From Escherichia phage vB_EcoM_G2133: a stretch of 64,000 bases of DNA. Each line of letters opens with the position of its first letter. Within the stretch, counting starts at the first letter, position 1. Below are positions 1 to 64,000 of the stretch, piece after piece. The stretch lies in the sequence record MK327928.1. The stretch is one strand, 5' to 3'. The translations under genes were made by a program, and so were the position numbers. The notes under the pieces were generated by a model. That model ran no database searches. It saw nothing but the letters and a program-made list of their open reading frames with translations, and was not told the origin of the DNA.

Positions 1-1384
1 GACCACGGGATTTAATTGTCTCATTAAATTCTTCATCTAATGTAAACACATAATCCGCTTCCATTATTTTAAGATAATGGTTAATCTGCTTATTAAATAA
101 TGGAATGTACTTTTTAATAATAGCACCTTTAATACCAGAATCTTTGAGCATATCAGTCAAAATTCCTCGGTGGTATTTTTCCATTACTAAATTAGTTTTT
201 GTCTTAACAATTTTATCAAGTTCTTCTTGAAGCAGTGCTATTTCATCAGCATGGTCAATAAACTCAGAAGATGCTTTTTCTATAGCCGCTTTAACCTTTT
301 TAGCTTTATCTACCGTCGTGATTAGAGATTGCTTTTTATTGCGAATATCATTTGCCAACGACTGTTGGGTTTTAATATTATCTCGGTATTCATCAACAAG
401 AACTCTTAAATTATCACGATGTGTTGAAAGCTGTTCAAACGAATGCGTACATTCAGAAACTTTATCTTTAATTTTAGAAACAACTTTATCACCGGAACTT
501 AATTGTGACAAACAGGTTGGACATAATCCACCTTCGTGATACATATTAATGACTTTATTATACGAGTCAATTTTTGATTTAATTAAAAATGCTTCTTGAC
601 CGATTTTATTAAATGCATCAGTCGGGTCTTCATCCAAAACAATATTAACTAATCTTTCATTAGCTTCTTCTATTTCCGATTTTAGCGTTCTAGCTTCTTT
701 TGCCAAATCATCATACATATTTTGAAGACGAGTAAGGTTGTCACCCGTTAATTTTTTCTGGCGTTCAACGTTATCATTATATATTTTAATTTGTTGGATA
801 ATACTATCTTTTTTAACATCAAGCACTTGGTTTTGTGAGTTTAATTCACGTATTAGTGCTTTATTAAGCTTATCCATTTCAGCTAATGTTCCTACCTCGA
901 GCAGGTCTTCCACAAGCTTTCTTCGCGCAGGGGTCGACAAACCCATGAAAGGGGTATACCCTGCTGTACCAAGGACAACAATCTGCTTGAAACTGGCATA
1001 TGACATTCCGATAAGCTGTTCAAATTCTGCTTGGAAATCTTTACTGCTGGCAGATTCATTAAGACGTGTATCGTTAACGGTGATTTCGAAAACGTTTGGT
1101 TTTTGTCCTCTTTTGATATAGTACTTTTTCTCATCATATTCCATCCACAGTTCAACTAAAAGTTCTTTCTTATTTGTGCTGTTTATTAATTGACCTTTCT
1201 TTACATCGCGAAATGGCTTACCAAAAAGCCCAAATGTGATGGCTTCTAACATAGTAGACTTACCACCGCCATTTCGGCCAGTAATAAGAGTTTTTTGAAC
1301 CTTATCTAATTGAATGTCAACTCCATTTTGACCAACTGACATTATATTTTTATATTTTACTCTATTAAGTTTAAATGATTTCAT
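1..1384 (-). CDS. 46: Recombination endonuclease subunit gp46 (SbcC/Rad50-like ATPase), N-terminal part; C-terminus lies beyond the window start
   Basis: Minus-strand translation from ATG at 1384 reads MKSFKLNRVKYKNIMSVGQNG...TGRNGGGKST (Walker A) and stays open to the window edge; matches the T4 gp46 N-terminus as I recall it. Confidence 0.85.
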   Translation of the reverse strand, partial: MKSFKLNRVKYKNIMSVGQNGVDIQLDKVQKTLITGRNGGGKSTMLEAITFGLFGKPFRDVKKGQLINSTNKKELLVELWMEYDEKKYYIKRGQKPNVFEITVNDTRLNESASSKDFQAEFEQLIGMSYASFKQIVVLGTAGYTPFMGLSTPARRKLVEDLLEVGTLAEMDKLNKALIRELNSQNQVLDVKKDSIIQQIKIYNDNVERQKKLTGDNLTRLQNMYDDLAKEARTLKSEIEEANERLVNIVLDEDPTDAFNKIGQEAFLIKSKIDSYNKVINMYHEGGLCPTCLSQLSSGDKVVSKIKDKVSECTHSFEQLSTHRDNLRVLVDEYRDNIKTQQSLANDIRNKKQSLITTVDKAKKVKAAIEKASSEFIDHADEIALLQEELDKIVKTKTNLVMEKYHRGILTDMLKDSGIKGAIIKKYIPLFNKQINHYLKIMEADYVFTLDEEFNETIKSRG

Positions 1385-1399
1385 TTTGTATCCAATTGT

Positions 1400-2261
1400 T
1401 CACAATGAAGAAAATTCTTTAACTAAAGCCTGTAATGAAGCCTCTATTGGATATCCATTCTTAACTAACATTTTCCTAAACATCACATGTTTAGGACGAT
1501 TATATGATATCCACAATTCATACAATTTATCTTTATTATCCCAATGATAACCTTTTCGTCGAGATGCTATATGAGCTTTTCTAATCTCCGGATTTTTCCA
1601 ACTAGCAGCTACTGAATTTGATATAGCTATTTTATATTCAGGTTTTGATAAAGCAGCACGAACAGCCTTTTGGTGTTTAATTTTATTTTCTTCGTTATTA
1701 AACCATTCCCTTGAAGCCATTGAAATTTTTTGTTTTGTTTTAAAATTATTTAATCTTTCTTTGTTATCTTTCCTATTTTTTGCTACTGAAAAATATTTTA
1801 ATGCCCTTTCTCTAGCAGCATTTCTATTTTGCGGATTTGAATAATACTGTTGAAGCCTTTTTGATATTGTGTCACTTACATCTTGTTTTATAAAACTATA
1901 CTCAGCAGCTATTAAATCAACTTCGGCTAAAGATAAATTTTTATATGTTTTTCCTGACATCATTCTATTTAAAGCATTTAGCATTTAGCATTTTTCCATT
2001 TTTACCTTTTGCTAATAAGAAATGTGCTTTAAAATGATTAAAATGACTTAAATTAACTAAATTCCATGTAGATTTTAAATATTCAGGAAATATTGATTTA
2101 GGAAGCACGTGGTGTGCTTCCGTTTTACCTGGAGTTTTAACAGTTGAATTCATAGAAATAAAATTAATGTAAGACTTGGCGTCTTCTTCACTCAACGCTA
2201 ATTTTTCAACTAATTCCTTTATTAAAAATTCATCATTAATGTCAAGTTTAAAATTCTTCAC
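1400..2261 (-). pseudogene. HNH homing endonuclease (Mob-like, HNH N-domain plus basic repeat C-domain) split into two frames
   Basis: ORF 1965..2261 carries the HNH motif (HHVLPKS...NLVNLSHFNHFKAHFLL); ORF 1400..1984 carries basic repeat motifs like those in the C-terminus of the HNH gene at 21868..22647. The two overlap in different frames inside a heptamer repeat. Confidence 0.55.
1974..1994. repeat. Tandem heptamer repeat GCATTTA GCATTTA GCATTTT at the HNH frame junction
   Basis: Direct read of the sequence at 1974-1994. Confidence 0.85.
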
Positions 2262-2473
2262 AAAAGATTCCTTTTAATGTATCTTTTAGACCATTCTATC
2301 ATATCATCATAATCTAAAAAGTATTCATCAAATTCAGCCATGCAAACAACACCTTGTGCTGTTTTTGATGTAATATAAATTATTCCAACATATCTAGAAT
2401 CTTCTTCGGTATAATCAATGTTTGCTATGAATTCATCATTAATGTCAAATGTCGAAAACTTCACAGTATGCAT
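2258..2473 (-). CDS. Hypothetical small protein
   Basis: ORF-track ORF trimmed to the internal ATG at 2473; its N-terminus (FSTFDINDEF) resembles the N-terminus of the adjacent HNH ORF. Confidence 0.3.
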   Translation of the reverse strand: MHTVKFSTFDINDEFIANIDYTEEDSRYVGIIYITSKTAQGVVCMAEFDEYFLDYDDMIEWSKRYIKRNLL

Positions 2474-2708
2474 CCTTAATACAAGATACAGCCATATCTC
2501 GTAATGATTTAGGCGTGTCATTATCTAAAATGTTGAAGTTAAAAGATACAGCCCAATCAGTGCAGACTGTAACCTTTTTAATATAATTATCTTCAACCTC
2601 TAGTGGTTCAAACCAGTATTCAATAATTTCTTTATGACCAATATCATCTTTTACTTCGCATTCAAAATGCTGACTCATCATAACATTTTTAAATTCATCA
2701 AAAGTCAT
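2445..2708 (-). CDS. Hypothetical protein
   Basis: 87-aa ORF; its ATG overlaps the gp47 stop codon (ATGA), suggesting translational coupling. Confidence 0.5.
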   Translation of the reverse strand: MTFDEFKNVMMSQHFECEVKDDIGHKEIIEYWFEPLEVEDNYIKKVTVCTDWAVSFNFNILDNDTPKSLRDMAVSCIKDAYCEVFDI

Positions 2709-3724
2709 TGTGTTGCCTCTACATATAACTGATTTGCATATTGAATAAGTGCTTCACGGTCAGAATCAGTGATGTCTGGAATTGCATTAATGTATTCTTC
2801 CATCAATGTCTGAAGCGATTGAACTTCAACTTCTTCACTGTTATCTGACTCGACAGAGTTATCAATCTTTGACACAACTCGTAATGAATGCACAACTTTT
2901 TCTAGTTCAGATTCGAACTTCGTCAGATTTTTGTCTACTTCAGTTACTATAACACGTACTGATAGATTTGTAAAATCTTTATAGTCAATTTTTCCTTTAA
3001 ATGGATAATGAATTCTACGATGCCAGGTAGTATTGTTTGGAATAAATTCCATTCGTTCTGTTTCTGTATCAAACATCCAGAACCCGCGAGGGTCATTCTC
3101 GTCACCTGCTGTTAGTGTCCATGGTGTCCCAATATATCTGACGTTAGCAGCCTCAGAAATAGTATGGAAGTGACCAGACCACACTTCTTTATAAGTCTTA
3201 AGGAAATCAGGTTCAAGACCATGAGATTTCATTCCTTTATAAAAATAAAATCCATTCAGTTCCCAGTGACCAACACAAAAAGAAGCAGATGAAGTTTTGA
3301 TGTGCTCAAGAATTTCACCAGTATTTTCTTCGCACATCCAAGGAATCAAATCAATCAAACACCCGTCAAAATCTACTGTAGTAGGCTTATCATATACTTT
3401 AACATTAGGATATTTAGCCAAAAGCTCAGTAGAAGCATTTGGAGTTAAAGTATTTTTAAAGTGCATATCATGGTTTCCTACAACAGTATGTAGGGTAATA
3501 CCAGCATCATCAAGCATTTGAACTATTTCACGAGCGAACTCCATAGTTTTATGCGTGATTGCTTTTCGCACATCAAAAATATCGCCGTATTGAATCCATG
3601 TAGTAATTTCATTTTTCTTAGAATATTCTATGGCTTGTTTAATTCCATCCAACTGAATGGATTGAACCCACTCATCATCGGCTTTAACGCCTAAATGCCA
3701 ATCACCTAAATTTAAAATTTTCAT
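2705..3724 (-). CDS. 47: Recombination endonuclease subunit gp47 (SbcD/Mre11-like phosphoesterase)
   Basis: 339 aa; calcineurin-like motifs GDWHLG, GDIFD, GNHD; length and sequence match T4 gp47. Confidence 0.9.
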   Translation of the reverse strand: MKILNLGDWHLGVKADDEWVQSIQLDGIKQAIEYSKKNEITTWIQYGDIFDVRKAITHKTMEFAREIVQMLDDAGITLHTVVGNHDMHFKNTLTPNASTELLAKYPNVKVYDKPTTVDFDGCLIDLIPWMCEENTGEILEHIKTSSASFCVGHWELNGFYFYKGMKSHGLEPDFLKTYKEVWSGHFHTISEAANVRYIGTPWTLTAGDENDPRGFWMFDTETERMEFIPNNTTWHRRIHYPFKGKIDYKDFTNLSVRVIVTEVDKNLTKFESELEKVVHSLRVVSKIDNSVESDNSEEVEVQSLQTLMEEYINAIPDITDSDREALIQYANQLYVEATQ

Positions 3725-3883
3725 ATATCAAGAACCGTCATTGAAATGCAAAATAAAATTATTGAAATAAATCCATCTGGAGTGCTAAAGAACCCAATCC
3801 AACATGCTCTAGTGAATAGATAAAATGCAAGAAAAAGTATCACATATCCAAGAAATATCATTATATCAAACTCCGTATAAAGC

Positions 3884-3900
3884 TAAAGGGCCGAAGCCCT
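3884..3900 (-). other. Stem-loop (AAAGGGC / tetraloop / GCCCTTT) immediately 3' of a-gt
   Basis: Perfect 7-bp inverted repeat with a 4-nt loop (UUCG on the minus-strand RNA); weak U-tract. Confidence 0.4.
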
Positions 3901-5103
3901 TTATTTTGTAATAATGTCAAACTGTTCTTTAAAGCAGAAGCTTGAATCTTGATGTTGATACAAAAATTCATACGCTTTTTCACGTTCGCGGTCATAAAGA
4001 GCTCGGTCAGATGACAGTTCTTTAATACGCTCAAACGTTGATTCCATATCATTTTCATCAAACCAAATGATACCGCTATCATGCGAGGTCAAAGGAGTAT
4101 TATCAACACGGAATTTTAAATTTTCGCCAGTAGATTTCCAAAATACCGGAATTGTTCCACATGCACCAAGCTCGAGATGAGTATATTCTAAAGAACGCTG
4201 TAGATATTTTTTATCCAACTTACTCAGCTGATAACCAAATCCGGATTTACTCATGCGTTCAAGCATTTCGCTATTTACATAACGGTCAAGAATTTGCGTT
4301 GGCAAATTAGGAGCAATTTTAATTTGGTCTACTTGATGAAGACGATAATACTCGTATGGAATTCCTTTTTCTTTAATAGGAATGAACGCTGGAGAACGTT
4401 CCAGACCTTCCATAATAGTACTTAGTCCTGCAGGTTTAAGATGTTTTTCATGAAAATCAAACATCTGATAAAAACCTTTCCATGTAGTCGTACGACCAAT
4501 CCAACGGTTGATATTCATGTTAATTTCAGAAACATCTTTCCAGTAGGTTGATCGAACCTTCGCAATATCCATAGGAGGCTGAAAGTTATATACTGTCGGC
4601 GCTTCTTCAATATCATCAAACAGAGAAACTGTTTCCGGATACCATTCTTTCATCAGAACTTTATTAAAATCGCCATTATCAGAATGGCTAAAAATAACAT
4701 CAGCTCGACGAACAGTTTCTTCTAATCCCAAATTTCGACGCAAAGAAAGAGAAGAATGGTCATGCTGATAAACTACAACACGAACAGAAGGTTTAATGTT
4801 ATCAATAATTTTTTTATAGTTATTAATAGTGTCTTCTTCAACCGAAGTAGCAGGAACTGAATTGATAATTAGAATATCACAATCATTTACCAGCTTAAGT
4901 GTTTTATCGTATTCTTTTGCCAATAAAACCGGAATTGAAAATGATTTATAATCATGCGCGCAATTACGAGTAAATGATTTATCTTTAGCATAAACCAAAG
5001 TCACTTCATGACCATTTTTAATAAACCAATCACGTTGCTCGAGTGAGAATTTAGTTACACCACAACCTTCAAGACCTCGAGCCATAAAAATACATACTTT
5101 CAT
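3901..5103 (-). CDS. a-gt: DNA alpha-glucosyltransferase (glucosylates hydroxymethylcytosine DNA)
   Basis: 400 aa; near-identical to the T4 alpha-glucosyltransferase sequence as I recall it (MxxCIFMARGLEGCGVTKFSLEQRDWFIKNGHEVTLVYAKDK...). Confidence 0.9.
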   Translation of the reverse strand: MKVCIFMARGLEGCGVTKFSLEQRDWFIKNGHEVTLVYAKDKSFTRNCAHDYKSFSIPVLLAKEYDKTLKLVNDCDILIINSVPATSVEEDTINNYKKIIDNIKPSVRVVVYQHDHSSLSLRRNLGLEETVRRADVIFSHSDNGDFNKVLMKEWYPETVSLFDDIEEAPTVYNFQPPMDIAKVRSTYWKDVSEINMNINRWIGRTTTWKGFYQMFDFHEKHLKPAGLSTIMEGLERSPAFIPIKEKGIPYEYYRLHQVDQIKIAPNLPTQILDRYVNSEMLERMSKSGFGYQLSKLDKKYLQRSLEYTHLELGACGTIPVFWKSTGENLKFRVDNTPLTSHDSGIIWFDENDMESTFERIKELSSDRALYDREREKAYEFLYQHQDSSFCFKEQFDIITK

Positions 5104-5153
5104 TTAATATCCTCTTTGTTTTGGTTTATTTTACCAAAAATTTATAAAGCAAT

Positions 5154-5173
5154 ATAGGAGCCGAAGCTCCTAT
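5154..5173 (-). other. Stem-loop (8-bp stem, tetraloop) upstream of a-gt
   Basis: ATAGGAGC cgaa GCTCCTAT inverted repeat. Confidence 0.35.
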
Positions 5174-5346
5174 CCACATAATACGCCATACAGAGGCTCG
5201 TTAGAACTTTTAAATTTTATGCGCTTATATTTTATAGTTCCTTCTGCTTTAGCTTTATCATGAGACTCTTTAAAGCGTCTCATCATTTCCTCTTTAGAGG
5301 AACGAATTTTATTATAATCTATTTCAGAAGTCTGGGTGTTCATCTT

Positions 5347-5550
5347 TCATAACTGCCACCATTTTTTGACTTGATAAGAATCAACCCACACTTTCATATT
5401 AGGGTCTGCTCTTACAATAGGAGAATTAACTTCTTTAATTGAACTATCATGGTATTCTTTTTCAGAAATTTTCACACAAAGATGACCATTCAAAGATTCA
5501 GTAAATCCTGCATTAATTTTAAGACGCTTGAATTTTACGTGTGTAAGCAT
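5347..5550 (-). CDS. Hypothetical small protein
   Basis: ORF-track ORF; start moved to the first ATG. Confidence 0.35.
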   Translation of the reverse strand: MLTHVKFKRLKINAGFTESLNGHLCVKISEKEYHDSSIKEVNSPIVRADPNMKVWVDSYQVKKWWQL

Positions 5551-5836
5551 CAATCATATCCTCAATCTGCGATCTAGTAGTCTTCCAAAGAATACTGATG
5601 AGTTCATCGTTATATGGCTGTTTTAGAATATCCCGACTTTTCTTGATAGCATATTCGTATTGAGCAAAATTATTATTTTCAGCTGCAATCTGAGCGTGCT
5701 TATAAAGACGATTCAGTTCGCGTTTGTTTTTAGACAATAACTTATTTGCTTTTCTTTCTGCTTCAAGACGGTTCTTTTCTTCAATAGAAGAAATAAGCTT
5801 TTCCACTTCATCATTAATTTCGGGTTTATCAGTCAT
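5519..5836 (-). CDS. Hypothetical protein (charged, coiled-coil-like)
   Basis: 105-aa ORF with ATG start, in the early-gene orientation. Confidence 0.45.
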   Translation of the reverse strand: MTDKPEINDEVEKLISSIEEKNRLEAERKANKLLSKNKRELNRLYKHAQIAAENNNFAQYEYAIKKSRDILKQPYNDELISILWKTTRSQIEDMIDAYTRKIQAS

Positions 5837-5837
5837 A

Positions 5838-6056
5838 TTATTTCTCTAATATAAAATAAAAATCATCATCTGTTAAATGATACCGATAGTTTAATTCTAC
5901 ACCATTAGATTTAAAAGCGGTATCATACGGATTTTCTGGATCAATATCAATGTCAAGAGCTAAAACTTCCCTGAGATACATTTTAAGTAAATAGGGAATA
6001 GCTTCAACTTCAGGTATTTCTTCCAAGAATCCGGAGAGGTTAATCGTTAGCCTCAT
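5838..6056 (-). CDS. Hypothetical protein
   Basis: 72-aa ORF; its stop is followed after one nucleotide by the next gene's ATG (TAAtATG). Confidence 0.45.
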
Positions 6057-6597
6057 ATAAAAAATCCAAACTAGGAGAATCGTCTACAACACTTTTCTTT
6101 TCAGCCCCCGGTGTTCTATAGGTTGATTCTTCGTAATGCGTCATTTTATCGTAGATGTCTTGAATAAAAGTTTCATCTACTAACGCAACCATATCGTCGT
6201 CACGGCTGTCATAGACATTGTGAACGAAGTAACTATATTTCTTTGCAACTTCCTTACGTTCTTTTTTAATACGTTGGACGAATGCATTAAAACAAGCTTG
6301 AGTTATATACGCATGTGGGTTTTTATATTTCGTTTCATCAAAATTGTGAAGCCCCTTAATAGAAGCTTCTATACCATCTGCAATCATTTCTTGTTTCCAA
6401 GACTGGGTGTATCCTGAAAAGTTGAAACGTTTAGATAAGCCTTCTGCAATAAGCATAATGGCTAATCCGATAGTATCATTCTGACGAACTACTTTATTTG
6501 GGTCTTTATTATTTGCTAATTCTGTTTTCCAATCAATAATAGCTTGTAAAAGCTCTTTATTGTTTACGTAATTATATTTAGGCTTAGTTTCTGACAT
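6040..6597 (-). CDS. 55: Late-transcription sigma factor gp55
   Basis: 185 aa from the ATG at 6597 (track start is GTG); sequence [23 protein letters not shown]... matches T4 gp55. Confidence 0.9.
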
Positions 6598-6675
6598 TTT
6601 CACCTCTTAGCTCAATTCATAGATCTATTATATCATAATATTTGAAGATCTATCTTAAAGCATAGAGGATATCAG

Positions 6676-6945
6676 TTATCTAAGTAAGCAGTATGCTTGG
6701 AACACTTTCTCCATCATCTTTTTAAATTCATGAATATCTATGTAATGATCATTAATATCAGCGCGATATAAAAAGTCTAAAAACTTTTTATGGGTATTAG
6801 AATATTTACTTCCAGTTAATTCAGAAACATGGCTTTCCCAATATCCAACACCAGTTTTATTTGGGAAAAATGAAATTTTCATGTATTGGTCAACATAGAA
6901 AATACCAAAATTTTCAATAGCAATAGAAATATTAATTAATTTCAT
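6676..6945 (-). CDS. Hypothetical protein
   Basis: 89-aa ORF; ATG overlaps the upstream stop (ATGA). Confidence 0.45.
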   Translation of the reverse strand: MKLINISIAIENFGIFYVDQYMKISFFPNKTGVGYWESHVSELTGSKYSNTHKKFLDFLYRADINDHYIDIHEFKKMMEKVFQAYCLLR

Positions 6946-7157
6946 ACATTCATCAACTTAGCCGCTTCGAGAGCTGCATCTAGTGAATCAAATTGGTCAA
7001 CATATTCAATCAATTCGCCGTAATTAGCATATAACCACCATTGGCTAAATTCATACTCAAGGATGAATCCGTTTCCTTCAATTTGAGTTAAACCAATGCC
7101 ATTTGTATTTACTTCATATCCAGCAAGACGCAAATCGTTAATAAGAGCTTCGTTCAT
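6942..7157 (-). CDS. Hypothetical protein
   Basis: 71-aa ORF with ATG start. Confidence 0.45.
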   Translation of the reverse strand: MNEALINDLRLAGYEVNTNGIGLTQIEGNGFILEYEFSQWWLYANYGELIEYVDQFDSLDAALEAAKLMNV

Positions 7158-7159
7158 AA

Positions 7160-7486
7160 TTATACCTTAGTAATTTTCAGGTCTGCAAATTTTTTCTTGC
7201 GTTGATTTTTCATACGACGAATAGTCTTATCGGAAATTTCATGCTTTTGATAAGCTTTAGATTCTACACCAAAAGCTTTAACATCAAATTCTGACAAGAT
7301 ATATTGAACCAACAATTCACGGACAGTATTGCGTCCAATCTTCTGATCATTCTGTTTCATCGTCTGATGAAGCTCTTTTTCCCATTTATCCAAAATTTGA
7401 GGAGTTACAATATCGCCTTTTTCTAGCAAAGAAACTACTTTATCATATGCGTAAGAATTGATGGCGTTTTTAATTTGAATAGTCAT
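7160..7486 (-). CDS. Hypothetical protein
   Basis: 108-aa ORF with ATG start. Confidence 0.45.
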   Translation of the reverse strand: MTIQIKNAINSYAYDKVVSLLEKGDIVTPQILDKWEKELHQTMKQNDQKIGRNTVRELLVQYILSEFDVKAFGVESKAYQKHEISDKTIRRMKNQRKKKFADLKITKV

Positions 7487-7521
7487 ACATTATCCTCAAT
7501 TACGTTAAAATTTTATTATCC

Positions 7522-7541
7522 AAAAAAGGGCCGAAGCCCTT
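7522..7541 (-). terminator. Intrinsic terminator (AAGGGC-UUCG-GCCCUU then U6 on the minus-strand RNA)
   Basis: Hairpin at 7526-7541 followed on the transcribed strand by six U (plus-strand A-run 7522-7527); overlaps the stop of ORF 7540..7740. Confidence 0.6.
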
Positions 7542-7740
7542 AGCTAAACTTTTTGGCACCCTTCCAGCCTTCATACATCATTGCGGCTGATATTAATATT
7601 GCTCCTGAGCAACTTGAATATTTGTGATTCCAAAACCAGTTCAGAAAAACTTCGTCATCAATACCTTGTGCTATCATATTTTCAAAGAACTGACGACGAG
7701 CTTCGGCAATTCGCTGCGATAATTTAGATTCAGGATTCAT
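7540..7740 (-). CDS. Hypothetical protein
   Basis: 66-aa ORF with ATG start. Confidence 0.45.
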   Translation of the reverse strand: MNPESKLSQRIAEARRQFFENMIAQGIDDEVFLNWFWNHKYSSCSGAILISAAMMYEGWKGAKKFS

Positions 7741-7879
7741 TTAAATTTCCCAATTACCGTTTTCATCAATAAATTTAATCCAGTCATTTACTGACCACTT
7801 AGTTGTATCACCCTTTGGAGTAACATTTAAAGTGTATAGCCCTTGCTTAAAAAGCATGCGTTTGATATTCATATTTTCC

Positions 7880-8173
7880 TCAGCTGTAACGATAACACTC
7901 GTTTGATTTACGTTTAGCGACTCGTTGAGAAGTATTATAATCAAAATCATCGTCAATGTAAACTGATTTTTTCAACTTTCTTACTTCACCGCGTAATTGA
8001 CGATTTAACTCATCTTTAACTTCTGAATCAATACCTTTCATTCTACGCCATTTATCTGAGCGAAAAATGTTTTCAACCATATCTTTATGACTTACACCGT
8101 CAGGAGCTTTACGCTTTCCGAAATAGTCATAATCACGCACTTTCAAGTCTTTACGACGATACGTTTTACCCAT
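7880..8173 (-). CDS. Hypothetical basic protein
   Basis: ORF trimmed to the ATG at 8173, which has an AGGAAA Shine-Dalgarno sequence; Lys/Arg-rich. Confidence 0.4.
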   Translation of the reverse strand: MGKTYRRKDLKVRDYDYFGKRKAPDGVSHKDMVENIFRSDKWRRMKGIDSEVKDELNRQLRGEVRKLKKSVYIDDDFDYNTSQRVAKRKSNECYRYS

Positions 8174-8348
8174 GGAGTTTAATTTCCTTAGCAACTGAAC
8201 TAAATGCAGCACGATCACAAATCATGCGTTTATGTAACTTGAGTATAATATAGCAAACTTCAAAACTATTTACATGAGTAACACGAACAGCATTACCATT
8301 AATGAGATAATACTGTCCCTTTTTAATTTCTTTATCAACCATAACCAT
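8166..8348 (-). CDS. Hypothetical small protein
   Basis: 60-aa ORF directly downstream of the early promoter at 8379-8408. Confidence 0.4.
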   Translation of the reverse strand: MVMVDKEIKKGQYYLINGNAVRVTHVNSFEVCYIILKLHKRMICDRAAFSSVAKEIKLHG

Positions 8349-8378
8349 ATCAATTCCTCAAAGGTAATTCATATGTTA

Positions 8379-8408
8379 ATAATACCACGGTTTGAACTTG
8401 TTGTAAAC
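8379..8408 (-). promoter_or_regulatory. T4-type early promoter
   Basis: Minus strand reads GTTTAC, 18-nt spacer, TATTAT; A/T-rich upstream element (plus-strand gtaaacaactttgtgaaaaatatttt). Confidence 0.55.
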
Positions 8409-8480
8409 AACTTTGTGAAAAATATTTTAGGGAATGACAAGAAGGGAACGATAGCTTAGAATGGTAATATACAGAATGTA

Positions 8481-8503
8481 AGAAAGAAAGGCCCAGAGGG
8501 CCC
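8481..8503 (-). terminator. Intrinsic terminator downstream of nrdH
   Basis: GGCCC-aga-GGGCC hairpin followed by UUUCUUUCUU on the minus-strand RNA. Confidence 0.6.
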
Positions 8504-8506
8504 GCC

Positions 8507-8815
8507 TTAGTCTTCTATGATATCTCTATCATATCCAAGTGAAATGAGAGTTTCTTTGAAGTGTTTAATGTTCTTTTGTCTAGAATCATTGATGAAAATG
8601 ACTGGATAACGAATGTTAAGAGATGTGAATCCAGCGCGTTTAGCAAGAGATACAATCAGTGGACGATCATACTCAATCTTACCATTATTTGTAAGAACTT
8701 TATAGAAAGTAAAAGGAGCATTGAGCTCCTTTAGAAGTTTTGTAACTGATTGACATCCAGGACAACGACCTACTTCATCTGGAATTCCATAGACTTCAAT
8801 CTTATTTTGTTTCAC
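8507..8815 (-). CDS. nrdH: Glutaredoxin-like protein NrdH
   Basis: 102 aa with a CPGC redox motif; position next to nrdG/nrdD as in T4; start codon is GTG preceded by AAGGAA. Confidence 0.75.
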   Translation of the reverse strand: MKQNKIEVYGIPDEVGRCPGCQSVTKLLKELNAPFTFYKVLTNNGKIEYDRPLIVSLAKRAGFTSLNIRYPVIFINDSRQKNIKHFKETLISLGYDRDIIED

Positions 8816-8817
8816 AA

Positions 8818-9030
8818 CTATTCCTTACTAAGAGCAGCATTCAGCTTGTTAGTAATTTTATCCAGACGCTCATTGAACTCACTAGAAGATAAGCCCTTTT
8901 CTGGAGAAATCAAACTAATCACGAAAAATATAGCAATAAAAGGAATAAGGAAAATAGCTCCAACTGCCATAAACAGAAAGAATGTTACAGTTGTAAGAAA
9001 ATCAGCTAAACCTTTACGAAATTTATACAT
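8818..9030 (-). CDS. Small membrane protein
   Basis: 70 aa with one hydrophobic helix (FLFMAVGAIFLIPFIAIFFVISLI). Confidence 0.45.
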   Translation of the reverse strand: MYKFRKGLADFLTTVTFFLFMAVGAIFLIPFIAIFFVISLISPEKGLSSSEFNERLDKITNKLNAALSKE

Positions 9031-9145
9031 ATTTTACCCTTAATTGATTAACCAAGCATTGATAAGCACTAAACTATACTGTGAATAAAATTCTGGACCA
9101 AAATGAAAAATCATATCATTTATAGTATCCATAATATAATTCAAT

Positions 9146-9616
9146 TTAATCATGTTTCCACACCCCATCGGTATTTGACCAAAGCCGCTGATTATCTGAT
9201 CCTCGCCACAGCTTTTTAGTCGGAAGATTTTTCTCATACTTCCCATCAATAATAACATCAACATATTTAAGCATTTCTAGTTGTTTAATATCTTCAAACT
9301 TATATCCTGTCCACAACCAAATGCTTTTATTGGGATAAAGATTTTTTACTGTTTGAACAATACAATGAATAACATCTCGATTGTCAGGATAGAGAGGGTC
9401 TCCTCCAGTTATAGTCAATCCTTCTATATAATCATTATTCAAACATTCAATTAATTGTTCTAGTGTTTCACCAGTGAATGGAATACCATTTCTAGCATTC
9501 CATGTTGATTTATTATAACACCCTTCACATTTATGCAAACAACCTGTAACGAAAAGAACGACCCTGCAACCAGGGCCATTCACAAAATCGCAAGGATAAA
9601 ATCTATCATAATTCAT
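9146..9616 (-). CDS. nrdG: Anaerobic ribonucleotide reductase activating protein NrdG (radical SAM)
   Basis: 156 aa; CxxxCxxC cluster motif (GCLHKCEGC); stop overlaps the nrdD start region. Confidence 0.9.
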   Translation of the reverse strand: MNYDRFYPCDFVNGPGCRVVLFVTGCLHKCEGCYNKSTWNARNGIPFTGETLEQLIECLNNDYIEGLTITGGDPLYPDNRDVIHCIVQTVKNLYPNKSIWLWTGYKFEDIKQLEMLKYVDVIIDGKYEKNLPTKKLWRGSDNQRLWSNTDGVWKHD

Positions 9617-11430
9617 TGGTGTTTAACCCTATGCATGATTTCTTTATTTTTGCCGAGATTAAATCCGCGTTCGTTCGGATTTCCCAAATAACCACATGTT
9701 CTTCTTATGGTATTCATCTTTTTAGGATCAGTTTCTCCACAAATAGAACAAACAAATCCGTTTTCAGTAGGAGTCATTTCATGGGTACTTCCACATGTAA
9801 AACATTTATCTACCGGCATGTTAACACCAAAATAATCTAAATGTTGTGCAGCATAATCCCATACAGCCTCAAGACCTTTTAGATTATTTTTCATATCAGG
9901 AAGTTCAACATAAGAAATGTGACCACCTGTCGCAATGAAATGATATGGCGCTTCACGAGAAATCTTTTCAAACGGAGTAATATTTTCTTCTACTGAAACA
10001 TGGAAACTGTTAGTGTACCAGCCTTTATCAGTAACATCTTTTACACTTCCATATTTTTCTGTATCGAGTTTACAGAAGCGATAACAAAGGTTTTCAGCAG
10101 GAGTAGAATATAAACTAAAAGCAAATCCGGTTCTTTCAGTCCACTGTTTAAGATGGGCATTCATTTTAGTTAAAATTTCCTGTCCAATATCACGACCGAC
10201 AAGAATATTCAATTCGTGAATACCAATGTATCCTAGGGACACTGAACTTCTACCGTTTTTAAATAACTCAATTATGTCGTCATCAGGTTTAAGACGAACC
10301 CCGAATGCACCTTCTTGGTAAAGAATAGGAGCAACAGTAGCTTTAACTCCTTTTAAGGAACTAATTCTACACATCAAAGCTTCAAAACATAAATCCATTC
10401 GTTCATTGAATAATTCAACAAATTTCTGTTCATTGAACTGTGTTCCAATATAAGAATCTAACGCTATGCGAGGAAGATTCAATGTTACAACACCAAGATT
10501 ATTACGTCCATCAAGAATTTCATTACCAGTCGAATCTTTCCATACGCTCAAGAAACTACGGCAACCCATTGGAGAAACAGGAACAGATGAACCAGTGATA
10601 GCTTTATTGTTCTTAGCTGAAATAATATCAGGATACATTCTTTTGCTTGCGCACTCTAAAGCAAGCTGTTTAATATCATAGTTCGGATCGTCTTTATAAA
10701 GATTAACACCTTCTTCAACGAACATAACAAGCTTAGGAAAAATAGGAGTTATCCCATCACGACCGAGACCTTTAATACGATTTTTCAGAATTGCTTTCTG
10801 AATCATTCGTTCAGTCCAGTCAGTTCCCGTACCAAATGTAATTGTTACAAAAGGTGTTTGTCCGTTTGAACTAAAGAGAGTATTTACTTCATATTCATAA
10901 GCTTGGAATGCATCGTATACGTCTTTTTCTGTTTTAGATTGAGCATAATTCAGTGCATCGGCGATTTGCCATTTTTCTGCATCCTCAATATGTTTTGCAT
11001 AGGTACGTTTAACATAAGGAGAAAGTACTTTATCTACATTCGCAAAAGTCGTTCCGCCGTACTGGTGTGAAGCAACCTGTGCAGTAATTTGTGCCATAAT
11101 TGCAGTAGCAACACCGATTAATTTAGGAGTTTCAATCTGCGCATTACCAAGCTTAAATCCGTTCTCAAGCATTCCTTTTAAATCTACTAAACAACAATTA
11201 GTAAATGGAAGAGCAGGGGAATAATCAATATCATGGAAATGGATAATTCCGCTTTCATGCGCTTTCATAATAAAAGACGGGACCATATTTTTGGCAATGT
11301 GTTTAGACACAATACCAGCCATAAGGTCCCGTTGAGTTGGAAAAACACGAGAATCTTTATTAGCATTCTCGTTTAAAAGGTCTTTATTAGTTTTATGAAT
11401 CAATCCTTCAATTTCTTTTTCAATTGTCAT
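9613..11430 (-). CDS. nrdD: Anaerobic ribonucleoside-triphosphate reductase NrdD, uninterrupted
   Basis: 605 aa continuous ORF; C-terminal glycyl-radical and Zn-ribbon region (CFTCGSTHE...CSICGETD...RRTCGYLGNP). Confidence 0.92.
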   Translation of the reverse strand: MTIEKEIEGLIHKTNKDLLNENANKDSRVFPTQRDLMAGIVSKHIAKNMVPSFIMKAHESGIIHFHDIDYSPALPFTNCCLVDLKGMLENGFKLGNAQIETPKLIGVATAIMAQITAQVASHQYGGTTFANVDKVLSPYVKRTYAKHIEDAEKWQIADALNYAQSKTEKDVYDAFQAYEYEVNTLFSSNGQTPFVTITFGTGTDWTERMIQKAILKNRIKGLGRDGITPIFPKLVMFVEEGVNLYKDDPNYDIKQLALECASKRMYPDIISAKNNKAITGSSVPVSPMGCRSFLSVWKDSTGNEILDGRNNLGVVTLNLPRIALDSYIGTQFNEQKFVELFNERMDLCFEALMCRISSLKGVKATVAPILYQEGAFGVRLKPDDDIIELFKNGRSSVSLGYIGIHELNILVGRDIGQEILTKMNAHLKQWTERTGFAFSLYSTPAENLCYRFCKLDTEKYGSVKDVTDKGWYTNSFHVSVEENITPFEKISREAPYHFIATGGHISYVELPDMKNNLKGLEAVWDYAAQHLDYFGVNMPVDKCFTCGSTHEMTPTENGFVCSICGETDPKKMNTIRRTCGYLGNPNERGFNLGKNKEIMHRVKHQ

Positions 11431-11900
11431 TTTAAACTCTTTCTAAGCTGCTTCTTAAATGAAGCTATTAACTGTGTTTTGGTGTCAGATTCATTATATT
11501 CAAATCCTCTTTGAAGCATCTCAGCCATCATTTCCTCTTTTCCTAAACGAGAAAATTCCTTTGATTTATCTCCAACAAAGTTAGGGTGAATATTATTTTG
11601 GGTGTAATCGGATTTTAAATAAGTAAGTAAATTTTCTAACCATTCAAGATAATCAACACCTTGTCCCTTTAAGCCAGAACGATTAAATTTATGCTTCATT
11701 TGACCTTCTGCGGCATTGCAGAGATTACAAAGCAATCCACGTACCTTTCCTGCTTTTGGTCCATTTAATTCATGGTCATGGTCGAGGTGATTAGCTTGAA
11801 CATCAGGATTTAGTTCTCGTTGGCAAATTAAGCATTTACCGTTTTGTGCATCATAAAATTTCTGTTTTTCTTCTTTGTATAATTTGCCAGTCAATAACAT
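11427..11900 (-). CDS. 49: Endonuclease VII (Holliday-junction resolvase) gp49
   Basis: 157 aa; MLLTGKLYKEEKQKFYDAQNGKCLICQREL...HLDHDHELNG matches T4 endonuclease VII. Confidence 0.9.
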   Translation of the reverse strand: MLLTGKLYKEEKQKFYDAQNGKCLICQRELNPDVQANHLDHDHELNGPKAGKVRGLLCNLCNAAEGQMKHKFNRSGLKGQGVDYLEWLENLLTYLKSDYTQNNIHPNFVGDKSKEFSRLGKEEMMAEMLQRGFEYNESDTKTQLIASFKKQLRKSLK

Positions 11901-11941
11901 AATAAACCCTTACCTTAAATAGATAAGGGTATTTATTATTT

Positions 11942-12427
11942 TCAAGTATTGTAAAACATTTGATTCAATCGCTTATATTGCCGAATCTTTTGGTCAGAAA
12001 AAGAAATTTGGGTTTCAAGCCATTCAATATATTCTGCCGCAGCTTGCATCAAATTTCCTTCATAGCCATCGTTATTTTCTTGTGCAGCTAATTTAGCTAA
12101 TGCGTATGAAATACGTTCACCTTGAAAATCAGCTTTAGGCTTCTGAACAACTTGATTAGTTCTCTCTACAACTTCTTCAATTTCGCCATTTTCTACTGAT
12201 TCAGTATTCCACAAGCACCAATACGTAATTGGCTTATCGTAGATGTTAATAATCTTTCCATCAGAAAGTTCAATTTCAATAATTCCAGTATCAGGCTCTA
12301 TATCATCTTCACATTCTTTTGCAAGTTCACGAACTTTAAAGACAGTACCTGCACTAAGTTCCGGCCAGTAATTACACAGTCCTGTATCAGCACGATTAAT
12401 TCTAAACCACTTATCTACTGTAATCAT
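11942..12427 (-). CDS. pin: Probable Pin (inhibitor of host Lon protease)
   Basis: 161 aa from the ATG at 12427 (track start is TTG); assigned by position between 49 and nrdC and by size; sequence identity not verified. Confidence 0.5.
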   Translation of the reverse strand: MITVDKWFRINRADTGLCNYWPELSAGTVFKVRELAKECEDDIEPDTGIIEIELSDGKIINIYDKPITYWCLWNTESVENGEIEEVVERTNQVVQKPKADFQGERISYALAKLAAQENNDGYEGNLMQAAAEYIEWLETQISFSDQKIRQYKRLNQMFYNT

Positions 12428-12517
12428 GTCCCATCTCCATATCAATTAAGTCATTTATCGTTGGTTCATTATATATTGTTTCTTCATCAGTGTAAACCGG
12501 TTCTTCCTGCTCTGGCT

Positions 12518-12721
12518 CTACAGTTTCCCATCTAGCCGCCCACCAGGGTTTAACCCCCGAAGCTTATTAAGTTCTTCATAATCAATCCAGGATTCTAATC
12601 CTGATGGCAAATCAGATTCAATTTCCCAAAGAAGCTCTTCAATTTTCTGAAGACGATCTAGTTCTTCAGCTGGAATAGTAACCATTGATGGAGTTCTTGA
12701 TACACTAATATCGTAAATCAT
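12518..12721 (-). CDS. Hypothetical small protein
   Basis: ORF trimmed to the ATG at 12721. Confidence 0.35.
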   Translation of the reverse strand: MIYDISVSRTPSMVTIPAEELDRLQKIEELLWEIESDLPSGLESWIDYEELNKLRGLNPGGRLDGKL

Positions 12722-12723
12722 AT

Positions 12724-12939
12724 TTACCCCAGTTTGACCATGCAATCGCCGTATTTCCACTTAGAAATAGACTTTTCGCCATTAGAATAATAAACTTCGA
12801 GTTTAGCACGGTTATTTTTAATTTGAATAATCTTTGCTGTCATCAAAGTTCCATACCCATAATAAACTGCAACTTCATCACCTACATATACCGCGCTTCC
12901 GCGGTAATCATGGATATAGTCAGTTCCTTCGAGCATCAT
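12724..12939 (-). CDS. Hypothetical small protein
   Basis: 71 aa; ATG overlaps the nrdC stop (ATGA). Confidence 0.4.
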   Translation of the reverse strand: MMLEGTDYIHDYRGSAVYVGDEVAVYYGYGTLMTAKIIQIKNNRAKLEVYYSNGEKSISKWKYGDCMVKLG

Positions 12940-13199
12940 TTAAAGTATTCCCGCAATTGGTCAAATCCACCAATATGACTTCCATCAGGAGCAAATACCT
13001 GAGGCATTGTCAATCCAATTTGAGTATCACGACCTAGTTTAGTCAGAAGCTCAGCGATTTTCTCATCATCAAAAACACTTTTTTCCGGCATAATGTTGAT
13101 AAATTCAAACGTCTGTTTCTTCACGGTCAAAAGACGTTTTGCATTATCACAATACACACATTTGTGGATGTTGCTATCATAACCATATACTTTAAACAT
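12936..13199 (-). CDS. nrdC: Thioredoxin/glutaredoxin NrdC
   Basis: 87 aa; MFKVYGYDSNIHKCVYCDNAKRLL with a CVYC active site; matches T4 NrdC. Confidence 0.88.
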   Translation of the reverse strand: MFKVYGYDSNIHKCVYCDNAKRLLTVKKQTFEFINIMPEKSVFDDEKIAELLTKLGRDTQIGLTMPQVFAPDGSHIGGFDQLREYFK

Positions 13200-13200
13200 A

Positions 13201-13443
13201 TTATTCCTTAATTCCTAGTACTTGTTTAAAAGTCTCGTCGTAATCAAGACTTTGGCCCGTTTGTTCTTTATGTTTGTATATAATATCACTTACTTCTGAT
13301 AGCATATTTTTATATGAACGAGTTAAAGCTGATTTAAGCACGCTGTATCTATCAGGAAATTTACCATGTTCATTATAATAAGCTATTGCTAATTCACGGA
13401 CTGCCTTTTCAGCAGTCTCCATATATTCTTTACGCTTTGTCAT
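13201..13443 (-). CDS. Hypothetical small protein
   Basis: ORF trimmed to the ATG at 13443. Confidence 0.35.
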
Positions 13444-13744
13444 TTTCTTCTCGGTCAAATCGGTGTTTACAATGGCGACATTTATAACGAAGATTACTAG
13501 TCTGCCAATGGACCAATTGCACCTGTTCAGTTCCACATTCAGGGCAATTAGGAACGTTTTTAGAAGCACGTTCGCGGCGTTCAACCATGACCATTACAGA
13601 ATCCCAATTAATAGGGCTGCTATAATCATCACAACCATGAATCTTTCCACGCATTTCCAAATCGTCTTCTTCACCGGCCATAATAATTTTAATTAAACTG
13701 GAATTACTTGAAGCTGCAATGTCTTCTAATAGACGCTTTTTCAT
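13430..13744 (-). CDS. Hypothetical zinc-ribbon protein
   Basis: 104 aa with CPECG...CRHCKH paired-cysteine motifs. Confidence 0.45.
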
Positions 13745-14673
13745 TTCAATATCTCAATAGCATTACGTAAACCATTTGCTTTTGCATTAAGAGCTTTTAA
13801 CAATTTGGTGTGTTCTGCAATTTGGGCTTCAACTTCAATCAAACGAGCATTGAGATATTCGCGTTCTTCACTCAGATTATCAGCCTTTTCTGCTTTAGGT
13901 TCTTTTACAACTTGCTTATATGTATTAGGGTTCTTCAGTTTAATTAGAATGCGTGAACTGTACAGCATTGAACCATTATCTTCGGTTTCGTCATACATTT
14001 CCACTACGTCCATCATCTCCACCATCGTGCAGAGTTTATAAGACAACGAACGAATAATTTTGTTGTGCTTATTAATTTCTCTAGCTGTCATGGTGCCGAG
14101 ATTACGTGAGTAATAATAAGGAACCTGGATATTAATTAATACTGATGAACCACCTGGCTTGTGTGTTACTTCATCAGCAATAACCCAATCCTTAACATGA
14201 ACTGTATTTGTACGGTCATCTCCCGCGGTAAATAGTTTACGAGCATGCTTAAAAAGCATATTCACTTGGTCATTGAATTGACAAGCGAATTTATCAGCAA
14301 ATTTAGTTTCGGGAATGGTAGATAACCAATCAGCCAAATGGGTCTTTTTAACATCGTTAACAATAGTAAATTCAACCAAATCGGTTATAGATGTCTCAGA
14401 TTTAATGAAGCTCGGCTTCATAAAGTTTTTAATGTTATCACTAGCTACAGTAGAAGATAACAGACGAGAACGTTTAAACCATTGAAGCAAATTGCCTAAC
14501 GAATGAGAATAAGCGTTTTGAGTATCTTTACAGATATGATTTTCCTGGCCAACATATTGAAGGAAATCACGAAGAATATTATTATTGATTACTGCCCTGT
14601 GTCCTATCTGATAATTACGATGTTTAGTAATAAGACTGTCAAAATAATCAATATAATGTTTACGAGTTTTCAT
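13741..14673 (-). CDS. Hypothetical protein with C-terminal coiled coil (nrdC.x-type block)
   Basis: 310 aa; C-terminus [42 protein letters not shown] has heptad character. Confidence 0.55.
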   Translation of the reverse strand: MKTRKHYIDYFDSLITKHRNYQIGHRAVINNNILRDFLQYVGQENHICKDTQNAYSHSLGNLLQWFKRSRLLSSTVASDNIKNFMKPSFIKSETSITDLVEFTIVNDVKKTHLADWLSTIPETKFADKFACQFNDQVNMLFKHARKLFTAGDDRTNTVHVKDWVIADEVTHKPGGSSVLINIQVPYYYSRNLGTMTAREINKHNKIIRSLSYKLCTMVEMMDVVEMYDETEDNGSMLYSSRILIKLKNPNTYKQVVKEPKAEKADNLSEEREYLNARLIEVEAQIAEHTKLLKALNAKANGLRNAIEILK

Positions 14674-14725
14674 GTTCTTCTCACTTTGTTAATGATTTGT
14701 ACTCCGAGCCATCCTTGGCTTTAAA

Positions 14726-15727
14726 TTACTTAATTAACTGTAAAGCTTGTTCAAGACGATCAAGACGATTAACAGATTCTTCCCAAATCCTTTTAGCCTG
14801 CTCATATTCTTTCTGCGCTTTATTAGAAATTTCTAGAACTTCTTTATAAGCTTTTTCTAGTGCAATAACTTCTGGACGAATTTCTACCGATTCAGGTGAA
14901 TCATCAAGATTATCCATTAGTTCCTCAAGGGTAGTTTCTTCTTTAGGAGTATTCACAATTTCATCACATTTTTGCTGGTAAATTTCTTTATCAGTCGGTG
15001 AGTACGCACACTTTACTTCACGAAGACTAATTACAATTTTATATCCTTCCCAACCACCCATATTTTTGAAAGGATATGTATGAATACTTTTTACAGTTTC
15101 CATACAATCCAAAGCCGTCTCTAATTGATGAGTTATAGTGCTAGCAATTGAGAAAAATTTATTAATATTCTTTTGGTTAGCTTCTGGTGTAAAAAATTCG
15201 TAATTCACAAAAATAGCTACTTTATTTTTATCAAGCTCATATTCTTTTACGATAATCATATCAGAAGCCAAAGGATGAATTTGACGATAATCGCCATAAC
15301 ATAATTTAGAAGCTGATTTTAGAATTTGTCCTTTAAAAAGTCTGAAATTACTAATCCAACGACGAGTAAAAATATTCTTAGGGTCTTCTTTGATATTAAG
15401 ATGATAAGAATTAACATCACCGAACCAATTGTATCCTATTACACCTTTAGTTCGTTTAATTTCTTTCCCAAAATTACCAAGAATATCCCGATTAACTAAA
15501 TATGAAAGAAGACGAGACCCTTTAAAGATTATCTTAATATCATCTTTATCTACACGGCTAGAAATTTCACGAACTTCATGAATAAATTTACTGGAAGAAA
15601 CAATACTTGCATCAATACTACTGAGCCATTGATTGATAATAGAAAGAACAGCGTTCTGACTAGACATGGGTTTAACTTTATCATCAATAACGCTATTGAA
15701 TGATTTGATATATTCGTTACGAGTCAT
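14726..15727 (-). CDS. Hypothetical protein with C-terminal coiled coil
   Basis: Start set at the ATG at 15727 (GAGGAG Shine-Dalgarno); C-terminus KAQKEYEQAKRIWEESVNRLDRLEQALQLIK. Confidence 0.55.
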   Translation of the reverse strand: MTRNEYIKSFNSVIDDKVKPMSSQNAVLSIINQWLSSIDASIVSSSKFIHEVREISSRVDKDDIKIIFKGSRLLSYLVNRDILGNFGKEIKRTKGVIGYNWFGDVNSYHLNIKEDPKNIFTRRWISNFRLFKGQILKSASKLCYGDYRQIHPLASDMIIVKEYELDKNKVAIFVNYEFFTPEANQKNINKFFSIASTITHQLETALDCMETVKSIHTYPFKNMGGWEGYKIVISLREVKCAYSPTDKEIYQQKCDEIVNTPKEETTLEELMDNLDDSPESVEIRPEVIALEKAYKEVLEISNKAQKEYEQAKRIWEESVNRLDRLEQALQLIK

Positions 15728-15755
15728 ATTAATCTCCTCAGTAGAAAGTAAGAAC

Positions 15756-15785
15756 ATTATACCACATCCTTGTGGCAAAGTAAAC
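15756..15785 (-). promoter_or_regulatory. T4-type early promoter
   Basis: Minus strand reads GTTTAC, 18 nt, TATAAT; overlaps the stop of the upstream gene. Confidence 0.5.
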
Positions 15786-16807
15786 TAGTTCAGTGCATTT
15801 AGTGCATTGTTCAGTTTAGAACGTTGCTTTGTCAGATTTTGAACCCTTGACTGAGCTTGTTCTAACGCCTTTTCAGCTTCTAGCACTTCATTGGTCGCTT
15901 TAACGAGTTCATCATCTACTGCCTTAAGAGACTTCTCAATCGCGTCAGCGTGCCATTTTTCTACAGGTTTAAAATTTGAATTTTCAGTAGGAAGAAAACT
16001 CACTTTATTAAGTTTACATGCATCTTTATTACCTGAACTATACATCCAAAATTTAGGATCGTTTGATAAGTAATTAGATAAATTTAAGTTATCTTGCACT
16101 TCCTGCTTTTTCTCTTGTGTAACTTCGTCCTTTCTCAAAAAATCATATTTAAATGAAACGATCATATCAAGTTCATATGTTGTCGTATCTAATTTAAATC
16201 GTTCGAAATGCTGCGAAATCTTAGACTGAACAGCAGAAACAACATCCATATACTTAAATGCTTCTGTCAACTGTGATTTAAGGCATTCACAAATTGAAAG
16301 AGAATTTTTTGTATTAGGTTTAAAGCTAATTCGTGCAGTTCTATTATTTTCTTTTAATGGTCTTACTTCCATCTGAAGAGTATAACCATCAAATTTCAGG
16401 TTCTTTAAGTTAATATCAGAACCTTTTAATCGACTCGCAGTTGATAAAATTTGCTTTAATTGTCTACGGAACAGAGCAATAAATCTCCATTCAATACGAT
16501 AATGATTTGGATTGAAAAATCCAGATGATAAATCGACCTTACTTTGACCAACGCCTTGAACAAATAGAGGATTTTTATAATCAATAGTTTTACAGAAATC
16601 GGTGAGCTGCTCACGAGCAGTCATTTGTGTAATATACCCTGCTTCATTAAAATTACGCACCCATTCACTGCTGTTCAGATGTTTAAAGGCGTGAATGGAA
16701 CAATTAACTTTATTAAGGTCTAAATTATTTTCACACAAAAATGTCATAGCATCACGAGTATAGCTTGCATTACGAACCATATCTTCAATTTGAGAACGAG
16801 TTTTCAT
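15785..16807 (-). CDS. Hypothetical protein with C-terminal coiled coil
   Basis: 340 aa; C-terminus LEAEKALEQAQSRVQNLTKQRSKLNNALNALN. Confidence 0.55.
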   Translation of the reverse strand: MKTRSQIEDMVRNASYTRDAMTFLCENNLDLNKVNCSIHAFKHLNSSEWVRNFNEAGYITQMTAREQLTDFCKTIDYKNPLFVQGVGQSKVDLSSGFFNPNHYRIEWRFIALFRRQLKQILSTASRLKGSDINLKNLKFDGYTLQMEVRPLKENNRTARISFKPNTKNSLSICECLKSQLTEAFKYMDVVSAVQSKISQHFERFKLDTTTYELDMIVSFKYDFLRKDEVTQEKKQEVQDNLNLSNYLSNDPKFWMYSSGNKDACKLNKVSFLPTENSNFKPVEKWHADAIEKSLKAVDDELVKATNEVLEAEKALEQAQSRVQNLTKQRSKLNNALNALN

Positions 16808-16815
16808 AGTGTTCC

Positions 16816-17706
16816 TTAAGATTTAAGTAAATCAACAATTTTAATTAATTTTTCACGTTCAGATTTAGCTTTACTACTCAATCCAGATAGTCTAAAGATT
16901 TCATCGTCATATTGTTGAATAGAAATATTCAGCTCTTCAATCTGTTTATTAAAATAATCAATTTGTTCAGAATGTTTTTCATTACTACGAACTGATACAG
17001 GTTTTGTAGGCAATTTAGTTGAACTAGATTCATCCGGGCGATAAATTAAAATACAACTTGAACCAATTGGACATTTTGCACCAGATGAATATTCTAATGT
17101 TCCGGCTTCTTTTAAAACTTCAAAAGCTAAACAGAGATGATGCCCCATATTAACATAATCAGTAGAGCGAGCTCTGATGTAATAATCATCTCCGCGAATA
17201 CTAAATTTAAAGCATTTAAGGTCTTCTGTATTATTGGTCTTAAAAATCATTTGTTTATTTAGACCTTTAGCTAATCGAGCGCCTAATGCTAATAATCGTC
17301 GTTGATTTTCCCACAAATCTGCGATCATTTGGTCAAATGATAATTTCGGCATTAGTCGACCATAAAGGTCGTATCCTTTATTATAATTGCGAAGGATTTC
17401 ACTCGCGTTAATACGGGACAATGCTCCAATTTTATTAAGGGCTTTCATAATGCGATTAGATAAACTCATTCCAGACCCGTTTGTTCGCTGTAAATGTTTT
17501 TCTAATCCAAATCCAATATCAACTTTAAATTTATCTAAAATTTCAGCATGAACATCTCTGTCAATAACATTCAAATCCAGAGTTGGGTTAAATCTATGAA
17601 AAAATTTATCTGGCTCTCCACGACGAAGTACAGTCCATTCATTCATCATTTTTTTATTAACTAAAGATTTAATTACTGCATTGACATTATTAATTACGAC
17701 TGACAT
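16816..17706 (-). CDS. Hypothetical protein with C-terminal coiled coil
   Basis: Start at the ATG at 17706 (GAGGAAAA Shine-Dalgarno); C-terminus QIEELNISIQQYDDEIFRLSGLSSKAKSEREKLIKIVDLLKS. Confidence 0.55.
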   Translation of the reverse strand: MSVVINNVNAVIKSLVNKKMMNEWTVLRRGEPDKFFHRFNPTLDLNVIDRDVHAEILDKFKVDIGFGLEKHLQRTNGSGMSLSNRIMKALNKIGALSRINASEILRNYNKGYDLYGRLMPKLSFDQMIADLWENQRRLLALGARLAKGLNKQMIFKTNNTEDLKCFKFSIRGDDYYIRARSTDYVNMGHHLCLAFEVLKEAGTLEYSSGAKCPIGSSCILIYRPDESSSTKLPTKPVSVRSNEKHSEQIDYFNKQIEELNISIQQYDDEIFRLSGLSSKAKSEREKLIKIVDLLKS

Positions 17707-17713
17707 ATTTTCC

Positions 17714-18121
17714 TCACTCAATTTCAATTTTACTAAATATACAGAATAAGATGGAACAGACTATATAAGCACCACACACAGATTGAACTAATACCATTCC
17801 AAAGAACCAAACAATATTATCAAACAATGTCTGTTTTACGTCGAAAGGACGTAAACTTACAGTAATATTATCGCCTTTTTCTATTGATGAATACATCTCT
17901 GGTGAAATATATTCGCTAAATCTATAACCGTCTTTGAGTTCATATACAGCAATAAACGATAAACTAGACCCCTTTCCTTGAGTTCCTGTAAGGGTATTAA
18001 CTACAGTAACATCATAATCTTTATAATGCATATAATCATTAATTGCGTAATAACCATATGCAATTGCTATACATAAACAACATATCAATAAATTCAATCT
18101 TTTAATTATCAACTGTTTCAT
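17714..18121 (-). CDS. Membrane protein (N- and C-terminal transmembrane helices)
   Basis: 135 aa; hydrophobic N-terminal segment LLICCLCIAIAYGYYAI and C-terminal segment FFGMVLVQSVCGAYIVCSILFCIF. Confidence 0.5.
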   Translation of the reverse strand: MKQLIIKRLNLLICCLCIAIAYGYYAINDYMHYKDYDVTVVNTLTGTQGKGSSLSFIAVYELKDGYRFSEYISPEMYSSIEKGDNITVSLRPFDVKQTLFDNIVWFFGMVLVQSVCGAYIVCSILFCIFSKIEIE

Positions 18122-18176
18122 AATAATCTCAATTAAAAGGGCTTAGAACCATTATACCATCCTTGGTATAAAGCGG

Positions 18177-18704
18177 TTATGCGAGTACCGTCTTTAACCG
18201 TTCTTCAAACTTCCGAAGAGTATTCTGGCGTTCAGCTCTTTGCTTTTTGTAAGTTTCAATACGCTCTGAAATGAGAGTGTATCGTTCATTTACTGATTCT
18301 TTCATAAAATCAGGAATTTCACGAGAAGCTTTAATCTCGTCAAATTTATCAATAACAGCTTGCTCTTCAGCAATTAAGTTATCATACATCAAAATATCTT
18401 TCTTGATGAACTCAATATCTTCTTGAGTTACACGAGATAATTTAGATGCTTTATCCTTTTTGTACTGTTCGTTAGTATCACGAGACCAGTGTAATGTACG
18501 ATTTTTATTCGTATTCTTGTAAATTTCTACAATACCAATCTCATCGATAATAACGATCCAATTCCAACGGGATTTGTAAATTTGTCCTCCATCAACAGTG
18601 ATTTCACCTCCAATTGAGATGTCATTAAAGAACTTGCTTTGTGCTTCAGATTTAAATTTACCATCGTTGTAATTTACCAGGTTGAAAATATCTTTAGCGT
18701 TCAT
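18177..18704 (-). CDS. Hypothetical protein
   Basis: 175 aa from the ATG at 18704 (GGAGGAA Shine-Dalgarno), directly downstream of an early promoter. Confidence 0.5.
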   Translation of the reverse strand: MNAKDIFNLVNYNDGKFKSEAQSKFFNDISIGGEITVDGGQIYKSRWNWIVIIDEIGIVEIYKNTNKNRTLHWSRDTNEQYKKDKASKLSRVTQEDIEFIKKDILMYDNLIAEEQAVIDKFDEIKASREIPDFMKESVNERYTLISERIETYKKQRAERQNTLRKFEERLKTVLA

Positions 18705-18732
18705 TTTGTGTTCCTCCGTAGTTGATAGTTGT

Positions 18733-18762
18733 ATAGTACCACAGAGGAACAGTCTTGTAAAC
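18733..18762 (-). promoter_or_regulatory. T4-type early promoter
   Basis: GTTTAC, 18 nt, TACTAT on the minus strand, followed by the conserved CAACTATCAACTAC box. Confidence 0.55.
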
Positions 18763-18764
18763 AA

Positions 18765-19067
18765 CTAAAAGAAACTTCTTTCACAATTTTTTCCACTGAA
18801 CCAAGCGCTCACTGCTTTCTTAGTCTCAGGAGCAGTGTTATCCATAAACCATTCAAAGGCAGCCTTTTTATGATTCTGGAGGGCTTCTCGGGCTTTAATC
18901 TGCTCACGGTCTATTAACACTAACATATGAGCCTTTCTTGTCACCAGGGGCTTCTTATGATTTTTTGAATACTCCCAATCATTTGTCCATCGCATCGTTG
19001 TTGCGAACTGAAATACTGCTTCTTTAATTTTAGTTTCGTAAATTTCACGAGCCTTTGAGTATAACAT
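18765..19067 (-). CDS. Hypothetical protein
   Basis: ORF with the likely start at the ATG at 19067 (GGAGG Shine-Dalgarno). Confidence 0.4.
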   Translation of the reverse strand: MLYSKAREIYETKIKEAVFQFATTMRWTNDWEYSKNHKKPLVTRKAHMLVLIDREQIKAREALQNHKKAAFEWFMDNTAPETKKAVSAWFSGKNCERSFF

Positions 19068-19168
19068 CACTACCTCCATTTACCAGTTTAATTCTAATCA
19101 TCTTTTTGATGGCAGTCCATATAATCTATTTCTGAACTGCCTTTTTGTCATAGAAGGCCTCTTATGAA

Positions 19169-20137
19169 TTATTTCAGAAGAGTAACCTCAGCAATTTCTT
19201 CCCAACCGTTTTTGTCGGTCATAATAAAGTCAGCAAGATAAAGTGCAGTACGCAGTGAAACATTGCGTAAACGGTTAACATTGACTTTCATCCATGATAA
19301 TGCTTTATAAGTTTCTTCATCAGAAAGACCGCGCTTTTGCATCATGTCGGTTGAAAGAATAACATCTTCAACCCTGACCATAATTTCTTCATTAGTGTGA
19401 ACACCCAAATCTAAATAAACTGAGCGGGACACTAATGCTTGTAAATGTGGAGCAAGTTTAGTACCACGGTCTAATTCGCGGTCAATATCAACGTTTGTGA
19501 TAAAAACAATCGTTCCTTTAAATTCAAACTCACGCTCAATGCCTTTTTCTTCTAAGTAAGAAGATGCAGTGCTCCAGCAGACTTTACGGGTCTCTCCAGT
19601 GTCCAGAGCAGCTTTCAGAAGATTAAGAATGTCCATATCAGAGAAAACATCCACATCATCAATCAAAAGGACAGAATTCTCTTCACGATTATTCCAGAGC
19701 TGTTCATAAAGACCGATACCAGAGATTTTACCGTTAATGCTTTTATATTCAATGTATCCAATATCATTTGCTTTATTTAAAGCTTTATCTAAAGAATACG
19801 TTTTACCAATACCTGCTGCTCCCGAGATAATTAATGAACGAATGTTTCCGTTAATAATACCATTCGTCATCATTCCCATAACATTAAATCTTTTATTAAT
19901 GCGGGTTTTCATATCTTCATATGATTCTTTAACTTCTTCAACTTTTACACCATCATATGAAATGTCTGATTTGTAAACCCAAACACCGCGACGTTTACCG
20001 TCAATTTCAACAAAAACTTTACCATCTCCTTGTGCATCTACTGGAGCATTATCTGGGAACCATTCGCCTAAGAGCTCAAAAGTTCCAGAGATTTCTTTAC
20101 CGAAGTAGATACCCTTATTGATAGTTACAGTTTTCAT
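19169..20137 (-). CDS. P-loop NTPase (Walker A and B), function unknown
   Basis: Start at the ATG at 20137 (track start is TTG); Walker A SGAAGIGKT and Walker B LLIDDVD. Confidence 0.6.
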   Translation of the reverse strand: MKTVTINKGIYFGKEISGTFELLGEWFPDNAPVDAQGDGKVFVEIDGKRRGVWVYKSDISYDGVKVEEVKESYEDMKTRINKRFNVMGMMTNGIINGNIRSLIISGAAGIGKTYSLDKALNKANDIGYIEYKSINGKISGIGLYEQLWNNREENSVLLIDDVDVFSDMDILNLLKAALDTGETRKVCWSTASSYLEEKGIEREFEFKGTIVFITNVDIDRELDRGTKLAPHLQALVSRSVYLDLGVHTNEEIMVRVEDVILSTDMMQKRGLSDEETYKALSWMKVNVNRLRNVSLRTALYLADFIMTDKNGWEEIAEVTLLK

Positions 20138-20174
20138 TTTATTCTCCAAATCTGTATCAGTAGTTGATAGTTGT

Positions 20175-20204
20175 ATAGTACCATAAAGCTTTATGCTTGT
20201 AAAC
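20175..20204 (-). promoter_or_regulatory. T4-type early promoter
   Basis: GTTTAC, 18 nt, TACTAT; conserved CAACTATCAACTAC box downstream; A/T-rich upstream element. Confidence 0.55.
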
Positions 20205-20230
20205 CGTTTTGTGAAAAAATTTTTGAAATA

Positions 20231-20254
20231 AAAAAGGGGACCTCTAAGGCCCCT
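20231..20254 (-). terminator. Intrinsic terminator
   Basis: GGGG(a)CC-tctaa-GGCCCC hairpin followed by U5 on the minus-strand RNA; lies just 3' of ORF 20263..20748. Confidence 0.5.
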
Positions 20255-20262
20255 TTATGCTT

Positions 20263-20748
20263 TTATTCCATTTCTATTATATGCATGTTCTTTTTGCTAT
20301 CAAAATATATGTTTTTAACTGTTAACTCCGAATTAATTGGCAATAAAAACTCTCTTTCATAATCTACCATACAAAGGTTATCATAAAGCTTGTTAAGCTT
20401 ATCATCGTCAGTTTGGCCAGATTCTTCAATTGCGATTAAATTTTCTAAAATGTCAATCATAGCAGTCGAATAGTCAAAAACGTTTGCATTTTTTAACACT
20501 ACTAAAACATTAGTCATATAGCGTTCTGCAGCAAACGTTTCAGCTATATGAGACTCACTGCTAAAGGAAGTTATTCTTTTAAATTTGATTCTCCTATTAA
20601 CTTCAAACTTATAAGATAGCACTTCCTCTATTGTAAGTCCTCTAAAAAGTGTGTCTTTAATCTCAAGTTTGTCTTTAATGTAATCATTAACACGCTTATG
20701 ATTAAAATTATTAATTTTGTTGCCAAGGCATTGCATTAAAATATGCAT
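20263..20748 (-). CDS. Hypothetical protein
   Basis: 161-aa ORF with ATG start and GAGGAG Shine-Dalgarno, flanked by its own promoter and terminator. Confidence 0.5.
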   Translation of the reverse strand: MHILMQCLGNKINNFNHKRVNDYIKDKLEIKDTLFRGLTIEEVLSYKFEVNRRIKFKRITSFSSESHIAETFAAERYMTNVLVVLKNANVFDYSTAMIDILENLIAIEESGQTDDDKLNKLYDNLCMVDYEREFLLPINSELTVKNIYFDSKKNMHIIEME

Positions 20749-20794
20749 TGTATTCTCCTCAATTTTTAAAGAGCAATTAATTAACTACACGTAT

Positions 20795-20824
20795 ATTATA
20801 ATATGCTTTGCGGCAGAAGTAAAC
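20795..20824 (-). promoter_or_regulatory. T4-type early promoter
   Basis: GTTTAC, 18 nt, TATAAT on the minus strand. Confidence 0.55.
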
Positions 20825-20850
20825 AACTTTGTGACGTCATTTTAAACAAA

Positions 20851-20871
20851 AAAAGGAGCCCGAAGGCTCCC
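20851..20871 (-). terminator. Intrinsic terminator
   Basis: GGAGCC-uucg-GGCUCC hairpin followed by U7 on the minus-strand RNA. Confidence 0.6.
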
Positions 20872-20873
20872 TA

Positions 20874-21884
20874 TCATTTATAATAACTTCGATGGTTTTC
20901 AAGATAGACTTTCTCAAGGAAGTCATCCCAAAAACCCATGTCCACTTTTTGCTGCATACCGTTCTTAGAAGCTTCAGTAGATGCTGCTTCTACTTGATCG
21001 ACCACATCTTCCAAAAACTCTTGAACGGTTTTAAATGGATGTTTACCCAACTTCACGTCGAGAATAAATGGAGCGTCTTGAAGTGGATAAACCAAGTCGC
21101 CAGTTTTGTAAATTTCCAATAGTTGAAGTCCACCACGACAGGCATGGCTCAGAGCTTTCCAGTCAATACCTTCATTGGCTTCGGCCTTACGAGCACGTTC
21201 ACCATATTCAGCATCTAATTTGTTCAGTGACTGCTTAAGCTCAATAAGAGAAAGAGTTGTCTGATATTTACGACCCAACACTGTGTAAAACGTTTGTGGG
21301 CCTGTTTTCTCATGATTATGGAACACCCATTCACAGAATTCGTTTTCTGGAAGACGATGCTTAATATCTTCAACTTTAGTACGACGCTGCTTAATGGAAC
21401 CGTCTTCTTGGTAATCAACCCATTGCTCAGGGATTTGATTAACTACTTTCAATACATCACGTAATGCAGCCAAACGAGAACCCTTGACACCGTATTTAGA
21501 AGCTTGCTTGCGGACATATCCTAAATAGGATTTCATGTTAGTCGTATAAAAACGAGAACGGTTGTCTTGAATAAACTTCCATACATCAGGCAAATCGGAT
21601 TTAACCACTAGTTCAGGTGGAGTGTGAAGCATATCCAACGCTACAGTTTCACCATCTGCCGCTAATTTAAAGAAATATTTAAGACTGTATAGTTCATGGT
21701 CAATATCATCTTTAGTGTTTTTAGATGATGTGTTGTTAGTGTTTTTACTCATGTGCTCTTTGACATTTCCGATAAGAATATCACGAGCAGGAGGAACAAA
21801 AATTTCTTTAAAATCTACATCAGATTCTGGGGTAGAAGTTCCATAAAGATGACTACCAAAATAAGACTTAACTACAGTTTTCAT
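20874..21884 (-). CDS. Nucleotidyltransferase-fold protein (Pol-beta-type GS...DxD motif), function unknown
   Basis: Motif FGSHLYGTSTPESDVDF (G-S, ten residues, DxD); start is uncertain (ATGs at 21884, 21899, 21908) and overlaps the 3' end of the HNH gene. Confidence 0.55.
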   Translation of the reverse strand: MKTVVKSYFGSHLYGTSTPESDVDFKEIFVPPARDILIGNVKEHMSKNTNNTSSKNTKDDIDHELYSLKYFFKLAADGETVALDMLHTPPELVVKSDLPDVWKFIQDNRSRFYTTNMKSYLGYVRKQASKYGVKGSRLAALRDVLKVVNQIPEQWVDYQEDGSIKQRRTKVEDIKHRLPENEFCEWVFHNHEKTGPQTFYTVLGRKYQTTLSLIELKQSLNKLDAEYGERARKAEANEGIDWKALSHACRGGLQLLEIYKTGDLVYPLQDAPFILDVKLGKHPFKTVQEFLEDVVDQVEAASTEASKNGMQQKVDMGFWDDFLEKVYLENHRSYYK

Positions 21885-22647
21885 TATTAGACCTTTCATA
21901 ATCTTCATTAAATTGTACAATCAATCGATGATAATTAGATTTTGGATATCCTAATTTACTTATATAAGTTCCGAATGACCCACGTTTAGGTCTATTTAAT
22001 TTAATCCATAACTTATAAAGTAAGTCATAGTCTTGCCAATGTTTACCAGTTCTTTGTCTAATTTTAGATGAATTTGATTGTTTCTTTTTAGTTTCAAAAT
22101 TATTCAAAGATTTTTTGACTGCAGCAGAGTGTTTTTCTTTAACTCCCGGTCGTTTAAAAGCAGCTTTCACCCCTTTAGATATTTTTTCTTTAACTTCCGG
22201 TTTGTTTTGTGCTTCTAACTGGGATTCTGAAATTTTAGCCCTTATTTCAGGAAGACTTAATGTTATCGAACGTTTTTCTCTGTATTCATTAGACTTCCAC
22301 ATTTCTTTCATTGTATTAGAATGTATTTTTGAAAATTTTTCTCTAACTAACTGATATCCTCTTGAAGTTAATTTGAGATTTCTTCCTAAAGAATCTTCTC
22401 CAAAATTATAAAATGACCACCATGCATAAATTAATCCAGGCGAATTATAATGAATTTTAGCTAAAAGCCAATGGGCTATAAAATGCTCTCTAGCTGTTAA
22501 TAAAACTAGATTATCAGAATCATCATTACCACCAATACAAGATGGAATAATATGATGCTTTTCCGTATAAAAATTTAATTTAGATTTATCTAATTTTCTG
22601 AGTTTTCCTTTCTTAATTAAATTATTATATACTTTAGTATAATTCAT
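21868..22647 (-). CDS. HNH homing endonuclease (Mob family; mobD-like by position)
   Basis: 259 aa; HHIIPSCIGGNDDSDNLVLLTAREHFIAHWLL HNH motif and lysine-rich C-terminal repeat motifs. Confidence 0.7.
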   Translation of the reverse strand: MNYTKVYNNLIKKGKLRKLDKSKLNFYTEKHHIIPSCIGGNDDSDNLVLLTAREHFIAHWLLAKIHYNSPGLIYAWWSFYNFGEDSLGRNLKLTSRGYQLVREKFSKIHSNTMKEMWKSNEYREKRSITLSLPEIRAKISESQLEAQNKPEVKEKISKGVKAAFKRPGVKEKHSAAVKKSLNNFETKKKQSNSSKIRQRTGKHWQDYDLLYKLWIKLNRPKRGSFGTYISKLGYPKSNYHRLIVQFNEDYERSNNENCS

Positions 22648-22721
22648 TGGTTCTTCGTCTCATTTAATTTTGCTTTGCATTTATAACACATGTCTGTTCC
22701 ACTTGAAATAAACATATTTCC

Positions 22722-23255
22722 TCACTTCGAAATCATAGTTGGAATGACAGAATCAAGATAAGTCTTTAGCGCAATAGCTTCGTCTTTGGTAAATGTGACA
22801 ATATGTGATCGAAAATCGTCAATTTGGCGAATAGTTAAGACATCTCCCTCTTCATAACATTTTGATACATTTAAAAGAGTTTCATCATTCTGATTGCAAG
22901 CGTTAGTAATAATAGCATTGCAATTTTTGAGCCATTTTAAACTATGTTTTCTTTCATTAGAATAATAAAAATATTTAATCTTAGCTATAAAACTATCCCA
23001 ATGGATAACTGATAAACACATTGACTCACTTTTAATATTAAATCCTGGGCATGAAGAATAAAAATGAATTTTGTGCTCATCATTGATGCTTACAATTTTA
23101 TCAGTATAAGGATATTCAATTTGGGTTAAATGAATAATTTCACTAGATGTAAAATACAGCATATCGTCTTCTTGCGTCAAACGATACATATTATTTACTT
23201 TTTCTATAGCCAATTCACCAAAAAGTGGACTAACTTCTAATACTAATCGTTTCAT
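22722..23255 (-). CDS. Hypothetical protein
   Basis: 177-aa ORF with ATG start. Confidence 0.45.
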   Translation of the reverse strand: MKRLVLEVSPLFGELAIEKVNNMYRLTQEDDMLYFTSSEIIHLTQIEYPYTDKIVSINDEHKIHFYSSCPGFNIKSESMCLSVIHWDSFIAKIKYFYYSNERKHSLKWLKNCNAIITNACNQNDETLLNVSKCYEEGDVLTIRQIDDFRSHIVTFTKDEAIALKTYLDSVIPTMISK

Positions 23256-23256
23256 A

Positions 23257-23523
23257 TTAATCCTTTTTATTTGCGCTGATTTGTTCTAAAATTTTAGAGT
23301 ATTCCTTTGTATCAGATTTACGTACAATCGATACGCTATACGGCATACTATCGGTGTCTTTTATAAAGCGTTCCAAATGACACTCTAATAAAATTTCTGG
23401 ATTATAAATCGTGTACATCAAATTACCTGTTGCTCCACGATATTGACAGATTTCTACTGATTGAACATCATTCCATAATTTTGTTAAGACCAAATCACCT
23501 ACTTCTAATTTAGGAAAGCCCAT
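23257..23523 (-). CDS. Hypothetical protein
   Basis: ORF trimmed to the ATG at 23523. Confidence 0.4.
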   Translation of the reverse strand: MGFPKLEVGDLVLTKLWNDVQSVEICQYRGATGNLMYTIYNPEILLECHLERFIKDTDSMPYSVSIVRKSDTKEYSKILEQISANKKD

Positions 23524-23524
23524 G

Positions 23525-23710
23525 TTATTCACCAATTAAAGTTTCAATATAAGAATCAAGATTTACTTTAGCTTCTTCCATAAGAGTTTTGTATTTAATC
23601 TTGTTGGCATGTCCGGAGAAAGCTGATTCATCAATAATTGTTGATGTATGAACAGCTTTACTATACGTCTCAATTAATTCTCTTAATTTAAAAGCCTGCT
23701 CACTTGTCAT
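23525..23710 (-). CDS. Hypothetical small protein
   Basis: 61-aa ORF; its ATG overlaps the stop of an upstream mini-ORF (TAATG). Confidence 0.4.
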   Translation of the reverse strand: MTSEQAFKLRELIETYSKAVHTSTIIDESAFSGHANKIKYKTLMEEAKVNLDSYIETLIGE

Positions 23711-23808
23711 TACATACTCCTTTGAATAATATCAATAATGTTGTTCACTAGATTATAAGTAAACATTGGGTAATTATATTGAATCATCACATACACAACA
23801 AACAAAAC
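23710..23808 (-). CDS. Possible 33-aa hydrophobic peptide (not in the ORF track)
   Basis: ATG at 23808 preceded by AAGGAGAAGAGA; translation MKVLFVVYVMIQYNYPMFTYNLVNNIIDIIQRSM; lies between an early promoter and the next gene. Confidence 0.3.
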   Translation of the reverse strand, partial: VLFVVYVMIQYNYPMFTYNLVNNIIDIIQRSM

Positions 23809-23842
23809 TTTCATTCTCTTCTCCTTGACAGTTGACAAGATT

Positions 23843-23872
23843 ACTATACCATAACCTTGCCAACTTGTAAAC
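23843..23872 (-). promoter_or_regulatory. T4-type early promoter
   Basis: GTTTAC, 18 nt, TATAGT on the minus strand. Confidence 0.5.
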
Positions 23873-24037
23873 CGTTAAATGTTGTTTTCAATAAAATTTT
23901 GAAGCTTTGTGTGAGCATCAACCATGATTTTCATTTCTTCTTTGGCGAAAGCTGTGCCTCTTTCACGAGAAGAACATTCATAGTCAGAAACTGCATTAGC
24001 ATATTCTTCAATTAGTTTCATTAAAAACATCTGCTTT

Positions 24038-24232
24038 TCAGTTTTCATTATTCCACCTAATCATTTCAAGATATTGAACTAACTTAGCTTTGGATTTATC
24101 CAAATCCTTTTTAGCTGCTTCTATACCGTCGTATGAATATCCTTCACAATGCTCAACTGCTAATTGATATGAATCTATTTCAATATCACGTGCTAATTTA
24201 ATGATTTTTTCAAACTGTTCGCGTGTTAGCAT
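24038..24232 (-). CDS. Hypothetical small protein
   Basis: 64-aa ORF with ATG start. Confidence 0.4.
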   Translation of the reverse strand: MLTREQFEKIIKLARDIEIDSYQLAVEHCEGYSYDGIEAAKKDLDKSKAKLVQYLEMIRWNNEN

Positions 24233-24234
24233 AA

Positions 24235-24438
24235 TTAAACTCTCGTATTATGATCGATAATTTCATCAAGAAACATATCTAACGCTTCTAAAGCATTATC
24301 AACTTTAGCTTCAAGTTCATCAGCACCTTTATTTGCAATGCCTGACGAAAACCAAGCAAAGTCACTAAGTTCCTCGTCTGCCTTGCGAATTGAAGCCACT
24401 AATTCCTTGATTTTATCCGCTTGCTCTACACTAATCAT
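24235..24438 (-). CDS. Hypothetical small acidic protein
   Basis: Start at the ATG at 24438, overlapping the upstream stop (TAATG). Confidence 0.4.
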   Translation of the reverse strand: MISVEQADKIKELVASIRKADEELSDFAWFSSGIANKGADELEAKVDNALEALDMFLDEIIDHNTRV

Positions 24439-24626
24439 TATTCCACCACATATGAAAGAGAGAATATTGCACACGCCATGTGAGTTGCAACTTCATCACA
24501 CATATTATAACGTTTCTTAAGAAGTTCTACAAGTTTTTCACTGGTAACTTCATCCATGTTGACGAAAAAATCACCATTAATGATGACGTAGATATTTCCT
24601 TCTTGATTAAGTGCTTCAATTTTCAT
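24438..24626 (-). CDS. Hypothetical small protein
   Basis: Start at the ATG at 24626 with GAGGAG Shine-Dalgarno, just downstream of an early promoter. Confidence 0.4.
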
Positions 24627-24654
24627 GATGTTCTCCTCTTTATCCGATGGTTGT

Positions 24655-24684
24655 ATAGTACCACGGCTCAAACGAAAAGTAAAC
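24655..24684 (-). promoter_or_regulatory. T4-type early promoter
   Basis: TTTAC, 18 nt, TACTAT on the minus strand. Confidence 0.5.
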
Positions 24685-24694
24685 AGGTAAAATG

Positions 24695-24716
24695 AAAAAA
24701 GTCTCCCGAAGGAGAC
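24695..24716 (-). terminator. Intrinsic terminator
   Basis: GUCUCC-uucg-GGAGAC hairpin followed by U6 on the minus-strand RNA. Confidence 0.6.
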
Positions 24717-24721
24717 TAATG

Positions 24722-25108
24722 TTATTCGAGGGAAAGAAGATATTTACTCTGGTAAAACATTCCAGTAATATCATCTATAGTGCTTTGGATGGCTGGAGGC
24801 ATTTCTTTATAAATGCTGTTAGATTGGTCTAATATGCGATCAATCATTTTAATTGTGTCGGTAGGAAGTTTACTGGCATCTGGAATTGAAGGTGTGTATT
24901 TTCTACCAGAATACCCCAAATACTGCTCACCAAATTTGTCAATCAAATCTGGTAACTCGGAGAAAATAAAATCGTATGCTTTATGTCTAGCATAACTTTT
25001 AGTTTCAAAATGTGCAGAATGAAAATAAGCTTGTGCAGCCATTAATAAACCTAAGTATTCATCTGCCTTTGAAGGTTTTCCACTTTGTGAAAAGTCGCTG
25101 AATTTCAT
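24722..25108 (-). CDS. Hypothetical protein (rI.1 position)
   Basis: 128 aa; ATG overlaps the rI stop (ATGA). Confidence 0.45.
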
Positions 25109-25398
25109 TCAGTCTCCAATTTAATGTTCATAATTCTAGCGTATGATTGTGCCATCTCCGCGCCTCGTTCTATACATTCAAAATCAGAAGAGCACGGGTC
25201 ATTTTTATAGGTCGTTCTCATAAAACTATAGAATTGTTCAGACGATTCTACGCTTTTATTTTCAAAAAGCATATAAACATGTCTAATACCAGATTCCATA
25301 AATTTATCAAAATGAGGATCGACATTCGCTTCAATTGGTGGAGATAAAGCAAATGACAATCCTAGCATGGCAAATAGTGCCGTTGCTTTTAAGGCCAT
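25105..25398 (-). CDS. rI: Lysis-inhibition regulator RI
   Basis: 97 aa with an N-terminal signal-anchor; MALKATALFAMLGLSF...NVDPHFDKFMESGIRHVYMLF matches T4 RI. Confidence 0.8.
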   Translation of the reverse strand: MALKATALFAMLGLSFALSPPIEANVDPHFDKFMESGIRHVYMLFENKSVESSEQFYSFMRTTYKNDPCSSDFECIERGAEMAQSYARIMNIKLETE

Positions 25399-25410
25399 AA
25401 AGGCCTCCTA

Positions 25411-25623
25411 TCATTTTTGTCCTGTATTTACTTTATGCCGGTGCACGGCCTTAACTTTATCAAGGTATTTTTCAAAATTTCGCAATCTAGTATAGTCTGC
25501 CGGAGATTGGTTGAGTGATACTTCTCGACGCAAAGCTGAAATGATATTTCCAACTTCCCTACGAATTTCATCTAATTGAAGCACAGTAAGATTGCGAAGT
25601 TGCTTTTCAGTTAATTGTAGCAT
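25411..25623 (-). CDS. Hypothetical small protein (rI.-1 position)
   Basis: 70-aa ORF with ATG start. Confidence 0.4.
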
Positions 25624-25665
25624 ATATACCCCTTTAGTTAGATAAACCTATTTATAACTTTTGCA

Positions 25666-26247
25666 CTAACCGAGCTTTTTAGTTAATTCATTCCAATGTT
25701 TTCTACACAAAGAAACATAAATTTCATCACCAATACAGATTTGATTACCTTCTTTAACTGGTGTTCCATCTTCCATTAATCGAGCTGTCATAATCGCTTT
25801 TTTGCCGCAATGACAAACTGCCTTTAGTTCAATAAGTTTATCTGCAATCGCCAAAAGTTCTTTAGAACCTTCAAACAATTTTCCAGCGAAATCAGTCCTT
25901 AGACCATAAGCCATAACAGGAACATTATATGTATCAACAATTCGACTTAATTGATGCACCTGTTCAGTTTTTAAAAACTGAGCTTCATCTACAAATACGC
26001 AATGAATATCTTTTTGTGCTTCAGCCCATTTATAGAACTCAAAAATATCCATATCATCTGTAATAATATTCGCTTCCTGTTTAATTCCAATGCGAGAAAC
26101 GACTTCGCAGACAGAATCGCGAGTATCAATAGCAGGCTTAAGAACTAATACACTCATTCCACGCTCTTTATAATTATGCGCAGCAGTCAAAAGAGAAGCA
26201 GATTTTCCAGCATTCATTGCTGCATAAGTAAAAATTAAACTCGCCAT
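25666..26247 (-). CDS. tk: Thymidine kinase
   Basis: 193 aa; P-loop NAGKS and Zn-ribbon cysteines (CHCGKK...CRKH); matches T4 Tk. Confidence 0.9.
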   Translation of the reverse strand: MASLIFTYAAMNAGKSASLLTAAHNYKERGMSVLVLKPAIDTRDSVCEVVSRIGIKQEANIITDDMDIFEFYKWAEAQKDIHCVFVDEAQFLKTEQVHQLSRIVDTYNVPVMAYGLRTDFAGKLFEGSKELLAIADKLIELKAVCHCGKKAIMTARLMEDGTPVKEGNQICIGDEIYVSLCRKHWNELTKKLG

Positions 26248-26256
26248 ATCACCTTC

Positions 26257-26442
26257 TTAAAGCGTATTCACATAAGCTATTAATTCGTTTTCTTTCTTAT
26301 CAAACCGATCAGCAAATTCTTCCTGCTGTTCGGGAGATAACGGGCCGTATTCATCATAAAAGGTGTTTGCTTCTGTATGCTCATCTAGAAGTTCATGGAT
26401 AAGCTCAAACAATTTATCTTTTTGTTCTTTTCTTAGACTCAC
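26257..26442 (-). CDS. Hypothetical small acidic protein
   Basis: 61-aa ORF; apparent GTG start. Confidence 0.35.
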   Translation of the reverse strand: MSLRKEQKDKLFELIHELLDEHTEANTFYDEYGPLSPEQQEEFADRFDKKENELIAYVNTL

Positions 26443-26611
26443 AGTATGTCAATCCCCAAAAGTTTTAAAATGACTCGTTTCTGATTCATAACCGCTACGA
26501 TTGAATGACCGTTAGGGTCTTTTTGACCCGATCCAATTATAAATCCTTTTTGTGCAGAAAGTTCAATCAAAACATCAAGTTCACGTAATAATTGATATTT
26601 TAAATCATCAT

Positions 26612-26824
26612 TCATTTTGGTTTGCCTTCTTTAACGAAATCAGGATAAGGATAAAATCCCGAATAAAATCCTTCACCTTTATGATTGATGCATCCTTTAT
26701 TAGAACAATAGCACCAATAATCGAAATCACAAGCCATTTCATCATTACATAAAGCAAAAACAACAGGCCATTTACACTTTTCACAATGGGCATTTTTAAG
26801 AATACTAGTTTGGCTCATAACCAT
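26612..26824 (-). CDS. Hypothetical Cys-rich small protein
   Basis: Start at the ATG at 26824; cysteine pairs CEKC...CNDEMAC...CYC...GC. Confidence 0.4.
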   Translation of the reverse strand: MVMSQTSILKNAHCEKCKWPVVFALCNDEMACDFDYWCYCSNKGCINHKGEGFYSGFYPYPDFVKEGKPK

Positions 26825-27027
26825 GTAACCTTTAAGCAATATTCTTCTACGTGCTGTTTACGACCTTTCTTATCAATAAAGGTATATTCAACGAATGTTC
26901 CAATGTAGTCTTTATCTACATCATGTGGACTATTAATTGGACATTTAGTACGGCAAATGCGTTCCCATTGACGGATAATTACTGCCTTATTCTTTGGGTC
27001 ATACGGATGTGGATAATGTATATTCAT
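26815..27027 (-). CDS. Hypothetical small protein
   Basis: Start at the ATG at 27027, overlapping the macro-domain gene stop (ATGA). Confidence 0.4.
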   Translation of the reverse strand: MNIHYPHPYDPKNKAVIIRQWERICRTKCPINSPHDVDKDYIGTFVEYTFIDKKGRKQHVEEYCLKVTWL

Positions 27028-27491
27028 AATAATGGTTCCCAATCAACAATCACAATTTCTAATTTAGAAGAATATGTATCTAAAATCCCCTCAATAATAT
27101 CCCAGTTCCCTTTACCTATGCCTGCACCAATCCTAGGCATATAGATTGTAGGTTTAATCAGTTTATTTTCACCAAACTCATTTAATTCTAACATACAATT
27201 CATTAAAGCGGAATACTCAAAATTTGGCCCTGGTTGAAATTGAGTATAAAGGTTGAAGCAATACGCTTTATGAGTCCTAAAGTATTTTTCATAGACTGAG
27301 TAAGAACCGAGTTTAGTTACATCACCCCATTCAGTCTGTAATTTATCAGCTTCCAAAATTTTAGGGAAAGCTTTGGTTAATTGACCTGCGACTCCAGCTT
27401 TCATCGTGTGAAAACAATTACATCCATGCGCAATATTTTTACCTTCAGCGAAAAGGGCGACAATATCGCCCTTAATATATTTTACAATCAT
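27024..27491 (-). CDS. Macro-domain (ADP-ribose binding/processing) protein
   Basis: 155 aa; N-terminal GDIVALFAEGKNIAHGCNCFHTMKAGVAGQ and glycine-rich IGAGIGKGNWD resemble macro-domain signature regions. Confidence 0.55.
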   Translation of the reverse strand: MIVKYIKGDIVALFAEGKNIAHGCNCFHTMKAGVAGQLTKAFPKILEADKLQTEWGDVTKLGSYSVYEKYFRTHKAYCFNLYTQFQPGPNFEYSALMNCMLELNEFGENKLIKPTIYMPRIGAGIGKGNWDIIEGILDTYSSKLEIVIVDWEPLL

Positions 27492-27835
27492 CTAGTACTC
27501 AATCCTCGATTATAAGAATCTACCAAACGGTCAACCATTGAATGACAAGCGGCTTTATCTTTCTCCTCCGCAACTGAGCATTCTAAGGTATTCCACTTTT
27601 TAGCATATCGTTTTAACAATGTATCGTTTTTGTATCTGCTTGATTTATCTCTTTCTCCGTCTTTATATGCATATATTAATTTCTGCGCAAATTCAGCTTG
27701 GCATGCTTTATTTTTCCCACAATAATCTGCCGCAGTGCGGTTTACATATTCTCTAATTTCAGTATATGATGTATCTGCTGACGCAGAAGCAGAAAATGAA
27801 ATTAATCCTATACATAAAACCAAAATTTTAGTCAT
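27488..27835 (-). CDS. vs: Vs (valyl-tRNA synthetase modifier), secreted/periplasmic-type
   Basis: 115 aa with an N-terminal signal peptide; size and position match T4 vs. Confidence 0.6.
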   Translation of the reverse strand: MTKILVLCIGLISFSASASADTSYTEIREYVNRTAADYCGKNKACQAEFAQKLIYAYKDGERDKSSRYKNDTLLKRYAKKWNTLECSVAEEKDKAACHSMVDRLVDSYNRGLSTR

Positions 27836-28373
27836 TTACTATTTCCAAAAGTTTATTATTTTTAAGGTAGTTAGCCTTTTCTAGGACTTCAGAAGCATAT
27901 TTAGAACCTGCTTTAACATTCCATCCCGAATTATAAGAGGATATTGCTTTTCTTATATCACCCTTATGTATATTTAACCAATAAGAAAGTTCAATGTACG
28001 CCCAGGAAGCTGAATTGGATCGTTTATTCAACATTCTTTTTATTTCAGCATCGGTCATATTATAACCAAGTTCCTTAACTCTCGCTCGCATAGTAGGCAA
28101 ATAATTTTGGAACATTCCGTAGGCGTGATGCTTTGGTTTAGATTTTAAATTAACTCCGCCAGAGCTTTCTTGCCATAAAATAGCAGCCATTATATGACCT
28201 AATCCGCTCTTGTGGATATTTTTGTGTGTTTTATATTTTCCATCCTTAGAAAATTGTTCCCCGAATTGATACGCGTAACGCATGTTATCGAGTTGGACAT
28301 TACTGAAAGTATGCTCGGAGCTATGTGCCATCATTGAAATGGCCAATAGACCAGCGAGTAGTGCTTTTCTCAT
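27828..28373 (-). CDS. Lytic transglycosylase-like protein (vs.1 position) with signal peptide
   Basis: 181 aa; signal peptide MRKALLAGLLAISMMAHS; AAILWQESSG resembles the catalytic E-S motif of lytic transglycosylases. Confidence 0.55.
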   Translation of the reverse strand: MRKALLAGLLAISMMAHSSEHTFSNVQLDNMRYAYQFGEQFSKDGKYKTHKNIHKSGLGHIMAAILWQESSGGVNLKSKPKHHAYGMFQNYLPTMRARVKELGYNMTDAEIKRMLNKRSNSASWAYIELSYWLNIHKGDIRKAISSYNSGWNVKAGSKYASEVLEKANYLKNNKLLEIVND

Positions 28374-28380
28374 GCTTACC

Positions 28381-28842
28381 TCATTGAGTTTTAATTACTG
28401 CTTTAGAAGCCTTTCCTGGTAAACGACGACTGTTGATAATTGCCATCCTACATTGAAGTGACGGGTCTTTGAACTTCGCGTTAGGTTTACAAACTGTAAA
28501 TCCAAGCCAAAGATTTCCATCTGTGATTTCTAAACGTCCAGGACGATATTCAACCCCATCAATAAAATCCTCGTCAATGTCAGGACGCGGAGGCATACTC
28601 AGGAATTCATTAACTTCTAAAACATGGTCTTTTATTTTATGGAATAATTCAAAAACGTATGTCTCATCAATCTCCCGTTGAATTGCGCGATCAAGAAGAT
28701 GCTGAGAATATTTTAGATGAAACGATGAGACTCCTGCTGCTTTTGATGCCTCACGAATCTCATTGTTAATTTGACGAAACTCCGACTCAAAGTGACGACG
28801 AAGCTTATTTCGACGGATAAAAACTTCTGTATTGATAGTCAT
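28381..28842 (-). CDS. regB: RegB site-specific endoribonuclease
   Basis: 153 aa; sequence MTINTEVFIRRNKLRRHFESEF... recognised as T4 RegB. Confidence 0.75.
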   Translation of the reverse strand: MTINTEVFIRRNKLRRHFESEFRQINNEIREASKAAGVSSFHLKYSQHLLDRAIQREIDETYVFELFHKIKDHVLEVNEFLSMPPRPDIDEDFIDGVEYRPGRLEITDGNLWLGFTVCKPNAKFKDPSLQCRMAIINSRRLPGKASKAVIKTQ

Positions 28843-28869
28843 GTTATTCTCCTCTTAACTGATAGAAAA

Positions 28870-28899
28870 ATTATACCACAGTCAAGAGGAAAAGTAAAC
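28870..28899 (-). promoter_or_regulatory. T4-type early promoter upstream of regB
   Basis: GTTTAC, 18 nt, TATAAT on the minus strand. Confidence 0.5.
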
Positions 28900-28901
28900 A
28901 G

Positions 28902-29180
28902 TTATTCTTTAAATCTGATCAATTTATTCATAGACTTTGAAACTTCTGCACGAACCTCATGTAAGTTTTTAAGCTGTTCAAGACGCTGTTCATAGTAAGC
29001 AATTTCATCTTCTTCGAGACAGTCCTGTGAATCTTCTTTAAGATAGCGTGCATAGTCCTGGAAAGCTTTACGGACTACTTCCTGGAAGTCATCAAGACTT
29101 TGAATTTTCTTAGGAGCAACAGATACACGACGAGGGGCAGTATAATACTCATAACCAAACCCTGCGCTTAATTGAGCCAT
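28902..29180 (-). CDS. Hypothetical small protein (vs.3 position)
   Basis: 92 aa from the ATG at 29180, which overlaps the upstream stop (TAATG). Confidence 0.4.
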
Positions 29181-29446
29181 TAGTATTTTTCCTCTGGTTG
29201 GAACACTGCGCGACAAGCCCACATACTGGCTTCTTTGAGTTTCGTTTTAGCAATAGTTAACTGATCGAGGCTTTCGGCATAATTCTTCGCGAATTCACAG
29301 TCTTCACAATTATCTAGTGCTTCCCAAAATTCATCGTATAAAGCGTCAAAGATAAGTCCTAAACGAACTTCAGCATCTTTGATAGCATTCACTTTACCGA
29401 TTTTCTCTTCAGTATGTGGCTTATAACCTTTAATATCTTCAATCAT
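29180..29446 (-). CDS. Hypothetical small protein (vs.4 position)
   Basis: 88 aa from the ATG at 29446 with GAGGAAG Shine-Dalgarno. Confidence 0.4.
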
Positions 29447-29660
29447 ATTTGACTTCCTCACCAGTACATAAATCATATTCAACTAAACGAATAGGTTCAT
29501 GAATGCCATATCCTTGAACAGAAATTTCTGTCGTAGGATAAATTCCATCAATATCACCCATGGTCCACGCTTCATTAAATTGCTGTTCGCCTGAATTACT
29601 AAACCACTCGGCGAAAGCATTTAGCACATCTTTAGAACCTTCAATAATTATCTTTGCCAT
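29439..29660 (-). CDS. Hypothetical small acidic protein (vs.5 position)
   Basis: 73 aa; ATG overlaps the stop of the GrcA-like gene (TAATG). Confidence 0.4.
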   Translation of the reverse strand: MAKIIIEGSKDVLNAFAEWFSNSGEQQFNEAWTMGDIDGIYPTTEISVQGYGIHEPIRLVEYDLCTGEEVKYD

Positions 29661-30022
29661 TACAAACTCTCAGTAAAGGTACGAGCGATAACGTCGCGCT
29701 GCTGTTCCGGAGTCAGAGAGTTAAAGCGAACTGCATAACCGGATACACGGATGGTCAGCTGCGGATATTTTTCCGGATGCTTAACTGCATCTTCCAGAGT
29801 TTCACGACGCAGAACGTTAACGTTCAGGTGTTGACCACCTTCAATTTTAACTGTAGGCTGTTGCTCAATTTCAATTTCACGGGCATGCAAACCGTAGAAA
29901 ATTTCTGGGTCTACAAAAGAGTCCTCTTTAAAGGTTTTAGAGACAATAATTCGTGCTTGAATACCATCTTCAAAATAAATAGTACCTTTATGTGTGCCTT
30001 CAAGAATTTGATATGCTTTCAT
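29660..30022 (-). CDS. Autonomous glycyl-radical cofactor (GrcA/YfiD-like)
   Basis: 120 aa; C-terminal ~60 residues ([59 protein letters not shown]) carry the RVSGYAV glycyl-radical signature and look essentially identical to E. coli GrcA. Confidence 0.8.
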
Positions 30023-30029
30023 ATAAACC

Positions 30030-30359
30030 TCAATTAGAAAATAAATTTATCCAAGATTGTTCTTTAATTAAAAACGGCTCAGAATCATATGCCATTAAAC
30101 TCTGTGTGATTAGTCCTTTAAAAGGTCCATCAATAAATTCCATGGTAAAATATGGAATTTTATTCATTAGCCGTGCATTAGGAGCAGTACATAAAACTCT
30201 GCATCCTTTGAATACGCCTTTTTGTAATTTGTATTGCTTGGGATAAAATTCGCTCAAAATATTATTATTCGCTAAAATTTCAAAATGATTCACCAATTTA
30301 TTTTTAATAGTTTTTGGCGAAAAATAAAGATATTCGAAAAGCTGAGTGTCTGTCATCAT
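30030..30359 (-). CDS. Hypothetical protein (vs.7 position)
   Basis: Start at the ATGATG at 30359, overlapping the upstream stop. Confidence 0.4.
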
Positions 30360-30943
30360 TGCATTCCGATTACGAAAAACTGTGGACGAGTAATACCACC
30401 AATACAACAGTTAATATTACAGCAGCAGTGTACAGTGTCAATATGGACACTATAAATCTTATCCATATCAGGAGATTTGACAGGCTCATCAATTATATAC
30501 AAAATTCGCGAAAGCGATAAACCTCTGAACTTGCTTCCTTTATTACCTATAAAACTGCGCACAGAATCAGTAAATAAACGAAAACGTATATCATCATTAG
30601 AATAACGCGAAAATTCCTTTTTAATGTTATTTGCAGAAATTTTAGCGTAAGCTGAAGTATTAGAAAGAACAATAACTGTTCCGCCATCATACAGCCAATT
30701 AGCAGCAAAGTTAGTCACAGCAATTGATTTACCGGATTGACGTCCACCATCTAGTCGAAGTGTGCAATACTGTTTAAGTAAATCTTCAAATGGCGGAATA
30801 TATTCGTTTTTACAAATTTCTTCTACTCTAGCATCAGAATGGTGTGTAAAAGCATTCATCAGGGATAGATAAGGTCCAGTTAAAAATGTTCTCATTTTAT
30901 TCTCTCTAAATTTGGGCCATTCCATGGCGCATGAATTGTCCAT
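30356..30943 (-). CDS. Hypothetical P-loop protein with Cys-rich C-terminus (vs.8 position)
   Basis: Start at the ATG at 30943 (GGAGGGGG Shine-Dalgarno); Walker-A-like GGRQSGKS and LYIIDEP. Confidence 0.45.
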   Translation of the reverse strand: MDNSCAMEWPKFRENKMRTFLTGPYLSLMNAFTHHSDARVEEICKNEYIPPFEDLLKQYCTLRLDGGRQSGKSIAVTNFAANWLYDGGTVIVLSNTSAYAKISANNIKKEFSRYSNDDIRFRLFTDSVRSFIGNKGSKFRGLSLSRILYIIDEPVKSPDMDKIYSVHIDTVHCCCNINCCIGGITRPQFFVIGMQ

Positions 30944-30976
30944 TTCTGTATTTACCCCCTCCAAGTAATTATGATT

Positions 30977-31006
30977 ATACTATCACAATTCTAGGAGAAA
31001 GTAAAC
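30977..31006 (-). promoter_or_regulatory. Possible early promoter
   Basis: GTTTAC present; the -10 element is ambiguous (TAGTAT at 18 nt or TATAAT at 21 nt). Confidence 0.35.
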
Positions 31007-31008
31007 TG

Positions 31009-31311
31009 TTATTTACCTTTAATTACTTTAGCTGCTTCGATAGCCGCTTGCTGAAGGTCATCCATAGACATACCGAATTTAGAAGCAAAGTTATCAATTT
31101 TCTTTTCGACAGCATTCAAAGGCTTGGCCTGTTTACCTTCATTAGCGCCAGGAAGAGCGAGAATACGCTCTTTGTCAATATAAAGGCTTACAAGTTTCTT
31201 ACGGTCTTTATCGGACAAATCATGAAATGAATGGGCCTTTTTATTTATAGCGGCTTCTAATTTACCTGCACTCACTCGCGCTTCAGTAATAAATTCTTGA
31301 TATGTTTTCAT
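31009..31311 (-). CDS. ipII: Internal protein II (capsid-targeted, injected)
   Basis: 100 aa; N-terminal capsid-targeting sequence MKTYQEFITEA. Confidence 0.75.
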   Translation of the reverse strand: MKTYQEFITEARVSAGKLEAAINKKAHSFHDLSDKDRKKLVSLYIDKERILALPGANEGKQAKPLNAVEKKIDNFASKFGMSMDDLQQAAIEAAKVIKGK

Positions 31312-31352
31312 ATGTTTCCTTTAAATGTAAATAGGTCTGAGTATTAGCTTTA

Positions 31353-31931
31353 TTAGGAATTACGGGCTGCATTAGCAACGGCGTAAGCGTACTGAACATT
31401 AGCGTCTTTAAACGTACCTTTAGAGGTATCTAGTTCTGCCTTAAAGCCGCCTTTAGTCATAACATCGGCAAATTCTTTACGGAAAGCCATTGCATCAAGA
31501 CTTCTCCATAATGATTTGTGCTTGGCGAATTCAAGACCAGCGTAGTTGACAGCCTTAGCTAATTTGTTATCAATAACCCATTTACCAGCTTTAGGCACAA
31601 ACACCGGGCCTTTCTGTTTAGAGAACAGTTTTAAATTCCAGCGACGAAGGTCACCGTCGGCTTTAACAAAAGCTGCGTCTAAGTTACTAGCAACAACATC
31701 CTGAATATGGCCAAATTTAAGCCCATCAACTTCAATATTTAGATCGGTACGCCAGCGAAGTCCTTCCCAAGCGAAAGCTTTAAAGTCGGAAGCCTTTGTA
31801 GCTAAGTACCGTTCAATAGGAGCTGTTTTAGGGTCAAAGCCGTTTCCCGATCGGTAGGTCCACTCATCTTTATTAATGCCTTTGGCCTTTACTACAGAAG
31901 CTTCGGCAATAAATTCTTGATATGTTTTCAT
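31353..31931 (-). CDS. ipIII: Internal protein III
   Basis: 192 aa; N-terminal MKTYQEFIAEA, and the body matches T4 IPIII as I recall it. Confidence 0.8.
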   Translation of the reverse strand: MKTYQEFIAEASVVKAKGINKDEWTYRSGNGFDPKTAPIERYLATKASDFKAFAWEGLRWRTDLNIEVDGLKFGHIQDVVASNLDAAFVKADGDLRRWNLKLFSKQKGPVFVPKAGKWVIDNKLAKAVNYAGLEFAKHKSLWRSLDAMAFRKEFADVMTKGGFKAELDTSKGTFKDANVQYAYAVANAARNS

Positions 31932-31959
31932 GTGTTTCCTTGTTTGTTTTGATAGAGTA

Positions 31960-31989
31960 ATTATACCATATTAATACTTAAGCGTAAAC
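31960..31989 (-). promoter_or_regulatory. T4-type early promoter upstream of ipIII
   Basis: GTTTAC, 18 nt, TATAAT (preceded by TGG) on the minus strand. Confidence 0.6.
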
Positions 31990-32069
31990 CGTTTAAGCTT
32001 TACCGCCAGAAATAATTCCGAAGTTGTTAAAATCATATCCAATATCGTCAACATCTACTTTAGGACTTG

Positions 32070-32252
32070 CTACAACATAAGCAATTTCACTACGTTTGCA
32101 TAGGTGTTGATTTCTTTACCATCGCCACCTAAGAAAGAATACCCATTACGTTTTAATGAGCCAAAGTCTTCCACATCACCAATGAAAGCTTTAACTTTAA
32201 ATTTAGAACCTTTGGCATCTGCTTCAACGATAAATTCTTGATACATTTTCAT
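32070..32252 (-). pseudogene. Truncated IP-like gene (capsid-targeting leader, then early stop)
   Basis: Starts MKMYQEFIVEA but terminates after 60 codons; the downstream sequence stays open in another frame. Confidence 0.4.
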
Positions 32253-32258
32253 TTTTCC

Positions 32259-32672
32259 TTAGTAAATTGATTTACCAAAGTATTTGTACCAAGTCGGACG
32301 TTGAGCAATTTTTTCATCTAAGCGTGCTTGACTTATCGCAATGGACGCTTCGGACGGGACATAATTATTACGAAATTCTACAGGAATGTCGGAAATATCC
32401 TGGACTGTCGTGTCCTTGATTTTGAAACCACGTTTCAAACATTCAGCGATTAGCTCGATTTGACGTAAACGTAAAAATTCGAGTTTGTCGTAAAAGAATG
32501 TTACGTGACCTGTGCCTAAGATAAATGTTGGAGAGATTTTAAAATCCTTTACACGTTTACCGTTTTGAACATGTTTACGGACTGCACCAAATACGCGTGG
32601 TAATTCACGATACTCAGCCATAAGATGTTGGTCGGTCAATTCAAAAACAAGTGTTAAATTGATACGGGTCAT
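32259..32672 (-). CDS. denV: Endonuclease V (pyrimidine-dimer DNA glycosylase) DenV
   Basis: Start at the ATG at 32672; MTRINLTLV...[19 protein letters not shown] matches T4 endonuclease V. Confidence 0.88.
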
Positions 32673-32699
32673 AATTTCCTCCAAGTAGTTGATGAATGT

Positions 32700-32729
32700 A
32701 TAGTATCAAAACCCTTGGAGGAAGTAAAC
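32700..32729 (-). promoter_or_regulatory. T4-type early promoter upstream of denV
   Basis: GTTTAC, 18 nt, TACTAT on the minus strand. Confidence 0.55.
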
Positions 32730-32731
32730 AA

Positions 32732-33972
<1,241 letters not shown>

Positions 33973-33976
<4 letters not shown>

Positions 33977-34335
33977 TTTAATTTCCTGCAATCACTCACA
34001 AACTCTTTCATTGATTCATTTTCAATATAAGACATGTAGCTATTATATTCTTTTAATTGTATTTTGTAATCCTTTTTTCTTTGCCAATTTATTTTAAAAT
34101 TATCATAATGAAAATATAACATGGTACCAAAGAATGAAAATAATGAAATCGCTATAGTATAACGAAGTTCACTCCAAACCTCTGTTATAATTACTGTGCC
34201 GTCGATGTTTAAAATAAGATAGTCAATTAACAATCCAAAAAGACTACCTGCAAGAGCTGCAGCCAACGCCACAGCAAAAATTAAAAATGACTCAGGAAAC
34301 GAATATTTGACTTTATTTAGTTTTGGTTTTTGCAT
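33973..34335 (-). CDS. Membrane protein (e.2 position)
   Basis: 120 aa with two hydrophobic helices. Confidence 0.45.
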
Positions 34336-34709
34336 CGTGATTCCTTAACAAATTTCATAATTTCATCAAATTCATACATATCTAGCTTAAGCTGGTGTTC
34401 CTTTTTGATCTTTTTACACTGAGCTTTCCATTCACGTACACGTTTACGATAATGCCTTCCTTGATACCAATATCCTACCCAATTTACAGGTACTAATAAA
34501 AATGGAACTACTAATGGAAGAATTAATACTAACAGAAATATTACGTCAGATTCAATATCAGTCATAAAGTCTATAACCATTCCAACAATCAATAGAATTA
34601 CAAATGATATAAGTATAACAGGACCTATTAATACATCAGTAGAAATTATCTGGTGCTTTGGCTCATACTTCAAAGGTTTACTTGGAAGGTATAGTGATGG
34701 TTTTGACAT
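34317..34709 (-). CDS. Membrane protein (e.3 position)
   Basis: Start at the ATG at 34709; two hydrophobic helices. Confidence 0.45.
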   Translation of the reverse strand: MSKPSLYLPSKPLKYEPKHQIISTDVLIGPVILISFVILLIVGMVIDFMTDIESDVIFLLVLILPLVVPFLLVPVNWVGYWYQGRHYRKRVREWKAQCKKIKKEHQLKLDMYEFDEIMKFVKESRCKNQN

Positions 34710-35292
34710 ATTCTCTGCATTCCTTAACAAATTTTTCTAGTAATAAATCACTTTCAAAATTAGGATTTTCCACGAATTTATCAAAAAGATCATCAACAAT
34801 AGTCAAGATATTTCTTTTACTAAGAATACGTTTATTTTCATGTTTCGTTTCAGAATCAACTATAAGAGTAAAGAAATATTTCTTTCCCTGAAATTTTACT
34901 GTAGTATCAATATAAAATAAATTTGACTTTTGTAAATTACGTTTAAACCATGCGTCACTTAAACTATAAACACCGAGATAATCAAAATCGTCGTTTAAAT
35001 AACAAACTGTCCATTCAGGAGAAATGAAATCAGTAAATTCAACATCAAAATCACACGTCAATGAATGAATTGATTCAATACTGTTAATGAGTATTCCAGG
35101 ACGTATTAAAGACTTTTTACCTCTAGAAAATCTTCCGGAAAGGCTTTCATCAGTTTCATATGAAGACCCCCAATAGTAATTACGTCCTTCTGCCATGCGT
35201 TTAAGAGCATTTAGTAATTGGTCTGGAACATCAACCTGTCTTTGGAACTCTTCAAACATTGAATTGAAATCACTTTGCATTTTCATTTTCAT
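34678..35292 (-). CDS. Hypothetical protein
   Basis: 204-aa ORF with ATG start. Confidence 0.5.
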   Translation of the reverse strand: MKMKMQSDFNSMFEEFQRQVDVPDQLLNALKRMAEGRNYYWGSSYETDESLSGRFSRGKKSLIRPGILINSIESIHSLTCDFDVEFTDFISPEWTVCYLNDDFDYLGVYSLSDAWFKRNLQKSNLFYIDTTVKFQGKKYFFTLIVDSETKHENKRILSKRNILTIVDDLFDKFVENPNFESDLLLEKFVKECREYVKTITIPSK

Positions 35293-35311
35293 TCCTATTT
35301 ACTCCAAGTAA

Positions 35312-35329
35312 TAGGGGCCGAAGCCCCTT
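35312..35329 (-). other. Stem-loop (GGGGC-tetraloop-GCCCC) between genes
   Basis: Perfect inverted repeat with a 4-nt loop; no clear U-tract. Confidence 0.35.
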
Positions 35330-35333
35330 ATCA

Positions 35334-35927
35334 TTATTTCAGAGAATTAATGTATTCCTGAACATCGGCAGAGGTAGTTTCAACCCCAGAAATATTACCG
35401 TTAAAGGTTTCAACTCGAGCAAGGGTATCTTCAATATCAACCTTAGTCAGTGCTGCAATTTCAACTACATCATCGGCAGTACTAATTCCAAGGGCATTTG
35501 CTGCACGAGTTTCACGGATATATTCCAATTTAACCGCAAGTTCTTGACGAGCATCATCTAACTCAACTACTTTCTTGGCGATTTCAATTCGCATTTCAGC
35601 ATAACCGTCAGCCTTAGTAGTCAACTGCTCAGCTGTTCGACGATATAGTAAACCGAGTTTAGCATGCATTGTTACATCTTGACCTTCGGAAAGAAGTTTA
35701 CGAATTTCACGCTCTTTTGATTCGGCTTGTCGATTCTTTTCGACAATAAGTTCACGAATACGTTTTTCTTCATTAATAGATTTAACAGAAGCAGTTTTTA
35801 GATCTTTAATTTTATCAAGTAGTTTTGCTGCTGCAGCAGTATACTGTTCTTCGACAGATAGATTTTTAGCCATAGCAGAACCAAGTTTAGTGCGAATAAA
35901 CTCAACAATTTTCTTCAGTGTGTTCAT
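35334..35927 (-). CDS. Hypothetical coiled-coil protein
   Basis: 197-aa ORF rich in charged heptad-like segments. Confidence 0.5.
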
Positions 35928-35969
35928 AGTATTTCCTTAGGTTGATTAAGATTTAAAATCTGTGGAAGA

Positions 35970-35999
35970 ATTATATCATGCTATTTAAGAGGTGTAAAC
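35970..35999 (-). promoter_or_regulatory. T4-type early promoter
   Basis: GTTTAC, 18 nt, TATAAT on the minus strand. Confidence 0.55.
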
Positions 36000-36501
36000 T
36001 ATTTTTAATTTTACAAATTCGTTCAGCTTCTTCAACAGCGGCGGCGATAATGCTTTTAGCTATAGGAGTACTAATACTAGTAGCTTTTACACTTAACACG
36101 ATTTCTTTATCTTTACCAGGCCAACCCCACGTTTTTTCACCGTGAGTGCCTTTAATTACAGCAAACACCTCAAGTGAGCATCCATTATCACATGTTTTTA
36201 CATTAACAACCCAAGGGTCACTTTTCTCAACCGGTTTATCAATCGGTTTATCCCAGTAAATATTAAGAATACGTGGGACATCAAATTTAGCAGGGCAAAT
36301 CTTAACCGTAAGACCTTCGCTTTCTAGCCAATTAATAAGAGGGCGTTCATACATGCGACGATGTGGGCTTTGGACTCGACAAGCCTTGTGCCCATTGCTT
36401 GCGGCTTCACTAAGTTGTTCTAATACCTGCTTTTGCATTATTGATAAGATACCATCAAAAGATTTTTCGGAAGTTTCATTTAGTTCGGTATAAAGAGACA
36501 T
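35971..36501 (-). CDS. Hypothetical protein
   Basis: Start at the ATG at 36501. Confidence 0.5.
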   Translation of the reverse strand: MSLYTELNETSEKSFDGILSIMQKQVLEQLSEAASNGHKACRVQSPHRRMYERPLINWLESEGLTVKICPAKFDVPRILNIYWDKPIDKPVEKSDPWVVNVKTCDNGCSLEVFAVIKGTHGEKTWGWPGKDKEIVLSVKATSISTPIAKSIIAAAVEEAERICKIKNSLHLLNSMI

Positions 36502-36527
36502 AACAGTTTTCCTCAAGTTACAGGCTC

Positions 36528-36557
36528 ATAATATCTCAATCATGAGCCTGTGTAAAC
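36528..36557 (-). promoter_or_regulatory. T4-type early promoter
   Basis: GTTTAC, 18 nt, TATTAT on the minus strand. Confidence 0.5.
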
Positions 36558-36821
36558 TTATTTCATATTATTGAAATATTCTTCTGCGATTTCGTCGTTA
36601 TCATGGTAAACTTTAGAAGACAGTTTAACATAACCTTCAGCAGTGAACATATTAATCACAACCTTTACAGTATACCACTGACCATCTTCATTACCCATTA
36701 CTGCGTAAGTTTCAAACATCGGATGGTCAGGACCGATAACTTTAATATCATTCACTGTACGACCGAAATCTTCTGAAACGCATTTCATAAAGAAGTTGAA
36801 CAGTTCACCGTAATTATCCAT
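36558..36821 (-). CDS. Hypothetical small protein
   Basis: Start at the ATG at 36821 (GGAGAATGAA Shine-Dalgarno). Confidence 0.45.
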   Translation of the reverse strand: MDNYGELFNFFMKCVSEDFGRTVNDIKVIGPDHPMFETYAVMGNEDGQWYTVKVVINMFTAEGYVKLSSKVYHDNDEIAEEYFNNMK

Positions 36822-36864
36822 TTCATTCTCCAAGTTGTTTTCTGTATCAGTAGTTGATAGTTAT

Positions 36865-36894
36865 ATAGTACCATGGAAGAACAGGGATGTAAAC
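36865..36894 (-). promoter_or_regulatory. T4-type early promoter
   Basis: GTTTAC, 18 nt, TACTAT, followed by the CAACTATCAACTAC box. Confidence 0.55.
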
Positions 36895-37020
36895 CGTTTT
36901 GTGAAAAAATTTTTAAAAAGTTTTAGGGAATTCTAGGGTCAGGAGGGGCAATTAAAAGATAGGATAATATATTATAAAGGGTATAAACTAAATGATGCCT
37001 AGAGAGGCTCGGAAAGGCCT

Positions 37021-37054
37021 AGATACCAAAAAGCCCCAACCTTTCGGTCGGGGC
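37021..37054 (-). terminator. Intrinsic terminator closing the tRNA/stable-RNA transcription unit
   Basis: 9-bp stem (one mismatch) with a GAAA loop followed by U5 on the minus-strand RNA. Confidence 0.6.
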
Positions 37055-37059
37055 TAAGC

Positions 37060-37370
37060 CTTGCGGCAACCTTGTCGGGGTTCCACCTGCTAAGGCAAGT
37101 GTTTGTACGAAACGCCGGGATTCGAACCCGGTTATTAAGCAGTTGACGCTACTCAATATTTTAAAAGGCCATATCTCGACCATATCCGAACGTTCCGTCA
37201 AAAACGCTACTCGGCTTATGGCAAAGATATTTCCTCGAATCGATAATTCGGTGCGCCGTTTCTGCTGTGATATAAGGGGGGCATTAACAAAACATAAAGA
37301 TTTATTAATGCCAGTCCTTAAACAGGGAACATCAGTCCGACGACTTACCGGTAGCGACCCGGTTTCTTGT
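37060..37370 (-). ncRNA. Probable stable small RNA region (positional equivalent of the T4 species 1/2 stable RNAs), includes a tRNA-like T-arm
   Basis: No convincing ORF; GC-rich structured sequence with GGTTCGAATCC at about 37112-37132; lies between tRNA-Arg and the terminator. Confidence 0.3.
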
Positions 37371-37371
37371 C

Positions 37372-37447
37372 TGGTCGAGGCAGTAGGGATCGAACCTACG
37401 ACCCAGGACTTAGAAGGTCCTTGCTCTTCCTTCTGAGCTATGCCCCG
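37372..37447 (-). tRNA. tRNA-Arg (anticodon UCU), CCA encoded
   Basis: Manual fold: acceptor CGGGGCA/TGCCTCG, anticodon loop CTTCTAA, T-arm GGTTCGATCC, 3' ACCA. Confidence 0.85.
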
Positions 37448-37450
37448 TAA

Positions 37451-38116
37451 TTAAAATTTCATTTTTCGACCTTTAAACCATCCTTCTGGAATTGGGTCAG
37501 TTTTCTTAATACGTTTAGAAACTTTTTCATCTAATGAATGAATCCACATCATGCCAAATTGGGAATTCTTTTCACCTTGTTGGTGTTTATTTCTGGCGTG
37601 AGATTCTTTCATTTTATTAATAGTTTCAGGAGTATGGGTCTTACCCAAGAAAGATTTAGTATTTAAAAATTTCTCTCTATACTTAGGATTATCCCAAAGC
37701 TGTTTAAACCTTTCTGAACCCATTTTACGATATTTTTCTTTAAGGTCTGGGTCGTTCTCAAATCTGGTTTTAAAAGCGGCAGCTCCTTTTAAGGAAGCTT
37801 CTTTCTTTTTATCCAAATATTCTTTAGTGTTTAAATGGTCCCAACCACCTTCACCACCTAATTTCAAATTATAAACATCAGGGCGCTTTAAAAACTCTTC
37901 AGTCACAATATTCTTTTCTGACTCAAACATAGAGGTTTTATCGTCAAAGAACTCTAATATTTCTTTAGAAAAATTTTCTATACCATACTTATCTTGGGCT
38001 CTTTTTAATAATTTACCAGAACCCATATATCCATCATCTAAATTTTCGGTAGAATGAGCGCCTATATAGATTTTATTATTAATTTTATTTGTTATTTTAT
38101 AAATGTAATGGAACAT
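37451..38116 (-). CDS. segB: GIY-YIG homing endonuclease SegB
   Basis: 221 aa; N-terminal YIYKITNKINNKIYIGAHS GIY-YIG module; sits inside the tRNA cluster as in T4. Confidence 0.75.
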   Translation of the reverse strand: MFHYIYKITNKINNKIYIGAHSTENLDDGYMGSGKLLKRAQDKYGIENFSKEILEFFDDKTSMFESEKNIVTEEFLKRPDVYNLKLGGEGGWDHLNTKEYLDKKKEASLKGAAAFKTRFENDPDLKEKYRKMGSERFKQLWDNPKYREKFLNTKSFLGKTHTPETINKMKESHARNKHQQGEKNSQFGMMWIHSLDEKVSKRIKKTDPIPEGWFKGRKMKF

Positions 38117-38157
38117 AAATATCTCCTATTTCTAAGAGTATTTATGTTCTCAAAATA

Positions 38158-38229
38158 TGGCCCTGGGTGGAATTGAACCACCATCTGGCGATTATGAGTC
38201 GCTTGCTTGAACCTTCCAGCTACAGGGCC
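38158..38229 (-). tRNA. tRNA with anticodon CAU (Ile-type if modified, otherwise Met)
   Basis: Manual fold: acceptor GGCCCTG/CAGGGCC, anticodon loop CTCATAA, T-arm GGTTCAATTCC; CCA not encoded. Confidence 0.75.
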
Positions 38230-38235
38230 TTGATA

Positions 38236-38308
38236 TGCTGATTGACGGAATCGAACCGCCGACGTCCTCATTACAAGTGAGGTGCTCTACCTACTGAGCT
38301 AAATCAGC
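38236..38308 (-). tRNA. tRNA-Thr (UGU)
   Basis: Acceptor GCTGATT/AATCAGC, anticodon loop CTTGTAA, T-arm GGTTCGATTCC. Confidence 0.85.
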
Positions 38309-38315
38309 GAAATTA

Positions 38316-38402
38316 CGGAGGCGATAGGATTTGAACCTATGAGTCGCCGGAGCGACTGCCGGTTTTCAAGACCGGTGCATTAAACCACTCTGCCACGCCT
38401 CC
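38316..38402 (-). tRNA. tRNA-Ser (UGA), long variable arm
   Basis: Acceptor GGAGGCG/CGCCTCC, anticodon loop CTTGAAA, T-arm GGTTCAAATCC. Confidence 0.85.
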
Positions 38403-38404
38403 AG

Positions 38405-38478
38405 TCTCCATACAAGGATTTGAACCTTGGACCTCCTGATCCCAAATCAGGCGCTCTACCAAACTGAGCTACACGGAG
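38405..38478 (-). tRNA. tRNA-Pro (UGG)
   Basis: Anticodon loop TTTGGGA, T-arm GGTTCAAATCC; directly abuts tRNA-Ser as a dimeric precursor. Confidence 0.85.
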
Positions 38479-38490
38479 TAAATTAAATTT

Positions 38491-38562
<72 letters not shown>

Positions 38563-38568
38563 AAACTT

Positions 38569-38655
38569 TGGTACGAGAAGTGGGACTCGAACCCACAAGG
38601 AAATCATTCCGCAGCATTTTAAGTGCTGTGCCTTTACCAATTTGACTATTCTCGC
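38569..38655 (-). tRNA. tRNA-Leu (UAA), long variable arm, CCA encoded
   Basis: Acceptor GCGAGAA/TTCTCGT, anticodon loop CTTAAAA, T-arm GGTTCGAGTCC, 3' ACCA. Confidence 0.85.
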
Positions 38656-38661
38656 TCTATA

Positions 38662-39270
38662 TTATTTATTACGTGAAAAAGATTGTTCTATCAATTCTGG
38701 ACACTTTCGTTCTATCCATTTTCTAGCTTTTTGTGGGCTTATACCTATTATTTTAGCAGCTTTACTAACCCATCCAAATTTAGAATAATCGATTTTAACT
38801 AATTCTTCGTAAATTTCATCAGTTAAAATCTTTTCATTAATATTTACCAGTAAATGATATAATTTATTATCATTAGCAATTTTAATGAATCTTTTATAGT
38901 TTCCGCCTTTACTTAAACCTAATGAAGTAATTGCAGATGATATAGTAGCCGAATTTAATAATGCGTTTAAAATTTCTTCATCACTAACATTATAACGCTT
39001 TTTATTATTTTTAATATTTTTACCAGCAAAAGTATCAGTTTGCGAATGGCAATTTGGACATAATAATCTTAAATTTGATTTAAGATGATTTTTATTATTT
39101 CCATCAATATGGTCTAATTGCAGAACAATATGCTTATTTTGCCATTTTGAAATTTTACAAATTGCACACTCATATGGAAAAATATTTTCTTTTATTATTT
39201 TGTCTTTCAGCTTTCCTGTACTAAAATTTGGATGTTTTCCTTCAAAAATTTCAGCTAATTTAGTATCCAT
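38662..39270 (-). CDS. HNH endonuclease with C-terminal helix-turn-helix-like domain, adjacent to the tRNA array
   Basis: Start at the ATG at 39270; CAIC...LQLDHIDGNNKNHLKSNLRLLCPNCH HNH and zinc-finger motif. Confidence 0.65.
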   Translation of the reverse strand: MDTKLAEIFEGKHPNFSTGKLKDKIIKENIFPYECAICKISKWQNKHIVLQLDHIDGNNKNHLKSNLRLLCPNCHSQTDTFAGKNIKNNKKRYNVSDEEILNALLNSATISSAITSLGLSKGGNYKRFIKIANDNKLYHLLVNINEKILTDEIYEELVKIDYSKFGWVSKAAKIIGISPQKARKWIERKCPELIEQSFSRNK

Positions 39271-39380
39271 AATATAATTCCCAATTATTAACAAAGGCTC
39301 TCTAACAAGAACCCTTGATGATAGAGGGTATTAATCGGTGCGGTATGAGTTAATAATAACAAATAATTCTTAAAGCATAT

Positions 39381-39668
39381 TTACCATTTATGATGATACA
39401 TATTTACGATGCATTCAAGACCCAAAGGATTCTTGAAAATATCATATTCAAGAGGACCTTTTTCTGTTTCAATAAAGAAATCAAAGTTAACTGTGTTAAA
39501 TTTACGGTCTTCCTTTACTAATTTAACCTGAGAAGATGAACGGTCAATGTAAACCTTTTCGACTTCAAAACATGTTAAAATGCCATAATCATCAATCAAG
39601 GCTTTAGCTGCTTCTTGATCATATTTATATCCATTTTCAATGGACGATACTTTCGCATAAAGAATCAT
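39381..39668 (-). CDS. Hypothetical protein
   Basis: 95-aa ORF with ATG start. Confidence 0.45.
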   Translation of the reverse strand: MILYAKVSSIENGYKYDQEAAKALIDDYGILTCFEVEKVYIDRSSSQVKLVKEDRKFNTVNFDFFIETEKGPLEYDIFKNPLGLECIVNMYHHKW

Positions 39669-39670
39669 TA

Positions 39671-39853
39671 TTAACCTTTAGAAATTTTATCCATAGCAAT
39701 AGCGATTAAACCAATTAAAAATGCTACTACAAGTGAAAAAACATTTTCTGCCGTAGTCAATAATCCGCATATAAATCCAACAAACATTGAAAAACTGAAA
39801 GCAGAAGCAGAAATTGCAATAGCAACATTTCGAATTAATTCACAGCGTTTCAT
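39671..39853 (-). CDS. Small membrane protein
   Basis: 60 aa from the ATG at 39853 (GAGGAGAA Shine-Dalgarno); two hydrophobic segments. Confidence 0.4.
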   Translation of the reverse strand: MKRCELIRNVAIAISASAFSFSMFVGFICGLLTTAENVFSLVVAFLIGLIAIAMDKISKG

Positions 39854-39881
39854 TTTATTCTCCTCAGTAGTTGATAGGGTA

Positions 39882-39911
39882 ATAGTATCACTACCCCATC
39901 TAAAAGTAAAT
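39882..39911 (-). promoter_or_regulatory. Early promoter variant (ATTTAC -35)
   Basis: ATTTAC, 18 nt, TACTAT, followed by the CCCTATCAACTAC box. Confidence 0.45.
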
Positions 39912-40145
39912 TTATTTTTTACGAAAAATTGATTTATTTTCTGCTGCCCATTTTTCAATAACTGCAGCAGGACCAGTAACAACAATTTTATCACCGTAAT
40001 CTTCTGCGGCGAGTTGACCGAAATTATCTAATGCATCACGAAGAACTCCATGAGGCATTTCACCCATTTTATCTTTCTTGCCAGTGTAAATAAACTCAAC
40101 TTTTACATCAGCAGTTTCAGCAATAAATTCTTGGTAAGTTTTCAT
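39912..40145 (-). CDS. IP-like capsid-targeted small protein (ipI position)
   Basis: 77 aa from the ATG at 40145; N-terminal MKTYQEFIAE capsid-targeting sequence. Confidence 0.6.
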   Translation of the reverse strand: MKTYQEFIAETADVKVEFIYTGKKDKMGEMPHGVLRDALDNFGQLAAEDYGDKIVVTGPAAVIEKWAAENKSIFRKK

Positions 40146-40177
40146 TTTAGTTTCCATTCGATTGTTTTGATAGGGTA

Positions 40178-40207
40178 ATAGTATCACAACTAAAACCCTA
40201 TGTAAAC
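40178..40207 (-). promoter_or_regulatory. T4-type early promoter
   Basis: GTTTAC, 18 nt, TACTAT; upstream element aaaataatttcacaaagttGTTTAC. Confidence 0.55.
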
Positions 40208-40219
40208 AACTTTGTGAAA

Positions 40220-40477
40220 TTATTTTAAATCTTCTAATCGTTTTTTCATCTTAGAACCATTTTTAGCAATTTCTCCTGCATCGGAGCATAATGCTAAAAG
40301 TGCTTTAACTTTCGTTTGGTCTCCTTTAAAAGATGAAGGATCTACTGCAGCAGCAAGTTCTTTAATACGAGAGAAAAGACGCTCAGCTTCAGCTAAAGCC
40401 ATTCCAAGCTTTACTTCCATACCGTGGGAAGATTCAGTGATAGTAGTTTTTGTAGCAAACTCTTTGAAAGTTTTCAT
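40220..40477 (-). CDS. IP-like capsid-targeted protein, paralog of ORF 32732..33013
   Basis: 85 aa; N-terminal MKTFKEFATK; body AEAERLFSRIKELAAAVD...ALLALCSDAGEIAKNGSKMKKRLEDL aligns with 32732..33013. Confidence 0.6.
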   Translation of the reverse strand: MKTFKEFATKTTITESSHGMEVKLGMALAEAERLFSRIKELAAAVDPSSFKGDQTKVKALLALCSDAGEIAKNGSKMKKRLEDLK

Positions 40478-40507
40478 TTTATTTTCCTAATTAATTTTGA
40501 TGAGATA

Positions 40508-40537
40508 ATAGTATCACTACCTCATCAGCATGTAAAC
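40508..40537 (-). promoter_or_regulatory. T4-type early promoter
   Basis: GTTTAC, 18 nt, TACTAT; same upstream element as the promoter at 40178-40207. Confidence 0.55.
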
Positions 40538-40549
40538 AACTTTGTGAAA

Positions 40550-41246
<697 letters not shown>

Positions 41247-41247
<1 letters not shown>

Positions 41248-41972
41248 TATAGTACCTTTAGTGTATTTTTAATTTTAGAAAAAAGTTCTTCAAGAGAACC
41301 ATCGTTTGTAATTACTAAATCGCCATCACGAATTGGCAATCCAGCTTCTGTAATATGTGTATCATTGGATTTTTGACCAGGACGAACTACATGAATTACT
41401 GTAGCACCCATCGCCCTAGCCGCATCCATTTCATGATCTTGACGGGTATCAGGAACGATATAATAATCATAACCTGAGTTAAATTTATCAAGATAATCTA
41501 AAGCAAATAATTTTACCCAGTACATGCGGTCGAAGTTATTAACAATCAAATCCGTACCTAGGGCTTGCATCAGACGACGGACTGACCATTGATCTTCAAT
41601 ATTATTTATAACGTCAGTAATTTTGTTAAATGCTACGAAATTAACTGATTCTTTTCCTTCGTCGTCAAAAACAAACACGCCTTTAATCGGGCTTTTACTA
41701 TTAAGATAGCAAAATGCTTGTTCCATAATCATAATTACTTCTAATTTAGTCAAATTCAAATTAGTCTCACGATCATAGTCAATTCCTTCAAACTCTTTAC
41801 GAGTTAAGCAAGGATAATCATTGTTTGCAGCAAATACACCCCATGCATAAGCCAATGCATCCTTAATAGGACCAGCAAGTTGATATTTAACTGCAGAATA
41901 ATTATTCATGATAAAATCTGCAGTAGTATCTTTTCCACTACGCTTTACACCACTTAAAAAGATTAGTTTCAT
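41247..41972 (-). CDS. 1: dNMP kinase gp1
   Basis: 241 aa; P-loop GVKRSGKDT; matches T4 gp1. Confidence 0.9.
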
Positions 41973-42021
41973 GTGTTTCTCCTCAAATTTAGTTAAGATT
42001 ATAACACATGAAACTGAAGCA

Positions 42022-42552
42022 TTAAACTTCTGCTATAATTTTGCCATCTTTTTCTACTTGAAAATACGTATAAGGAATCGTTGCTGTGCATACTAAAGCC
42101 GGGTCTGAATCTTCCGTGTAGCTAAATTCTACTTCAGACAGGTCAGAAACCCAGGGCTTATAAAAATTTATTGACATCACGATTTCAGTTTTACTATTAT
42201 CTAAAATGTAAAGCGTAATGTATTCAGGACCTGTTTTTTGGGCAGTATTTTCGCCTGTAAGATAGTTACTAGTTCCTAACATCCATTCATACATTCCTAT
42301 CCACGACTTAAGTTCTTCATCAACTATAAATCTCACAATGAGTGGATCATACTCAAATGTAACACCTGGACGTTGTGCTCGACCCAGGCCAAATGGCCCA
42401 GTCACGGTATCAGTAACAGGTATCCTAATTCCTGGAATAGGAACTGACTGAGCATTTAAAGTAAAAGCAGATGTAGTATTACTATGCGGTATTGATACTA
42501 CAAAGTTAGTTGTATTTGCTTGGTTAAAAATTTGTTGCAGTGCTTGCGACAT
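42022..42552 (-). CDS. 3: Tail completion and sheath stabiliser gp3
   Basis: 176 aa from the ATG at 42552 (track ORF is N-terminally extended); size and position match T4 gp3. Confidence 0.8.
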   Translation of the reverse strand: MSQALQQIFNQANTTNFVVSIPHSNTTSAFTLNAQSVPIPGIRIPVTDTVTGPFGLGRAQRPGVTFEYDPLIVRFIVDEELKSWIGMYEWMLGTSNYLTGENTAQKTGPEYITLYILDNSKTEIVMSINFYKPWVSDLSEVEFSYTEDSDPALVCTATIPYTYFQVEKDGKIIAEV

Positions 42553-42658
42553 ATATTCCTCATAATGCTTTATAAATGTTGGTGGTATAATGGGTCTAAG
42601 TCCCTTCCATTCAATTCCAATTAGAACAAACAACAGAAAAGAATGGAAGATAATAGAA

Positions 42659-43318
42659 TTAATTTATTAGACTTCTTAAACGAACAGAAGTCATAAATGG
42701 AAATTTTTCTAAAGTTGGCTTTCGCCAATATCTTGGATGACAAGTTGATTTAAAATCAAGAACAATTTTCTTTGCTTCATCAATAGTGTTAACTCCAAAG
42801 TTATCTAACATTATTTTCTTTTCTTTTTCCCACCGTTTATTAGCTAAAGCAGATTGAAGCTTTTTGTTTTTAAATGTGTCATTTTTTCTAGAATGAGTTG
42901 TTCCTTGTGTCGGACTCCATCCTCTTCCTAAAATAAATCCCTCAGGAATTATATCTCCATCATGCAATTTTATACATCTTTTACCATTATTATAATATTT
43001 TCGTCCAGTTTGTGTATTTGAAATATTATTTGCATGTTTTCTTTTTAACCAACCATAAACTTTATTATTTCTCCTAACATATTTAGTTGAAACCGTCATT
43101 TTTATGGCTGCATAAGATAATTTTAAAGAATTTGGGTGTATTTTTACTAATAGCTGATGTGCAACATAATGCTCTTCTGGAGTTAAATCAACCAAGTTAG
43201 AAGCATCATTACTACCGCCTAAACATTTCGGAATAATATGATGTCTTTCTTTATATCCAGTAAGGGCTCTATTGCGAGCCCTATCAATTAGTGAATTATA
43301 AATTTTTTCATAATTCAT
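42659..43318 (-). CDS. HNH homing endonuclease (Mob family) inserted between genes 2 and 3
   Basis: Start at the ATG at 43318, overlapping the gp2 stop (ATGA); motif [32 protein letters not shown]. Confidence 0.65.
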
Positions 43319-44142
43319 CGTACATTGCTCCAAACTTTGTTTGCAGAGAAACGTTTTCCTTTTGAGTAGAAGCTTTGGAGTGGCATCAACACAACGTTCG
43401 CCCAGTCTTTCGGGGCGATTTCAACAAGGCTACCCATAATATTACCAGGTATATATGCCTTAATCATTTGGTCTGCACCCCTAAATCCTTTCACTTGACT
43501 CCAATCAATTTTTAATTTCGTTTTATTAGTAATAGTAGGTGTATTTGCATATTGCTTTAAAAGCTCTTCTAGAAACTGTTGACGAGCTTTAGGTGGAATA
43601 TAGTGCAAGTTCAATCCGTACATTAAATTATGCTTACCTAAACCAAGGTAAATTATCAAAGGAAATTTATCCCAGTAAGGAAGAGTTTCCTTGTGTTTAG
43701 CATCATAAGCAAAAGCATATATTCGTCCCGGCTGCGGGCGAACAACTTTATGTCCTTTTACTTGCTTAATAGTTTCAGCAAACCACTTTCTGGTTTTATT
43801 ATTAATTGCTGCGCCTTCATTACGAATTTTATCGCGCAATGTTTGTCTGAATGAATTTATCATAAGCAGTTGTCTTTCTTGCTTATTGAGCTTATTCATT
43901 GGTTTTGATTCAAGCTTTTGAATCTTTTCAGCCGTTTTAATTCCTGAAGCATATTTTGACATTGCTGAAGTAAACGTAGAGTATTTGATTCCTCTTTCTT
44001 CGGCAAATTGCTTTCCTGTCATTCCTTTTGCTTTGGCCTTTTTATATTCAAGACCTATCTGAATCCATTTCTTTTCGTTTAATGATTGCTTAACCTTTGG
44101 AACTTGGGGAGTGCTTTCATTAATTATTTGAAAAATAGCCAT
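43315..44142 (-). CDS. 2: DNA end-protector protein gp2
   Basis: 275-codon ORF; size and position match T4 gp2. Confidence 0.85.
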
Positions 44143-44594
44143 TATGCCCCCTTAAAGCCAAGAGCTCGTAATCCATCTTCTGTTAGAATTCTAAATTTTA
44201 TTCCACGCTTTTCAGCTAAAGCTTGCGCTGCTTTCCATTTGTCGGTATTAACGGAATATGTATAAATTTCATTCATAAATCTTTTCTTCGCTGCAGTTGT
44301 TAGATGTGCTGGTTTAACTGGTGGTTGTGTTTCTTTTTTAGGTTTTATTTCAATAAAAAATTCTTGTCCAGAAGAATCTTTCATCCAAATATCCATGAAG
44401 TATCTACGTTTTTTCCCTTCGGCATTACAAAAATAAGGAATTACTGCTGTTTCACTACCCCATGCAATAATTTCTGGATTTTTATCTAACCATTCAAAAA
44501 AGAATTTTTCCCAATTTGATCTATACGTAATTTTTTTAGGGTCACCTCTATATTTTGATATATTTTTAGGAACCCATTTTCCAGAATATGCCAT
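44142..44594 (-). CDS. 4: Head completion protein gp4
   Basis: 150 aa; size and position match T4 gp4. Confidence 0.85.
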
Positions 44595-44605
44595 TGGATT
44601 CTCCT

Positions 44606-44613
44606 TATAAATA
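44606..44613 (+). promoter_or_regulatory. T4 late promoter (TATAAATA) for gene 53
   Basis: Exact TATAAATA about 29 nt upstream of the 53 ATG. Confidence 0.5.
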
Positions 44614-44620
44614 GATAATA

Positions 44621-44628
44621 TATTTATA
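44621..44628 (-). promoter_or_regulatory. T4 late promoter (TATAAATA on the minus strand) for genes 4-2-3
   Basis: Plus-strand tatttata; AAGGAG and the gene 4 ATG lie downstream. Confidence 0.45.
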
Positions 44629-44641
44629 AACAGGAGGGCCC

Positions 44642-45232
44642 ATGCTCTTTACATTTTTTGATCCGATTGAATATGCGGCCAAAACGGTGGATAAAAACGC
44701 GCCGACTATTCCTATGACAGATATTTTTAGAAACTATAAAGACTATTTTAAACGCGCTCTTGCGGGATACCGCTTACGTACTTATTATATTAAAGGTTCA
44801 CCACGCCCGGAAGAATTAGCAAATACTATATATGGAAATCCGCAGTTGTATTGGGTTTTATTGATGTGTAATGATAATTATGATCCATATTATGGATGGA
44901 TTACTTCGCAAGAAGCTGCTTATCAAGCATCTATACAAAAATACAAAAATGTAGGTGGAGACCAAATAGTATATCATGTGAATGAGAACGGTGAAAAATT
45001 TTATAATTTAGTATCATACGATGATAATCCATATGTTTGGTATGACAAAGGTGATAAAGCTAGAAAATATCCTCAATATGAAGGAGCACTTGCTGCTGTT
45101 AATACGTATGAAGCTGCTGTTCTTGAAAATGAAAAACTTCGTCAAATAAAAATAATAGCAAAATCAGACATCAATTCATTTATGAACGACCTTATACGTA
45201 TAATGGAGAAATCTTATGGAAATGATAAGTAA
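44642..45232 (+). CDS. 53: Baseplate wedge protein gp53
   Basis: 196 aa; recognised as T4 gp53; first gene of the late baseplate block. Confidence 0.85.
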   Translation: MLFTFFDPIEYAAKTVDKNAPTIPMTDIFRNYKDYFKRALAGYRLRTYYIKGSPRPEELANTIYGNPQLYWVLLMCNDNYDPYYGWITSQEAAYQASIQKYKNVGGDQIVYHVNENGEKFYNLVSYDDNPYVWYDKGDKARKYPQYEGALAAVNTYEAAVLENEKLRQIKIIAKSDINSFMNDLIRIMEKSYGNDK

Positions 45233-46943
45233 TAACCTCAATTGGTTTGTTGGTGTTGTTGAAGATAGAATGGACCCATTGAAATTAGGTCGTGTTCGTG
45301 TTCGTGTGGTTGGTCTGCATCCACCCCAAAGAGCGCAAGGCGATGTAATGGGTATTCCAACCGATAAATTACCATGGATGTCAGTTATTCAACCTATAAC
45401 TTCTGCAGCAATGTCTGGAATTGGAGGTTCTGTTACAGGACCAGTAGAAGGAACTAGAGTTTATGGTCATTTTTTAGACAAATGGAAAACTAACGGAATT
45501 GTCCTTGGCACGTATGGTGGGATAGTTCGCGAAAAACCTAATAGACTTGAAGGATTTTCTGACCCAACTGGGCAGTATCCTAGACGTTTAGGAAATGATA
45601 CTAACGTATTAAACCAAGGCGGAGAAGTAGGATATGATTCGTCTTCTAATATTATCCAAGATAGCAATCTAGACACTGCGATAAATCCTGATGATAGACC
45701 GCTATCAGAGATTCCAACCGATGATAATCCAAATATGTCAATGGCTGAAATGCTTCGCCGTGATGAAGGATTAAGACTAAAAGTTTATTGGGATACCGAA
45801 GGATATCCGACAATTGGTATTGGTCATCTTATCATGAAGCAGCCAGTTCGTGATATGACCCAAATTAATAAAGTTTTATCAAAACAAGTTGGTCGTGAAA
45901 TTACAGGAAATCCAGGTTCTATTACAATGGAAGAGGCGACGACTTTATTTGAGCGTGATTTGGCTGATATGCAACGTGACATTAAATCACATTCTAAAGT
46001 TGGCCCAGTTTGGCAAGCAGTTAATCGTTCTCGTCAAATGGCGTTAGAAAATATGGCATTCCAAATGGGCGTTGGTGGCGTAGCTAAATTTAACACAATG
46101 TTAACTGCTATGTTAGCAGGAGATTGGGAAAAAGCATATAAAGCCGGTCGTGATTCATTGTGGTATCAACAAACAAAAGGCCGTGCATCCCGTGTTACCA
46201 TGATTATTCTTACGGGGAATTTGGAATCATATGGTGTTGAAGTGAAAACTCCAGCTAGGTCTTTGTCGGCAATGGCTGCTACTGTGGCGAAGTCTTCTGA
46301 TCCAGCTGACCCTCCTATTCCAAATGACTCAAGAATTTTATTCAAAGAACCAGTTTCTTCATATAAAGGCGAATATCCTTATGTGCATACAATGGAAACT
46401 GAAAGTGGACATATTCAGGAATTTGATGATACCCCTGGGCAAGAACGATATAGATTAGTTCATCCAACTGGAACTTATGAAGAAGTATCACCGTCAGGGA
46501 GAAGAACAAGAAAAACAGTTGATAATTTATATGATATAACAAACGCCGACGGTAATTTTTTGGTTGCTGGAGATAAAAAGACCAATGTTGGCGGATCTGA
46601 AATTTATTACAACATGGATAATCGTCTCCACCAAATAGATGGAAGCAATACGATATTTGTTCGAGGCGATGAAACTAAGACGGTTGAAGGTAATGGAACT
46701 ATCCTAGTCAAAGGTAATGTTACTATTGTAGTTGAAGGTAATGCTGACATTACAGTTAAAGGAGATGCTACCACTTTAGTTGAAGGAAATCAAACTAATA
46801 CAGTAAATGGAAATCTTTCTTGGAAAGTTGCTGGGACAGTTGATTGGGACGTTGGCGGTGATTGGACAGAAAAAATGGCATCTATGAGTTCTATTTCATC
46901 TGGTCAATACACAATTGATGGATCGAGGATTGACATTGGCTAA
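45216..46943 (+). CDS. 5: Baseplate hub and cell-puncturing lysozyme gp5
   Basis: 575 aa; internal lysozyme domain (MLRRDEGLRLKVYWDTEGYPTIGIGHL) and C-terminal VxGxxxxx beta-helix repeats. Confidence 0.92.
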   Translation: MEMISNNLNWFVGVVEDRMDPLKLGRVRVRVVGLHPPQRAQGDVMGIPTDKLPWMSVIQPITSAAMSGIGGSVTGPVEGTRVYGHFLDKWKTNGIVLGTYGGIVREKPNRLEGFSDPTGQYPRRLGNDTNVLNQGGEVGYDSSSNIIQDSNLDTAINPDDRPLSEIPTDDNPNMSMAEMLRRDEGLRLKVYWDTEGYPTIGIGHLIMKQPVRDMTQINKVLSKQVGREITGNPGSITMEEATTLFERDLADMQRDIKSHSKVGPVWQAVNRSRQMALENMAFQMGVGGVAKFNTMLTAMLAGDWEKAYKAGRDSLWYQQTKGRASRVTMIILTGNLESYGVEVKTPARSLSAMAATVAKSSDPADPPIPNDSRILFKEPVSSYKGEYPYVHTMETESGHIQEFDDTPGQERYRLVHPTGTYEEVSPSGRRTRKTVDNLYDITNADGNFLVAGDKKTNVGGSEIYYNMDNRLHQIDGSNTIFVRGDETKTVEGNGTILVKGNVTIVVEGNADITVKGDATTLVEGNQTNTVNGNLSWKVAGTVDWDVGGDWTEKMASMSSISSGQYTIDGSRIDIG

Positions 46944-47472
46944 TATACTTCCAATGAGCGCTGATTTAGGAGAATCCCTGGAAGGTTCTTCTATCGACGT
47001 CACCTTTACCGCTCAATTAGAAACAGGTGAAACGTTAGTATCTATAAATATAACTAGTTACGAAGAAACTCCTGGGGTTTTAGTAGAAGAAAGTCGCTTA
47101 TACGGAACATATGAATCTGTGTTTGGATTTGGAAATGACGCGTTGAAATATCGTTTAGGTGATGAATTTAAAACTGCTGCTTCATGGGAAGAACTTCCTA
47201 CTGATTCTGACACTCAGTTGTATTTGTGGAAAGCTCCTCAGAATCTCCAGAAGACATTCACTTACGAAGTAACATTAATATATGACTACCAAGAACAAAG
47301 TGAATCTGGAGGTTCTGGCAGTAATTCTAGGTCATCTTCTGATACTACTGAACCGACAGATCCTCCTGCTCCAATAAGAAAAACTCTCGTTAAAAATTAT
47401 ACTAAAACTATAGTTGGAAATTGGAGTCGTTGGGCTAATAAATTAAGAAGCTATGTGTATGAGAGGTCATAG
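46918..47472 (+). CDS. Hypothetical acidic Ser-rich protein between 5 and 5.4
   Basis: ORF with the first ATG at 46918; function not recognised. Confidence 0.5.
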
Positions 47473-47766
47473 ATGTCAGGATTAAGTTATGATAAATGTG
47501 TTACTGCTGGTCATGAAGCATGGCCTCCAACAGTTGTGAATGCTACACAAAGTAAAGTATTCACTGGAGGAATTGCTGTTCTCGTAGCAGGTGATCCAAT
47601 TACAGAACATACAGAAATTAAAAAGCCATATGAAACACATGGCGGAGTGACACAACCTAGAACTTCTAAGGTATATGTCACAGGAAAGAAAGCTGTCCAA
47701 ATGGCTGATCCAATATCATGCGGTGATACTGTGGCTCAGGCATCATCTAAAGTATTCATTAAATAG
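47473..47766 (+). CDS. 5.4: PAAR-repeat spike tip protein gp5.4
   Basis: 97 aa; small Gly/Val-rich protein with a PAAR-like fold signature, directly after gene 5. Confidence 0.8.
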
Positions 47767-47774
47767 GATTTAAA

Positions 47775-49757
47775 ATGGCAAATACCCCTGTAAATTATCA
47801 ATTAACAAGAACAGCAAATGCTATTCCCGAGATATTCGTCGGGGGTACGTTTGCTGAAATAAAACAAAACCTCATTGAATGGCTTAATGGCCAAAATGAA
47901 TTTTTGGATTATGATTTTGAAGGCTCAAGATTAAACGTTCTGTGCGACCTTTTAGCTTATAATACATTGTACATTCAGCAGTTTGGTAATGCTGCCGTGT
48001 ATGAAAGCTTTATGCGTACTGCTAACTTACGAAGTTCAGTTGTTCAGGCTGCACAAGATAATGGATATTTACCTACTTCAAAATCCGCTGCACAGACCGA
48101 AATTATGTTAACGTGTACAGATGCATTGAATAGAAATTACATTACTATTCCTCGCGGTACTCGCTTTTTAGCATATGCAAAGGATACTTCTGTTAATCCA
48201 TATAACTTCGTTTCTACCGAAGACGTTATTGCTATTCGTGATAAAAATAACCAATATTTTCCACGATTAAAATTAGCCCAGGGACGTATAGTAAGAACTG
48301 AAATCATTTATGATAAATTAACACCTATTATCATTTATGACAAAAACATAGATAGAAACCAAGTTAAACTATACGTTGATGGAGCAGAATGGATTAACTG
48401 GACAAGAAAGTCAATGGTTCATGCTGGTTCTACATCAACAATTTACTACATGCGTGAAACTATTGATGGAAACACTGAATTCTATTTTGGCGAAGGTGAA
48501 ATTTCTGTTAATGCGGCAGAAGGAGCTCTAACTGCTAACTATATTGGAGGTCTTAAACCTACCCAGAACTCTACTATTGTTATTGAGTACATCAGTACTA
48601 ACGGTGCAGATGCGAATGGTGCAGTCGGATTTTCATACGCAGATACATTAACAAATATAACTGTCATCAATATTAACGAAAATCCAAATGATGACCCAGA
48701 TTTTGTTGGGGCAGATGGCGGTGGCGATCCAGAAGATATTGAGCGTATCCGCGAATTGGGTACTATTAAACGCGAAACCCAGCAACGCTGCGTAACTGCG
48801 ACTGACTATGATACATTCGTTTCAGAGAGATTTGGTTCTATTATTCAAGCTGTGCAGACTTTCACTGATTCTACTAAACCTGGGTATGCATTTATTGCTG
48901 CTAAACCTAAATCAGGATTGTATTTAACTACTGTGCAACGTGAAGATATTAAAAATTATCTCAAAGACTATAATTTAGCGCCTATTACACCGTCAATTAT
49001 TTCTCCTAATTATCTTTTTATTAAGACTAATTTAAAAGTCACATATGCTTTAAATAAACTACAAGAATCCGAACAGTGGCTTGAAGGTCAAATAATTGAT
49101 AAAATTGATCGCTATTATACCGAAGATGTAGAAATTTTTAACTCATCTTTTGCCAAGTCTAAGATGTTAACTTACGTAGATGATGCAGATCATTCTATCA
49201 TTGGTTCATCAGCGACTATTCAAATTGTTCGTGAAGTACAAAACTTCTATAAAACGCCTGAAGCAGGTATTAAATACAATAATCAAATAAAAGATCGTTC
49301 TATGGAATCTAATACGTTTTCATTTAATTCTGGACGAAAGGTTGTAAATCCTGATACCGGTTTAGAAGAAGATGTATTATATGACGTTCGTATAGTATCA
49401 ACAGACCGAGATTCTAAAGGAATTGGTAAAGTTATTATTGGTCCATTTGCTTCTGGCGATGTTACAGAAAATGAAAACATTCAGCCGTATACAGGCAACG
49501 ATTTTAACAAATTAGCAAATTCTGATGGACGCGACAAATACTATGTTATCGGTGAAATAAATTATCCAGCTGACATGATTTATTGGAATATCGCTAAAAT
49601 TAATTTAACATCTGAAAAATTTGAAGTTCAGACTATTGAATTATATTCTGACCCAACCGATGATGTTATCTTTACTCGCGATGGTTCACTGATTGTATTT
49701 GAAAATGACTTACGTCCACAATACTTAACTATCGATTTGGAGCCTATATCACAATGA
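47775..49757 (+). CDS. 6: Baseplate wedge protein gp6
   Basis: 660 aa; size and order match T4 gp6. Confidence 0.88.
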   Translation: MANTPVNYQLTRTANAIPEIFVGGTFAEIKQNLIEWLNGQNEFLDYDFEGSRLNVLCDLLAYNTLYIQQFGNAAVYESFMRTANLRSSVVQAAQDNGYLPTSKSAAQTEIMLTCTDALNRNYITIPRGTRFLAYAKDTSVNPYNFVSTEDVIAIRDKNNQYFPRLKLAQGRIVRTEIIYDKLTPIIIYDKNIDRNQVKLYVDGAEWINWTRKSMVHAGSTSTIYYMRETIDGNTEFYFGEGEISVNAAEGALTANYIGGLKPTQNSTIVIEYISTNGADANGAVGFSYADTLTNITVININENPNDDPDFVGADGGGDPEDIERIRELGTIKRETQQRCVTATDYDTFVSERFGSIIQAVQTFTDSTKPGYAFIAAKPKSGLYLTTVQREDIKNYLKDYNLAPITPSIISPNYLFIKTNLKVTYALNKLQESEQWLEGQIIDKIDRYYTEDVEIFNSSFAKSKMLTYVDDADHSIIGSSATIQIVREVQNFYKTPEAGIKYNNQIKDRSMESNTFSFNSGRKVVNPDTGLEEDVLYDVRIVSTDRDSKGIGKVIIGPFASGDVTENENIQPYTGNDFNKLANSDGRDKYYVIGEINYPADMIYWNIAKINLTSEKFEVQTIELYSDPTDDVIFTRDGSLIVFENDLRPQYLTIDLEPISQ

Positions 49758-52700
49758 CAGTAAAAGCACCTTCAGTCACTAGTCTCAGAATTTCCAAGTT
49801 ATCCGCTAATCAGGTGCAAGTACGCTGGGATGACGTTGGTGCTAATTTCTACTATTTTGTAGAAATCGCTGAGACAAAATCAAACTCGGGAAAAAATCTC
49901 CCGAGTAATCAATATCGTTGGATTAATTTAGGATATACAGCAAATAATAGTTTCTTTTTTGATGATGCTGATCCATTGACATCATATGTTATTAGAGTAG
50001 CTACAGCTGCGCAAGATTTTGAGCAGTCTGATTGGATTTATACCGAAGAGTTTGAAACTTTTGCTACAAATGCTTATACATTTCAAAACATGATTGAAAT
50101 GCAATTAGCCAATAAATTCATTCAGGAAAAATTTACTCTTAATAATTCTGATTATGTTAATTTCAATAATGACACAATAATGGCTGCGTTGATGAATGAA
50201 TCATTTCAGTTCAGCCCATCGTATGCTGATGTCTCATCAATCAGTAATTTTATTATTGGTGAAAACGAGTATCATGAAATACAAGGTTCTATCCAGCAAG
50301 TATGTAAGGATATTAACCGAGTTTATTTGATGGAATCAGAAGGGATTCTATATCTTTTTGAGCGTTATCAACCCGTAGTTAAAGTATCAAATGATAAAGG
50401 ACAAACTTGGAAAGCTGTAAAGCTCTTCAATGACCGTGTAGGATATCCTTTATCTAAGACTGTATATTACCAATCTGCAAACACAACATACGTTCTAGGA
50501 TACGATAAGATTTTCTATGGCCGTAAATCGACTGACGTTAGATGGTCAGCAGATGATGTCAGATTCAGTTCACAGGATATAACATTTGCTAAATTAGGAG
50601 ACCAACTTCATTTGGGATTCGATGTTGAAATCTTCGCTACTTATGCGACTTTACCAGCGAATGTATATCGTATAGCTGAAGCCATTACTTGTACGGATGA
50701 TTATATCTATGTTGTTGCCAGAGATAAAGTTAGATATATAAAAACGAGTAATGCACCTATAGATTCTGACCCGTTATCACCAACATACTCGGAAAGACTT
50801 TTTGAACCTGATACAATGACTATAACTGGAAATCCTAAAGCTGTATGCTATAAAATGGATTCTATTGGTGATAAAGTTTTTGCTCTTATTATTGGTGAAG
50901 TTGAAACATTAAATGCCAATCCGAGAACTTCAAAAATAATTGATTCCGCTGATAAAGGAATATATGTTTTGAATCAAGACACGAAAACATGGAAAAGAGT
51001 TTTTGGCAACACTGAAGAAGAAAGAAGACGTATTCAACCTGGGTATGCGAATATGTCAACTGATGGTAAATTAGTTTCTCTATCTTCGAGTAATTTTAAA
51101 TTTTTAAATGATAACGTTGTTAATGACCCTGAAACTGTAGCAAAATATCAGTTAATCGGTGCCGTTAAATATGAATTTCCTCGTGAATGGTTAGCTGATA
51201 AGCATTATCATATGATGGCATTTATAGCAGATGAAAAGTCTGATTGGGAAACTTTTACGCCTCAGCCAATGAAATACTACGCAGAACCGTTCTTTAATTG
51301 GTCTAAAAAATCTAACACTCGTTGTTGGATAAACAACTCTAATAGAGCTGTAGTAGTTTATGCTGATTTAAAATACACTAAAGTTATAGAAAATATTCCA
51401 GAAACGTCACCAGATAGATTAGTGCATGAATACTGGGATGATGGCGATTGCACTATAGTAATGCCAAATGTTAAATTCACCGGATTTAAAAAATACGCAT
51501 CAGGAATGCTTTTTTATAAATCTTCTGGTGAAATAATTTCTTATTATGATTTTAACTATCGTGTGAGAGATACAGTAGAAATTATTTGGAAGCCGACTGG
51601 AGTATTTTTAAAAGCATTTTTACAAAACCAAGAGCATGAGACTCCTTGGTCGCCAGAAGAAGAGCATGGATTAGCTGACCCTGATTTAAGACCATTAATT
51701 GGCACAATGATGCCTGATTCTTATTTGTTGCAGGATTCGAATTTTGAGGCATTTTGTGAAGCATATATTCAATATCTTTCTGACGGATACGGAACTCAGT
51801 ATAATAATTTACGAAATTTAATTCGTAATCAGTATCCACGAGAAGAGCATGCGTGGGAATATTTGTGGTCAGAGATATATAAAAGAAACATTTATTTAAA
51901 TGCTGACAAACGTGATGCTGTTGCAAGATTTTTTGAATCACGTAGTTATGATTTTTATTCTACTAAAGGAATTGAAGCATCATACAAATTTCTTTTTAAA
52001 GTTCTTTATAATGAAGAAGTTGAAATTGAAATTGAATCTGGAGCTGGTACTGAATATGATATAATCGTTCAATCTGATTCTTTGACTGAGGATTTAGTAG
52101 GACAAACGATTTATACAGCTACAGGAAGATGTAATGTTACTTATATAGAAAGAAGTTATTCTAATGGTAAATTGCAATGGACCGTGACTATACATAATCT
52201 TTTGGGGCGTTTAATAGCAGGGCAAGAAGTTAAAGCAGAAAGACTTCCTAGTTTTGAAGGCGAAATTATTCGTGGGGTTAAAGGAAAGGATTTGCTTCAA
52301 AATAATATAGACTATATTAATAGAAGTCGATCATATTATGTAATGAAAATTAAATCCAATTTACCTTCTTCTCGTTGGAAATCTGACGTTATTCGTTTTG
52401 TTCATCCAGTAGGATTTGGATTTATAGCAATCACGCTTTTAACTATGTTTATTAATGTCGGTTTAACTCTTAAACACACAGAGACAATAATTAATAAATA
52501 TAAAAACTACAAATGGGATTCTGGATTGCCTACTGAATATGCTGATAGAGTAGCTAAATTAACTCCAACTGGCGAAATTGAACATGATTCAGTAACAGGA
52601 GAAGCAATTTATGAACCTGGCCCAATGGCTGGTGTAAAATATCCTCTTCCTGATGACTATAATGCTGAAAATAATAATTCAATATTTCAAGGTCAATTGC

Positions 52701-52852
52701 CTTCTGAACGACGCAAGTTAATGAGTCCTCTATTTGACGCATCTGGAACAACATTTGCACAGTTTAGGGATTTAGTTAATAAACGTCTAAAAGATAATAT
52801 AGGAAATCCAAGAGACCCTGAAAATCCAACACAGGTTAAAATAGATGAATGA
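49754..52852 (+). CDS. 7: Baseplate wedge initiator gp7
   Basis: 1032 aa; size and order match T4 gp7. Confidence 0.88.
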   Translation: MTVKAPSVTSLRISKLSANQVQVRWDDVGANFYYFVEIAETKSNSGKNLPSNQYRWINLGYTANNSFFFDDADPLTSYVIRVATAAQDFEQSDWIYTEEFETFATNAYTFQNMIEMQLANKFIQEKFTLNNSDYVNFNNDTIMAALMNESFQFSPSYADVSSISNFIIGENEYHEIQGSIQQVCKDINRVYLMESEGILYLFERYQPVVKVSNDKGQTWKAVKLFNDRVGYPLSKTVYYQSANTTYVLGYDKIFYGRKSTDVRWSADDVRFSSQDITFAKLGDQLHLGFDVEIFATYATLPANVYRIAEAITCTDDYIYVVARDKVRYIKTSNAPIDSDPLSPTYSERLFEPDTMTITGNPKAVCYKMDSIGDKVFALIIGEVETLNANPRTSKIIDSADKGIYVLNQDTKTWKRVFGNTEEERRRIQPGYANMSTDGKLVSLSSSNFKFLNDNVVNDPETVAKYQLIGAVKYEFPREWLADKHYHMMAFIADEKSDWETFTPQPMKYYAEPFFNWSKKSNTRCWINNSNRAVVVYADLKYTKVIENIPETSPDRLVHEYWDDGDCTIVMPNVKFTGFKKYASGMLFYKSSGEIISYYDFNYRVRDTVEIIWKPTGVFLKAFLQNQEHETPWSPEEEHGLADPDLRPLIGTMMPDSYLLQDSNFEAFCEAYIQYLSDGYGTQYNNLRNLIRNQYPREEHAWEYLWSEIYKRNIYLNADKRDAVARFFESRSYDFYSTKGIEASYKFLFKVLYNEEVEIEIESGAGTEYDIIVQSDSLTEDLVGQTIYTATGRCNVTYIERSYSNGKLQWTVTIHNLLGRLIAGQEVKAERLPSFEGEIIRGVKGKDLLQNNIDYINRSRSYYVMKIKSNLPSSRWKSDVIRFVHPVGFGFIAITLLTMFINVGLTLKHTETIINKYKNYKWDSGLPTEYADRVAKLTPTGEIEHDSVTGEAIYEPGPMAGVKYPLPDDYNAENNNSIFQGQLPSERRKLMSPLFDASGTTFAQFRDLVNKRLKDNIGNPRDPENPTQVKIDE

Positions 52853-53849
52853 TTCAAGTGTTATCTATCGTGCGATAGTTACTTCAAAATTTAGAACAGA
52901 AAAAATGTTGAATTTTTATAATTCAATTGGAAGTGGTCCGGATAAAAACACTATCTTTATCACATTTGGAAGATCAGAACCGTGGTCATCAAATGAAAAT
53001 GAGGTGGGATTTGCCCCACCTTATCCAACCGATTCTGTATTAGGTGTAACTGATATGTGGACACATATGATGGGAACCGTAAAAGTTCTTCCATCTATGC
53101 TTGATGCAGTTATTCCTCGTCGAGATTGGGGAGATACTAGATATCCGGATCCATACACATTTAGAATTAATGATATTGTAGTGTGCAACTCAGCTCCTTA
53201 CAACGCTACTGAATCAGGCGCGGGATGGTTAGTGTATCGCTGTTTAGATGTTCCTGATACTGGAATGTGCTCAATAGCATCTTTAACTAATAAGGATGAA
53301 TGTCTTAAATTAGGTGGAAAATGGACTCCTTCTGCTAGGTCAATGACTCCTCCTGAAGGCCGAGGAGATGCTGAAGGAACAATTGAACCTGGCGATGGAT
53401 ATGTATGGGAATATCTTTTTGAGATTCCGCCTGATGTATCTATAAATAGATGCACGAATGAATACATCGTGGTTCCTTGGCCTGAGGAATTAAAAGAAGA
53501 CCCGACTAGATGGGGGTATGAAGATAATCTCACTTGGCAGCAAGATGATTTTGGATTAATTTACCGTGTTAAGGCAAATACTATCCGTTTTAAAGCATAT
53601 TTAGATTCAGTTTATTTTCCTGAAGCTGCATTGCCGGGAAATAAAGGATTTAGACAAATATCAATAATTACGAATCCTCTTGAAGCTAAAGCTCATCCAA
53701 ATGACCCAAATGTTAAAGCTGAAAAGGATTATTATGATCCGGAAGATTTAATGAGGCATTCGGGCGAAATGATTTATATGGAAAATAGGCCACCTATTAT
53801 TATGGCAATGGATCAGACAGAAGAAATCAATATTCTGTTTACATTTTAA
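52845..53849 (+). CDS. 8: Baseplate wedge protein gp8
   Basis: 334 aa; MNDSSVIYRAIVTSKFRTEKMLNFYNSIGSG matches T4 gp8. Confidence 0.9.
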   Translation: MNDSSVIYRAIVTSKFRTEKMLNFYNSIGSGPDKNTIFITFGRSEPWSSNENEVGFAPPYPTDSVLGVTDMWTHMMGTVKVLPSMLDAVIPRRDWGDTRYPDPYTFRINDIVVCNSAPYNATESGAGWLVYRCLDVPDTGMCSIASLTNKDECLKLGGKWTPSARSMTPPEGRGDAEGTIEPGDGYVWEYLFEIPPDVSINRCTNEYIVVPWPEELKEDPTRWGYEDNLTWQQDDFGLIYRVKANTIRFKAYLDSVYFPEAALPGNKGFRQISIITNPLEAKAHPNDPNVKAEKDYYDPEDLMRHSGEMIYMENRPPIIMAMDQTEEINILFTF

Positions 53850-53854
53850 ATTAA

Positions 53855-53880
53855 GGGAGCCCATGGGCTCCCTTTTTCTT
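53855..53880 (+). terminator. Intrinsic terminator after gene 8
   Basis: GGGAGCCC-at-GGGCTCCC perfect palindrome followed by TTTTT. Confidence 0.65.
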
Positions 53881-53888
53881 TATAAATA
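53881..53888 (+). promoter_or_regulatory. T4 late promoter (TATAAATA) for gene 9
   Basis: Exact TATAAATA 25 nt upstream of the gene 9 ATG. Confidence 0.55.
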
Positions 53889-53912
53889 CTATAAACTCAT
53901 AAGGAAACCGCT

Positions 53913-54779
53913 ATGTTCATTCAAGAACCAAAGAAATTGATTGATACCGGCGAAATTGGTAACGCTTCTACTGGTGATATCTTATTCGACGGTGGTAATA
54001 AAATTAATAGTGATTTTAACGCAATTTATAACGCGTTTGGCGATCAACGTAAAATGGCAGTAGCAAATGGCACTGGAGCAGATGGTCAAATTATCCATGC
54101 TACTGGATATTATCAAAAACACTCTATTGCAGAGTATGCAACTCCAGTAAAAGTTGGCACTAGGCATGATATTGATACCTCTACTGTAGGTGTTAAAGTT
54201 ATCATTGAAAGAGGCGAACTTGGCGACTGCGTTGAATTTATTAACTCAAATGGATCAATATCAGTTACTAATCCTTTAACGATTCAAGCTATTGATTCAA
54301 TTAAAGGCGTTTCAGGTAATTTAGTAGTAACTAGTCCATATAGTAAAGTTACCTTACGTTGTATTTCATCTGATAATTCTACGTCGGTTTGGAATTATTC
54401 TATTGAAAGTATGTTTGGTCAAAAGGAATCACCTGCTGAAGGTACATGGAATATTTCTACATCTGGATCAGTTGACATTCCACTATTTCATCGCACTGAA
54501 TACAATATGGCTAAATTGCTAGTTACGTGCCAATCAGTAGATGGAAGAAAAATTAAAACAGCAGAAATAAATATTCTTGTGGATACTGTTAATTCAGAAG
54601 TTATTTCTTCTGAGTATGCTGTCATGCGAGTTGGAAATGAAACAGAAGAAGACGAAATCGCTAATATTGCATTTAGTATTAAAGAAAATTACGTAACGGC
54701 GACTATAAGTTCTTCAACTGTCGGTATGAGAGCAGCAGTTAAAGTTATCGCTACGCAGAAAATCGGGGTGGCTCAATAA
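53913..54779 (+). CDS. 9: Baseplate wedge / long tail-fibre socket protein gp9
   Basis: 288 aa; size and order match T4 gp9. Confidence 0.88.
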   Translation: MFIQEPKKLIDTGEIGNASTGDILFDGGNKINSDFNAIYNAFGDQRKMAVANGTGADGQIIHATGYYQKHSIAEYATPVKVGTRHDIDTSTVGVKVIIERGELGDCVEFINSNGSISVTNPLTIQAIDSIKGVSGNLVVTSPYSKVTLRCISSDNSTSVWNYSIESMFGQKESPAEGTWNISTSGSVDIPLFHRTEYNMAKLLVTCQSVDGRKIKTAEINILVDTVNSEVISSEYAVMRVGNETEEDEIANIAFSIKENYVTATISSSTVGMRAAVKVIATQKIGVAQ

Positions 54780-56584
54780 TGAAACAAAATATTAATATCG
54801 GTAATGTTGTAGATGATGGTACCGGTGACTACCTGCGTAAAGGTGGTATAAAAATAAATGAAAACTTTGATGAGCTTTATTATGAACTCGGTGATGGTAA
54901 TGTTCCATATTCAGCCGGTGCCTGGAAAACTTATAATGCTTCATCTGGGCAAACATTAAAAGCTGAATGGGGAAAATCATACGCTATTAATACTTCGTCT
55001 GGAAGAGTAACACTGCAACTTCCTAAAGGAACTGTTAATGATTATAATAAAGTAATTAGAGCTAGGGATGTATTTGCAACATGGAATGTTAATCCAGTTA
55101 CTTTAGTAGCCGCTTCTGGTGATACTATCAAAGGATCATCGTCATCGGTTGAAATTAACGTTCAATTTAGTGATTTAGAGCTAGTTTATTGCGCTCCGGG
55201 TCGTTGGGAATATGTCAAAAATAAACAAATTGACAAAATTATTAGTTCAGACATTAGCAATGTAGCTCGTAAAGAATTTTTAGTCGAAGTTCAAGGACAA
55301 ACAGACTTTTTAGATATTTTCCGTGGAACTAGTTATAATGTTAATAACATCAGAGTAAAACACCGCGGTAACGAATTGTATTACGGCGATGTTTTTAGCG
55401 AAAACAGTGACTTTGGCTCTCCAGGGGAAAATGAAGGAGAATTGGTTCCTCTTGATGGATTTAATATTAGATTAAGACAGCCTTGTAATATTGGTGACAC
55501 TGTTCAAATTGAAACATTTATGGATGGTGTATCGCAGTGGAGAAGTTCATACACAAGACGTCAAATAAAAGTATTAGATTCAAAATTAACATCAAAAACT
55601 TCTTTGGAAGGAAGTATTTACGTTACTGATTTATCGACAATGAAATCAATTCCATTCTCCGCATTTGGATTAATTCCAGGAGAACCTATTAATCCTAATT
55701 CTCTTGAAGTTCGTTTTAATGGAATTTTACAACAACAAGCTGGAACAGCCGGATATCCTCTGTTTTTATGTGAAGGCGCTAATTCAGATACACAAGAAGG
55801 ATGTATATCTCTTGGTGGTGAATGGAAAGAATCAAACACAGATTATTCTATAGAATATGAAGATGGAAAACCGATCAGTCTTTTATTTGATAGAAAATTT
55901 GAATCAGGTGATATAATCGTTATAACATGGTTCAATAATGATTTAGGAACTCTTTTGGAAAAAGATGACATCATTGAATTAACTGATGAACGCTATGTTA
56001 GCAAAGGATCATCTACTGAAGTTACTGGTGACGTAGCCTTAACTGATTTTGATAAAATCGGTTGGCCAAATGTTGAAAAAGTTGATTCTTATACTAGAAC
56101 ATATAATTCAATATCATCTATTTTCGATAGCATTTATCCCATTGGTTCAATTTATGAAAATGCTATAAACCCAAATAATCCGGTGACTTATATGGGATTT
56201 GGTTCATGGAAATTATTTGGTAAAGGACAAGTTTTAGTAGGATGGAATGATGATGTTACGGATCCAAACTTTGCATTAAATAACAATGATTTAGATTCTA
56301 GCGGAAATCCTTCGCATACTGCCGGTGGAACAGTTGGAACAACATCAGTGACACTTGAGAACGCAAATCTTCCTGCGACTAAAACTGATGAAAAAGTTTT
56401 AATTGAAGATGAAAACGGATCAGTTATTATTGGAGGTTGCCAATATGACCCAGATGAAACTGGTCCTATATATACAAAATATCGTGAAGACTACGCAACA
56501 ACAAACTCTTCACATACTCCTCCTGCTAATATTAGTAATATTCAACCGTCTATTACTGTATACCGTTGGATAAGGATTGCATAA
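54779..56584 (+). CDS. 10: Baseplate wedge and tail-pin protein gp10
   Basis: 601 aa; size and order match T4 gp10. Confidence 0.88.
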
Positions 56585-57243
56585 TGAGTTTACTTAATAA
56601 TAAAGCGGGAGTTATTTCCCGCTTAGCAGATTTTCTTGGTTTTAGAACTAAGAAAAATGATATTTCGGTTATGAATAATCAGCCGGTAGGTGCTGTAACA
56701 ATTTCACAAATAGCAAAAGGTTTTTATGACCCAAATGTAGAATCTGCTATCAATGATGTTAGAAATATGGCAGAGCAACAGGTTGGAGCTGTATTAGTTA
56801 ATATAAGTGGCGTATCTCCTACTGGCGTGCAACAAACCGACTATTGGTCATTTGAAGGAACTGTTACTGATACTTCAGCTAAACCAGGTGACCCAGTTAT
56901 TGTTAATATGTTTGGCATTCCTGTTAAAGCTACTAATGGAATGACTTCAATCGAATTTACCAGTGCCGTTAGAACAGCTCTGCAGGAAATGGTTGCAAAA
57001 TTTATCGCAATTGATTCATTTGAAGACCATCCTACCATAGGAAATAAAATACAAGTTAAGTATTTAGATAACCAAGAACATATCTTAGAACAATACTCTG
57101 ATAAAGGAATTACTTTCAAACAGGAAATAATTTCTCCTTCTAAACCTGGGTATGGAACTTGGCAATTATTAGGTGCGCAAACTGTTACGCTAGATAGTCA
57201 CACCCAACCTACAGTATTTTATTATTTTGAGAGAATAGCATGA
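56584..57243 (+). CDS. 11: Baseplate wedge and tail-pin protein gp11
   Basis: 219 aa from the ATG at 56584 (track start is TTG); matches T4 gp11. Confidence 0.88.
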
Positions 57244-58790
57244 GTAACAATACATATCAGCACGTATCAAATGAATCAAAATACGTTAAATTCGATCCTG
57301 CAGGATCGAATTTTCCTGACACTGTCACGACAGTGCAGTCAGCATTATCAAAAATAAGTAATATCGGCGTAAATGGTATTCCTGATGCAACTATGGAAGT
57401 TAAAGGAATAGCAATGATTGCATCGGAGCAAGAGGTTTTAGATGGAACTAATAATTCTAAAATCGTTACACCAGCTACATTAGCAACAAGATTATTGTAT
57501 CCAAATGCTACTGAAACTAAATATGGATTAACGCGCTATTCAACAAATGAAGAAACTTTAGAAGGCTCAGATAATAATTCATCAATAACGCCGCAAAAAC
57601 TGAAATACCATACTGACGATGTATTCCAAAATAGGTATTCATCTGAATCATCAAATGGAGTTATTAAAATATCATCTACTCCTGCGGCTTTGGCTGGTAT
57701 AGATGATACTACGGCGATGACTCCGTTGAAAACCCAAAAACTCGCAATAAAATTAATTTCGCAAATAGCTCCTTCAGAAGACACAGCATCAGAATCTGTT
57801 AGAGGTGTAGTTCAGTTATCAACTGTCGCTCAAACTCGTCAAGGAACTCTCCGCGAAGGATATGCAATTTCTCCGTATACCTTTATGAATTCTGTTGCAA
57901 CACAAGAATATAAGGGTGTTATACGTTTAGGAACACAATCAGAAATTAACAGTAATTTGGGAGATGTTGCAGTAACAGGTGAAACATTAAATGGTCGAGG
58001 AGCTACCGGTTCTATGCGTGGGGTAGTAAAATTAACGACGCAAGCCGGTATTGCCCCTGAAGGTGATAGCTCTGGAGCATTAGCATGGAACGCAGATGTA
58101 ATTAATACTCGCGGTGGACAAACTATTAATGGTTCTTTAAATTTAGATCATTTAACAGCAAATGGAATTTGGTCGCGCGGCGGAATGTGGAAAAATGGCG
58201 ATCAACCTGTTGCCACTGAAAGATATGCGTCCGAAAGGGTTCCAGTTGGAACTATTATGATGTTTGCTGGAGATTCAGCTCCTCCTGGTTGGATTATGTG
58301 TCATGGTGGAACTGTGTCAGGAGATCAATATCCTGATTATAGAAACACAGTTGGAACAAGATTTGGTGGGGATTGGAATAATCCAGGGATTCCTGATATG
58401 CGAGGTCTTTTCGTCAGAGGAGCGGGCACAGGTGGTCATATTTTAAATCAACGAGGACAAGATGGTTATGGGAAGGATAGACTTGGTGTAGGATGTGATG
58501 GAATGCATGTTGGTGGTGTTCAAGCGCAACAAATGTCATACCATAAACACGCTGGTGGTTGGGGAGAACATAACAGAAGTGAAGGTCCATTTGGCGCGTC
58601 TGTTTATCAAGGATATCTTGGAACTAGAAAATATGCCGACTGGGATAACGCTTCATACTTCACCAATGATGGATTTGAATTAGGTGGACCGAGAGATGCC
58701 CTTGGTACACTTAATCGTGAAGGATTAATTGGTTATGAAACTAGACCATGGAATATATCATTAAACTATATTATTAAAATTCATTACTAA
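57240..58790 (+). CDS. 12: Short tail fibre gp12
   Basis: 516 aa; Gly/Thr/Ser-rich fibre sequence in the gp12 position. Confidence 0.85.
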
Positions 58791-58799
58791 GGATTACAA

Positions 58800-60257
58800 A
58801 TGATTGAATTAAAAGATTTACCTTTTGTTGATAGCGTTCCTGGCGAAGGTCAGGAACGTATTTCATGGATTAAAAATGGTGAAGAAATACTAGGAGCTAG
58901 TACTAAGTATGGAAACGATGGATCAATGAATAGACCAACTGTTTCCGTGTTTAAAAATGTCGAAGTTCTTGATGAAAATGTGGGAATTCTTAAAACTGCC
59001 GTTGAAACATCGCAGGAAGATATTAAAACAATTCAAGGCATTTTAGATGTATCAGGAGATATAGAAGCACTATCGCAGATCAGCGTTAATAAAAATGATA
59101 TATCAAATTTAAAGACACTCACAAATGAACACACTGATATATTAAATGGTACAAATACCACAGTTGACCGCATTCTTTCTGATATAGGTCCATTTAATGA
59201 GCAAGCAAATTCAGTTTATAGAACGATTAGAAATGATTTGCTGTGGATTAAAAGGGAATTAGGGCAATATGCTGGGCAAGATATTAATGGTCTTCCTGTT
59301 GTAGGAAATAACAGCACGGGAATGAAGCACCGCATCATTAATAATACAGATGCTATAACTTCCCAAGGAATACGTCTAAGTGATTTGGAAGAAAAATTTA
59401 TTGAATCTGATGTAGGTTCGCTTACAATCGAAGTAGGAAATCTTAGACAGGAATTAGGACAAAGACCATCTTCATTTAGTGAAAGCATATATTCACGTGT
59501 GCATAATTTAGATCAAGCACAAATTGATCTAAATTCTGAAATTAAATTTATAAAAACTTCTATTGGATATCCAGGAAATACTTCTATAATCACAGATGTC
59601 AATGTCAATAGTCAAGAAATTTCAGCTTTAAATGATGAACTAAATAAAAGCGGAGGTGTTAAACAACGATTAACTATTATCGAAACATCGATTGGTTCAG
59701 ATGATATTCCTTCTAGTATTAAAGGTCGAATTAAAGATAATACTACTTCTATTGAATCTTTAAATGGAATTGTAGGTGAAAACACCTCGTCTGGTTTAAG
59801 AGCCAATGTTTCATGGTTAAACCAAATTGTTGGAACTGATTCTAGCGGTGGACAACCTTCTCCTCCTGGGTCTCTTTTAAATAGAATTTCAACAGTTGAA
59901 ACTTCCGTTAATAGATTGAACAATGATGTTCAAAACTTACAAGTTGAAATTGGTAATAACAATTCCGGAATTAAAGGACAAGTTGTAGCATTAAATAAAT
60001 TAGTAAATGGAACAAATCCAAATGGTTCAACTGTCGAAGAACGCGGATTGACTAATTCAATAAAAGCTAATGAGACTAACATTGCTTCAATTAATCAAGA
60101 GATTCGTAGCATTAAAAGCGATGTATCTTCATTACAAAGGGATGTCCAGACTTTACAGGAAGCCGGTTATATTCCTGAAGCTCCAAGAGATGGGCAAGCT
60201 TACGTTCGTAAAGACGGCGAATGGGTATTGCTTTCTACCTTTTTATCACCAGCATAA
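58800..60257 (+). CDS. wac: Fibritin (whisker antigen control, wac) with C-terminal foldon
   Basis: 485 aa; coiled-coil heptads; C-terminus [27 protein letters not shown] is the canonical foldon. Confidence 0.92.
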
Positions 60258-60260
60258 CAT

Positions 60261-60276
60261 GGGGCCGCAAGGCCCC
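60261..60276 (+). other. Stem-loop GGGGCC-gcaa-GGCCCC between wac and 13
   Basis: 6-bp GC stem with a GNRA loop; no U-tract. Confidence 0.4.
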
Positions 60277-60288
60277 AAAGGATTTTAA

Positions 60289-61990
<1,702 letters not shown>

Positions 61991-62031
61991 TAAATATTAT
62001 AAACTAATTAAAGCCCAGATTAGGAGAAATC

Positions 62032-64000
<1,969 letters not shown>

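What the first reader, a model, noticed from the sequence alone, without database searches (positions are those of the whole stretch)
1400..2261. HNH homing-endonuclease gene between 47 and 46 is split exactly at a 3-copy heptamer repeat; losing one unit would restore one reading frame
ORF 1965..2261 (HNH motif) ends inside GCATTTA-GCATTTA-GCATTTT at 1974-1994, and ORF 1400..1984 (basic C-terminal repeats like those of the HNH gene at 21868..22647) starts inside it in the other frame. Removing one 7-nt unit joins them without a stop (...GKMLNALNRMMSGK...), giving a protein of about 290 aa. Because 7 is not a multiple of 3, repeat copy number acts as a frame switch. This is either a decaying endonuclease or a slippage-prone on/off switch.
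Basis: seen in the sequence. Interest (0 to 1): 0.55.

Follow-up and report, generated by a model that had tools for sequence, protein, structure and literature searches.

The report
Homing endonuclease gene broken by duplication
A selfish "homing endonuclease" gene between genes 46.1 and 46 of this T4-like phage is out of frame because of a private 7-base tandem duplication; about 70 related phages carry the two-copy version, most of them in frame, so this is an ordinary, very young pseudogene and not a genetic switch.

Summary
A perfect 3 x 7-nt repeat (AGCATTT, window 1973-1993) sits where a 98-aa ORF (1965-2261, minus strand) and a 194-aa ORF (1400-1984) overlap in different frames. Deleting one unit gives a 284-aa protein identical to the "homing endonuclease" of phages such as SHFML-11 and FJ1. 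The gene is a Mob-type HNH free-standing homing endonuclease inserted between 46.1 and 46. It is present in 70 of about 517 Tequatrovirus records. All 69 records whose length I could read have the two-copy length; none has three copies. The three-copy product is on record once, in Escherichia phage vB_EcoM_G2133, probably this genome. One- and four-copy products are absent from about 15 billion proteins. The intact frame is under purifying selection (pN/pS about 0.11). Apart from the duplication, the window differs from the consensus by two synonymous changes. Three other lineages (T2, RB51/RB68, MLP2) carry independent frameshifts in the same gene. Only two copies reads through: four or more copies put TAA in frame. 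Two relatives break the repeat with a synonymous change. The best reading is a recent slippage duplication that inactivated a selfish gene. The switch reading is not supported. Interest is low.

The parts
1973..1993 (-). Perfect 3 x 7-nt tandem repeat (AAATGCT on the coding strand). Relatives have 2 units, so one unit (which one cannot be told) is the frameshifting duplication.
   Evidence: TRF; alignments with KMB40 and 15 other phages show a clean 7-nt gap
1965..2261 (-). ORF1, 98 aa: the N-terminal HNH nuclease domain of the homing endonuclease. It starts at GTG and ends in 4 out-of-frame residues (KCFK) and TAG.
   Evidence: exact product = QBO60798.1 of phage vB_EcoM_G2133
1400..1984 (-). 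ORF2, 194 aa: the C-terminal, presumed DNA-binding part of the same endonuclease (basic helical repeats), now in the +1 frame.
   Evidence: phrog_655 positions 93-265; aligns with the MobD-like and MobC-like C-termini; homologues hit NUMOD1/NUMOD3
1376..2252 (-). The whole endonuclease cassette as an insertion relative to phage T4 (877 nt here, 870 nt in two-copy relatives).
   Evidence: pairwise alignment with T4 NC_000866
2244..2252 (-). Upstream copy of the 9-bp direct repeat TTTAAACTT that bounds the insert (codons 4-6 of the ancestral gene 46 start, now codons 4-6 of the endonuclease).
1367..1375 (-). Downstream copy of TTTAAACTT (codons 4-6 of the present gene 46).
2258..2464 (-). Gene 46.1. 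Its TGA stop overlaps the endonuclease GTG start (GTGA).
   Evidence: annotation of KMB40, RB68, T6 and T4 transferred by alignment
1..1384 (-). Gene 46 (SbcC-like recombination nuclease subunit), cut by the window edge. Its new ATG at 1384 is supplied by the cassette, 15 nt after the endonuclease stop.
1958..1967 (-). ORF1 stop TAG (1965-1967), then one A, then ATG ATG (1961-1963, 1958-1960) in the ORF2 frame: a possible termination-reinitiation site (inference only).
   Evidence: read from the sequence

Best explanation
This is a Mob-type HNH free-standing homing endonuclease gene, the orthologue of T6 YP_010067209.1, inserted between genes 46.1 and 46 of a Tequatrovirus. In this one genome it was recently inactivated by a 7-bp tandem duplication. 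The ancestral sequence already held two adjacent AAATGCT units, coding ..K-M-L-N-A-L-N.. in the helix just after the HNH motif. Replication slippage (Streisinger-type misalignment) or unequal pairing added a third unit. That shifts the frame by +1, so the protein ends after 98 residues, uncoupled from its DNA-binding half. Shown: the duplication, the intact state in relatives, selection on the intact frame, and the singleton status of the allele. Inferred: the slippage mechanism, the loss of homing activity, and that the event is neutral or mildly advantageous for the phage, because the element is selfish and its gene-46 neighbour has its own start.
For: (1) Across the 862-nt gene the window differs from KMB40 by the 7-nt insertion and 2 substitutions. 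Against the consensus of 16 genomes it differs by the insertion and 2 synonymous changes. (2) 70 phage records carry the gene, and 69 have readable spans. All have the two-copy length or that length minus 1-2 nt; none has three copies. All 15 relatives aligned have exactly two units, or two with one synonymous mismatch. (3) The repaired protein is identical to P0008, which is found on 41 contigs. (4) ORF1 and ORF2 match consecutive parts of one profile. The junction KMLNALNRM aligns with SKMCYAFHRM of the MobC-like paralogues, so the two-copy frame is the ancestral one. (5) There are 26 synonymous and 12 non-synonymous variable sites, pN/pS about 0.11, across both halves. (6) The 98-aa product is on record once, QBO60798.1 of vB_EcoM_G2133. 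The 1-copy and 4-copy products of three haplotypes are absent from about 15 billion proteins. (7) The same gene has independent frameshifts elsewhere: -1 in an A-run in RB51/RB68, -2 (AA) in T2/SV76, -1 in MLP2. This fits the degeneration phase of the homing-endonuclease life cycle described in PMC2988022. (8) The comparison with G28 turned up no other unpaired indel that I took to lie inside a gene. The remaining indels are compensated pairs in divergent patches or sit in contexts that look intergenic, though I did not check these against the gene table.
Against: No raw reads were available, so an assembly artefact or a mixed population cannot be excluded. Loss of function is inferred, not measured. 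ORF1 keeps the complete HNH motif, and ORF2 could be translated by reinitiation (TAG-A-ATG). A three-unit tract can revert by losing one unit, so the inactivation is in principle reversible.
Confidence: 0.8

Rival explanations
1. Reversible contingency switch: heptamer copy number toggles between 2 (ON) and 3 (OFF) by slippage at a biologically useful rate, letting the phage population carry both active and silent endonuclease alleles.
For: The unit length is not a multiple of 3 and the tract lies inside the ORF. The allele is otherwise undamaged, with only synonymous differences, so losing one unit would fully restore the gene.
Against: 69 of 70 relatives have the two-copy length and none has 3. 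No 1- or 4-copy products are in the protein collection. The tract has only 2-3 units, whereas known contingency loci have long tracts (own knowledge). Only 2 copies is ON; four or more copies create an in-frame TAA, so 5 copies does not restore the frame. PP01 and OMNI12 break the repeat with a synonymous change, so the repeat itself is not conserved. Other lineages lost the gene through unrelated frameshifts.
Confidence: 0.05
2. Sequencing or assembly artefact: the real genome has two copies.
For: The allele is known from a single deposited genome. The source study used PacBio RSII or MiSeq assemblies.
Against: A clean 7-nt tandem duplication is not a typical error of either platform; these produce homopolymer indels or substitutions (own knowledge). 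I saw no other unpaired indel that I took to lie inside a gene when comparing with G28, although I did not map those indels onto the gene table.
Confidence: 0.06
3. Functional split: the frameshift produces two polypeptides, a 98-aa HNH domain and, by termination-reinitiation at TAG-A-ATG, a 187-aa DNA-binding protein. These either reassemble into a nuclease, or the DNA-binding half acts alone, for example by protecting or repressing the target site.
For: The break falls just after the complete HNH motif, so the halves roughly match the nuclease and DNA-binding modules. The ORF1 stop is one base from two in-frame ATGs of ORF2. T4 ribosomes are reported to reinitiate within a few codons of a stop (PMC2988022).
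Against: The break lies inside a confidently predicted helix (residues 89-100) of the N-terminal domain, not in a disordered linker. No relative has this arrangement. There is no Shine-Dalgarno sequence before these ATGs. Nothing was measured.
Confidence: 0.05
4. Programmed +1 (or -2) ribosomal frameshift or transcriptional slippage makes full-length protein from the three-copy allele.
For: The required shift is +1 within a 20-nt overlap.
Against: The predicted RNA structure around the site is no more stable than in shuffles (z 0.27). There is no long homopolymer and no recognisable slippery site with an upstream Shine-Dalgarno sequence. All relatives are simply in frame, so no such signal is conserved.
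Confidence: 0.02

Closest known systems
The intact orthologue in T6, SHFML-11, G28, PP01 and others (e.g. YP_010067209.1, annotated 'homing endonuclease', 284 aa)
   Same: Same locus (46.1/46) and same 870-nt cassette, 98-99% nucleotide identity. The repaired window protein is identical to P0008.
   Different: The window has one extra AAATGCT unit, so the gene is split into 98-aa and 194-aa ORFs.
T4 Mob family of free-standing HNH homing endonucleases (MobA-E; MobE and MobA shown to nick and to be over-inherited, PMC2988022)
   Same: N-terminal E-x-HH-x-x-P...N-x-V-x-L...H-x-x-x-H motif with a distinct C-terminal region. Promoter-less cassette overlapping the upstream ORF. GTG start, as in mobA. 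30% identity to the MobD-like gene at 21868-22647, 35% to the MobC-position protein P0003, and alignable with T4 MobB.
   Different: The insertion site (46.1/46) is empty in T4. No activity or target has been shown for this member. It gives no direct Pfam HNH hit.
Other degenerate alleles of the same gene: T2/SV76 (-2 nt, 204 aa), RB51/RB68 (-1 nt, 208 aa), MLP2 (-1 nt, 256 aa)
   Same: Independent frameshifts at short repeats or A-runs in the same selfish gene.
   Different: Those break the C-terminal region by 1-2 nt deletions. The window breaks right after the nuclease motif by a 7-nt duplication.
Simple-sequence contingency loci (phase variation by repeat copy number)
   Same: A repeat whose unit is not a multiple of 3, inside an ORF, where copy number sets the frame.
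   Different: Only 2-3 units, no polymorphism among relatives, a single ON state, and a repeat that is not conserved.
Streisinger-type slippage frameshifts, classically defined in T4 (own knowledge)
   Same: Gain of one unit at a pre-existing short tandem repeat.
   Different: Nothing is different in kind; the mechanism is inferred from the sequence, not observed.

Membership tests
HNH (beta-beta-alpha-Me) nucleases | Conserved His...Asn...His motif residues | tested here: met
   E48, H50, H51, P54, N67, V69, L71, H76 and H80 are invariant across 8 homologues, including T4 MobB. All lie within ORF1.
HNH (beta-beta-alpha-Me) nucleases | Significant match to a curated HNH profile | tested here: inconclusive
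   No Pfam or NCBIfam hit for the protein itself. phrog_12434 'HNH endonuclease' scores E 4e-15. 2 of 8 homologues hit Pfam PF01844 (best 1.2e-4). For the family profile against PDB, the top six hits are all HNH domains (McrA, Cas8f-HNH, group II maturase, pyocin AP41), but with E 0.025-0.43.
HNH (beta-beta-alpha-Me) nucleases | Beta-hairpin plus helix fold around the motif | tested here: inconclusive
HNH (beta-beta-alpha-Me) nucleases | Metal-dependent DNA cleavage or nicking | not testable with these tools
   Needs biochemistry.
Free-standing phage homing endonuclease gene (T4 Mob/Seg type) | Sporadic presence between conserved genes in otherwise collinear relatives | tested here: met
   70 of about 517 Tequatrovirus-like records that match the flanks carry the cassette. 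T4 has 46.1 overlapping 46 directly.
Free-standing phage homing endonuclease gene (T4 Mob/Seg type) | Nuclease domain fused to a separate DNA-binding region | tested here: inconclusive
   The C-terminal 190 aa are basic helical repeats homologous to the MobD-like and MobC-like C-termini. Homologues, but not this protein, hit NUMOD1/NUMOD3. The C-terminal model has low confidence.
Free-standing phage homing endonuclease gene (T4 Mob/Seg type) | Cleaves the cassette-less allele and is over-inherited in mixed infection | not testable with these tools
   Needs crosses. No paper on this member was found.
Repeat-mediated phase-variable (contingency) gene | Copy-number polymorphism among close relatives or within a population | tested here: not met
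   Two copies by length in 69 of 70 records, and exactly two units in the 15 relatives aligned. Three copies occur in one genome only. 1- and 4-copy products are absent. Heterogeneity within the population is not testable without reads.
Repeat-mediated phase-variable (contingency) gene | Long tract with recurring ON states, and a repeat conserved as a repeat | tested here: not met
   2-3 units. Four or more copies introduce TAA, so only 2 copies is ON. PP01 and OMNI12 interrupt the repeat with a synonymous change.
Programmed ribosomal frameshift site | Slippery sequence plus stimulatory element, conserved in relatives | tested here: not met
   No structure beyond shuffles (z 0.27). Relatives are in frame and need no shift.

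The most novel reading that the evidence does not exclude
The three-copy allele is one state of a reversible 2<->3 copy toggle that keeps a selfish endonuclease silent in most virions and reactivates it by loss of one unit. Alternatively, the split gene yields a separately translated DNA-binding half with a function of its own. Either would be a phage-borne selfish gene regulated by repeat slippage or domain splitting.
Probability: 0.05. Interest if true: 0.45.

Novelty: already known. Interest (0 to 1): 0.12.

Why it matters
It matters little on its own: it is one more degenerating homing endonuclease gene. It has two modest uses. First, the same cassette now shows four independent frameshift alleles (this one, T2/SV76, RB51/RB68, MLP2) beside about 57 in-frame copies under purifying selection. 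That is a clean natural snapshot of the invasion, maintenance and decay cycle of selfish nucleases in T-even phages. Second, this phage is a natural, otherwise unmutated knock-out of an uncharacterised Mob-type endonuclease. Crossing it and an intact-allele relative (G28, G2540-3, T6) against T4 would test whether the enzyme drives marker exclusion around the essential recombination genes 46/47. For annotation, the two 'hypothetical protein' ORFs should be merged into one frameshifted homing endonuclease pseudogene.

Tried and rejected
- Pfam, NCBIfam and a PDB sequence search with the ORFs and the repaired or intact protein gave no direct hit.
- Foldseek against PDB with the full-length model returned only unrelated helical proteins; the low-confidence C-terminus dominates the search.
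- A pattern scan allowing any copy number between fixed flanks found 0 hits in IMG/VR and 0 in JGI metagenomes. A protein-guided scan of IMG/VR found no relative.
- Megablast against complete E. coli genomes found no match.
- The look-up of encoding contigs for ORF1 and ORF2 returned 'not on record', although the exact-sequence look-up did find ORF1 in NCBI.
- The sigma-70 promoter scan found no more sites than in shuffles.
- A MotA-box-like AATGCTTTA is formed by the last repeat unit, but no -10 element lies at the right distance. I rejected the idea that the repeat is a middle promoter.
- The RNA fold around the repeat is no more stable than in shuffles, so I rejected a frameshift stimulator.
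- Two literature searches found no paper that names or studies this endonuclease.
- I considered calling it a contingency locus and rejected that on the membership tests.

Full report
**What the window is.** The window is a stretch of a T4-like phage (Tequatrovirus). Its best matches in the phage collection are about 96-97% identical over 24 kb, for example G28, RB3 and SHFML-26. The genes near the finding lie on the minus strand in the T4 order a-gt, 47.1, 47, 46.2, 46.1, then the two ORFs of the finding, then 46.

**The observation.**
- Tandem Repeats Finder gives a perfect 3.0-copy heptamer at 1973-1993, AGCATTT on the plus strand and AAATGCT on the coding strand.
- It is the only perfect repeat of at least three copies with a period that is not a multiple of three in the window. 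None of 300 dinucleotide-preserving shuffles contained a period-7 tract of 21 nt.
- ORF1 (1965-2261, GTG start, 98 aa) ends ...GKNGKMLNAKCFK*. ORF2 (1400-1984, 194 aa) begins MLNALNRMMSGK in the +1 frame, with a TAA just upstream of its ATG.
- Removing one unit gives an 855-nt frame of 284 aa.

**What the gene is.**
- ORF1 matches positions 2-96 of PHROG 655 ('homing endonuclease') and ORF2 matches positions 93-265. The joined protein matches 2-265 at E 8e-45. PHROG 12434 ('HNH endonuclease') matches the N-terminus at 4e-15.
- Pfam, NCBIfam and PDB sequence searches do not hit the protein directly.
- An alignment with its paralogues shows invariant E48, H50, H51, P54, N67, V69, L71, H76 and H80. 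The paralogues are the MobD-like gene at 21868-22647 (30% identity, E 1e-18), a MobC-position protein between nrdD and nrdG (P0003) and T4 MobB. The invariant residues form the E-x-HH...N...H-x-x-x-H pattern of HNH nucleases.
- Two of these homologues reach Pfam HNH, and four reach NUMOD1.
- With a profile of the family against PDB, the top six hits are all HNH domains aligned on that motif, though only at E 0.025-0.43.
- I therefore call it a Mob-type HNH homing endonuclease on sequence grounds. The fold test is inconclusive and the activity is untested.

**It is a mobile cassette.** Relative to T4, where the 46.1 stop overlaps the gene 46 GTG start, the window has an 877-nt insertion (1376-2252) bounded by a 9-bp direct repeat TTTAAACTT. 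The endonuclease ORF has taken over the ancestral GTG start of gene 46 and its first six codons (MKNFKL). Gene 46 restarts at a new ATG (1384) as MKSFKLNRV, 15 nt after the endonuclease stop. Of about 517 phage records that match the flanks, 70 carry the cassette. This sporadic distribution is what is expected of a free-standing homing endonuclease gene (review PMC2988022).

**What relatives have at the repeat.**
- together list 69 of the 70 carriers. Every one spans the query in 7, 8 or 9 fewer bases than the window, and none has the three-copy length.
- In a 16-genome alignment, 13 of the 15 relatives have exactly AAATGCTAAATGCT. PP01 has AAATGTTAAATGCT, and OMNI12 carries the same synonymous C>T.
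- The window differs from KMB40 by the 7-nt insertion and two substitutions across the gene. Against the consensus its only other differences are two synonymous changes.
- The repaired protein is identical to P0008, which is found on 41 contigs, including SHFML-11 and FJ1.
- The junction sequence KMLNALNRM aligns with SKMCYAFHRM of the MobC-like paralogues, so the two-copy frame is ancestral.
- Variable sites split 26 synonymous to 12 non-synonymous, pN/pS about 0.11. The full-length frame is therefore maintained by selection in the population.

**How widespread the three-copy allele is.** The exact 98-aa product is on record once, as QBO60798.1, G2133_00059 of Escherichia phage vB_EcoM_G2133 (one contig of 168,959 bp). 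The products expected from one-copy and four-copy alleles of three N-terminal haplotypes are not among about 15 billion proteins. The window is therefore probably that genome, which comes from a study that used PacBio RSII or MiSeq (PMC6563267). It appears to be absent from the phage collection searched here. Scans of IMG/VR, JGI metagenomes and complete E. coli genomes found no further alleles.

**Other broken alleles.** The same gene is frameshifted independently by loss of one A in an A-run in RB51/RB68 (window-equivalent 1731), by loss of AA in T2/SV76 (1645-1646) and by loss of one A in MLP2 (1528). These give 208-, 204- and 256-aa products. Recurrent decay of a selfish nuclease is the expected late phase of its life cycle.

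**Why not a switch.**
- There is no copy-number variation among relatives.
- The tract has only 2-3 units.
- The repeat is not preserved as a repeat in PP01 and OMNI12.
- Only two copies is an ON state. Because the unit contains TAA in one frame, any allele with four or more units has an in-frame stop, so five copies would not restore the protein.
- Loss of one unit would restore the gene, so the mutation is revertible in principle. That is true of any tandem duplication.

**Why not programmed frameshifting.** The RNA around the site folds no better than shuffles (z 0.27). There is no long homopolymer, and relatives need no shift.

**Why probably not an artefact.** A clean 7-nt tandem duplication is not a characteristic platform error (own knowledge). 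The comparison with G28 showed no other unpaired indel that I took to lie inside a gene, although I did not map those indels onto the gene table. Without reads this remains at about 5%.

**A residual possibility.** The ORF1 stop (TAG 1965-1967) is followed after one base by two ATGs in the ORF2 frame. Reinitiation near stops is described for T4. So the DNA-binding half might be made separately. However, the break lies inside a confidently predicted helix (89-100) of the N-terminal domain, and nothing supports any function for the pieces.

**Verdict.** This is a real feature with an ordinary explanation: a young, lineage-private frameshift pseudogene of an already annotated Mob-type HNH homing endonuclease, created by a 7-bp tandem duplication at a pre-existing two-unit repeat. 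Confidence is about 0.8, novelty is low, and interest is about 0.12.

Noticed in passing
window 1367-1384 and 2244-2261: The endonuclease cassette has taken over gene 46's ancestral GTG start and first six codons (MKNFKL), overlapping the 46.1 stop as GTGA. It supplies gene 46 with a new start (ATGAAATCA..., MKSFKL). A 9-bp direct repeat TTTAAACTT bounds the 877-nt insert relative to T4.
   Followed up: partly
L002/L007 (RB68, RB51), L003 (MLP2), L008 (T2); window-equivalent 1731, 1528, 1645-1646: There are three further independent frameshift alleles of the same endonuclease: -1 in an A-run (RB51/RB68), -1 (MLP2) and -2 AA (T2 and SV76). Current annotations split the gene, or in RB51 omit it.
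   Followed up: yes
window 2101-2121: An 8-bp-stem palindrome GGAAGCAC-ACCAC-GTGCTTCC lies exactly over the codons for the catalytic E-A-H-H-V-L-P. The only variant seen in relatives (CAC>CAT) falls in the loop. The scan flagged it as terminator-like on the antisense strand.
   Followed up: no
window 1958-1967: The ORF1 stop TAG is followed by A, then ATG ATG in the ORF2 frame, an arrangement that could allow termination-reinitiation of the C-terminal half.
   Followed up: partly
window 1970-1978: The last repeat unit plus its flank forms AATGCTTTA, a match to the T4 MotA-box consensus. No TAnnnT -10 element lies 11-13 nt downstream, so it is probably fortuitous.
   Followed up: yes
window 21868-22647: A second, intact Mob-type HNH gene (259 aa, in the mobD position; 30% identical to the repaired 46.1/46 endonuclease) belongs to the same PHROG 655.
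   Followed up: partly
window 3718-3724 versus L018 3815-4410: Phage G28 has an extra ORF of about 620 nt between genes 47 and a-gt that this window lacks. Several other stretches (about 30957-33015, 38655-39275, 42661-43330) have no megablast match to the fetched part of G28, which indicates mosaic segments.
   Followed up: no
window 45290-45307 and 46687-46790: There is a perfect 3 x hexamer TCGTGT, and a 24-nt imperfect tandem array (2.4-3.3 copies) in the baseplate gene region. Both keep the reading frame.
   Followed up: no
protein collection, cluster of P0001: the look-up of encoding contigs reported the 98-aa ORF1 as 'not on record', while the exact-sequence cluster look-up found it (QBO60798.1). 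The two indexes differ, so a negative from the former is weak evidence.
   Followed up: yes

Follow-up and report, generated by a model that had tools for sequence, protein, structure and literature searches.

The window, a 64,000-nucleotide stretch of Escherichia phage vB_EcoM_G2133 (MK327928.1), comes from a Tequatrovirus distinct from T4. It contains an array of four consecutive, tightly packed genes on the minus strand (ORF1-4; Table 1), separated by gaps of 52, 57 and 8 nt. The coordinates, lengths and packing given in a first-pass annotation of the window all hold. That annotation had also placed the array at the position of the T4 nrdC.x block, and T4 annotation together with synteny identifies the genes as exactly the orthologues of nrdC.3, nrdC.4, nrdC.5 and nrdC.6, flanked by nrdC.2 and nrdC.7 inside the early nrdC region. 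In-frame TTG alternatives lie upstream of ORF2 and ORF4; the ATG starts agree with the T4 annotation. The ORFs belong to established families, with PHROG E-values of 3e-114 to 2e-165 and an E-value of 1e-114 for DUF7235 (the Pfam labels were precomputed on homologues). The block is carried by 650 phage records, nearly all T-even-like. A consensus scan also found a weak promoter-like site before nrdC.4; sites of this kind are no more numerous in the region than shuffling predicts.

Table 1. Genes and features of the nrdC.3-nrdC.6 array (positions are those of the window).
Feature	Position	Strand	Details
nrdC.3 orthologue (ORF1)	13741..14673	-	310 aa; phrog_1435, E 3e-114; PF26897 (precomputed on its family); T4 synteny
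nrdC.3 C-terminal amphipathic helix	13744..13878	-	predicted from sequence, ~residues 266-310; heptad score 16.8, matched by 13/1000 shuffles
nrdC.4 orthologue (ORF2)	14726..15727	-	333 aa; phrog_1435, E 2e-165; nrdC.3 paralogue; AlphaFold2 mean pLDDT 84.4
nrdC.4 C-terminal helix	14732..14875	-	residues 285-332, ends DRLEQALQLIK; continuous helix in AlphaFold2; heptad score 15.1
nrdC.4 central α/β core	15023..15466	-	residues 88-235; tail-terminator- or tail-completion-like fold (predicted)
Promoter-like site TTTACT-17 nt-TATAAT, TG upstream	15756..15784	-	weak consensus-scan match within the 57-nt gap that precedes nrdC.4
nrdC.5 orthologue (ORF3)	15785..16807	-	340 aa; Pfam DUF7235 (PF23882), full-length match, E 1e-114
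nrdC.5 C-terminal helix	15791..15967	-	residues 281-339, ends KQRSKLNNALNALN; AlphaFold2 pLDDT 59-92; heptad score 18.5
nrdC.6 orthologue (ORF4)	16816..17706	-	296 aa; PF26899; phrog_2257, E 3e-150; reading frame intact
nrdC.6 C-terminal tail	16819..16971	-	~residues 246-296, ends SEREKLIKIVDLLKS; heptad score 16.4, matched by 3/1000 shuffles

The first-pass annotation wavered between an old paralogous family and convergent oligomerising tails. The former is supported by profile-profile comparison, cross-hits between curated PHROGs, colinear motifs and structure searches. nrdC.3 and nrdC.4 share phrog_1435 and PF26897 and match each other at 98% probability in hhalign. With enriched profiles, the family of single-copy relatives found in other genera matches nrdC.3/4 (96.9%, E 1.8e-10), nrdC.5 (96.7%, E 3.2e-10) and nrdC.6 (93.6%, E 2.2e-7), and nrdC.3/4 also matches nrdC.5 directly (88.5%, E 2.8e-6). 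Profile comparison, as had been proposed, links the families above controls; all 32 negative controls stayed at or below 1.2% probability, with E ≥ 0.046. When the tails were stripped, three of the four links remained (E 2.4e-8, 2.8e-5 and 1e-4), while that between nrdC.5 and the single-copy family became weak (E 0.014), and the direct profile comparison of nrdC.5 with nrdC.6 was not significant. The membership of nrdC.5 therefore leans on its link to nrdC.3/4, its tail, the order of its secondary-structure elements and a fold search with a poor model. The matches of the bridging HMM cover the globular parts, cross-genus tblastn links reach E-values of 2e-9 to 3e-13, and phrog_26858 cross-matches phrog_1435, phrog_2257 and phrog_2351 over their globular regions. 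The profile alignments also show colinear motifs common to the families.

Each of the four genes ends in a long amphipathic helix. The heptad-like character of the tails, already seen in the first pass, is borne out by a heptad score in all four ORFs and by AlphaFold2 helices in ORF2 and ORF3. This score is a home-made measure, other than standard predictors such as COILS or Marcoil; only 3-34 of 1000 shuffles of the same tail residues matched it (p 0.003-0.034). The four array tails have the top four scores among the 85 likely genes of the window, and the lowest of the four is reached by one of the 81 other genes, the nrdC.8 orthologue. That the four top tails are consecutive is far beyond chance, and we explain it by common ancestry. 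In the AlphaFold2 models, a single unbroken helix of 48 residues (ORF2, block pLDDT 63-85) or 59 residues (ORF3, though the remainder of this model is poor) follows a low-confidence linker. The helix opens with a P-x-x-x-E-K/R cap and closes with a motif resembling QR-x-KL-x-x-A-[LI]-x-x-LK. Of the four tails, that of nrdC.4 has diverged furthest; that of nrdC.6 ranks among the best-conserved parts of its family and has a conserved Gly mid-tail, at which it may be kinked. Going by sequence periodicity and predicted models, the label "coiled coil" can reasonably be given to these tails.

In tail-only hhalign, the nrdC.3, nrdC.5 and nrdC.6 tails each pair in register with that of the single-copy family (E 1.5e-5, 6e-9 and 1.9e-4, respectively), clearly above reversed-sequence decoys (0.04-0.06 in the nrdC.3 comparison), so the tails look inherited rather than convergent. 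Within the window, a tail HMM matches only the four array ORFs, and the coiled-coil-like nrdC.8 tail found no match in the tail comparison.

AlphaFold2 models cover ORF2 and ORF3. The architecture proposed for each protein starts with a helical bundle at the N-terminus, followed by an α/β core, a linker that varies and is probably disordered, and, at the C-terminus, a conserved amphipathic helix of ~45-60 residues. This architecture is clear in the nrdC.4 model (pLDDT 84); the nrdC.5 model is poor (pLDDT 50), and its secondary-structure elements run in an order parallel to those of nrdC.4. In Foldseek searches of BFVD, the nrdC.4 fold recurs in 300-370 aa proteins from many Straboviridae, three of nrdC.4's targets are also matched by the weak nrdC.5 model, and among the matches of both models are proteins labelled tail completion, tail terminator or head-tail connector. 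By sequence, the four ORFs match no solved structure, and the searches revealed neither an enzymatic fold nor an enzymatic motif. Unrelated bodies that happened to converge on coiled-coil tails are the least credible of all the readings considered here and are largely refuted already; although most BLASTP pairs among the four proteins are not significant and a leave-one-family-out HMMER test with 30-residue tails was negative, this reading conflicts with the control-calibrated profile links (also without tails), the PHROG cross-matches and colinear motifs, the structural neighbours common to nrdC.4 and nrdC.5, the in-register tails and the unmatched nrdC.8 tail.

Depending on the genus, a locus carries four, three or one copies; in other genera, the same site holds the single-copy relatives, and Acinetobacter phage Acj61 has a tandem pair. 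The ancestral state would have been a single copy between nrdC.9/10 and nrdC.2, with duplication giving three copies in phages of the Dhakavirus type and four in Tequatrovirus. nrdC.3 is the youngest paralogue. Gene order is fixed across the Tequatrovirus loci examined, natural phages occur with nrdC.4 deleted or fused, and the nrdC.6 reading frame of reference T4 is tail-less. The nrdC.3 gene is a divergent allele (59.6% amino-acid identity to T4 nrdC.3, dS about 1), while nrdC.5, at the same array position, is 92.7% identical to its T4 counterpart over residues 1-331. The best-conserved array member is nrdC.6 (98% identity to T4 over residues 1-259, dN/dS 0.05), whose family extends to 43% identity. 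For nrdC.3-5, dN/dS is 0.23-0.29 at 60-93% identity to T4, compared with a dN/dS of at most 0.12 at 97-100% identity in seven of nine neighbouring genes; dN/dS is below 1 in all genes compared. The array is best read as an early counter-defence protein family that underwent a lineage-specific expansion, from one to three to four copies.

Although no phage has been studied as well as T4, the majority of the genes in its nrdC block are still blank. The first-pass statement that the block has no assigned function is outdated: a 2022 study demonstrated that nrdC.5 of T4 counteracts Dsr1, a defence system with a SIR2 (sirtuin) NADase (Srikant, Guegler and Laub, eLife 2022, PMC9391042). In that study, plasmid-borne nrdC.5 alone restored the growth of a T4 deletion mutant on Dsr1 cells. 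It was called an early gene, the deletions spared all essential virion genes, and the block was dispensable on laboratory hosts and needed on the Dsr1 host (PMC9391042). The literature searched describes no mechanism or structure for nrdC.5, nor its relation to the neighbouring genes. ORF3 is the orthologue of this T4 protein (DUF7235); ORF1, ORF2 and ORF4 are distant paralogues of it and are probably built alike. Since nrdC.5 is known to counteract Dsr1, nrdC.3, nrdC.4 and nrdC.6 are good candidates for anti-immunity genes.

On balance, we think it probable that these diverged paralogues of one early, non-essential family, specific to T4-like phages (Straboviridae), form a counter-defence battery. 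We infer that nrdC.3, nrdC.4 and nrdC.6 would also have anti-defence roles, and that the proteins would act by binding. Each of the diversifying bodies would have its own binding partner among host immune components, probably a sensor, and the common tail would provide a common function, most plausibly homo-oligomerisation, which would place several heads on one stalk. With three diverged paralogues alongside nrdC.5, and single or paired relatives in many further T4-like genera, three hypothetical genes become concrete anti-defence candidates, and the family gains a defined architecture of variable body, linker and conserved tail. Several observations sit less well with a battery: the functional data are limited to nrdC.5 (genetic, and for the T4 protein), nrdC.6 is more strongly conserved than is typical of arms-race genes, dN/dS stays below 1 throughout, and known anti-defence and defence families gave no match.

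In mechanism, the closest analogue of nrdC.5 is DSAD1, with which SPbeta-like Bacillus phages counter DSR2. According to its published description, this phage protein likewise neutralises a sirtuin NADase of the defence-associated kind, by binding the sensor region in competition with the structural-protein trigger. The two differ in host, phage family and target (DSR2 rather than Dsr1), and DSAD1 lies outside any paralogue array. Neither DSAD1 nor DSR2-complex chains are among the PDB matches of the array proteins. Anti-defence clusters in T-even accessory regions (for example dmd, tifA and adfA, the "anti-TA island") likewise combine small accessory genes that are expressed early and lie in a hyperplastic region, are likewise lost via microhomology deletions and affect host range. 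However, these clusters consist of unrelated genes, whereas the nrdC array consists of paralogues of one family.

A more specific proposal, which we regard as rather unlikely, is that the proteins are early structural mimics. Sensors of the Dsr1/Avs7 type and other Avs-type sensors are known to detect the folds of capsid, connector, tail terminator and tail tube. A neck-protein-like (tail-terminator-like) α/β domain on an oligomerising stalk might fill such sensors without activating them, with one paralogue per sensor; the array would then be a duplicating T4 "decoy cassette" derived from one of the phage's own structural proteins. The predicted likeness of the core to neck proteins offers a testable idea for how shape-based bacterial sensors of phage structural proteins could be blunted.

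It is about equally doubtful that the genes serve an early host-takeover or physiological role outside immunity, with the Dsr1 phenotype arising indirectly via NAD metabolism, timing or the level of the trigger protein. The literature searched gives no mechanism for nrdC.5, the array proteins match no known anti-defence or defence family, nucleotide-metabolism genes (nrdD, nrdC and nrdH) surround the block, and nrdC.6 is under strong purifying selection. However, a block that can be dispensed with on laboratory hosts and is required on the Dsr1 host argues against this reading, as does the absence of a detected enzymatic fold or motif; the fast divergence of nrdC.3-5, allele replacement and genus-variable copy number are the typical pattern of host-range accessory genes.

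Slightly less likely still is one hetero-oligomeric complex, in which four subunits joined by their related tails would act on a single target. The tails are homologous and conserved, that of nrdC.6 in particular, and the genes are co-transcribed in a fixed order. Yet nrdC.5 alone was sufficient for rescue on Dsr1 cells (PMC9391042), one copy suffices in other genera, and neither the tail-less nrdC.6 frame of T4 nor the natural loss or fusion of nrdC.4 fits such an assembly.

A morphogenetic or neck/tail-associated role, suggested by the core's resemblance to tail terminator and tail completion proteins, is very improbable. The genes lie on the early-transcribed strand in the non-essential nrdC region, away from the late tail genes, and the published study calls nrdC.5 an early gene and found no essential virion gene within its deletions (PMC9391042). 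A scan of 45 family members found no neck or tail Pfam match even at E ≤ 10, and the four ORFs themselves match no such family. Tail terminator and completion proteins (lambda gpU, T5 p142, SPP1 gp17-like and DUF3168) have no sequence similarity to the nrdC proteins and lack their extra N-terminal helical bundle, linker and long C-terminal helix.

T4 internal proteins, which are targeted to the capsid and injected, carry an N-terminal capsid-targeting sequence that ends at an (L/I)-x-E prohead-protease site. On inspection we rejected such an identity for the array proteins, whose N-termini (MKTRKHYIDYF, MTRNEYIKSF, MKTRSQIEDMV and MSVVINNVNA) have no (L/I)-x-E in register within the first ~12 residues.

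For annotation, what are listed as three Pfam DUFs and four or five PHROGs belong to a single superfamily (PF26897, PF23882, PF26899 and phrog_26858). Genes of the nrdC.3-nrdC.6 type are also widely mis-annotated as "thioredoxin".

The phage is a Tequatrovirus, T4-like but distinct from T4. Its 4-kb block of nrdC.x genes is matched by 650 phage records (top identity 96.5%) and is flanked by NrdD, endonuclease VII, pin and NrdC. The four same-strand, closely spaced ORFs described in the first-pass annotation are present exactly as described, with 52, 57 and 8 nt between successive ORFs. A Pfam search of the four returned a match for nrdC.5 only. This gene is filed under DUF7235/PF23882 and phrog_2351, and nrdC.6 under PF26899 and phrog_2257, while nrdC.3 and nrdC.4 have both phrog_1435 and PF26897 in common. 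Among the GenBank records matched, many deposited T4-like genomes label nrdC.3 to nrdC.6 homologues "thioredoxin"; a thioredoxin match was found in none of these, and the label looks like an error spread from the gene name nrdC.x.

Features of the array and its surroundings, in window positions
Feature	Position	Strand	Length	Remark
NrdD	9613-11430	-	605 aa	single unbroken ORF
ORFs between pin and nrdC	12518-12939	-	80 and 71 aa	
nrdC.3 orthologue	13741-14673	-	310 aa	T4 synteny
nrdC.4 orthologue		-	333 aa	T4 synteny
nrdC.5 orthologue		-	340 aa	T4 synteny
nrdC.6 orthologue	16816-17706	-	296 aa	T4 synteny
Region corresponding to fusion P0056	13741-16372			nrdC.5 residues 146-272 + nrdC.3 residues about 139-310
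Site of T4 nrdC.6 deletion	~16925			1 nt
nrdC.8 orthologue	18177-18704	-	175 aa	two genes upstream of the array

By sequence, nrdC.3 and nrdC.4 are clear paralogues (BLASTP E 2e-5; hhalign probability 98%), and no other pair among the four was significant in pairwise BLASTP. With shallow alignments, first-pass hhalign gave weak links between the array families; these reached significance only once diverged homologues, obtained from HMM scans of the retrieved loci, were added to the profiles. The scans found diverged nrdC.5 homologues immediately upstream of nrdC.4 in Dhakavirus-type phages (~26% identity over ~90% of the length). A relative occurs in single copy at the same site in Marfavirus (P0254/phage P545), Kanagawavirus (IME523, PEi20) and Mosugukvirus (PM2). 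In enriched profile-profile comparisons, this single-copy family was linked at full length to nrdC.3/4 (96.9%, E 1.8e-10; 2.4e-8 with tails removed), nrdC.6 (93.6%, E 2.2e-7; 2.8e-5 with tails removed) and nrdC.5 (96.7%, E 3.2e-10), the last link being weak once the tails were stripped (E 0.014). The nrdC.3/4 profile also matched nrdC.5 (88.5%, E 2.8e-6; 1e-4 with tails removed). The 32 control comparisons with unrelated neighbouring gene families calibrate the statistic: none exceeded 1.2% probability or fell below E 0.046. These profile comparisons link the four through the single-copy hub and through nrdC.3/4-nrdC.5, but the direct comparison of nrdC.5 with nrdC.6 was not significant.

Curated PHROG models, separate from the enriched profiles, give independent confirmation of these links. 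The single-copy proteins are members of phrog_26858 and also match phrog_1435 over their full length (E 2e-9), phrog_2257 over the globular region (E 7e-6 to 3e-4) and phrog_2351 (E 4e-11 to 6e-4); nrdC.4 and nrdC.5 in turn match phrog_26858 weakly. Four colinear blocks are shared in the profile alignments: A/S…L-x-(N/D)-(F/Y)-(G/N)-K at the end of the N-terminal helical bundle, the long helix of the core, a P-x-x-x-E-(K/R) cap where the tail begins, and a terminal motif near QR-x-KL-x-x-A-h-x-x-LK. The calibrated links, the PHROG cross-matches and the colinear blocks all support the old paralogous family that had been suggested. When the nrdC.3/4 profile was run in an exhaustive HMMER search, just 11 clusters came back, none beyond the family. 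A gene of ~257 aa lying upstream of the single-copy members is unrelated.

The first-pass annotation had offered convergent oligomerising tails as the alternative to common descent. The alignments disfavour a convergent origin: tail-only profile alignments to the single-copy tail are in register, at or near the C-terminus, and better than reversed-sequence decoys (nrdC.5, E 6e-9 vs 3e-4 to 3e-3; nrdC.3, 1.5e-5 vs 0.04-0.06; nrdC.6, 1.9e-4 vs 0.08-0.16), and the whole proteins are colinear. The most diverged of the four tails is that of nrdC.4. A leave-one-family-out HMMER test with a 30-residue tail model was negative, indicating that the tail alone is too short for HMMER; we claim tail homology from the profile-profile result together with whole-protein colinearity.

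AlphaFold2 models from family alignments cover nrdC.4 and nrdC.5. In the nrdC.4 model (mean pLDDT 84.4), residues 3-84 form an N-terminal helical bundle and residues 88-235 an α/β core; two short helices follow, then a linker of low confidence (276-283) and an unbroken helix (285-332). Owing to a shallow alignment, the nrdC.5 model is of low quality overall (mean pLDDT 50), yet it closes with a confident 59-residue helix (281-339), preceded by a low-confidence linker of ~55 residues. All four tails have heptad scores, our own measure of coiled-coil-like periodicity, above those of their own shuffled residues (observed score reached in 3-34 of 1000 shuffles) and above 80 of the 81 other likely genes in the window. 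These scores, far beyond chance, and the two predicted helices bear out the coiled-coil-like tails described for all four proteins. The only other gene reaching the lowest of the four tail scores is the nrdC.8 orthologue, which has a heptad-like charged terminal helix; it showed no relation to the array family in profile comparisons, and its tail matches none of the four. The only PADLOC match, to BrxC (14.7 bits), was of coiled-coil type and was dismissed.

Foldseek searches of the structure database BFVD with the nrdC.4 model found the same fold in uncharacterised Straboviridae proteins of 300-370 aa (10-19% identity, E 1e-8 to 1e-4), from phages whose hosts include Acinetobacter, Enterobacter, Pectobacterium, Klebsiella, Erwinia, Serratia and Yersinia. 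The weak nrdC.5 model shares three of these targets: CBH8 (E 5e-6), Mineola and Cronus. Both models also matched entries labelled tail completion, terminator or connector proteins, and we accordingly describe the predicted α/β core as tail-terminator-like, at fold level only. Acinetobacter phage Acj61 has adjacent genes of 330 and 304 aa between nrdC and nrdC.10, both with long charged terminal helices; their lengths fit two of the BFVD matches, which we equated with Acj61p120 and Acj61p121 by length and organism. This pair has no significant sequence similarity to the array family, and the link is structural only. PDB sequence searches with three family profiles gave no match, and a capsid-targeting sequence at the MKT N-termini was ruled out by inspection.

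Tequatrovirus loci have four copies in fixed order, Dhakavirus-type loci three (without nrdC.3), and Marfavirus, Kanagawavirus and Mosugukvirus loci one. Relative to T4, nrdC.3 is only 59.6% identical (dS ~1) between flanking genes at 96-100%. This indicates allele replacement; nrdC.3 alleles of two deeply diverged lineages thus circulate in Tequatrovirus. nrdC.4 and nrdC.5 are 89% and 93% identical to T4 (dN/dS 0.23-0.29), while 7 of 9 neighbouring genes are at 97-100% with dN/dS <= 0.12, the higher values belonging to nrdC.2 (0.20) and nrdC.7 (0.34). The exception within the array is nrdC.6 (98%, dN/dS 0.05). Recombination inside the array follows from P0056, a natural in-frame nrdC.5::nrdC.3 fusion with nrdC.4 deleted, found in phage contigs of ~167 kb. 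In Tequatrovirus contig IMGVR_UViG_2974742932_000001 (loci L004, L014), no nrdC.4 ORF both intact and 200 aa or longer was detected, although tblastn still picks up the gene at 88% identity; it may be frameshifted or disrupted there.

In reference T4, nrdC.6 (L001:10067-10894) carries a 1-nt deletion (window GAGCTGAATATT vs T4 GAGCTG-ATATT). The resulting frameshift puts the conserved C-terminal helix out of frame and explains the annotated length of 275 aa. The adjacent T4 frame still encodes the tail at 97% identity. Either the deletion arose in a laboratory strain, or the reference contains a sequencing error.

The genes and their separate families were already known; new here are the single superfamily, its defined architecture, its copy-number history and the resemblance of the core fold. 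A literature search on DUF7235 found nothing, and one on the array genes gave one functional result. The sirtuin defence protein Dsr1 prevents a T4 deletion mutant from infecting E. coli ECOR17, and infection of dsr1-carrying cells is restored when nrdC.5 is expressed by itself (PMC9391042). For one of the four genes, the earlier statement that the block has no assigned function is thus out of date. A 2026 study shows that the Avs7-type sensor, which wraps the major capsid protein, is present in Dsr1 as well. From these two findings we infer that the array may be a set of paralogous counter-defence proteins, akin to phage accessory counter-defence gene families. Their variable bodies would bind different host immune components, and the conserved tail would have a common function, most simply oligomerisation. 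A more daring reading, compatible with the data, is that the neck-protein-like core might act on shape-recognising sensors as a decoy that does not activate them, but this cannot be carried over to Dsr1 in a simple way, its known trigger being the capsid protein, not a terminator. As a putative counter-defence set, the array offers three further genes of T4-like phages as candidates that can be tested for anti-defence roles.

Two differences from T4 lie outside the array. T4 nrdD is interrupted by a group I intron bearing I-TevII; given its unbroken NrdD ORF, the window phage appears to be without this intron. The T4 counterparts of the ORFs between pin and nrdC, 49.1, 49.2 and 49.3, are 51, 106 and 102 aa, sizes unlike those in the window, marking a further variable spot.

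Follow-up and report, generated by a model that had tools for sequence, protein, structure and literature searches.

Early promoters and stem-loops in T4-like phages

Junctions at which a terminator runs into an early promoter are already known in exactly the lineage considered here, where they are called PeSLs (promoter-early plus stem-loop) (Arbiol 2010; Comeau 2014). For these elements the T4/PST consensus reads TTTACW-N17-TAYWAT, and the stem-loop lies shortly before the promoter (PMC4122927). Promoter and terminator activities of PeSLs from RB49 and phi1 have been demonstrated with lacZ reporters and mini-circles have been detected (PMC2839356). One of these stem-loops cut lacZ expression about as much as rrnB T1, and Arbiol et al. 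term the PeSL stem-loops 'terminator/attenuators' (PMC2839356). Exchange through homing endonucleases is also acknowledged by the PeSL authors (PMC4122927). The early promoters of T4 are UP/-35/TGn/-10 promoters (Hinton 2010, PMC2988021), in which GTTTAC at -36 to -31 is the -35 consensus (Nolan et al. 2006, PMC1524935).

The stretch of DNA analysed here (the window, 64,000 nucleotides) is a Tequatrovirus (T4/T2-like) genome with a G+C content of ~35% and with minus-strand genes over its first ~44 kb. Three sites, designated A, B and C, are located in the nrdC–mobD–rI early region, and the gene order in the window is that of the T4 nrdC.x–mobD–rI early region. Since the genes and their order run on the minus strand, the sites are to be read on that strand. 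A 6.2-kb query around the sites matched 794 phage records, mostly Tequatrovirus, at 95-97% identity. Sites A, B and C are considered to be PeSL-type composite elements of a T4-like phage, and the probability of this reading as a whole is put at roughly 0.85.

Anatomy of the terminator-promoter junctions

On the minus strand, every site has the same order of parts: a stop codon, a G+C-rich hairpin that begins 1-9 nt further on, six or seven T residues, GTTTAC, an 18-nt spacer and TATAAT or TACTAT. The distance from the end of the stem to the -35 box is 28 nt at site A, 31 nt at site B and 15 nt at site C, and an A/T-rich tract can be read upstream of the -35 box at all three. Each promoter is followed by a GGAG-containing Shine-Dalgarno sequence and, 5-8 nt after it, by an ATG that lies 30-45 nt past the -10 box. 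An earlier note on this DNA had described a hairpin and U-tract followed within about 30 nt by GTTTAC-N18-TAYWAT at three places, and this arrangement was confirmed at all of them.

Site A follows the nrdC.11 homolog, a nucleotidyltransferase gene (20874-21884, minus strand; 96.4% nucleotide identity to T4 nrdC.11) that matches PHROG 388 and Pfam RlaP and ends in a TGA stop codon at 20876-20874. Putative terminator A (20844-20872, minus strand) begins 1 nt after this stop codon and consists of the hairpin AGGGAGCC-UUCG-GGCUCCUU (20872-20853) and a T7-G-T3 tract, with a folding energy of -13.5 kcal/mol (z = -2.7). The hairpin is found at the equivalent position in T4, VEc20, T2, SA20RB, fPS-65, G50 and Geo, and Moon and STML-198 have another stem with the same UUCG loop there. 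Predicted early promoter A (20795-20824, minus strand) comprises GTTTAC (20824-20819), N18 and TATAAT (20800-20795), has no TGn and heads an open reading frame of 161 aa (ORF161; 20263-20748, minus strand). This promoter is kept upstream of ORF161 in VEc20, T2, Moon and STML-198.

Putative terminator B (20227-20256, minus strand) starts 9 nt after the ORF161 stop codon, and has a GGGGCC/GGUCCCC stem (20253-20236) with an A3/U3 extension and a T6-A-T3 tract. The hairpin (-12.9 kcal/mol, z = -2.0) contains a bulge and a non-UUCG loop of 3-5 nt. It accompanies ORF161 in VEc20, T2 and Moon, and in Moon the stem is a perfect 7 bp (GGGGACC/GGUCCCC). Predicted early promoter B (20175-20204, minus strand), with GTTTAC (20204-20199), N18, TACTAT (20180-20175) and TGG at -16 to -14, heads the nrdC.10 homolog (19169-20137, minus strand; 322 aa, 97.6% nucleotide identity to T4 nrdC.10), which matches PHROG 1250 and, weakly, AAA/STAND NTPases. 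About -56 to -46 is occupied by AAAAATTTTTT, which resembles a distal UP subsite. Promoter B is identical in T4, SA20RB, VEc20, T2, fPS-65 and Geo, and the depositors of SA20RB and fPS-65 label it a predicted early promoter.

Site C lies between the rI.-1 homolog (24722-25108, minus strand; 128 aa; PHROG 858, DUF5856), which is the last gene before the terminator, and the mobD.5 homolog (24438-24626, minus strand; 62 aa; PHROG 3024, E 4e-43, and the T4 map), which is the first gene after the promoter. Putative terminator C (24689-24717, minus strand) begins 4 nt after the rI.-1 stop codon with the hairpin AGUCUCC-UUCG-GGAGACU (24717-24700), followed by a T6 tract; the hairpin (-10.8 kcal/mol, z = -4.9) is kept in T4. 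Predicted early promoter C (24655-24684, minus strand) has GTTTAC (24684-24679), N18, TACTAT (24660-24655) and TGG at -16 to -14, and heads the genes from mobD.5 to nrdC.11. The T-tract of the terminator falls at about -52 to -47 relative to this promoter, so the terminator tail and the UP region would overlap physically.

All three hairpins have the form by which an intrinsic terminator is recognised, namely a G+C-rich stem-loop and then a U-tract on the transcribed strand, and in A and C the G+C stems are closed by C(UUCG)G loops. The T-tracts are found on the minus strand only, and bidirectional terminators were rejected, the plus strand having no T-tract. A middle promoter of the T4 type was rejected as well. 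The MotA box, (a/t)(a/t)(a/t)TGCTTtA, is centred at -30 and replaces the -35 element (PMC1524935), whereas the spacers here have no TGCTT at the required distance and the -35 position is occupied by GTTTAC. The sequence of the sites therefore supports intrinsic terminators abutting predicted early promoters of the T4 class. Depositors of other Tequatrovirus genomes have annotated these elements as predicted early promoter and terminator, and the elements at the nrdC.11/nrdC.10 and rI.-1/mobD.5 junctions are near-identical in T4 itself. The T4 records NC_000866 and AF158101 carry no promoter or terminator features, a literature search for T4 transcript 5'/3' end mapping gave nothing usable for sites A, B and C, and a T4 multi-omics paper does not mention these genes.

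Frequency of the composite in the window

The pattern GTTTAC-N18-TAYWAT occurs 16 times in the window, and every copy is on the minus strand; shuffled sequences give an expectation of 0.07. Terminator-like sites are about threefold enriched between 15 and 30 kb (19 vs 6.4 expected in shuffles), and terminators A, B and C are the top minus-strand sites of this kind in that interval. In a stricter scan of the early region, taken as the first ~44 kb of the window, three of nine minus-strand terminator-like hairpins had a promoter starting 16-33 nt after the stem; by a rough estimate, about 0.3 would be expected by chance. Chance co-occurrence of terminator and promoter was rejected on the motif and terminator counts relative to the shuffles.

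Only three of the 16 strict promoters have a hairpin and U-tract within 70 nt upstream, and the composite is therefore a subset of early promoters and not the rule. A further 6-8 of the 16 have a stem-loop that encloses the -10 box. Outside the hexamers, the 16 promoter regions are little more alike than background (mean 33% vs 28%), with a few pairs at 54-61%; apart from these pairs, no long conserved repeat common to all 16 regions was found. This weak likeness suggests that the homology on which recombination could draw is short in this lineage (8-40 bp).

Predicted transcription units

In the arrangement proposed here, the Rho-independent terminator would end transcription arriving from the upstream early gene, and its T-tract would merge with the A/T-rich UP region that belongs to a strong early promoter of the sigma-70 type (GTTTAC, TGn, TAYWAT); this promoter would restart transcription for the following gene or genes. 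With a fresh promoter placed after a terminator, upstream read-through should neither inflate downstream expression nor occlude the promoter. Efficient termination, firing of the early promoters and protection from read-through and occlusion at sites A-C are inferred from their sequence and by analogy with other elements, the RB49/phi1 PeSLs assayed with reporters.

The hairpins could instead be mainly leaky attenuators or stabilisers of mRNA 3' ends, in which case most polymerases would read through, the units would be uninsulated and the promoters additive. Short stems of 7-8 bp at -11 to -13.5 kcal/mol are consistent with such leakiness, as is the published name 'terminator/attenuators' (PMC2839356). 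However, the anatomy of the hairpins is canonical, with a G+C stem, two C(UUCG)G loops and six or seven U on the sense strand only, and the RB49/phi1 stem-loop was about equal to rrnB T1 in reducing lacZ expression (PMC2839356). Predominant leakiness is considered doubtful, although it deserves some weight.

The earlier note had taken the small genes next to these sites to be autonomous transcription units, and this can be upheld for a single gene. ORF161 is the only gene here with both its own promoter and its own terminator: promoter A (20824-20795), ORF161 (20748-20263) and terminator B (20256-20227) make up a predicted one-gene unit of 570 bp, with terminator A ahead of it. The claim does not hold for site C, where the promoter heads a predicted unit of ~3.8 kb and roughly 10-11 genes, in the order mobD.5, mobD.4, mobD.3, further small ORFs, mobD.1, mobD, nrdC.11 and terminator A, the next terminator being at 20872. 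Between terminators C and A there is an internal promoter-like sequence, TTTACA-N17-TATAGT (23843-23871, minus strand), which is kept in T4. Nor does the claim hold for nrdC.10, after which a canonical terminator is absent before nrdC.9 and the next promoter at 18762.

Site C also differs from sites A and B in its history. The 901 bp surrounding it are contiguous in 498 of 502 matching records, and because of this contiguity in related genomes, site C is a stable, conserved operon boundary and not the edge of a polymorphic cassette. The suggestion in the earlier note that the arrangement marks horizontally exchanged accessory genes thus fails at site C, and it stands at sites A and B, where ORF161 is polymorphic and has moved between genera.

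ORF161 and its distribution

By sequence, ORF161 is a short paralog of the ModA/ModB family of ADP-ribosyltransferases, with 30% identity to T4 ModB (E 6e-15) and 27% to T4 ModA (E 6e-10) in BLASTP searches. It matches PHROG 832, and sequence searches of Pfam, NCBIfam and PDB gave no matches. At >90% amino acid identity it is present in 43 phage records and absent from T4; its hosts at this threshold are T2 and other Tequatrovirus phages, Moonvirus (Moon, CF1) and Gelderlandvirus (STML-198). Its position is invariably between the nrdC.11 and nrdC.10 homologs, which are the resident genes upstream and downstream of the cassette. The earlier note had proposed that cassette content be compared among related phages, and this comparison revealed a variable locus. 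ORF161 is found in only 43 of the 520 records that match positions 20150-20873; in sampled records that lack it, only the promoter-B module, about the first 105 bp, is matched. At least six alleles of this locus were recognised, and the nrdC.11-nrdC.10 interval has at least six sizes in the sampled genomes (approximately 715 bp when empty, 977, 1196, 1337, 1456 and 1817 bp). The alternative inserts are a 66-aa ORF, and a 49-aa ORF accompanied by a DUF4031 ORF. Every one of these inserts starts with a TTTAC-N17/18-TAnnnT promoter of its own but lacks a terminator, and cassettes placed here in other phages usually follow this pattern.

Cassette exchange between nrdC.11 and nrdC.10

Horizontal exchange of the ORF161 cassette is well supported by sequence comparisons between genera. 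Cassette identity between Tequatrovirus and Moonvirus is 95-98%, compared with 70-74% for the flanking genes. In the window and Moon, nucleotide identity is 94.9% for ORF161, 74.4% for nrdC.10 and 69.8% for nrdC.11. Between VEc20 and Moon, identity is about 98% over the tract that starts at the -35 box of promoter A and ends in the UP region of promoter B, and 36-48% beyond this tract. The breaks in identity are sharp and fall at -35 boxes and T-tracts. From these limits it follows that promoter A and terminator B travel with ORF161, and that the recipient supplies the hairpin upstream and the promoter downstream. T2-like genomes and the window possess the whole unit (promoter A, ORF161, terminator B), which T4 lacks and which has crossed between genera.

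The layout around the cassette provides a possible route for its loss or gain. In VEc20 a perfect 32-bp direct repeat, CCCTTTTTTATTTCAAAAATTTTTCACAAAGT, which spans the T-tract, UP region and -35 box, is found on both sides of the cassette. The corresponding repeat shortens to 19 bp in T2 and to 8 bp (CCTTTTTT) in the window, and T4 has one copy; the T4 locus is a single hybrid junction in which hairpin A leads into the UP region and promoter B. A repeat-flanked layout of this kind is one from which PeSL-PeSL recombination would delete the cassette (PMC2839356). The T-tract/UP/-35 module may act as a short patch of portable homology, and recombination between two modules would then delete or insert whatever lies between them, possibly through mini-circles. 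We infer exchange by such module-module recombination, again by analogy with other elements, namely those of RB49/phi1 for which mini-circles were detected by PCR. The positions of the junctions vary between comparisons, from the T-tract to the -35 box to the hairpin loop, which argues for exchange driven by homology or microhomology and not for a site-specific process. STML-198 retains only part of hairpin B: a break within the loop joins it to the leader and -10 box of a different promoter, and judged by its sequence this truncated element is a 'half PeSL' of Comeau et al.

Alignment of the minus-strand early region to T4 gave 17 indels or replacements with 34 breakpoints. A strict early promoter lies no more than 70 bp from ten of these breakpoints, which belong to seven of the 17 events, where 2.1 such breakpoints are expected (P about 5e-5), but the null places breakpoints at random over the whole region, and as promoters and viable junctions are both intergenic, the signal is inflated and the P value optimistic. 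Among the remaining differences from T4, some correspond to the homing-endonuclease route, as the window lacks mobB, mobC and the nrdD intron together with I-TevII, and some have no promoter close by.

These data also bear on the simpler view that the sites are plain boundaries of compact operons, at which a terminator and a promoter share roughly 100 bp of intergenic space with no special role in exchange, and that ORF161 polymorphism arose from ordinary illegitimate or general recombination. Such a view is compatible with the invariance of site C (498/502 genomes), with the presence of an upstream terminator at only 3/16 early promoters, with the low overall similarity of the promoter regions and with the direct repeat of only 8 bp in the window. 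It does not readily account for breaks in identity exactly at -35 boxes and T-tracts, for direct repeats of 19-32 bp made of T-tract and UP sequence that flank the cassette in T2 and VEc20, for several promoter-led alleles at one locus, or for the enrichment of breakpoints near promoters. Moreover, mini-circles and junctions have been seen experimentally for the PeSLs of RB49/phi1 (PMC2839356). Compact boundaries without a role in exchange are considered unlikely.

An alternative route for the spread of ORF161, in place of recombination between modules, would be co-conversion as the nearby endonuclease gene mobD homes, and this was also considered. The mobD gene (21868-22647) lies about 1 kb upstream of ORF161, and homing endonucleases are a recognised exchange route in these regions (PMC4122927). 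Nevertheless, T4 has mobD and lacks ORF161, whereas T2, Moon and STML-198 carry ORF161 and have no mobD-sized gene annotated beside nrdC.11. In addition, the high-identity tract shared with Moon has its limits at the promoter modules and shows no extension in the direction of mobD. On the distribution of the genes and the limits of this tract, co-conversion driven by mobD was rejected as highly improbable.

A more speculative extension of the PeSL reading is that the terminator/UP/-35 module is an active hotspot, dependent on structure or on transcription, and that loci of the nrdC.10/nrdC.11 type are integron-like docking sites. Cutting of hairpins or cruciforms, or promoter R-loops that prime recombination-dependent replication, might be the mechanisms involved. 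If so, promoter-led early-gene cassettes, in this case one encoding a Mod-type ADP-ribosyltransferase, would be captured and exchanged across Tevenvirinae genera, but such an active role is considered very unlikely.

Comparison with described elements

The likeness to published PeSLs is close. All three sites fit the T4/PST promoter consensus, with a hairpin just upstream, an A/T-rich tract, a Shine-Dalgarno sequence and a start codon. Where one phage has an ORF between two PeSLs, a relative has a single chimeric PeSL whose junction falls in the A/T-rich region, and 'half', or degraded, elements occur in both cases. Like PeSLs, sites A and B lie in a hyperplastic region beside genes that differ among relatives, whereas site C has no associated plasticity. 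The window further differs from RB49/phi1 in that conservation between elements extends over 8-40 bp compared with about 100 bp, and in that the form with an upstream terminator is confined to 3/16 promoters.

As promoters, the sites resemble those of T4 early genes in having GTTTAC at -36 to -31, TGn (B and C), a TAnnnT -10 box, an A/T-rich UP region and a location on the strand of early transcription. The sole difference, which is not substantive, is that promoter A has no TGn but a perfect TATAAT. Hairpins with C(UUCG)G tetraloops were reportedly described in intercistronic regions of T4 by Tuerk et al. in 1988; hairpins A and C, placed directly after stop codons, are of this type, and hairpin B differs in its non-UUCG loop. 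Integron cassettes offer an analogy only, in that one hotspot gathers interchangeable small accessory-gene cassettes in varying combinations. Unlike an integron, the phage locus has no integrase and no attC or attI, each cassette brings its own promoter, and the junctions are variable.

Implications

The findings are mainly confirmatory: as a natural instance, the window illustrates the published PeSL model very cleanly, and it raises no question beyond those of Arbiol, Comeau and Krisch. Their value for annotation is in showing where early transcription units probably begin and end, and in marking ORF161, with its Mod-like ADP-ribosyltransferase, as an accessory gene that was exchanged recently.

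Stem-loops enclosing the -10 box

Of the 16 strict early promoters (GTTTAC-N18-TAYWAT) in the window, all on the minus strand, 6-8 carry a strong stem-loop around the -10 hexamer. The stem-loops are found at promoters 40537, 40207, 36557, 32729, 28899 and 18762, with promoters 24684 and 15785 as marginal cases. The spacer holds the 5' arm and the 3' arm lies at about +1 to +25, with folding energies of -13 to -23 kcal/mol and z-scores of -2.8 to -5.9. These structures correspond to other subclasses of the promoter-early stem-loops (PeSLs) of T4-like phages. At promoters 32729, 28899, 18762 and 24684 the Shine-Dalgarno sequence lies inside the 3' arm, so that the ribosome site would be sequestered by the stem-loop in RNA reading through from upstream, but would be free in RNA started at the local promoter. 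Such translational gating is not discussed in the PeSL study of Arbiol 2010 (PMC2839356).

Probable rearrangements at early promoters and other differences from T4

Downstream of its copy of ORF161, the accessory gene upstream of nrdC.10, Salmonella phage STML-198 (L007 2986-3060) has a terminator hairpin that ends after the 5' arm and is fused directly to ATGATACTAT and an nrdC.10-type leader, downstream of which there is now an extra ORF of 59 aa. This junction is a recombination scar within the element. In the window, the promoter-leader region of nrdC.10 (20135-20235, minus strand) has a near-duplicate at 36825-36940 on the same strand; the two share aaaaattttttcacaaaacgGTTTACA...ATGGTACTATa.aactatcaactactgatacaga and, hexamers excluded, are 61% identical. 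The T4 counterpart region (L006 37622-37721) matches the window nrdC.10 promoter and leader (20135-20228) at 83%. The copies constitute a dispersed repeat, on which longer-range rearrangements could rest.

In addition, a denV-like gene (32263-32708, minus strand) with 79% nucleotide identity to T4 denV lies between e and ipIII in the window, whereas in T4 denV lies after ipII. Strict early promoters lie at both ends of the gene (32729 and 31989), so this seems to be a further promoter-to-promoter relocation, in this case within the internal-protein locus. Five further segments are present in the window and absent from T4 (1375-2244, 6670-6931, 23253-23707, 38655-39275 and 42661-43330), and none of the five has a strict early promoter within ~900 bp. 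Conversely, T4 has two homing-endonuclease genes, mobB and mobC, and a group I intron in nrdD with I-TevII; the window lacks all of these, at sites of about 5091-5119, 9596-9616 and 10892-10895.

ORF161 and the annotation of its neighbours

Homologs of nrdC.10 and nrdC.11 are named 'thioredoxin' in many deposited genomes, and neighbouring genes in the T2 record AP018813 are named 'integrase/recombinase', 'tail sheath protein' and similar. All of these names look like annotation carry-over: profile searches gave only weak AAA/STAND NTPase matches for nrdC.10 (19169-20137), and identified nrdC.11 (20874-21884) as an RlaP-type nucleotidyltransferase. ORF161 (20263-20748, minus strand; 161 aa), which lies between them, had no match in sequence searches of Pfam, NCBIfam and PDB. 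It is a short paralog of T4 ModA and ModB, with 30% identity to ModB (E 6e-15) and 27% to ModA (E 6e-10). R73-G74 of ModB is aligned with R36-G37 of ORF161, the S-x-S region with SFSS and the EQE motif with E-R-E, while the first ~37 residues of ModA/ModB are missing. ORF161 may represent a third, accessory ADP-ribosyltransferase, present in T2-like phages and not in T4.

Follow-up and report, generated by a model that had tools for sequence, protein, structure and literature searches.

How does the gene for a homing endonuclease come to end inside the start of its neighbor? That is the question raised by one locus in the 64,000-nucleotide stretch of Escherichia phage vB_EcoM_G2133 (sequence record MK327928.1) that we analyzed, and which we call the window. 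Here, the 3′ end of an HNH endonuclease gene runs into the 5′ end of a gene for a nucleotidyltransferase-fold protein, an arrangement that the original prediction attributed to insertion of the endonuclease gene beside or into a gene start that was already there. Our answer is that the two genes are mobD and nrdC.11, both familiar from phage T4, and that mobD arrived by insertion accompanied by the loss of other genes. We put the probability of this joint reading, identity and history together, at roughly 0.85.

Identity is the simpler half. The window comes from a T4-like Tequatrovirus, and on sequence and position, we identify the HNH gene and its downstream neighbor as T4 mobD and nrdC.11. 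The DNA of the locus is 96 to 97% identical to T4 and RB3, and the encoded endonuclease is 100% identical to MobD of RB3 and 99.6% to that of T4 over 259 amino acids. The reading frame first proposed for the HNH gene, 21868-22647, holds: it has 259 codons, lies on the minus strand, and carries HHIIPSCIGG...NLVLLTAREHFIAHWLL. The label given to it, Mob-family HNH, was apt, the gene being T4 mobD itself. It also sits where an ortholog of mobD should, with mobD.1 (T4_y05I) on one side and nrdC.11 (RlaP) on the other, as assigned by Pfam. Gene order, strand, and the 17-nt overlap are the same as for T4 mobD (T4p096, NP_049710) and nrdC.11 (T4p095); the window differs from T4 by 3 to 10% in the flanks and in having extra ORFs nearby, one ART-like and 161 aa long (20263..20748) and others at 23257..23710.

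Much of this is already known. Between them, reviews and the reference annotation cover mobD, the family to which it belongs, the site of insertion, and the overlap with nrdC.11. One review describes mobD as a free-standing HNH gene within a promoter-less cassette, inserted between nrdC.11 and mobD.1, and gives ‘ND’ for the activity of its product and ‘unknown’ for the target (PMC2988022). The locus has little importance beyond T4 housekeeping, and our view of homing endonucleases is unchanged by it. What comparison with relatives adds is the exact boundaries of the cassette (Table 1), a history of insertion plus the loss of two genes, natural deletion derivatives, a mobD-linked allele in the overlap that offers a concrete candidate for the MobD target, and a possible coupling ORF upstream. 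They might steer a straightforward test of cleavage by MobD or of marker exclusion.

Table 1. Features of the mobD–nrdC.11 locus, in window coordinates.
Feature	Position	Strand	Basis or remark
mobD.1 (y05I-like)	22722..23255	-	Upstream flank of the cassette; Pfam T4_y05I_N E 2.5e-38, T4_y05I_C E 4.7e-21
Mini-ORF, 23 codons, unannotated, chimeric, MFISSGTDMCYKCKAKLNETKNQ*	22644..22715	-	Alignment to PYps10T, DalCa, and bov10K1; translation
T4-type mobD cassette	21864..22696	-	No counterpart in empty-site Tequatroviruses; boundaries from BLAST and alignment
mobD, free-standing HNH homing-endonuclease gene, 259 aa	21868..22647	-	phrog_655 ‘homing endonuclease’, E 1.3e-56
AAGG, Shine-Dalgarno-like element for nrdC.11	21892..21895	-	Inside conserved mobD ‘EDYER’ codons, 7 nt 5′ of the ATG
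14-nt direct repeat AATAATGAAAACTG	21875..21888; second copy 24039-24052	-	Exactly two in the window against a chance expectation of 0
mobD/nrdC.11 overlap, 17 nt, out of frame	21868..21884	-	Read from the sequence
mobD-linked variant patch, nrdC.11 nt 9-21	21864..21876	-	ACT GTA GTT AAG TCT; empty-site ACA GTA ATG AAA AGC
nrdC.11, RlaP/Pol-beta-fold nucleotidyltransferase gene, 336 aa	20874..21884	-	Pfam PF10127 E 3e-11; phrog_388 E 6e-136
Predicted intrinsic terminator after nrdC.11	20853..20872	-	8-bp stem, 5 GC pairs, then a T-run

Whether there is an overlap at all depends on where nrdC.11 begins. Three in-frame ATGs of the nucleotidyltransferase ORF, at 21908, 21899, and 21884, lie inside mobD, just as the original prediction of starts within the HNH coding region had it. 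Comparison with relatives that lack mobD picks out 21884 as the ancestral one. It is the conserved nrdC.11 start in the more than 40 related loci compared (35 IMG/VR loci plus GenBank relatives), and in every genus this is where the N terminus of NrdC.11, MKT[VI][MV]K, starts; the ATGs at 21908 and 21899 sit in mobD-specific sequence that is missing from mobD-less relatives. We take ATG 21884-21882 to be the true start. The AAGG that precedes it probably acts as the ribosome-binding element of nrdC.11, and alleles at empty sites have AAGG at the identical 7-nt spacing. Could the overlap nevertheless be an artifact of start choice, with nrdC.11 really beginning 3′ of the mobD stop? Start codons in database entries are predictions rather than mapped positions, and the GenBank entry for PTE-Eco15 uses a different ATG, upstream, giving a 41-nt overlap. 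We find the idea barely credible, however, for all genera share the residues MKT[VI][MV]K[SGA]YFGSH beginning at the 21884 ATG, no further in-frame ATG follows 21884 in the nucleotidyltransferase ORF of the window until codon 45 (translation MKTVVKSYFGSHLYGTSTPESDVDFKEIFVPPARDILIGNVKEHM...), the stop codon of the upstream gene at empty sites overlaps the same ATG, and the Pfam RlaP match starts at residue 7.

With nrdC.11 starting at 21884, the overlap with mobD is therefore 17 nt, the last five codons and TAA stop (21870-21868) of mobD sharing their bases with codons 1 to 6 of nrdC.11. The T4 RefSeq entry NC_000866.4 has an identical overlap (mobD 56429..57208, nrdC.11 55435..56445), and Mosigvirus a20 has one of 17 nt too, ending GTT AAG. 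In mobD of the T4 and a20 types, there is no stop codon of its own 5′ of nrdC.11; the TAA is formed within nrdC.11 codons 5 and 6 (GTT AAG). In Gaprivervirus VR26, a frame difference of 1 nt where the two genes meet leaves mobD with a TAA of its own, which overlaps the nrdC.11 ATG by only 1 nt (TAATG). The overlap of mobD with nrdC.11 in the window is genuine, though nothing out of the ordinary.

What, then, occupied the site before mobD? The T4-type cassette, with both junctions, is present in 46 GenBank phage records, as against some 435 GenBank Tequatrovirus records in which the site is empty and a membrane-protein gene abuts nrdC.11. Close relatives are thus polymorphic for the presence of mobD at one fixed site, as is characteristic of homing endonucleases; the same overlap without variation in HNH presence, the outcome that would have counted against insertion, is not what the 46 occupied and ~435 empty sites look like. 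Direct abutment of the membrane-protein gene and nrdC.11 is found in Tequatrovirus-, Gaprivervirus-, and Mosigvirus-like loci, and the membrane-protein gene lies upstream of nrdC.11 even in loci with ~60% NrdC.11 identity. The ancestral order was membrane-protein gene then nrdC.11, with stop and start codons overlapping. It is exactly this junction that mobD occupies in all three genera. In Gaprivervirus, comparison of VR26 with VR7 reveals a clean insertion of ~770 nt directly 5′ of the nrdC.11 ATG, and the original view of an endonuclease gene placed beside or into an existing gene start is supported. In Mosigvirus a20, the order is membrane-protein gene, mobD, nrdC.11. The a20 and VR26 alleles share insertion point and protein architecture with the window (amino acid identity to its MobD of 74% and 80 to 81%, respectively), and both phages retain the upstream membrane-protein gene; these are therefore simple insertions.

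Not so in the T4 lineage. Here, alignment with mobD-less relatives, which places the cassette at 21864..22696, indicates replacement rather than simple insertion. Relative to empty-site genomes, the window is missing a 173-aa paralog of y05I/mobD.1 and the 153-aa membrane-protein gene, and tblastn found no relocated copy of either elsewhere in the window. All that remains of the y05I-paralog gene is its first 19 nt. This kept start, consisting of the ribosome-binding region and six codons, now opens the mini-ORF of Table 1, whose TGA overlaps the ATG of mobD (ATGA). The mini-ORF junction occurs in exactly the 46 cassette-bearing records, and the mini-ORF is invariant in 46/46. When we searched for the source of its tail (window 22645-22700) by sensitive blastn, matches were limited to those same 46 T4-type records; a short ATGTGT match allows the speculation that the tail is the decayed 3′ end of the membrane-protein gene.

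The same history could be read backward, with mobD ancestral in the Tevenvirinae, the empty sites being repeated losses, and the overlap old and stable, carrying no insertion scar. Diverged alleles (74–81% amino acid identity, dS >1.7) do sit at the same junction in three genera, and loss can be seen directly: F13076, G8, and RPN226 have a matching 2.16-kb deletion but retain the mobD-type 5′ end of nrdC.11, and recombination between the 14-nt repeats explains these natural mobD-deleted variants. There are, moreover, empty sites with the mobD-type patch in ESh36, TB004, ECO07P1, 26 Mosigvirus records, TH15, and ESCO47. Yet no remnant of mobD is to be found in the ~435 Tequatrovirus records or in most of the loci sampled from other genera, and distant T4-like phages have non-endonuclease ORFs or nothing at this position, never mobD. 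The 5′ junction of the T4 type falls within codon 7 of a gene that empty-site genomes have intact, and diversity within the cassette is 26 to 50 times below that of its flanks. An ancestral mobD seems to us quite improbable, and we keep to insertion with gene loss.

The product of the inserted gene belongs to the HNH (His-Me finger) endonucleases, its H-N-H motif mapping to a predicted beta-beta-alpha core. The core spans approximately residues 27 to 59, with H31, H32, N46, H55, and H59 invariant in an alignment of 46 sequences. An AlphaFold model (pLDDT 93.7) has strands at 29-32 and 47-50 followed by a helix at 52-65, and is all-helical outside the core. The Pfam HNH match scores 18.2 bits, under the gathering score of 21.4, and a sequence search of solved structures returned a local, marginal alignment to the HNH domain of a group II intron maturase. 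A Foldseek search with the model gave no PDB match at E <0.1; HNH matches were local, with E ≥0.5. We do not claim an I-HmuI-like architecture for MobD since I-HmuI was missing from the Foldseek matches. Nor do we place MobD among NUMOD3 proteins: Pfam gave no NUMOD3 match to it even at E up to 10, although many of its sequence homologs carry Pfam NUMOD3 (PF07460) or HNH (PF01844). NCBIfam had no match for either MobD or NrdC.11. MobD resembles I-HmuI and I-TevIII (HNH-NUMOD3) in that an N-terminal HNH precedes an extended helical region that presumably binds DNA, and it differs from them in falling under Pfam thresholds for HNH and NUMOD3 and in being free-standing, not intron-encoded. Measured against the a20 and VR26 alleles, dN/dS is 0.07 to 0.08 (dS above 1.7), which suggests that MobD function has been maintained across alleles.

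Where might such an enzyme cut? Comparing four mobD-type with six empty-type Tequatrovirus alleles, we find seven fixed differences in the 1011 nt of nrdC.11, at nt 9, 13, 15, and 18-21 only. One of these, the T at nt 15 (window 21870), makes the TAA of mobD. The overlapped bases belong to a mobD-linked allele that departs from empty-site alleles at seven positions out of 13; they are not untouched pre-existing sequence. At the same positions, a20 is also unlike L018, a Mosigvirus allele, and we regard the patch as a candidate target-site or immunity region for MobD. In Mosigvirus, the patch allele encoding valine at position 5 (V5) occurs without mobD in 26 records and with it in three, and Val-5 is also present in distant relatives; perhaps, then, the patch is a long-standing polymorphism and no adaptation for immunity. 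In these mosaic genomes, private substitutions also cluster at other places in nrdC.11. VR26 has a synonymous cluster of its own at nrdC.11 nt 24-33, which we considered as independent evidence for a target site and down-weighted because of similar private clusters at other places in other alleles.

The cassette itself is strikingly uniform. Across eight mobD-positive genomes, its nucleotide diversity (pi) comes to 0.0015, whereas the flanks reach 0.039 (nrdC.11) and 0.079 (mobD.1). Between the window and T4, there is a single difference across 21832-22727 (~900 nt), as against 3 to 16 per 100 nt outside, which suggests a young cassette on diverged backbones. That mobD is more uniform than its flanks is a sign of horizontal spread; it is compatible with homing, not proof of it, and low diversity is also expected of a segment of single origin that has no homolog with which to recombine, with no endonuclease bias involved.

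We can imagine how the pieces fit together. mobD sits, as a promoter-less cassette, immediately 5′ of the nrdC.11 start codon, and the overlap would be a by-product of an insertion with a minimal footprint. The 3′ end of mobD would serve nrdC.11 as both ribosome-binding region and first codons, so that the downstream gene stays expressed. In a mixed infection, MobD would nick or cut genomes that lack mobD, at or close to where nrdC.11 begins, after which recombinational repair would copy the cassette along with a short recoded patch; the patch would then render mobD-positive genomes, and some secondarily empty ones as well, resistant to cutting. Homing with a target at the 5′ end of nrdC.11 has, in our estimation, an even chance of being correct. 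The literature we searched contained no report of preferential inheritance of mobD with co-conversion of flanking sequence in mixed infection.

A less active mobD can also be envisaged: an inactive or domesticated relic, spread by ordinary recombination in its flanks, next to a patch that is a neutral old polymorphism. Such a gene may be kept since its 3′ end supplies the translation-initiation region of nrdC.11, and the AAGG element does fall within mobD coding sequence. The V5 allele is widespread in Mosigvirus without mobD and present in distant phages; T4 already has one defunct endonuclease, I-TevIII; and the review entries for MobD activity and target still read ‘ND’ and ‘unknown’ after decades of work on T4 (PMC2988022). 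A relic is nevertheless hard to square with strong purifying selection across all 259 codons, with invariant HNH catalytic residues, or with near-identical cassette copies on backbones that differ by 4 to 8%, and its relatives MobA and MobE both act as nickases and show high-frequency inheritance (PMC2988022). We consider a relic unlikely.

How mobD is expressed is the remaining part of the problem. A sigma-70 promoter scan returned 24 sites versus 23.7 expected. The motif TATAAATG at 22678-22685, upstream of mobD, was rejected as a late promoter, its count in the window being that of chance (20 versus 19.2). The predicted terminator beyond nrdC.11, also annotated in the DalCa and G28 records, appears to close the transcription unit that contains mobD, and for mobD neither an internal terminator nor a hairpin turned up. 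Folding of the mobD and nrdC.11 initiation regions (z +0.3 to +1.3) gave no hairpins like those that regulate I-TevI or Aeh1 mobE. In 2010, mobD was counted among the free-standing endonuclease genes of T4 without a recognizable translation-initiation region (PMC2988022). The mini-ORF may offer one: termination at its TGA followed by reinitiation would provide low-level translation of mobD, a coupling we propose tentatively, the odds leaning somewhat against it. We are similarly hesitant about the combined proposal that the 13-nt patch in nrdC.11 is both recognition or cleavage site and immunity site for MobD and that the mini-ORF is the device by which mobD translation is initiated. Were it true, it would supply a directly testable target and an expression mechanism for an endonuclease listed as uncharacterized for more than 20 years.

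A characterized gene of the Mob family is T4 mobE, which lies between nrdA and nrdB and is, like mobD, a free-standing HNH gene in a polycistronic unit with no promoter of its own; the start codon overlaps an upstream stop in both (UAAUGA in mobE, AUGA in mobD), and mobE too varies in presence among T-even phages (PMC2988022). MobE has its target in the adjacent gene, which for MobD is a candidate only, nrdC.11; nicking of nrdB and high-frequency inheritance have been demonstrated for MobE, whereas for MobD such activity is putative (PMC2988022). The layouts differ as well: an intergenic middle promoter for nrdB comes after mobE, while mobD overlaps the gene downstream.

T4 has 15 homing-endonuclease genes (PMC2988022). 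The original prediction counted four more endonuclease genes besides mobD and called the window unusually dense in them; our search of the window located two further Mob-type HNH paralogs, at 42659..43318 and ~1412..2213.

The HNH ORF and the nucleotidyltransferase gene downstream of it are mobD and nrdC.11 of phage T4, already annotated and reviewed. Our locus is 96–97% identical to those of phages RB3 and T4, its HNH protein matches RB3 MobD at 100% and T4 MobD at 99.6% identity, and T4 RefSeq (mobD 56429..57208, nrdC.11 55435..56445) has the same 17-nt overlap. The window itself is a mosaic Tequatrovirus identical to no GenBank record (top match ~96% over 25 kb). In a review of T4 mobile elements (PMC2988022), mobD is entered among the free-standing HNH genes, with activity 'ND', target unknown and insertion site nrdC.11/mobD.1, and is described as a promoter-less cassette in a polycistronic message. 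We found no later paper characterising MobD in the literature searched. Promoter-like matches occurred at chance level only, and folding revealed no significant hairpins over the mobD and nrdC.11 start sites.

The original prediction had the 3' end of the HNH ORF overlapping candidate ATGs of its neighbor, and its positions are correct as written: in-frame nrdC.11 ATGs at 21908, 21899 and 21884 all lie within mobD. Which is the start? Judged by 35 IMG/VR loci and several relatives in GenBank, it is 21884: the conserved N terminus MKT[VI][MV]K[SGA]YFGSH begins exactly at its equivalent. Upstream of this point the sequence is unrelated between site types, and the two other ATGs, 21899 and 21908, belong to sequence specific to mobD. 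With 21884 as the start, the two genes overlap out of frame by 17 nt; a single GenBank record (PTE-Eco15) starts nrdC.11 at the 21908 equivalent. An AAGG at 21895-21892, inside the conserved EDYER codons of mobD and with the same 7-nt spacing as at empty sites, is presumably the nrdC.11 Shine–Dalgarno.

Features of the mobD–nrdC.11 region, its relatives and its surroundings (window positions unless a locus is named)
Feature	Position	Strand	Remarks
Intrinsic terminators	24700-24717; 20853-20872	-	bracket a unit with mobD.x genes, mobD and nrdC.11
mobD (HNH ORF)	21868..22647	-	259 aa; motif HHIIPSCIGGNDDSDNLVLLTAREHFIAH; stop TAA at 21870-21868
nrdC.11	20874..21884	-	next ORF downstream; RlaP/Pol-beta-fold nucleotidyltransferase; Pfam PF10127 (E 3e-11); phrog_388 (E 6e-136)
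Unannotated mini-ORF	22644..22715	-	23 codons; product MFISSGTDMCYKCKAKLNETKNQ*; TGA overlaps mobD ATG as ATGA
Direct repeat AATAATGAAAACTG	21875-21888; 24039-24052	-	exact, 14 nt; 0 expected by chance
Empty site with mobD-linked patch, Shigella phage ESh36	L044 2452-2551		membrane gene directly, then nrdC.11
Empty site with mobD-linked patch, phiE142	L019 3440-3536		membrane gene directly, then nrdC.11
161-aa ORF	20263..20748	-	between nrdC.10 and nrdC.11
Terminator-like hairpin	20237-20253		after 161-aa ORF
Two small ORFs	23257..23535; 23525..23710	-	92 aa; 61 aa
Mob-type HNH paralogue	42659..43318	-	53% identity with MobD residues 1-75
Mob-type HNH paralogue	~1412..2213	-	matches N- and C-terminal parts of MobD

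How mobD came to lie here emerges from relatives without it. When the GenBank phage collection was searched junction by junction, the T4-type 3' junction turned up in 46 records and the 5' junction in the same 46, against about 435 Tequatrovirus records with an empty site and about 8 records with a deletion variant. Empty sites have, in front of nrdC.11, a 153-aa membrane-protein gene (phrog_944) with a stop that overlaps the nrdC.11 ATG and, before that gene, a 173-aa mobD.1 paralogue (Pfam T4_y05I_N, T4_y05I_C). The membrane-protein gene directly adjoins nrdC.11 in Tequatrovirus-, Gaprivervirus- and Mosigvirus-like loci, and lies upstream even at ~60% NrdC.11 identity, so we take this adjacency as ancestral. 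By these comparisons mobD is an insertion, supporting, with refinements, the proposal that it landed beside an existing gene start. In Gaprivervirus, a clean mobD insertion of ~770 nt between the membrane-protein gene and nrdC.11 distinguishes VR26 from VR7, and Mosigvirus a20 has the order membrane-protein gene, mobD, nrdC.11, with our 17-nt overlap. These are simple insertions, whereas the T4-type locus is not a bare one.

At the 5' boundary, homology to empty-site genomes stops after ATGTTTATTTCAAGTGGAA (22715-22697), the first 19 nt of the 173-aa y05I-paralogue gene. The first six codons of the mini-ORF are thus a remnant of that deleted gene; the mini-ORF is identical in 46/46 T4-type records and absent from the T4 RefSeq annotation. 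At the 3' boundary, alignability returns near the AAGG, with full identity from nrdC.11 nt 22. The 64-kb window contains no copy of the membrane-protein gene or of the y05I paralogue, and the T4-type locus is therefore an insertion plus the loss of two genes.

We compared nrdC.11 (1011 nt) in four mobD-type alleles, from the window, from T4 and from two deletion derivatives, with six Tequatrovirus alleles of the empty type. Only nt 9, 13, 15, 18, 19, 20 and 21 show fixed differences (ACT GTA GTT AAG TCT in the mobD type, ACA GTA ATG AAA AGC in the empty type). Further downstream there is shuffled polymorphism only. It is the T at nt 15 that gives mobD its TAA, and the overlapped bases travel with mobD; a20 and the Mosigvirus allele L018 differ at the same positions. 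The overlap is 17 nt because T4- and a20-type mobD, lacking a stop upstream of nrdC.11, run to the first out-of-frame stop. In VR26 one extra junction base gives mobD its own in-frame TAA and a 1-base overlap with the nrdC.11 ATG. The recoded patch may be the target of MobD or an immunity site; this reading is tentative because the patch could also be old polymorphism.

Loss has left traces too. F13076, G8 and RPN226 lack mobD through mobD.2a and keep the mobD-type nrdC.11 5' end. Their 2.16-kb deletion lies between the AATAATGAAAACTG copies, which sit at two mutually unrelated gene junctions, mobD/nrdC.11 and mobD.3/mobD.2a, and it joins mobD.3 to the tail end of mobD (...NNENCS*). Empty sites bearing the patch are rare in Tequatrovirus (3 records: ESh36, TB004, ECO07P1) and common in Mosigvirus (26 records vs 3 with mobD). 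Precise loss of mobD, partial co-conversion or an old polymorphism could each account for them. Occupied, deleted and patch-bearing empty states fit a cycle of gain, loss and resistance, and are also compatible with the patch being old polymorphism. The exact boundaries, linked patch, putative coupling mini-ORF and microhomology deletions are new details, and modest leads.

In eight mobD-bearing Tequatroviruses, the cassette (the T4-type mobD segment, 21864..22696) has a nucleotide diversity of 0.0015, compared with 0.039 for nrdC.11 and 0.079 for mobD.1; the low-diversity stretch coincides with the cassette. Window and T4 differ once in the ~900 nt cassette and 3–16 times per 100 nt outside. 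MobD alleles (T4 type, a20 at 74%, VR26 at 80%) give dN/dS of 0.07–0.08 with dS saturated, and HNH residues are invariant in 46 homologues, many with Pfam NUMOD3 or HNH. Low cassette diversity, dN/dS and invariant residues are signs of mobility and function. An AlphaFold model (pLDDT 93.7) predicts a beta-beta-alpha core followed by an all-helical body; Foldseek with this model returned local, non-significant HNH matches only.

The two Mob-type paralogues tabulated agree with the earlier view that the window holds several endonuclease genes. The 161-aa ORF matches the C-terminal part of phrog_832 'RNA polymerase ADP-ribosylase' (E 6e-24; no Pfam match); it is found in Salmonella phage F13076 and not in T4, and DalCa has other small ORFs (DUF4031 and others) in its place. 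The segment 23254-23699, holding the two small ORFs, is present in PYps10T and RB3-like phages and missing from T4 (OL964735), so it is another indel of this hyperplastic region. Public annotation calls mobD.1 and mobD.4 homologues 'molybdopterin-guanine dinucleotide biosynthesis protein MobD' (L003 3564..4109, L001 4455..4637 and related GenBank records) and nrdC.10, nrdC.11 and neighbors 'thioredoxin'; these are name-propagation errors.

What the first reader, a model, noticed from the sequence alone, without database searches (positions are those of the whole stretch)
27024..27491. Macro-domain protein encoded immediately upstream of tk
ORF 27024..27491 has macro-domain-like signature regions (GDIV...NIAHGCNCFHTMKAGVAGQ; IGAGIGKGNWD). 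Macro domains bind or hydrolyse ADP-ribose conjugates. T-even phages encode ADP-ribosyltransferases and face ADP-ribose- or NAD-based host defences, so this is a candidate modulator of ADP-ribosylation or NAD-derived signalling during infection.
Basis: partly seen in the sequence, partly recalled or inferred. Interest (0 to 1): 0.45.

Follow-up and report, generated by a model that had tools for sequence, protein, structure and literature searches.

The report
T4-type tk.4/adfM macrodomain gene

Summary
The ORF 27024..27491 is real. It lies on the minus strand, encodes 155 aa, and is the Tequatrovirus gene tk.4. It is 153/155 identical to T4 Tk.4 and sits in the same vs–tk.4–tk.3 arrangement.

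It is not immediately upstream of tk. Four small ORFs and 776 nt lie between them.

The A1pp/macro assignment for tk.4 dates from 2006. A November 2025 preprint showed that deleting T4 tk.4 makes T4 sensitive to DarTG2, and renamed the gene adfM.

What I add:
- The family is not DarG-type. The catalytic Lys of DarG and TARG1 is an invariant Gln here (Q84), as in Streptomyces SCO6735. SCO6735 removes thymidine-linked ADP-ribose from DNA by a Gln-dependent, Lys-independent mechanism.
- This window's allele differs from T4 through a 22-nt mosaic patch. It changes G31-S32 to K31-A32 in the GxG substrate loop, and that allele has not been tested.

Verdict: already known, low interest.

The parts
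27024..27491 (-). tk.4 / adfM coding sequence, 155 aa, a stand-alone macrodomain
27488..27491 (-). ATGA overlap of the vs stop codon with the tk.4 start codon (likely translational coupling). A GAGGA Shine-Dalgarno-like motif lies 11 nt upstream of the ATG.
   Evidence: Read directly from the sequence. The coupling itself is inferred.
27024..27027 (-). ATGA overlap of the tk.4 stop codon with the tk.3 start codon
   Evidence: Sequence. tk.3 start placed by coordinate transfer from the AR1 annotation.
27414..27428 (-). Motif H22-G-C-N25-C26. N25 corresponds to SCO6735 N27, TaqDarG N22 and PhiKZ gp104 N23. H22 corresponds to SCO6735 H24 and Poa1p H23.
   Evidence: N25 is present in 120/121 and 142/142 family members; H22 in 116/121 and 135/142. 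Alignments. Mutagenesis of the equivalent residues is reported in PMC9411070, PMC5179494 and PMC13309987.
27387..27408 (-). 22-nt mosaic patch over codons 28-35, covering the first ADP-ribose-binding ('GxG') loop. It gives M30-K31-A32-G33 where T4 has M-G-S-G.
   Evidence: 10 of the 16 nucleotide differences from T4 tk.4 fall here. No 22-nt window held that many in 100,000 random placements. Position 31 is G in 103/121 members and K in 6/121. In the 142 sequences (141 representatives plus the query) it is G 113, S 9, K 5, R 5.
27240..27254 (-). Motif N80-L-Y-T-Q84. Q84 occupies the position of the catalytic Lys of TARG1 (K84) and DarG (K80), and of the essential Gln85 of SCO6735.
   Evidence: hhalign against the DarG set puts Q84 opposite K (probability 98.6). 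hhalign against SCO6735/BT1257/ALC1 puts N80 opposite N81 and Q84 opposite Q85 (probability 98.4). Q84 is invariant in 121/121 and 142/142 sequences.
27102..27137 (-). Second (diphosphate-binding) loop P119-R-I-G-A-G-I-G-K-G-N-W130. It matches SCO6735 P123-RIGCGLAGGTW-134 and includes G124, which corresponds to SCO6735 G128.
   Evidence: Translation checked. Alignments. P119, I121, G122 and G124 are (near-)invariant.
27488..27835 (-). Upstream neighbour vs (valyl-tRNA synthetase modifier). Context only.
26815..27027 (-). Downstream neighbour tk.3 (DUF7202). Context only.

Best explanation
The ORF is the T-even phage gene tk.4 (adfM). It is a one-domain macrodomain enzyme made from the co-directional regB–vs.1–vs–tk.4–tk.3 gene string.

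Proposed mechanism:
- The host DarT2 toxin ADP-ribosylates thymidines in single-stranded phage DNA, which blocks replication.
- Tk.4 binds the ADP-ribose moiety in its macrodomain cleft, formed by the loops M30-K-A-G33 and G122-A-G-I-G-K-G128.
- It then hydrolyses the ribose–thymine bond. This restores the DNA and makes the phage resistant to DarTG2.

The chemistry is most likely that proposed for Streptomyces SCO6735, not that of DarG or TARG1. There is no nucleophilic or catalytic lysine. An invariant Gln (Q84), held in place by an invariant Asn (N25), positions the distal ribose, and an activated water starts the cleavage.

Shown:
- The DarTG2 phenotype of T4 Δtk.4 (preprint).
- Thymidine-ADP-ribose hydrolysis by SCO6735 and its dependence on Gln85 and Asn27 (paper).

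Inferred:
- That Tk.4 itself hydrolyses thymidine-linked ADP-ribose.
- That it uses the Gln mechanism.
- That the K31/A32 allele in this window keeps the activity.
For: Orthology: 153/155 identity to T4 Tk.4 with identical synteny.

Genetics for the T4 protein: tk.4 was the single significant hit in a transposon screen on a DarTG2 host. A clean knock-out sensitised T4 to DarTG2. T2 and T4 lacking adfN, and T4 lacking both adfA and adfN, remain DarTG2-resistant, which had predicted a further factor.

Mechanism: Q84 aligns with DarG and TARG1 Lys and with SCO6735 Gln85. Q84, Y82 and N25 are invariant in 121 and in 142 sequences. SCO6735 removes thymidine-linked ADP-ribose. Its Q85A mutant is dead, and N27S and K34E are nearly dead on DNA.

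Expression: T2 Tk.4 protein was detected by proteomics.
Against: - No biochemical assay of T4 Tk.4 is reported. The preprint only says enzymatic removal 'seems likely'.
- The genetic evidence is from a preprint and from T4, not from this phage.
- This allele replaces the first Gly of the GxG loop with Lys. That is a minority state in the family, 6 of 121 clusters.
- Tk.4 lacks the SCO6735 lysines K34 and K89 that help position DNA. Position 32 is Ala, and the 'mobile loop' is shorter in Tk.4.
- SCO6735 Q85A also inhibits DarT by interaction, so a non-catalytic contribution is possible.
- In two unrelated phages, distant family members sit in NAD+ salvage gene clusters. This hints at small-molecule substrates in at least part of the family.
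Confidence: 0.8

Rival explanations
1. Tk.4 protects against DarTG2 mainly without catalysis. It would bind and inhibit DarT2, or shield ADP-ribosylated DNA, rather than hydrolyse the adduct.
For: Catalytically dead SCO6735 Q85A still inhibits DarT in vitro, more strongly than DarG or TARG1 mutants. Full-length DarG K80A also inhibits DarT. No hydrolysis assay exists for Tk.4.
Against: Every residue needed for SCO6735 catalysis that can be aligned (N25, Q84, G124) is invariant across hundreds of diverged family members. That is the pattern expected of an enzyme. The TaqDarG macrodomain alone carrying K80A does not inhibit DarT. Tk.4 has no extra DarT-binding domain, since the macro fold fills all 155 aa.
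Confidence: 0.07
2. The primary substrate is a small ADP-ribose derivative rather than DNA. Candidates are ADP-ribose-1''-phosphate (as for Poa1p, hence the 'phosphatase' annotation), O-acetyl-ADP-ribose, or a defence-generated ADP-ribose signal or toxin. The product would feed NAD+/ADP-ribose metabolism.
Against: The only phenotype reported for tk.4 in T4 is DarTG2 sensitivity. T4-type phages lack the NamPT cluster next to tk.4. The 'phosphatase' label derives from an old domain name (A1pp), not from an assay. The position matching Poa1p S30 (T29 here) is variable in the family. The two activities are not mutually exclusive.
Confidence: 0.1
3. Tk.4 erases or tunes the modifications made by the phage's own ADP-ribosyltransferases (Alt, ModA, ModB) on host proteins or RNA.
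For: T-even phages do encode these enzymes. SCO6735 and TARG1 also act on protein ADP-ribose.
Against: The mapped Alt and ModA target sites are arginines: MazF Arg84 and RNA polymerase alpha Arg265. Arginine-specific macrodomains are exceptional; MavL is described as such (title and abstract). By my own knowledge, the TARG1 class acts on acidic residues and thymidine. The family is spread over 2,733 phage records of many genera, and I did not check whether those phages carry Alt/Mod homologues. No such phenotype is reported.
Confidence: 0.03

Closest known systems
T4 Tk.4 = AdfM (anti-DarT factor Macrodomain), bioRxiv 10.1101/2025.11.20.689424
   Same: Ortholog. 153/155 identical, same length, same vs–tk.4–tk.3 synteny with overlapping stop and start codons.
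   Different: Two adjacent residues in the GxG loop differ: T4 has G31-S32 and this window has K31-A32. The change comes from a 22-nt mosaic patch. The region between tk.3 and tk holds one more small ORF than in T4.
SCO6735 of Streptomyces coelicolor (PDB 5E3B) and BT1257 of Bacteroides thetaiotaomicron (PDB 2AFC/2FG1): 'Gln-type' ALC1-like macrodomains
DarG (DarG2) antitoxin macrodomain (T. aquaticus 5M31/5M3E, M. tuberculosis 5M3I) and PhiKZ gp104 'AdfM' (PMC13309987)
   Different: DarG and PhiKZ gp104 carry F-P-T-K with the essential Lys80, where Tk.4 has L-Y-T-Q. Tk.4 has no C-terminal DarT-binding domain and no adjacent darT. NCBIfam DarG scores 25 bits against a cut-off of 250. The two phage proteins both named AdfM therefore belong to different macrodomain subtypes.
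Human TARG1/OARD1 (PDB 4J5R)
   Same: Top Foldseek hit (E 4.9e-10, TM 0.74-0.81). Also removes thymidine-linked ADP-ribose.
   Different: The TARG1 catalytic dyad K84/D125 corresponds to Q84/G126 in Tk.4.
Yeast Poa1p, ADP-ribose-1''-phosphate phosphatase (PDB 6LFQ)
   Different: Poa1p has Ser rather than Gln at the position of Q84 in the HMMER alignment. Its substrate is a small molecule. No phosphatase assay exists for Tk.4.
T4 AdfN (30.3, NADAR) orphan-antitoxin counter-defence against DarTG1 (PMC11825919)
   Same: Same strategy: a phage carries a stand-alone ADP-ribosylglycohydrolase resembling the antitoxin of the defence system.
   Different: Unrelated fold (NADAR). Acts on guanosine adducts rather than thymidine adducts, and does not counter DarTG2.

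Membership tests
Macro domain superfamily (Pfam PF01661) | Profile match above the curated gathering score | tested here: met
   25.0 bits against a 22-bit cut-off, E 1.9e-5, residues 22-132 over profile positions 2-113 of 118.
Macro domain superfamily (Pfam PF01661) | Macro alpha/beta fold | tested here: met
Macro domain superfamily (Pfam PF01661) | Conserved GxG loop after the second strand, plus the glycine-rich diphosphate loop | tested here: inconclusive
   The second loop is intact (G122-A-G124-I-G-K-G128). The first loop reads K31-A32-G33: the second Gly is invariant, but the first Gly is Lys in this allele.
Macro domain superfamily (Pfam PF01661) | Binds ADP-ribose | not testable with these tools
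   Needs ITC, a crystal structure or a hydrolase assay.
AdfM as defined by T4 tk.4 (anti-DarTG2 factor) | Orthology to T4 tk.4 (sequence and synteny) | tested here: met
   99% identity. vs–tk.4–tk.3 order and overlaps conserved.
AdfM as defined by T4 tk.4 (anti-DarTG2 factor) | Needed for phage growth on a DarTG2 host | not testable with these tools
   Shown for T4 only, in a preprint.
Gln-type ALC1-like macrodomains (SCO6735/BT1257/ALC1) | Gln at the position of TARG1 K84 / DarG K80, held by the conserved Asn | tested here: met
   hhalign puts N80 opposite N81 and Q84 opposite Q85; MAFFT agrees. Q84 and N25 are invariant. The criterion comes from PMC9411070.
Gln-type ALC1-like macrodomains (SCO6735/BT1257/ALC1) | Lys in the GxG loop (SCO6735 K34) and an extended basic 'mobile loop' (K89, K93) for DNA positioning | tested here: not met
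   Position 32 is Ala (Ser in T4). hhalign needs gaps in Tk.4 across the SCO6735 86-94 loop. K31 is adjacent to the K34-equivalent position but not equivalent to it.
DarG antitoxin (NCBIfam NF048014 / PADLOC DarG) | Equivalog score cut-off | tested here: not met
   25.1 bits against a 250-bit cut-off, covering the macro part only (profile 2-146 of 338). The PADLOC DarG hit at E 1.1e-7 is also macro part only.
DarG antitoxin (NCBIfam NF048014 / PADLOC DarG) | Catalytic Lys80 in the F-P-T-K motif | tested here: not met
   L-Y-T-Q in Tk.4. K80A inactivates TaqDarG.
DarG antitoxin (NCBIfam NF048014 / PADLOC DarG) | C-terminal DarT-binding domain and an adjacent darT gene | tested here: not met
   The protein is 155 aa and is all macro fold. 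Its neighbours are vs and tk.3.
Poa1p-like ADP-ribose-1''-phosphate phosphatase ('phosphatase' annotation) | Structural and sequence similarity, including the H-x-C-N-C motif | tested here: met
Poa1p-like ADP-ribose-1''-phosphate phosphatase ('phosphatase' annotation) | Phosphatase activity on ADP-ribose-1''-phosphate | not testable with these tools
   No assay has been reported. The Poa1p structure paper is not in the library.

The most novel reading that the evidence does not exclude
Tk.4/AdfM is not a captured DarG antitoxin. It is a phage branch of the lysine-less, Gln-type macrodomains. The 22-nt mosaic patch that swaps G31-S32 for K31-A32 in the substrate loop is then an arms-race allele that changes what the enzyme can erase. 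That could mean different DarT2 variants, other nucleic-acid or protein ADP-ribose adducts, or small ADP-ribose derivatives, as hinted by family members embedded in NAD+ salvage clusters.
Probability: 0.12. Interest if true: 0.45.

Novelty: already known. Interest (0 to 1): 0.15.

Why it matters
DarTG systems block phage replication by ADP-ribosylating DNA. T-even phages appear to stack several antidotes: AdfA, AdfN against guanosine adducts and Tk.4/AdfM against thymidine adducts.

This finding only re-identifies the last of these. The practical gains are three:
- A corrected annotation: an ADP-ribosylglycohydrolase-type macrodomain, not a 'phosphatase' or 'thymidine kinase'.
- The point that T4 AdfM and PhiKZ AdfM share a name but use different catalytic residues (Gln versus Lys).
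- A natural loop variant (K31/A32) that would be a cheap specificity test.

Tried and rejected
- **BT1257 alignment.** The 13-sequence MAFFT alignment (A3) and the pairwise HMMER alignment placed BT1257 out of register around the N-x-x-x-Q motif. I did not rely on them for that protein. Profile-profile alignment and a smaller MAFFT alignment agree with each other and with the residue numbering in PMC9411070.
- **Bacterial relatives linked to a DarT toxin.** I looked for these to test an 'orphan antitoxin' origin. The two homologues labelled as bacterial MAG proteins lie on T4-like phage contigs with Rnl1, PNKP, a Dda-like helicase and dCMP deaminase. A 246-aa homologue lies on contigs where almost nothing is annotated, the only neighbour with a Pfam hit being cREC_REC. 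No DarT neighbour was found, so the origin stays open.
- **Promoters and terminators.** Promoter-like sites are no more frequent than in shuffled sequence (19 against 18.7). I make no promoter claim. The best site, TTTACT-17-TATAAT at 28898..28870 upstream of regB, is only a candidate.
- **Hairpin.** The hairpin at 27453..27473, inside codons 7-13, is not supported as unusual (z = -1.54).
- **Chance ORF or sequencing artefact at K31/A32.** Rejected. The change involves five nucleotide substitutions in two codons, is shared with phage AR1 and recurs in distant relatives.
- **Poa1p mechanism paper.** Not in the library.

Full report
**1. The observation**

Window 27024..27491 holds an ATG-started ORF of 155 aa on the minus strand.

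The gene sits in a tight co-directional string. Its ATG overlaps the stop codon of the upstream gene (ATGA at 27488..27491). Its TGA overlaps the start of the downstream gene (ATGA at 27024..27027).

The surrounding 2 kb is 98.6% identical to Escherichia phage vB_EcoM_G4498 and 98.2% identical to phage AR1. In all, 593 phage records cover at least 80% of it. The window therefore comes from a Tequatrovirus (a T4-type phage).

By coordinate transfer from the AR1 and T4 annotations, the ORF is tk.4. It is flanked by vs (valyl-tRNA synthetase modifier) and tk.3.

One detail in the finding is wrong. tk (25666..26247) is not the next gene. Four small ORFs and 776 nt lie between it and tk.4.

**2. 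Is it a macro domain?**

Yes, on every test available:
- Pfam Macro (PF01661) scores 25.0 bits, above the 22-bit gathering score.
- PHROG 335 matches at 1.4e-64.
- Sequence search of the PDB returns only macrodomains: BT1257 (2e-8), Poa1p, TARG1/OARD1, SCO6735 and DarG.
- An AlphaFold2 model built on 42 family members has mean pLDDT 94.6 and pTM 0.90.
- Foldseek against the PDB puts TARG1, Poa1p, DarG and BT1257 on top, at E 5e-10 to 3e-7 and TM about 0.7-0.8.

**3. What was already known**

- The protein is 153/155 identical to T4 Tk.4.
- The T4 RefSeq record already notes 'contains A1pp phosphatase motif'.
- Nolan et al. 2006 reported the A1pp domain in tk.4 orthologues (PMC1524935).
- Many GenBank records call the gene 'macro domain protein'.
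- A November 2025 preprint (HIDEN-SEQ, 10.1101/2025.11.20.689424) screened a T4 transposon library on a DarTG2-expressing host. tk.4 was the single significant hit. A clean knock-out sensitised T4 to DarTG2, and the authors renamed the gene adfM, 'anti-DarT factor Macrodomain'. They state that enzymatic removal of ADP-ribose from DNA 'seems likely' but show no assay.
- Earlier work had predicted such a factor. T2 and T4 lacking adfN, and T4 lacking both adfA and adfN, stay DarTG2-resistant (PMC11825919).
- Tk.4 protein is detected in the T2 proteome.

Both the observation and the general interpretation are therefore correct, and they rediscover known facts.

**4. Mechanism: which kind of macrodomain?**

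The preprint compares Tk.4 with DarG. I tested the defining DarG features and they are not met.
- The NCBIfam DarG equivalog scores 25 bits against a 250-bit cut-off, and only over the macro half.
- There is no second domain and no darT neighbour.
- The catalytic lysine is absent. In DarG the motif is F-P-T-K, and K80A inactivates TaqDarG (PMC5179494). The experimentally active PhiKZ gp104, also named AdfM (PMC13309987), has the same F-P-T-K.
- Tk.4 has L-Y-T-Q at the aligned position, by MAFFT and by profile-profile alignment (probability 98.6%).
- TARG1's second catalytic residue, D125, corresponds to G126.

This Gln has a precedent. Streptomyces coelicolor SCO6735 (PDB 5E3B) is an ALC1-like macrodomain with Gln85 at exactly this position.
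- It efficiently removes DarT-made thymidine-linked ADP-ribose from DNA and rescues cells from DarT.
- Q85A abolishes activity. N27S and K34E nearly abolish it on DNA, and G128E reduces it.
- The authors propose a water-initiated mechanism in which Gln85, locked by Asn27, positions the distal ribose (PMC9411070).

I recovered the SCO6735, BT1257 and ALC1 macro sequences from PDB alignments, and the numbering reproduces the paper's residues. The Tk.4 family profile aligns to them at 98.4% probability, with N80 opposite N81 and Q84 opposite Q85. A small MAFFT alignment agrees.

The second loop is nearly the same: PRIGAGIGKGNW in Tk.4 against PRIGCGLAGGTW in SCO6735.

Conservation in the family is as follows.

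| Position (window residue) | 121 sequences (query + 120 clusters at 90% identity) | 142 sequences (query + 141 representatives at 50% identity) |
|---|---|---|
| Q84 | 121/121 | 142/142 |
| Y82 | 121/121 | 142/142 |
| N25 | 120/121 | 142/142 |
| H22 | 116/121 | 135/142 |

My best reading is that Tk.4 works like SCO6735, through Gln-dependent and lysine-independent hydrolysis of thymidine-ADP-ribose. It is not a member of the DarG family.

There are differences from SCO6735 as well. Tk.4 lacks K34 (the x of GxG), K89 and K93, and it has a shorter loop after Q84.

**5. What is particular to this window**

The only two amino-acid differences from T4 are adjacent: G31K and S32A. They turn the canonical M-G-S-G loop into M-K-A-G.

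At the DNA level, 10 of the 16 differences from T4 tk.4 lie within 22 nt (27387..27408). The remaining 446 nt carry 6. No 22-nt window held that many in 100,000 random placements. Phage AR1 shares the patch.

Lys at position 31 is a minority state. It is found in 6 of 121 sequences, with G in 103. In the 142-sequence set the counts are K 5, R 5 and S 9. It recurs in distant members, so it is probably tolerated. The allele has not been tested experimentally.

**6. Distribution**

- tblastn finds the family in 2,733 of 50,697 phage records across many genera. One record, Escherichia phage BYEP02, has a 100% identical protein, and 36 records are at least 99% identical.
- A profile search of 1.84 billion representatives finds 17,002 proteins at E of 1e-3 or better, and 1,034 at 1e-30 or better.
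- Two homologues labelled as bacterial MAG proteins are in fact on T4-like phage contigs.
- In Acinetobacter phage Aci05 and Vibrio phage Gary, distant members (34% identity, N…Q kept, M-G-K/R-G loop) sit between ribose-phosphate pyrophosphokinase and nicotinamide phosphoribosyltransferase genes. This keeps a small-molecule or NAD-related role open for part of the family.

**7. Rivals**

- Non-catalytic DarT2 inhibition (about 0.07). SCO6735 Q85A inhibits DarT. However, the invariant catalytic-type residues point to an enzyme.
- A small-molecule ADP-ribose-derivative hydrolase as the main role (about 0.10). In favour are the Poa1p similarity, the NAD-cluster contexts and the argument of Iyer et al. 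2022. Against it, the only known phenotype is DarTG2 sensitivity.
- An eraser of Alt/ModA/ModB modifications (about 0.03). The mapped Alt and ModA target sites are arginine-linked, and no such phenotype is reported.

**8. Verdict**

The finding is real and correctly interpreted, but already known. The additions made here are the Gln-type rather than DarG-type classification, the fact that two phage proteins both named AdfM use different catalytic residues, and the mosaic K31/A32 loop allele. These are refinements, not a new kind of system.

Interest is 0.15. Confidence in the best explanation is 0.8.

Noticed in passing
window 27387..27408 (tk.4 codons 28-35): Short mosaic patch. It holds 10 of the 16 nucleotide differences from T4 tk.4, is shared with phage AR1, and changes the GxG loop from G-S-G to K-A-G. 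It looks like a small recombination tract or a diversifying site in the substrate loop.
   Followed up: partly
window 27453..27473 (minus-strand mRNA, tk.4 codons 7-13) and 27476..27515: A perfect 9-bp hairpin (AAGGGCGAUAUUGUCGCCCUU) lies just inside the coding region and is identical in T4 and AR1. A second predicted stem encloses the Shine-Dalgarno sequence and the ATG. The 81-nt fold is not significantly more stable than shuffles (z = -1.54).
   Followed up: partly
L008 904..4474 (Acinetobacter phage vB_AbaM_B09_Aci05); L009 3132..6162 (Vibrio phage Gary): Tk.4-family macrodomain genes lie between ribose-phosphate pyrophosphokinase and nicotinamide phosphoribosyltransferase genes, with RNA ligase genes nearby, in two unrelated phages. 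This suggests a link between this macrodomain family and phage NAD+ salvage.
   Followed up: partly
L003 and L004 (contigs of MAGs labelled Bacilli bacterium and Culicoidibacterales bacterium): Both contigs carry T4-type phage genes: PNKP, dCMP deaminase and Phage_Y01A on both; Rnl1, a Dda-like helicase and a T4 spanin on L003; an ATP-dependent DNA ligase and an SLT protein on L004. They are phage contigs binned into bacterial MAGs. On L003 the macro gene sits one gene downstream of Rnl1 and close to PNKP, and on L004 close to PNKP, which are RNA-repair genes.
   Followed up: no
window 26257..26824, compared with L002 3347..3717 (T4): The stretch between tk and tk.3 is plastic. T4 has tk.1 and tk.2. 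This window, like AR1, has three small ORFs, including a DUF7438 protein and a 'Phage zinc binding domain' protein (PF23895).
   Followed up: no
L001 and L002 annotations; window 27024..27491: Misannotations propagated from gene names. mobD.1 and mobD.5 (AR1) and mobD.4 (T4) are labelled 'molybdopterin-guanine dinucleotide biosynthesis protein MobD'. T4 tk.3 is labelled 'Tk.2'. tk.4 is labelled 'phosphatase' in RefSeq and 'putative thymidine kinase' in a 2026 preprint on T2.
   Followed up: no
window 27828..28373 (vs.1): vs.1 matches the SLT lytic transglycosylase domain just above the Pfam cut-off (25.1 against 21.3 bits) and starts with a signal-peptide-like hydrophobic segment. vs (27488..27835) also begins with a signal-like hydrophobic stretch.
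   Followed up: no
literature: PhiKZ gp104 versus T4 Tk.4: Two groups independently named two different phage macrodomains 'AdfM'. PhiKZ gp104 is Lys-type (F-P-T-K, DarG-like) and T4 Tk.4 is Gln-type (L-Y-T-Q, SCO6735-like). The shared name hides a difference in catalytic residues.
   Followed up: yes
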